From contig NW_021830024.1 of NCBI RefSeq assembly GCF_006345805.1, forward strand, positions 1-6,303: a stretch of DNA of 6,303 nt, given 5' to 3'. The position numbers and the translations under genes were made by a program. The stretch comes from Octopus sinensis. Lineage: Eukaryota. Positions within the stretch are counted from its first letter, which is position 1. Every line of letters starts with the position of its first letter. Under the pieces are notes generated by a model. That model was not told where the DNA came from. It made no database searches and was given only the letters and a program-made list of their open reading frames with translations. Positions 1 to 6,303 of this stretch are shown one piece after another.

Positions 1-123
1 TTAATGAAATCCTAAAATACTTCTTGTAGCTGTTTCAGCCTATGGTCAAAAGTGAATCTAATTTTCATTGCCTATAGATGTCAACATACTAAGTTTGTAG
101 ACATTTAAAAAAATATAATATTT

Positions 124-197
124 ATATGTTAAAAGAACCATAGGCCTCGTCAGAGGTTATAATTAACTTTAAAAAAAATAATAATAATATTAATATA
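124..197 (+). repeat. Left copy of 74-bp direct repeat (putative target-site duplication of SINE copy 1)
   Basis: Matches 601-674 at 71/74 positions by manual alignment and directly abuts the SINE 5' end. Confidence 0.88.
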
Positions 198-600
198 GGC
201 GCAGGAGTGGCTGTGTGGTAAGTAGCTTGCTAAACAACCACATGGTTCTGGGTTCAGTTCCACTGCGTGGCATCTTGGGCAAGTGTCTTCTGCTATAGCC
301 CCGGGCCGACCAATGCCTTGTGAGTGGATTTGGAAGACGGAAACTGAAAGAAGCCTGTCGTATATATGTATATATATATATATGTATGCGTGTGTGTTTG
401 TGTGTCTGTGTTTATCCCCCTAGCATTGCTTGACAACCGATGCTGGTGTGTTTACATCCCCGTCACTTAGCGGTTCGGCAAAAGAGACTGATAGAATAAG
501 TACTGGGCTTACAAAGAATAAGTCCAGGGGTCGATTTGCTCGACTGAAGGCGGTGCTCCAGCATGGCCGCAGTCAAATGACTGAAACAGGTAAAAGAGTA
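198..600 (+). mobile_element. Full-length tRNA-derived SINE, family A, copy 1
   Basis: Pol III A box TGGCTGTGTGG (208-218) and B box GGTTCAGTTCC (251-261); internal (TA)n/(TG)n tract; 3' tail GTAAAAGAGTA; near-identical copies at 1085, 2865 and 5661(-); flanked by a 74-bp direct repeat. Confidence 0.9.
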
Positions 601-674
601 ATATGTTAAAAGAACTATAGGCCTCGTCAGAGGTTATAATTAACTTTAAAAATATTAATAATAATATTAATATA
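601..674 (+). repeat. Right copy of 74-bp direct repeat (putative TSD)
   Basis: Starts immediately after the SINE tail; ATATGTTAAAAGAAC...ATTAATATA repeats 124-197. Confidence 0.88.
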
Positions 675-980
675 CTAAACAGGCTAATACCTAATTTTGG
701 CATTGAGTGTTATACAAATGCCAGAACTGGATGTCATTGCATTATACCAAAGGTACCATCCACTCTGTCTAAATTTATGACCAGGTACTGCAATAGTCTA
801 GGGCTCAAAAGCCCACGGTGCTTCAATGCCATTCAATAAAAATTAAGAAATCTGCATAAGGTGGAAGTAGATGTGCTCAAAAAGGAACTAGACACCTTCC
901 TCTCCACAATACCGGATGAACTAACAGCTCAACATGAGGTGCAGACGAGGGGAGAGGAATCAAACAACAGCTGGGACAAA
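672..980 (+). pseudogene. Decayed 3' fragment of a LINE ORF2 (CR1/L2-group-like C-terminus)
   Basis: One frame reads ILNRLIPNFGIECYTNARTGCHCIIPKVPSTLSKFMTRYCNSLGLKSPRCFNAIQ*KLRNLHKVEVDVLKKELDTFLSTIPDELTAQHEVQTRGEESNN with a stop at 837-839. It resembles the recalled invertebrate CR1-type C-terminal pattern GLVPN...GPRLFNxLP..RN...FKxxLDxFLxxIPDEP...SNS. Confidence 0.72.
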
Positions 981-1022
981 GGAACATACAGGAGTGGTGA
1001 TGTGAATCACCCCAGACATATA

Positions 1023-1073
1023 TACTCTTTTACTTGTTTCAGTCATTTGACTGCGGCCATGCTGGAGCACCAC
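1023..1073 (-). mobile_element. 3'-terminal fragment of SINE family A, inverted
   Basis: 1023-1071 is the reverse complement of the SINE 3' end GGTGCTCCAGCATGGCCGCAGTCAAATGACTGAAACAAGTAAAAGAGTA. Confidence 0.88.
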
Positions 1074-1084
1074 ATATTACATAT

Positions 1085-1481
1085 GTGGCTGTGTGGTAAG
1101 TAGCTTGCTAACCAACCACTTGGTTCCGGGTTTAGTTCCACTGCGTGGCATCTTGGGCAAGTGTCTTCTGCTATATCCCCGGGCTGACCAATGCTTTGTG
1201 AGTGGATTTGGTAGACGGAAACTGAAAGAAGCCTGTCGTATATATGTTATATATATATATATGCATGTGTGTCTGTATTTGTCCCCCTAGCATTGCTTGG
1301 CAACCGATGCTGGTGTGTTTACGTCCCCGTCACTTAGCGGTTCAGCAAAAGAGACCTATAGAATAAGTACTGGGCTTAGAAAGAATAAGTCCTGGTGTCG
1401 ATTTGATCGACTAAAGGCGGTGCTCCAGCATGGCCGCAGTGAAATGACTGAAACAAGTAAAAGAGTAAAAGAGTAAAAGAG
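1085..1481 (+). mobile_element. SINE family A, copy 2 (lacks the first ~9 nt)
   Basis: Colinear with 198-600 from GTGGCTGTGTGGTAAG; tail (GTAAAAGA)x3. Confidence 0.9.
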
Positions 1482-1521
1482 CATGTATGTATGTATGTAT
1501 GCATGTATGTGTATGTGTGTG
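1482..1521 (+). repeat. (ATGT)n/(GT)n microsatellite; duplicated at about 2269-2308
   Basis: CATGTATGTATGTATGTATGCATGTATGTGTATGTGTGTG read directly. Confidence 0.85.
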
Positions 1522-1871
1522 TTTCCAATATGCATGCATTTTTCATGCTATAATGGCCGGGGTTGGGCATTGTTTTTTAGGATTTTCTTAGTCATTTAGT
1601 TCCGTTTTGTTCCCTCACAATACTATTGGTGCCTTTGTCTTCACAGCTGGATACTTTTTCCCAACCTCGTCCCTCCCCCCATCCCTCTCCTCCCACACCA
1701 CCTCTCTCCTCCCGCCATGCTTTCTCTATCTCTCCCCCTGCCTGAAACCGCTCGACTGTGAAGTCACATTGAAAGTTGTTGAGGCCCTAGATGAAGGGTG
1801 CAGACATAATATAACTACGGGGGACCCAGATAGAAGTAGAGCTCACACTGAGACACACAGACACACCTATA

Positions 1872-2025
1872 AACACAGGAATAGCTGTGTGGTTAAGAAG
1901 CTTGCTTCTAAACCATATGGTCTTGGGTTCAGTCCTACTGCGCTGCACCATCAACAAATATCTTCTACAATAGGGATATTCTCAGCAAAGCTGATAAGTG
2001 GATTTGGTAAATGGAAAGATGCCTA
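1872..2025 (+). mobile_element. Diverged (older) 5' half of a family-A-related SINE
   Basis: CAGGAATAGCTGTGTGGTTAAGAAGCTTGC...GGGTTCAGTCC...AGTGGATTTGGTA aligns to the SINE head with many substitutions. Confidence 0.75.
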
Positions 2026-2043
2026 TAAATATATTATATATAT

Positions 2044-2268
2044 ATGCATGTGTGTCTGTATTTGTCCCCTAGCTAGCATTGCTTGGCAACCGATGCTGGT
2101 GTGTTTACGTCCCCGTCACTTAGCGGTTCAGCAAAAGAGACCTATAGAATAAGTACTGGGCTTGAAAGAATAAGTCCCCGGTGTCGATTTGATCGACTAA
2201 AGGCGGTGCTCCAGCATGGCCGCAGTGAAATGACTGAAACAAGTAAAAGAGTAAAAGAGTAAAAGAGC
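2044..2268 (+). mobile_element. 3' half of SINE copy 2, duplicated
   Basis: Near-identical to 1261-1481, including copy-specific variants (GCTTGGCAAC, CAGTGAAATG). Confidence 0.88.
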
Positions 2269-2661
2269 ATGTATGTATGTATGTATGCATGTATGTGTAT
2301 GTGTGTGTTTCCAATATGCATGCTTTTTTCATGCTATAATGGCCGGGTTGGGCATTGTTTTTTAGGATTTTCTTAGTCATTTAGTTCCGTTTTGGTTCCC
2401 TCACAATACTATTGGTGCCTTGTCTTCACAGCTGGATACTTTTTCCCACCCGTCCCTCCCCCCATCCCTCTCCTCCCTCTCCTCCCACCACCTCTCTCCT
2501 CCCGCCATGCTTTCTCTATCTCTCCCCCTGCCTGAAACCGCTCGACTGTGAAGTCAACATTGAAAGTTGTTGAGGCCCTAGATGAAGGGTGCAGACATAA
2601 TATAACTACGGGGGACCCAGATAGAAGTAGAGCTCACACTGAGACACACCGACACACCTAT

Positions 2662-2813
2662 AAACCCAGGAATAGCTGATGTGTTAAGAAGCTTGCTTCA
2701 AAACCAATGGTCTTGGGTCAGTCCTACTGCGCTGCACCATCACAAAATATCTTCTACAATAGGGATATTCTCAGCAAAGCTGATAAGTGGATTTGGTAAA
2801 TGGAAAGATGCCT
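2662..2813 (+). mobile_element. Duplicate of the diverged SINE 5' half
   Basis: Matches 1872-2025 apart from small indels. Confidence 0.72.
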
Positions 2814-2831
2814 ATAAAATCTATATATATC

Positions 2832-2864
<33 letters not shown>

Positions 2865-3027
2865 GGCGCAGGAGTGGCTGTGTGGTAAGTAGCTTGCTAA
2901 CTAGCCACATGGTTCTGGGTTCAGTCCCACTGCGTGGCACCTTGGGCAAATATCTTCTACTATAGCCTCGGGCCGACCAAAGCCTTGTGAGTGGATTTGG
3001 TAAACGGAAACTGAAAAGAAGCCTGTC

Positions 3028-3076
<49 letters not shown>

Positions 3077-3155
3077 GGTCCCGGGTTGAGTCGGGGTTAA
3101 CCACAGTAAATAAGGTACTCAATACATAGCAGAGTAAATTAATTTATTTTATAGA

Positions 3156-3213
3156 AGGAGCTTCTACAAGGACTAGAACTGTTTCATTCAAATGAAATCA
3201 TCAGGAAGCTCCT
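3156..3213 (-). ncRNA. Type I hammerhead ribozyme motif (minus strand)
   Basis: AGGAGCUUC-CUGAUGA-UUUCAUUUGAAU-GAAA-CAG UUCUAGUCC UUG-UA^GAAGCUCCU. Perfect 9-bp stem I, intact core, GUA triplet with predicted cleavage between 3165 and 3164. The first pair of stem II is a non-canonical U.U. Confidence 0.72.
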
Positions 3214-3258
3214 GATGATTCATTTGAATGAAACAGTTCTAGTCCTGTAGAAGCTCCT
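3203..3258 (+). ncRNA. Type I hammerhead ribozyme motif (plus-strand mirror copy)
   Basis: AGGAAGCUC-CUGAUGA(3212-3218)-UUCAUUUGAAU-GAAA(3230-3233)-CAG UUCUAGUC CUG-UA^GAAGCUCCU. Stem III is perfect; stem I is bulged. Confidence 0.55.
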
Positions 3259-3268
3259 TCTATAAATA

Positions 3269-3302
<34 letters not shown>

Positions 3303-3531
3303 TTGTGTGCCTGTGTTTGTCCCCCTAGCATTGCTTGACAACCGATGCTGGTGTGTTTACGTCCCCGTCACCTAGCGGTTCGGCAAAAGAAACCGATAGA
3401 ATAAGTACTGGGCTTACAAAAAGAATAAGTCCCGGGGTCGAGTTGCTCGATTAAAGGCGGTGCTCCAGCATGGCCACAGTCAAATGACTGAAACAAGTAA
3501 AAGAGTAAAAGAGTAAAGAGTCTATATATAT

Positions 3532-3681
3532 AGGAGTAGCTATATATAGCCACTCCTATACATAGCTCCAGGTTCAGTCTCACTGTGTGGCATCCTGCGC
3601 AAGTGTCTCCTAGTATAGCCTTGGGCCAACCAAAGCCTTGTGAGTGGATGTGGTAGATGGAAACTGAAAAGAAGCCAGTCG
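3532..3681 (+). mobile_element. 5' half of a family-A SINE with a rearranged head
   Basis: GGTTCAGTCTCACTGTGTGGCATC...AAAGCCTTGTGAGTGGATG...GAAACTGAAAAGAAGCC aligns to SINE A; it is followed by (TA)/(TG) but has no 3' half. Confidence 0.8.
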
Positions 3682-3712
3682 TATATATATATATGTATGT
3701 GTGTGTATGTCT

Positions 3713-3860
3713 TTACTTTCTGAGTTCAAATTGTGTTGGGGTTGACTTTGCCTTTCAGTCTTTCGGGGTCGATAAATTAAGTACCAGTGATACACTGGGG
3801 TTGATGTAATCGACTGATACTCTCCTCCAAAATTTCCGGCCTGATGCCTTTAGACAAAGG
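3713..3860 (+). mobile_element. 5'-truncated SINE of a second family with (ATT)n tail
   Basis: B-box-like GAGTTCAAATT followed by GACTTTGCCTTTCAGTCTTTCGGGGTCGATAAATTAAGTACCAG, which resembles a recalled conserved metazoan SINE central motif; it runs into (ATT)n at 3861. Confidence 0.6.
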
Positions 3861-3994
3861 ATTATTATTATTATTGTTACTGTTATTATCATTATTATTA
3901 TTTTCTTGTTATTGTTGTTGCTCTTCTTCTTCTTTCCTTTCTTCTTTTTCTTCTTCTTCTTCTTTTTCTTCTTCTTCTTCTTCTTCTTCTTCTT

Positions 3995-4053
<59 letters not shown>

Positions 4054-4077
4054 CATTATTATTATTATTATTATTAT
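3861..4077 (+). repeat. Compound trinucleotide microsatellite (ATT)n-(TTG)n-(TTC)n-(TTA)n
   Basis: Read directly; it explains the low-complexity ORFs 3844-4095 and 3906-4154. Confidence 0.97.
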
Positions 4078-4259
4078 TGTTTCTTTTGCAGATAATTTAC
4101 CACTTGGAGGAGAAAAGAAGAGGTTTTTTCAAGATACCTGGAATATTTATTTAACTACCTGAAATGGTAATTCTTTCTGTAAGGCAGGAATTCCCATAAC
4201 AACACCTTATAAGGAAAAGCATTAAGCGGAAATAAATTATAACATAGAGCTGTGTAAAT

Positions 4260-4597
4260 TATCCACGTGGAAACATAGGTATCTGGATTTCCGCATGGAG
4301 ATGTAGCTGTTTACATATTTTCTTGGATTTATTGCTGTCTAAACAACCACATGGAGAAAAGGGCGTCTGTACTGCTACATGGAGATGTACATCTGCAAAT
4401 ATCCACATGGAGGAAAAGGTGTCTCCTACTTCTACATGGAGATGTACATCTCCGAATATCCACATGGAGACATGGATGTCTACATTCTTACACTGAATGG
4501 AAGCCGTATAAATATCCACATGGAGACATGGGTGTCTATATTTCCACATGAAAACGTAGGTATCTAAATATCCCACATGGGAACATGGGTGTCTATA
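4260..4597. repeat. Degenerate 28-bp minisatellite, ~12 units, consensus about TATCCACATGGAGACATGGGTGTCTACA
   Basis: Core CATGG or a variant at 4266, 4294, 4322, 4350, 4378, 4406, 4435, 4463, 4491, 4519, 4547 and 4576. Confidence 0.85.
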
Positions 4598-4717
4598 TTG
4601 AGTGGGGTCGAGGAGATGGATTGTAACAAGTCTTAGACTCCACCTTCCCTCCTGACCCAAAAGTTAAAAAAAATATTTTAATTTCAACCAATTTATTATG
4701 ATTGAAATTAGTAAGGC

Positions 4718-4965
4718 CAGTGGTTCTTAAGTGGGTTCCACGTGGTCCCTGAAGGTCCATATAAAATTCTTGTGGGGTCCACGCAACAAAATAGCAAATT
4801 GGGGACCCACAGTAGTATTGTAAGGGTCTCTGAAAAAATTTTGCTTTAGATGTATGTATTGGTCTTTATAGTAAGAAACAGGTGGGTTCCTTTCTCTAAC
4901 ATTTTCTAAAGTTCAACCTACAAAAGTTAATGTATGGAAAACAAAAATAGGAATTTTGAAAGAAG
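4718..4965 (+). mobile_element. Possible left part of a hAT/Charlie-type non-autonomous DNA transposon
   Basis: Begins CAGTGGTTCTTAA, resembling the Charlie-type terminus CAGTGGTTCTCAA, with repeated GG(G)TCC subterminal motifs. No matching right TIR is seen and the right boundary is uncertain. Confidence 0.42.
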
Positions 4966-5003
4966 TGCCTGAGCAACAGGGCTAGAGCCCATCTTTTTTT
5001 AAA

Positions 5004-5019
5004 AATAATAATGATGATG

Positions 5020-5063
<44 letters not shown>

Positions 5064-5079
5064 CATCATCATCATCATC
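5004..5079 (+). repeat. (AAT)n/(GAT)n/(CAT)n microsatellite
   Basis: Read directly. Confidence 0.95.
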
Positions 5080-5299
5080 GTTTAGTGTCCGCTTTCTATG
5101 CTAGCATGGGTTGGACGGTTCAACTGGGGTCTGCGAAACCAGGAGGCTGCACCAGGCCCAGTCTGATCTGGCAATGTTTCTACGGCTGGATGCCCTTCCT
5201 AACGCCAACCACTCCATGAGTGTAGTGGGTGCTTTTTACGTGTCAGGCGAGGCTGGCAACGGCCACGATTGGATGGTGCTTTTTACGTGCCACCGGCAC
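5064..5299 (-). mobile_element. 3' portion of a third SINE/LINE-tail family with (GAT)n tail
   Basis: The minus strand reads GGTTGGCGTTAGGAAGGGCATCCAGCCGTAGAAAC...CGTCCAACCCATGCTAGCATAGAAAGCGGACACTAAAC(GAT)n, a recalled retroposon motif. It sits between AAT tracts and has an internal direct repeat GGTGCTTTTTACGTG. Confidence 0.68.
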
Positions 5300-5660
5300 A
5301 ATAATAATAATGATTTCTTTATTAACCACACGGGTTTACATTAAGAAAAACATTATTGACACAGCACAGGACAAAGCAAAGAATGTGTGCGTCTATGTGT
5401 GTGAGTGTGTGTTGTTGTGAGGGTTTTGCGCGTAAACAGGACTAGCAAAATTTTAAAAAATCAACGTATGATCCTCAATAGGGAGGAGATGATCGAGGGC
5501 TCCTCATGGAAAAACTCCACACAAAGAAAAAAAAAACCGTGGGTACCCTCACTTTTGAGGTAGGTGCCTTTTTTCTTTCCTTTTTTTAAATCTACAGGGC
5601 AGTTTTTTAAACTCAGGGCAGGCCCATTAATAATGAAGGCCTCTCCTGTCGAAGACAACA
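5300..5660 (-). mobile_element. Possible 3' UTR/end of a non-LTR retrotransposon
   Basis: The minus strand ends GGTTAATAAAGAAATC(ATT)n, i.e. a poly(A)-signal-like AATAAA just before a simple-repeat tail. No other support; the 5' extent is a guess. Confidence 0.3.
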
Positions 5661-6028
5661 TATTCTTTTATTCTTTTACTTGTTTCAGTCATTTGACTGT
5701 GGCCATGCTGGAGCACCACCTTCAGTCGAACAAATCGACCCCAGGACTTATTCTTTGTCAGCCTAGTACTTATTCTGTCGGTCTCTTTTGCCAAGCTGTT
5801 AAGTTACAGGGACGTAAACACACCAACAACGGTTGTCAAGCAATGGAAGGTGGGGGAGACACACAAAGACACATAAACAGACACACATACAACAAGCTTC
5901 TTTCAGTTTCCTTCTAACAAATTCACTGACAAGGCTTTGGTCAGCCTGAGGCTATAGTAGAAGACACTTGCCGAAGGGGTCACGCAGTGGGACTGAACCC
6001 AGAACCATGTGGTTCGTAAGCAAGCCAC
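5661..6028 (-). mobile_element. SINE family A, copy 4 (minus strand, more diverged, head damaged)
   Basis: Reverse complement of SINE A from the tail (TATTCTTTTATTCTTTTACTTGTTTCAGTC) through the B box (GGGACTGAACC) to AAGCAAGCCAC. Confidence 0.9.
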
Positions 6029-6159
6029 GAGTGTTCAGTTTTTGTTGAACAACCAGAACAAATGATTTGGTTAGATTAATCAGATGTATGTGCCGTACCT
6101 TATTAACTCACTCCCTCCATCAAATCGATGTTTCCTGAATGGATGCAGGTGTCGAAGTG

Positions 6160-6277
6160 ATCACGTGGAGGGAAGTGTTTTGCTCAAGAACACAACACCC
6201 CACCCGGCGTAGGAACTGAAACAATGATCTCGCGATTGTGGGTGCAACACCCTAATCACTAAGCCATGCGCCCTCAC
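6160..6277 (-). mobile_element. tRNA-derived head of a fourth SINE family
   Basis: The minus strand has A box TGGCTTAGTGA and B-box-like GTTTCAGTTCC, then TGTGTTCTTGAGCAAAACACTT typical of a post-tRNA SINE segment. The 3' extent is uncertain. Confidence 0.65.
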
Positions 6278-6278
6278 G

Positions 6279-6303
6279 TAATAACAATAATGATGATGAT
6301 GAT
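6279..6303 (+). repeat. (TAA)n/(TGA)n microsatellite running off the window
   Basis: Read directly. Confidence 0.8.

Follow-up and report, generated by a model that had tools for sequence, protein, structure and literature searches.

What is the 196-bp segment that interrupts one SINE copy in this window, and how did it get there? The window, the whole 6,303-nt stretch of Octopus sinensis contig NW_021830024.1 analysed here, contains several copies of one tRNA-like SINE. An earlier note had singled out positions 3074-3269 as a candidate microsatellite-targeting Penelope-like element (PLE) insertion nested in one of them, possibly the end of an uncatalogued PLE or of a non-autonomous retrozyme family.

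The insert lies in the central (TA)n tract of a SINE copy

The SINE copy at 2855-3530 was aligned with its sister copies at 190-605, 1075-1470 and 5655-6035 (minus strand). The insert, 3074-3269, is located within the central (TA)n tract of the interrupted copy (~2865-3521) and is missing from all three aligned sisters (3/3), with the SINE halves colinear on either side, which bears out the proposed nesting (Table 1). A fifth copy outside the alignment (~3527-3700), of which only the 5' half is present, carries a short TA tract at the matching site. The (TA)n sequence described on both sides of the insert was found at 3029-3073 and at 3269-3282, and no target-site duplication is readable inside the TA repeat around 3074-3269. 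These flanks are consistent with the proposed microsatellite targeting, although they represent a single insertion, in a window where (TA)4+ runs make up 167 of the 6303 bases.

Table 1 Features of the insert and of the host SINE (positions in the window)
Feature	Positions	Strand	Remarks
Host SINE 5' half	2865-3028	+	tRNA-like head, B-box-like motif at 2918; 142/155 columns identical to sister 207-360
Left (TA)n target tract	3029-3073	.	45 nt; exceeds the tract length of the empty sister copies
3' extension (PLE 'tail')	3074-3143	-	70 nt, on one side only; partner arm absent; no Rfam match at E<=1
Small tail hairpin, RCTC-N11-GAG-TAC	3115-3135	-	similar motif in 4/6 Hydra-clade consensi (by eye)
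TATAAAA overlapping AATAAA	3143-3153	-	short end without a tail; limit of the right arm
Left arm of head-to-head inverted repeat	3144-3206	-	fold and alignment
Type I hammerhead motif	3156-3213	-	helix I 3213-3205/3164-3156, core 3204-3198, predicted cleavage between 3165 and 3164
Inversion point	3203-3213	+	4-bp stem and 3-nt loop 3207-3209; from ribozyme helix I 5' strand and first core bases
Right arm, inverted tail-less copy	3210-3269	+	ribozyme core without matching helix I 5' strand; no plus-strand descriptor match
Right (TA)n/(TG)n tract and host SINE 3' half	3270-3521	+	176/191 columns identical to sister 3' half

The SINEs of the window presumably resemble known octopus SINEs; ARAGORN found zero tRNAs in the window. 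A CORE-SINE, OR2, has been described in octopus (PMC4758252). Two further observations concern the neighbouring copies. At ~3527-3860 a SINE-like 5' half continues into a 3' half of another type, which suggests that a second SINE family, or a chimeric one, is present, and a direct repeat of ~70-90 bp (~124-197 and ~601-674) flanks the first SINE copy, possibly as an unusually long target-site duplication.

Other features of the window

The segments ~1240-2045 and ~2025-2834 form a near-identical ~790-bp tandem duplication (718/747 columns, 15 indel events, 8 substitutions) that combines the 3' half of a SINE with unique sequence and a diverged 5' SINE part, and that is either recent or a long-read or assembly artefact. 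In contrast, two SINE 5' halves of the window differ by 12 substitutions and 1 indel. A stretch at ~681-1001 (+), which we take to be a LINE remnant, matches protein P0001 with 77% identity, and pieces of it share 31/50 (62%) and 19/27 (70%) residues with a predicted Octopus vulgaris protein related to P0001; Pfam returned 0 families for the 3 LINE-remnant proteins. Another relative, P0006 (71% to P0001), is labelled Escherichia coli on a contig of 563 bases, probably through contamination or mislabelling. Downstream of a long (TTC)n/(TTA)n pyrimidine tract, a possible short exon bounded by AG and GT (~4093-4165, +) suggests that the repeats of the window lie in an intron. A degenerate 28/56-bp minisatellite occupies 4262-4602, and the segment at ~5079-5300, richer in G+C and enclosed by (TAA)n/(ATC)n tracts, is probably another microsatellite-associated interspersed repeat.

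The insert is a head-to-head inverted repeat with a one-sided tail

The two arms of the insert, each ~60 bp, face each other across a loop of only 3 nt (3207-3209). Alignment of 3149-3206 with 3210-3265 gives 56 of 58 identical columns, the two exceptions being one-base indels in T runs without any substitution, and the DNA fold of the insert hairpin reaches -66 kcal/mol (z = -16.6, 0/200 shuffles). The 70 nt beyond the left arm lack a partner, and their local-alignment scores against the remaining window are just 28-29 (raw scores, taken without a null distribution). The composition originally described, an inverted segment plus a unique extension of ~70 bp, was thus confirmed.

Such a symmetrical structure could also arise by sequencing or assembly error. 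The window looks indel-prone, as the ~790-bp duplicates show more indel events than substitutions and the arms differ by homopolymer indels only, so that a long-read fold-back has to be weighed. However, the SINE resumes its original orientation after 60 nt, whereas a fold-back chimera would stay inverted through tail and flank, and the TATA sequence at which the right arm ends is a meaningful stopping point. We therefore regard an artefactual inversion as the least credible of the explanations weighed in this work. Since the window appears indel-prone, sequencing error may account for the two arm differences, and the insertion could be young.

The long, near-perfect inverted repeat with TA at both ends would also be expected of a TA-inserting DNA transposon (MITE or foldback), or of a palindromic MITE beside an unrelated 70-bp piece, and O. 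vulgaris has active families of both Tc1-mariner elements and MITEs (PMC13282606). A DNA transposon or MITE with terminal inverted repeats had been named in advance as an alternative that would overturn the PLE reading; such repeats were not found at the ends of the insert, which score 8 against a shuffled mean of 10.6. Furthermore, such an origin would leave it to coincidence that one strand carries both a hammerhead motif, its helix I 9 bp long, and a Hydra-like tail motif, and we consider it very improbable.

The AATAAA that had been pointed out downstream of the ribozyme on the minus strand is present at 3148-3143. It shares bases with a TATAAAA in an AT-rich context and is one of 8 occurrences of the hexamer in the window. 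It therefore carries little weight and is probably incidental, and its reading as a polyadenylation signal was set aside. MicroRNA and C/D snoRNA readings were likewise rejected, the Rfam matches to the whole window being generic and below the gathering score (MIR4240, 57.7 vs 200 bits). Neither a 22-nt tail pattern nor a 25-nt SINE pattern had an exact match in bacterial and archaeal genomes, blastn against phages and plasmids gave no match, and a full-text literature search with four short window motifs returned 0 papers.

The minus strand carries a type I hammerhead motif

Scanning with a type I hammerhead descriptor produced a single match across the window, on the minus strand (3213-3156), with helices I, II and III of 9, 3 and 4 bp. 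Helix II has a U on each side, the predicted cut follows GUA, and loop III is near-palindromic with 8-9 nt. In dinucleotide shuffles of 3074-3215 the observed stem lengths were reached in 0 of 20,000 cases and any match was obtained in 4 of 20,000, and shuffles of the whole window gave a descriptor match in 4 of 500. Rfam made no hammerhead call, its Hammerhead_3 model scoring 13.5 bits (E 1.4) against a gathering score of 48.5. The active fold is predicted to lie 3.9 kcal/mol above the minimum (-11.4 vs -15.3 kcal/mol), with a probability of 6e-5. Because the right arm contains the core without a matching helix I 5' strand, the minus strand can be assigned as the sense strand of the element.

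The helix III region of the right arm is a near-palindrome with a predicted dimer energy of -12.8 kcal/mol compared to -1.4 kcal/mol for the monomer (-5.4 kcal/mol for the left-arm version), and its computed pairing fits the dimer model put forward for PLE hammerheads in PMC4209133. A transcript across the insert is predicted to form a single hairpin of -103 kcal/mol that buries the ribozyme motif, and this copy is therefore, judging from the modelled fold, unlikely to act as a ribozyme.

The traits described so far, namely a type I hammerhead motif (below the Rfam threshold), an inverted 5'-truncated copy and a one-sided tail, are those of PLEs of the EN+ type. Together with the (TA)n target they support the PLE reading, and we conclude that the insert is very probably a PLE 3' end. 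A non-autonomous family, retrozyme-like or consisting of the pLTR only and moving as a unit of ~200 bp, would also account for a short, non-coding insert carrying a ribozyme motif, and animal retrozymes derive from PLE pLTRs and also exist as monomers (bioRxiv 10.64898/2026.07.22.740005). Retrozymes, however, are head-to-tail repeats with two or more complete hammerheads, while the locus has one complete hammerhead motif, a head-to-head copy and no tandem unit. The retrozyme option of the earlier note fails because this defining feature is absent at the locus, and the predicted burial of the ribozyme in the transcript hairpin likewise speaks against a non-autonomous family, which we judge improbable.

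A hairpin motif in the tail and its possible counterparts in Hydra-clade elements

We compared the tail by eye with six Hydra-clade consensus sequences in the supplement of PMC8557442. In Hydra-2_Amil, Hydra-2_Ajap and Hydra-1_Crog, a TATA after the ribozyme is followed by an RCTC-N10-20-GAG-N0-3-YAC hairpin, and the 5' start of Hydra-1_Ajap, which was left out when the pattern was built, fits it too; the Hydra-1_Amil and Hydra-1_Obim consensi (2/6) do not. The pattern was drawn post hoc, after the sequence of the insert had been seen, and is our own observation, with no published criterion behind it. It has one match in the window, at 3135-3115 within the tail, and none in 12,070 tiles taken from outside the insert. 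When the 82-nt post-ribozyme region is shuffled, 96 of 100,000 sequences match, 37 of them with an upstream TATA, and a relaxed version of the pattern gives 3 matches outside the insert. The distance from TATA to the end, counted by eye, is 80 nt in the insert compared to 61, 75 and 86 nt in three Hydra consensi, and the Hydra-1_Ajap and Hydra-1_Obim consensi, like the right arm, end at TATA.

The 5' start of Hydra-1_Crog (File S7 of PMC8557442) contains a variant of the hairpin with a possible paired change, which, if real, would support a conserved structure. A 9-mer common to the insert and the Hydra-2_Amil tail occurs once forward and five times reversed in 565,614 characters of the supplement text and is weak when taken alone. 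The words 'hairpin' and 'TATA' do not occur in the main text of PMC8557442, and a literature search, with most subscription papers outside its scope, yielded no description of either the insert family or the tail hairpin.

A far-reaching reading would join these observations. Hydra PLEs of coral, sea cucumber, copepod and octopus might share an undescribed cis-element, TATA plus a CTC...GAG-YAC hairpin, that sets the start of reverse transcription (RT) and engagement with (TA)n; in the octopus family of the insert, helix I would be a programmed snap-back site, and a fixed ribozyme-hairpin cassette of ~200 bp would be inserted again and again at the TA core of a SINE family present in many copies. 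We put this forward as speculation that is rather doubtful as a whole. If true, such cassettes would be a potential source of long double-stranded RNA.

Ribozyme architecture and tail point to a likely place in the Hydra clade

Of the PLE clades, the Hydra clade likely is the one to which the insert belongs. The insert lies in (TA)n (a single case), and its 3' end region carries a canonical hammerhead motif in which helix III is extended. In the supplementary files of PMC8557442, by our count, (TA)n preference is recorded for 26 of 27 Hydra-clade families (File S1/S2), and the spacing between A15.1 and U16.1 is 7-8 nt in all 25 listed hammerheads (25/25). Of these 25 families, 14 flank helix II with a U on either side and 5 have the helix III sequence 'acag..ctgt/ttgt' of the insert. 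Loop III measures 1-3 nt in all 25 tabulated families and is thus shorter in each of them than the 8-9 nt of the insert. Among 56 general metazoan hammerheads (Fig. S3 of PMC4209133), six rows have at least 6 nt between A15.1 and U16.1 (2 Hydra-clade, 3 Aedes and 1 D. willistoni) and 2 of 56 have the double U (Hydra and D. willistoni Penelope), these counts being our reading of machine-read text with lost columns. As extended helix III and the double U also occur in the Drosophila willistoni Penelope, they are enriched in Hydra and not exclusive to it. The U after the CUGANGA core, taken alone, was rejected as a Hydra marker, as it is not Hydra-specific according to the hammerheads compiled in PMC4209133.

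An origin from the end of another PLE clade (Neptune, Penelope/Poseidon, Nematis or Naiad) has several points in its favour: Neptune and Naiad elements are also prone to microsatellites, with octopus Naiads favouring (TA)n (PMC8557442), the D. willistoni Penelope ribozyme has similar core features (PMC4209133), and the insert carries no protein by which the element could be placed. The Neptune affinity suggested in the earlier note nevertheless fits less well, since ribozyme architecture and tail motif indicate the Hydra clade; in Fig. S3 of PMC4209133, the row of Acropora digitifera, whose PLE is assigned to Neptune, shows a hammerhead of the minimal kind, helix III having an insert of 2 nt. 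Canonical hammerheads are reported to be absent from Naiads (PMC8557442), whereas the insert has such a motif. Furthermore, five 11-12-nt motifs of the insert gave 0 matches in the searched portion of the Naiad/Chlamys/Hydra supplement text, in which line breaks can hide matches, and the tail motif matches Hydra consensi. We thus consider another clade unlikely.

Weighing against any firm placement, PLE clades are defined by their proteins, and the insert, a single non-coding copy, has no RT or GIY-YIG sequence, nor is one visible in the window. The Hydra clade is defined by protein signatures (RWK, DKT, a CxCX5C linker, no CCHH) and RT phylogeny, and Neptune by a CX2-5CxxC linker and RT phylogeny, as far as the definitions in PMC8557442 are concerned. 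On balance, the insert likely is what remains of a Hydra-clade PLE after severe 5' truncation, its 3' end with pseudo-LTR and tail, copied from RNA into the (TA)n of an older SINE.

A snap-back model for the inversion

In order to rationalise the structure on the molecular level, we propose a sequence of events. The GIY-YIG endonuclease of the element would nick the (TA)n tract, and RT would start inside the RNA at 3074, ~80 nt past the ribozyme. The template would be uncleaved RNA, because sequence from both sides of the cleavage site is present in the insert. The copy breaks off after ~140 nt; its end coincides precisely with the 5' edge of helix I, where a 4-bp stem closes a 3-nt loop. At this stem the cDNA end may fold back and prime a self-copy of ~60 nt. 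The self-copy would terminate at the TATA of the element, where the right arm does stop, and once it is joined to the (TA)n of the target, just one side would carry a tail. Such a product, without coding capacity, is likely dead on arrival.

Several features of this route have precedents in the literature. Inverted 5'-truncated copies with a tail at one end are a described PLE architecture (PMC8557442), palindromic inverted junctions of rotifer PLEs have been read as self-priming, there on an antisense template (PMC3846280), and an anole PLE in vitro cuts AT-rich DNA and uses mainly uncleaved RNA, with two internal RT start sites bounding the tail (PMC11167929). The same study also lends weight to a different origin of the inversion within the same element, in which each of the two target strands primes a cDNA, one starting at the far site with the tail and the other at TATA without it, and the two cDNAs are joined by a 4-bp overlap: the anole PLE protein acts on both strands, nicking and extending them, has two RT starts and is predicted to form a dimer. 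Dual priming would directly explain why one arm stops at TATA while the other runs 70 nt further. It would, however, allow a spacer of any length, and the 3 nt observed are those of a minimal hairpin loop, which tips the balance modestly towards snap-back. We therefore hypothesise that the inversion likely arose by cDNA snap-back at the 4-bp hairpin on the 5' edge of the ribozyme, with dual priming as a possible, less favoured route.

The tail hairpin and the inversion point at the ribozyme edge offer handles on how PLEs form inverted structures and choose microsatellites, both raised as open questions in PMC8557442. For genome annotation the gain is modest: a protein-free PLE scar of 200 bp can be tentatively placed in a clade through its ribozyme and tail, which helps to annotate octopus repeats. 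The word 'hammerhead' is absent from the main text of one detailed O. vulgaris annotation.

Comparison with known elements

The insert resembles the Hydra-clade PLEs Hydra-2_Amil, Hydra-2_Ajap, Hydra-1_Crog, Penelope-1_NV and Penelope-13_HM (Craig et al. 2021, PMC8557442) in its (TA)n target and in the canonical type I hammerhead motif close to its 3' end, in which helix III is extended and, as is often the case in the clade, a double U is present; Penelope-13_HM is moreover annotated with an inverted truncated copy. It differs from them in having no ORF and a longer near-palindromic loop III; its helix II measures just 3 bp, and no extended sequence identity with the six Hydra consensi was found by eye or motif search.

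In octopus, a Hydra element (PMC8557442) and, for O. vulgaris, 30 recently active Penelope families (PMC13282606) have been reported. The former, Hydra-1_Obim of Octopus bimaculoides, shares with the insert the inferred clade, probably the host genus, the (TA)n target and a short end at TATA, but differs in helices I, II and III and in the 3' sequence, and lacks the tail-hairpin pattern. Identity of the insert with Hydra-1_Obim was therefore rejected, as ribozyme and 3' end differ.

Outside the Hydra clade, the closest structural parallels are the Penelope insertions of Adineta vaga (PMC3846280) and Poseidon PAc of Anolis (PMC11167929), with head-to-head inverted pLTRs, a palindromic junction, an optional one-sided tail and an AT-rich target. 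Unlike the insert, these have tails of ~30-40 bp and minimal hammerheads and are not described there as (TA)n-specific; the 70-nt tail likewise contrasts with the 30-40 bp usually quoted for PLEs (PMC8557442). Neptune and Naiad PLEs share the microsatellite bias, inverted copies and tails, but the Naiads described have no canonical hammerheads and the one Neptune-associated example compared is a minimal hammerhead. Non-LTR (metazoan) retrozymes are, like the insert, non-coding and PLE-derived with a type I hammerhead, but are organised in head-to-tail tandem units that the insert lacks.

Regarding the suggestion that the family is uncatalogued, it appears, at the level of sequence, to be absent from the six Hydra consensi and from the Naiad and Chlamys sets of the one supplement compared, although it may already be catalogued. 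PLE ends of this shape are already known, and the insert likely represents a new family among them.

Follow-up and report, generated by a model that had tools for sequence, protein, structure and literature searches.

The locus considered here lies in a window of 6,303 nt, the whole stretch of Octopus sinensis DNA that was analysed, and it raises the question of how two hammerhead ribozyme motifs came to stand back to back on opposite strands of one palindrome, and whether either of them can be expected to act. Re-measurement reproduced the arrangement given in the preliminary description, with arms at 3144-3206 and 3210-3269 that are reverse complements except for three 1-nt indels and are separated by a 3-nt spacer, and CTGATGA, GAAA and GTA were found again on both strands, so that both hammerhead cores are present.

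Architecture of the insertion and its parent element

The feature is a head-to-head insertion of a Penelope-like element (PLE) of the Hydra type, in which a long arm is joined to a shorter inverted arm, within the (TA)n stretch of a host repeat that we take to be a SINE. At 3074-3269 (196 bp), the insertion is larger than the palindrome first noted (3144-3269). Its long arm (3074..3210, minus strand) is the pseudo-LTR (pLTR) of the element, running from a putative transcription start (+1, position 3210) to the 3' end at (TA)n; over ~140 nt it matches a natural copy of the family, L031, from which it differs by one extra T in stem III and to which it is otherwise identical. The tail (3074..3141, minus strand) belongs to the long arm only and in full elements continues into the start of the open reading frame (ORF). 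The short inverted arm (3210..3269, plus strand) carries the second hammerhead copy, stops ~68 nt before the long arm's end and, compared with L031, lacks one T in stem I, one T in stem II, and an A downstream; all three 1-nt indels sit in homopolymer runs and are deviations from the natural family copy. The head-to-head junction spans 3205..3213 and includes C3211, a candidate cap-templated base.

The (TA)n target extends over 3029..3073 on the left side and, as read from the sequence, over 3270..3281 on the right side, and (TA)n is found on both sides of the insertion in 49 of 50 loci. The host repeat (2865..3507, plus strand) has its internal (TA)n interrupted by the insertion, the halves (2865-3055 and 3269-3507) aligning at 92% to positions 1-190 and 167-403 of a further copy in the window, at 198-600. 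No tandem array was found over the feature. Taken singly, this locus is probably an ordinary dead end. Elsewhere in the window, a tandem duplication of ~787 bp (1231-2045 and 2017-2834) contains parts of the SINE, and a degenerate 28/56-bp minisatellite lies at 4338-4599. By prediction, the tail itself terminates in a hairpin of 4 bp whose loop is AC-rich (3085-3100, minus strand), similar to the stem-loop reported at the RT start of the anole PLE.

The search of the animal's own genome gave 885 candidates, and the best 40 of these 885 were scored, at 99% identity. At L031, the repeat occurs twice in direct orientation (1487-1640 and 7695-7848, 99% identical) and encloses an ORF of the reverse transcriptase (RT) type together with a long simple-repeat untranslated region (UTR) that is common to other copies, the unit measuring ~6.2 kb from repeat to repeat; the earlier attribution of the type I hammerhead to the terminal repeat of a PLE is thereby supported. 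The ORF begins ~185 nt after +1 and carries the YRDD motif of RT. A structure model of the ORF at L047 (pLDDT 92), built from an alignment of 76 rows (76 of 151 available sequences), has telomerase TERT (3du5, E 4e-9) as its best fold match; Pfam RVT_1 was found in only 4 of the 76 relatives and not in the query ORF, and PDB sequence searches of the ORF gave nothing significant. The copy at L046 has a VY..YIG-type motif indicative of a C-terminal GIY-YIG endonuclease, for which Pfam matches were obtained in 5 of the 76 relatives and in Atlas neighbours; since the query itself has no direct Pfam match, we have moderate confidence that the parent element has such an endonuclease at its C terminus.

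The translation at L047 also contains DKT, a CxCX5C linker, CxxC, and CxH, as well as RWR, where sister families of the same genome have RWK. When the definition of the Hydra clade in section 11 of Craig et al. 2021 (PMC8557442) is used, in which short length (<3 kb) is given as a tendency, the parent element fits this clade of endonuclease-bearing (EN+) PLEs by the protein motifs of its translated sequence and its (TA)n target and departs from it in RWR and length. With C-terminal EN+ PLEs such as Hydra-1_Obim and Penelope-13_HM, the octopus family shares a single ORF for RT and C-terminal endonuclease, DKT, the CxCX5C linker, CxxC/CxH, the (TA)n target, and a type I hammerhead with U·U; on the other hand, its ~6.2-kb unit has a long simple-repeat 3' UTR where Hydra elements are usually <3 kb, RWR stands in place of RWK, loop III has 8 nt rather than 1-3 nt, and the hammerhead sequence is unlike that of Hydra-1_Obim. 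For Penelope-13_HM, the published description includes a copy that is inverted, truncated at its 5' end, and supplied with a hammerhead on the opposite strand (PMC8557442), which is comparable to the inverted arm here.

Several related elements were seen in the same genome. A sister Hydra-like family (L282-L293 and L299-L301) has intact ORFs of ~710 aa (47% identity); in its hammerhead, A·A forms the base of stem II, and a TATA-like box is located ~25 nt before stem I. Another PLE family is represented at L042:4212-5195 (minus strand) by a GIY-YIG C-terminal ORF whose Asn/Asp-rich insert recalls the N-rich inserts of rotifer Penelope; the GIY-YIG ORF near L020/L042 was considered as that of the parent and rejected, being located beyond the tail and assigned to another element. 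Retrozyme-like direct arrays of ~477-bp units were found at L295 (G000:C3), at about 2400-3500 and 5100-7000 on opposite strands, as two opposed blocks beside a Hydra-like ORF, each unit with a different type I hammerhead that has a U·U base and a 7-bp stem I opening with a 6-bp palindrome. At L015, L034, and L082, copies adjoin or sit inside the (TA)n flanks of other family copies.

The hammerhead motif and its predicted folding

The type I hammerhead of the minus strand (3159..3210, predicted cleavage after 3165) consists of stem I (3210-3205/3164-3159), the core (3204-3198), U·U and a short stem II (3197-3186), GAAA (3185-3182), and a stem III with a CUAG-centred loop, while the core on the plus strand lies at 3212-3218, with cleavage predicted after 3249. 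The 9-bp stem I described earlier for the minus strand is present in the window, but 3 bp of it come from the inverted arm, which adds three bases to the native 6-bp stem of the family.

Recurrence of the hammerhead core is not due to chance, as a 26-nt stretch of it occurs 655 times in the genome and its reversed control not once. Core positions are at least 97% invariant in 317 ungapped family arms, and subfamilies vary at 5 of 13 free positions and at 0 of 34 constrained ones (p=8e-4, with four junction-affected columns omitted), the varying positions being N7, loop II, and loop III. Stems I-III are identical between subfamilies and hence hold no variation that could show covariation. The U·U at the base of stem II had been regarded as atypical and as a possible sign of a dead copy; it is instead a family trait that replaces the G10.1-C11.1 pair, with T at 10.1 in 317 of 317 family arms and at 11.1 in 316 of 317, and it is typical of Hydra hammerheads: by our count, File S2 of Craig et al. 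2021 (PMC8557442) shows it for 14 of the 25 Hydra families. The Rfam search that had been suggested as a check returned no hammerhead family among 41 matches at E<=5.

As for folding, stem III with its CUAG-centred loop has a predicted energy of -12.8 kcal/mol in a dimer versus -1.4 kcal/mol per monomer. Lünse et al. reportedly dealt with PLE hammerhead dimers in 2017. Better pairing of stem III in a dimer is a reported property of PLE hammerheads (PMC4209133). In an 80-nt transcript from +1, the predicted probability of stem I is ~0.06, lowered by a competing hairpin (3150..3168, minus strand; 8 bp and -6.1 kcal/mol by prediction) that covers the cleavage site; in a second predicted competing fold, stem II is displaced and the catalytic GAA becomes hidden. 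Since variation avoids the constrained positions and alternative folds compete, the motif looks selected and yet would, according to these models, be mostly off at the transcript's 5' end.

The proposal that a hairpin of ~60 bp blocks the ribozyme fold agrees with a predicted minimum free energy of -91.6 kcal/mol for the palindrome versus about -14 to -17 kcal/mol for one arm. Because the complementary arm is transcribed first in either direction and the hairpin is so strong, read-through RNA should fold as the hairpin and not as a ribozyme. Self-cleavage of transcripts of both polarities, as envisaged in the preliminary description, appears unlikely from these predictions, and the second ribozyme would be a by-product of insertion. 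Arms beginning at the cleavage site numbered 12 among 30 inspected of 63, with 5 of the 12 explained by stem I homology; neighbouring positions served as arm starts about as often, giving a small cluster with no clear cliff. At L004, L204, L206, L212, L216, and L220, stem I homology connects the end of the inverted arm directly with what lies 3' of the cleavage site, through either a stem I fold-back or the use of cleaved RNA.

Junction positions, TATA box, and the extra C

Exact patterns found, in the animal's own genome, 1,291 loci where the arms meet head to head within 30 nt around the beginning of stem I, whereas the matching interval around the second AGCT, at the cleavage site, gave 43 loci, 30-fold fewer; the perfect junction was found at 252 loci, a junction identical to that of the window at 120 (CTGATGA subfamilies), and exact tails at 2,875 places, all of these counts being lower bounds that may include assembly duplicates. 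Among the matches listed, 100 tails led to 93 arms (one tandem pair counted twice), of which 41 start between -5 and +9 and only 2 between -28 and -6, 30 run past the TATA box, and 20 begin further downstream. Likewise, 13 of 20 held-out loci read by eye end between +1 and +9, 7 past the TATA box, and none between, these loci having been selected for an intact core, so that downstream ends are not visible.

The 50 junctions among the matches listed, all on C1 and including two near-duplicates, comprise 17 perfect ones, 11 of the window type, and 22 others, with 18 junction types in all, and in none of the 50 does an arm extend at least 2 bases upstream of +1; L017 and L021 join 4-7 nt upstream of +1, and the full copy L031 has its start at -14. 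In 45 of the 50 loci, the tail terminus is the end of one arm and not of the other, and short-arm ends fall at 66-76 in 48 of 55 inverted partners. The main junction types recur across subfamilies, and the window type occurs in both orientations relative to the tail.

Upstream of this boundary, 99 of 104 run-on arms have a TATAAAT starting 29 nt ahead of +1, with 13 of the 22 intervening positions varying, and a 6-bp palindrome at -7 to -2 in one subfamily forms the junction centre in 0 of 281 loci. Two other hammerhead-bearing repeats, known from long copies at sister loci, have no TATA at -29 from stem I but at about -25 and -17. A TATA-less internal promoter has been described for the Penelope element of D. 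virilis (PMC2377424).

At the boundary itself, all 22 full-length arms of non-perfect junctions continue with C as the following cDNA base, and C follows +1 in 27 of 48 arms of the 'other' class versus 1 of 118 native run-on arms. Sixteen of the 22 C cases could be partner-templated, the clean cases being 6 arms in 5 loci. Pairing of an added C with the partner's three Gs would give the window type (11), a junction 2 nt longer (4), or one 1 nt shorter (1), all of which were seen. Arms joined directly to (TA)n near +1 show no C among the matches listed, most of which repeat matches of the same locus, and the held-out loci, with one C and one A after +1, are too few to weigh on the extra C. In full-length insertions made by L1, an extra G at the 5' junction is a signature of the cap (PMC11702581). 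Summed depth at +1 rises ~20-fold in X2 and X3 and ~2-fold in X1 and X15, which was not counted as evidence of a start because the X runs are contigs, which cannot show one. About a third of the arms run through +1, and therefore another template exists. From these sequence patterns, the RNA of the element likely has its capped start where the palindromes are centred.

Formation of the palindrome

Any account of the palindrome has to accommodate the PLE origin, the (TA)n target, the two preferred 3' ends, the 5' limit at the first base of stem I, the TATA box, and the extra C. We think it probable that the stump was formed by two short cDNAs that ran off the capped 5' end of sense RNA and annealed together. 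Formation would then proceed as follows: (i) the pLTR promoter would start a capped RNA at the first base of stem I; (ii) the element protein would nick both target strands and let the two ends prime on the RNA at distances of ~140 and ~70 nt from the RNA start; (iii) both cDNAs would halt at the cap, often adding C; and (iv) the cDNAs would pair via AGCT, giving the perfect palindrome, or via the added C and a partner G, giving the window junction, and would then be filled in. The product, devoid of the TATA box, would be a dead end, its read-through RNA folding as the hairpin described above. Of 29 asymmetric junctions, 15 have the short arm as the further-reaching one and 14 the long arm, a comparison that tip deletions after insertion could blur, and at L232 both arms are full length and each is followed by C. 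For the anole PLE, cleavage and extension have been shown on both strands, and reverse transcription starts at two sites (PMC11167929). Two cDNAs are favoured because the short arm often reaches furthest and because the two arm ends match two RT start sites. Both arms share their subfamily letters in 44 of 50 loci versus 27% expected at random, the other 6 showing apparent single indels or substitutions, and each palindrome was therefore likely built anew from one source.

The same RNA start would also serve if a single cDNA folded back at its 3' end and copied itself into the inverted arm. Self-priming is a published proposal (PMC3846280), the window junction can be drawn as a hairpin with a 3-nt loop, and the concordance of the arms in subfamily letters is as expected of it; that concordance, however, is equally explained by one source element or one RNA, and fold-back of a tailed cDNA requires the long arm to reach at least as far as the short one, in conflict with the 15 of 29 junctions in which the short arm goes further and with L232, where two full-length arms are each followed by C. 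We regard fold-back as rather unlikely. It is quite unlikely, too, that +1 is a 3' splice site, a point at which RT stalls at stem I, or a plain AGCT microhomology hot spot: although +1/+2 is AG behind a pyrimidine-rich stretch and the intron end of D. virilis Penelope maps to the 5' end of helix I (PMC4209133), the 48 'other' junctions are diverse, with no common upstream exon after the arms, 31 of 99 arms have A at -1, the second AGCT is used at a small fraction of the loci (43 versus 1,291), and the constant distance to the TATA box and the C are both left unexplained by splicing or stalling.

A self-propagating mini-element or retrozyme, in which two ribozymes cut RNA of either polarity, might be argued from the high number of copies and from the dominance of two types of junction (252 and 120 loci). 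Such a unit would have no promoter and a predicted hairpin of -91.6 kcal/mol, and 18 junction types in 50 loci, recurrence of the main ones across subfamilies, and the occurrence of the window type in both tail orientations make this very improbable. A long-read chimera or assembly artefact might be suspected because the window is an entire 6.3-kb contig and its indels lie in homopolymers, but is hardly credible when the same junction recurs at 120 loci, most of the listed ones on large contigs, one SINE is split cleanly by the insertion, and the inverted junction also appears, as a loose end, in contigs of the public run X15, which may be the source sample.

A broader and somewhat doubtful possibility is that the hammerhead span functions much as the R region of retroviruses does. 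RNA would run from the first base of the ribozyme to the cleavage site of the downstream pLTR, and strong-stop cDNA would jump to the RNA 3' end, rebuilding promoter and ORF; the ~1,300 palindromes would then be failed jumps in which two strong-stop cDNAs met. If true, this would give PLE hammerheads a role and jointly account for pLTRs, tails, and inversions; PMC8557442 (section 15) names as open questions both the origin of PLE inverted ends and the role of the hammerhead.

Inverted pLTRs, tails, and palindromic junctions all have precedents (PMC3846280), while the position of the palindrome centre at the putative RNA start looks new; a literature search with scant coverage of subscription papers found no report linking the junction to a capped start. 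The closest precedent is the inverted pLTR and tail arrangement of Arkhipova et al. 2013 (PMC3846280), with a head-to-head pLTR, a junction palindrome, a tail on one arm, and a putative pLTR TATA as here; the tail is ~68 nt here versus 30-40 there, and where these authors propose antisense self-priming, the octopus junctions pile up at one base and show the additional C, as a sense template with a cap would lead one to expect. Pairs of hammerheads on opposite strands, separated by 100-700 bp, were already known (PMC4209133). Poseidon of the green anole, studied in vitro by Frangieh et al. 2024 (PMC11167929), is alike in its AT-rich target, in two RT start sites that define the tail, in the extension of both strands, and in having uncleaved RNA as its main template; it belongs to another clade, its ORF starting inside the hammerhead and not ~185 nt after +1, and the accessible text of that study gave no account of inverted junctions. 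In L1 twin priming (PMC11702581), both target ends prime and an extra G marks full-length cDNA, but L1 inversions involve no sequence duplication, whereas in the octopus stumps the same 70 nt is present in each arm. Non-LTR retrozymes (bioRxiv 10.64898/2026.07.22.740005) are likewise non-autonomous PLE-derived repeats with type I hammerheads, yet form direct tandem arrays and not inverted pairs.

With ~1,300 natural junctions, one sharp end point, and a cap-like signature, the family speaks for a sense template with priming at both ends of the target, and its value lies in this family-wide pattern rather than in the single locus, as it names exact bases and makes the mechanism testable. The numerous long hairpins may feed small-RNA silencing. 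Among individual loci, L129 and L155 have junctions with repeated short template switches, each stopping at the same stem I boundary, and at L023 the spacer between the arms contains a piece of the element's own RT coding region.
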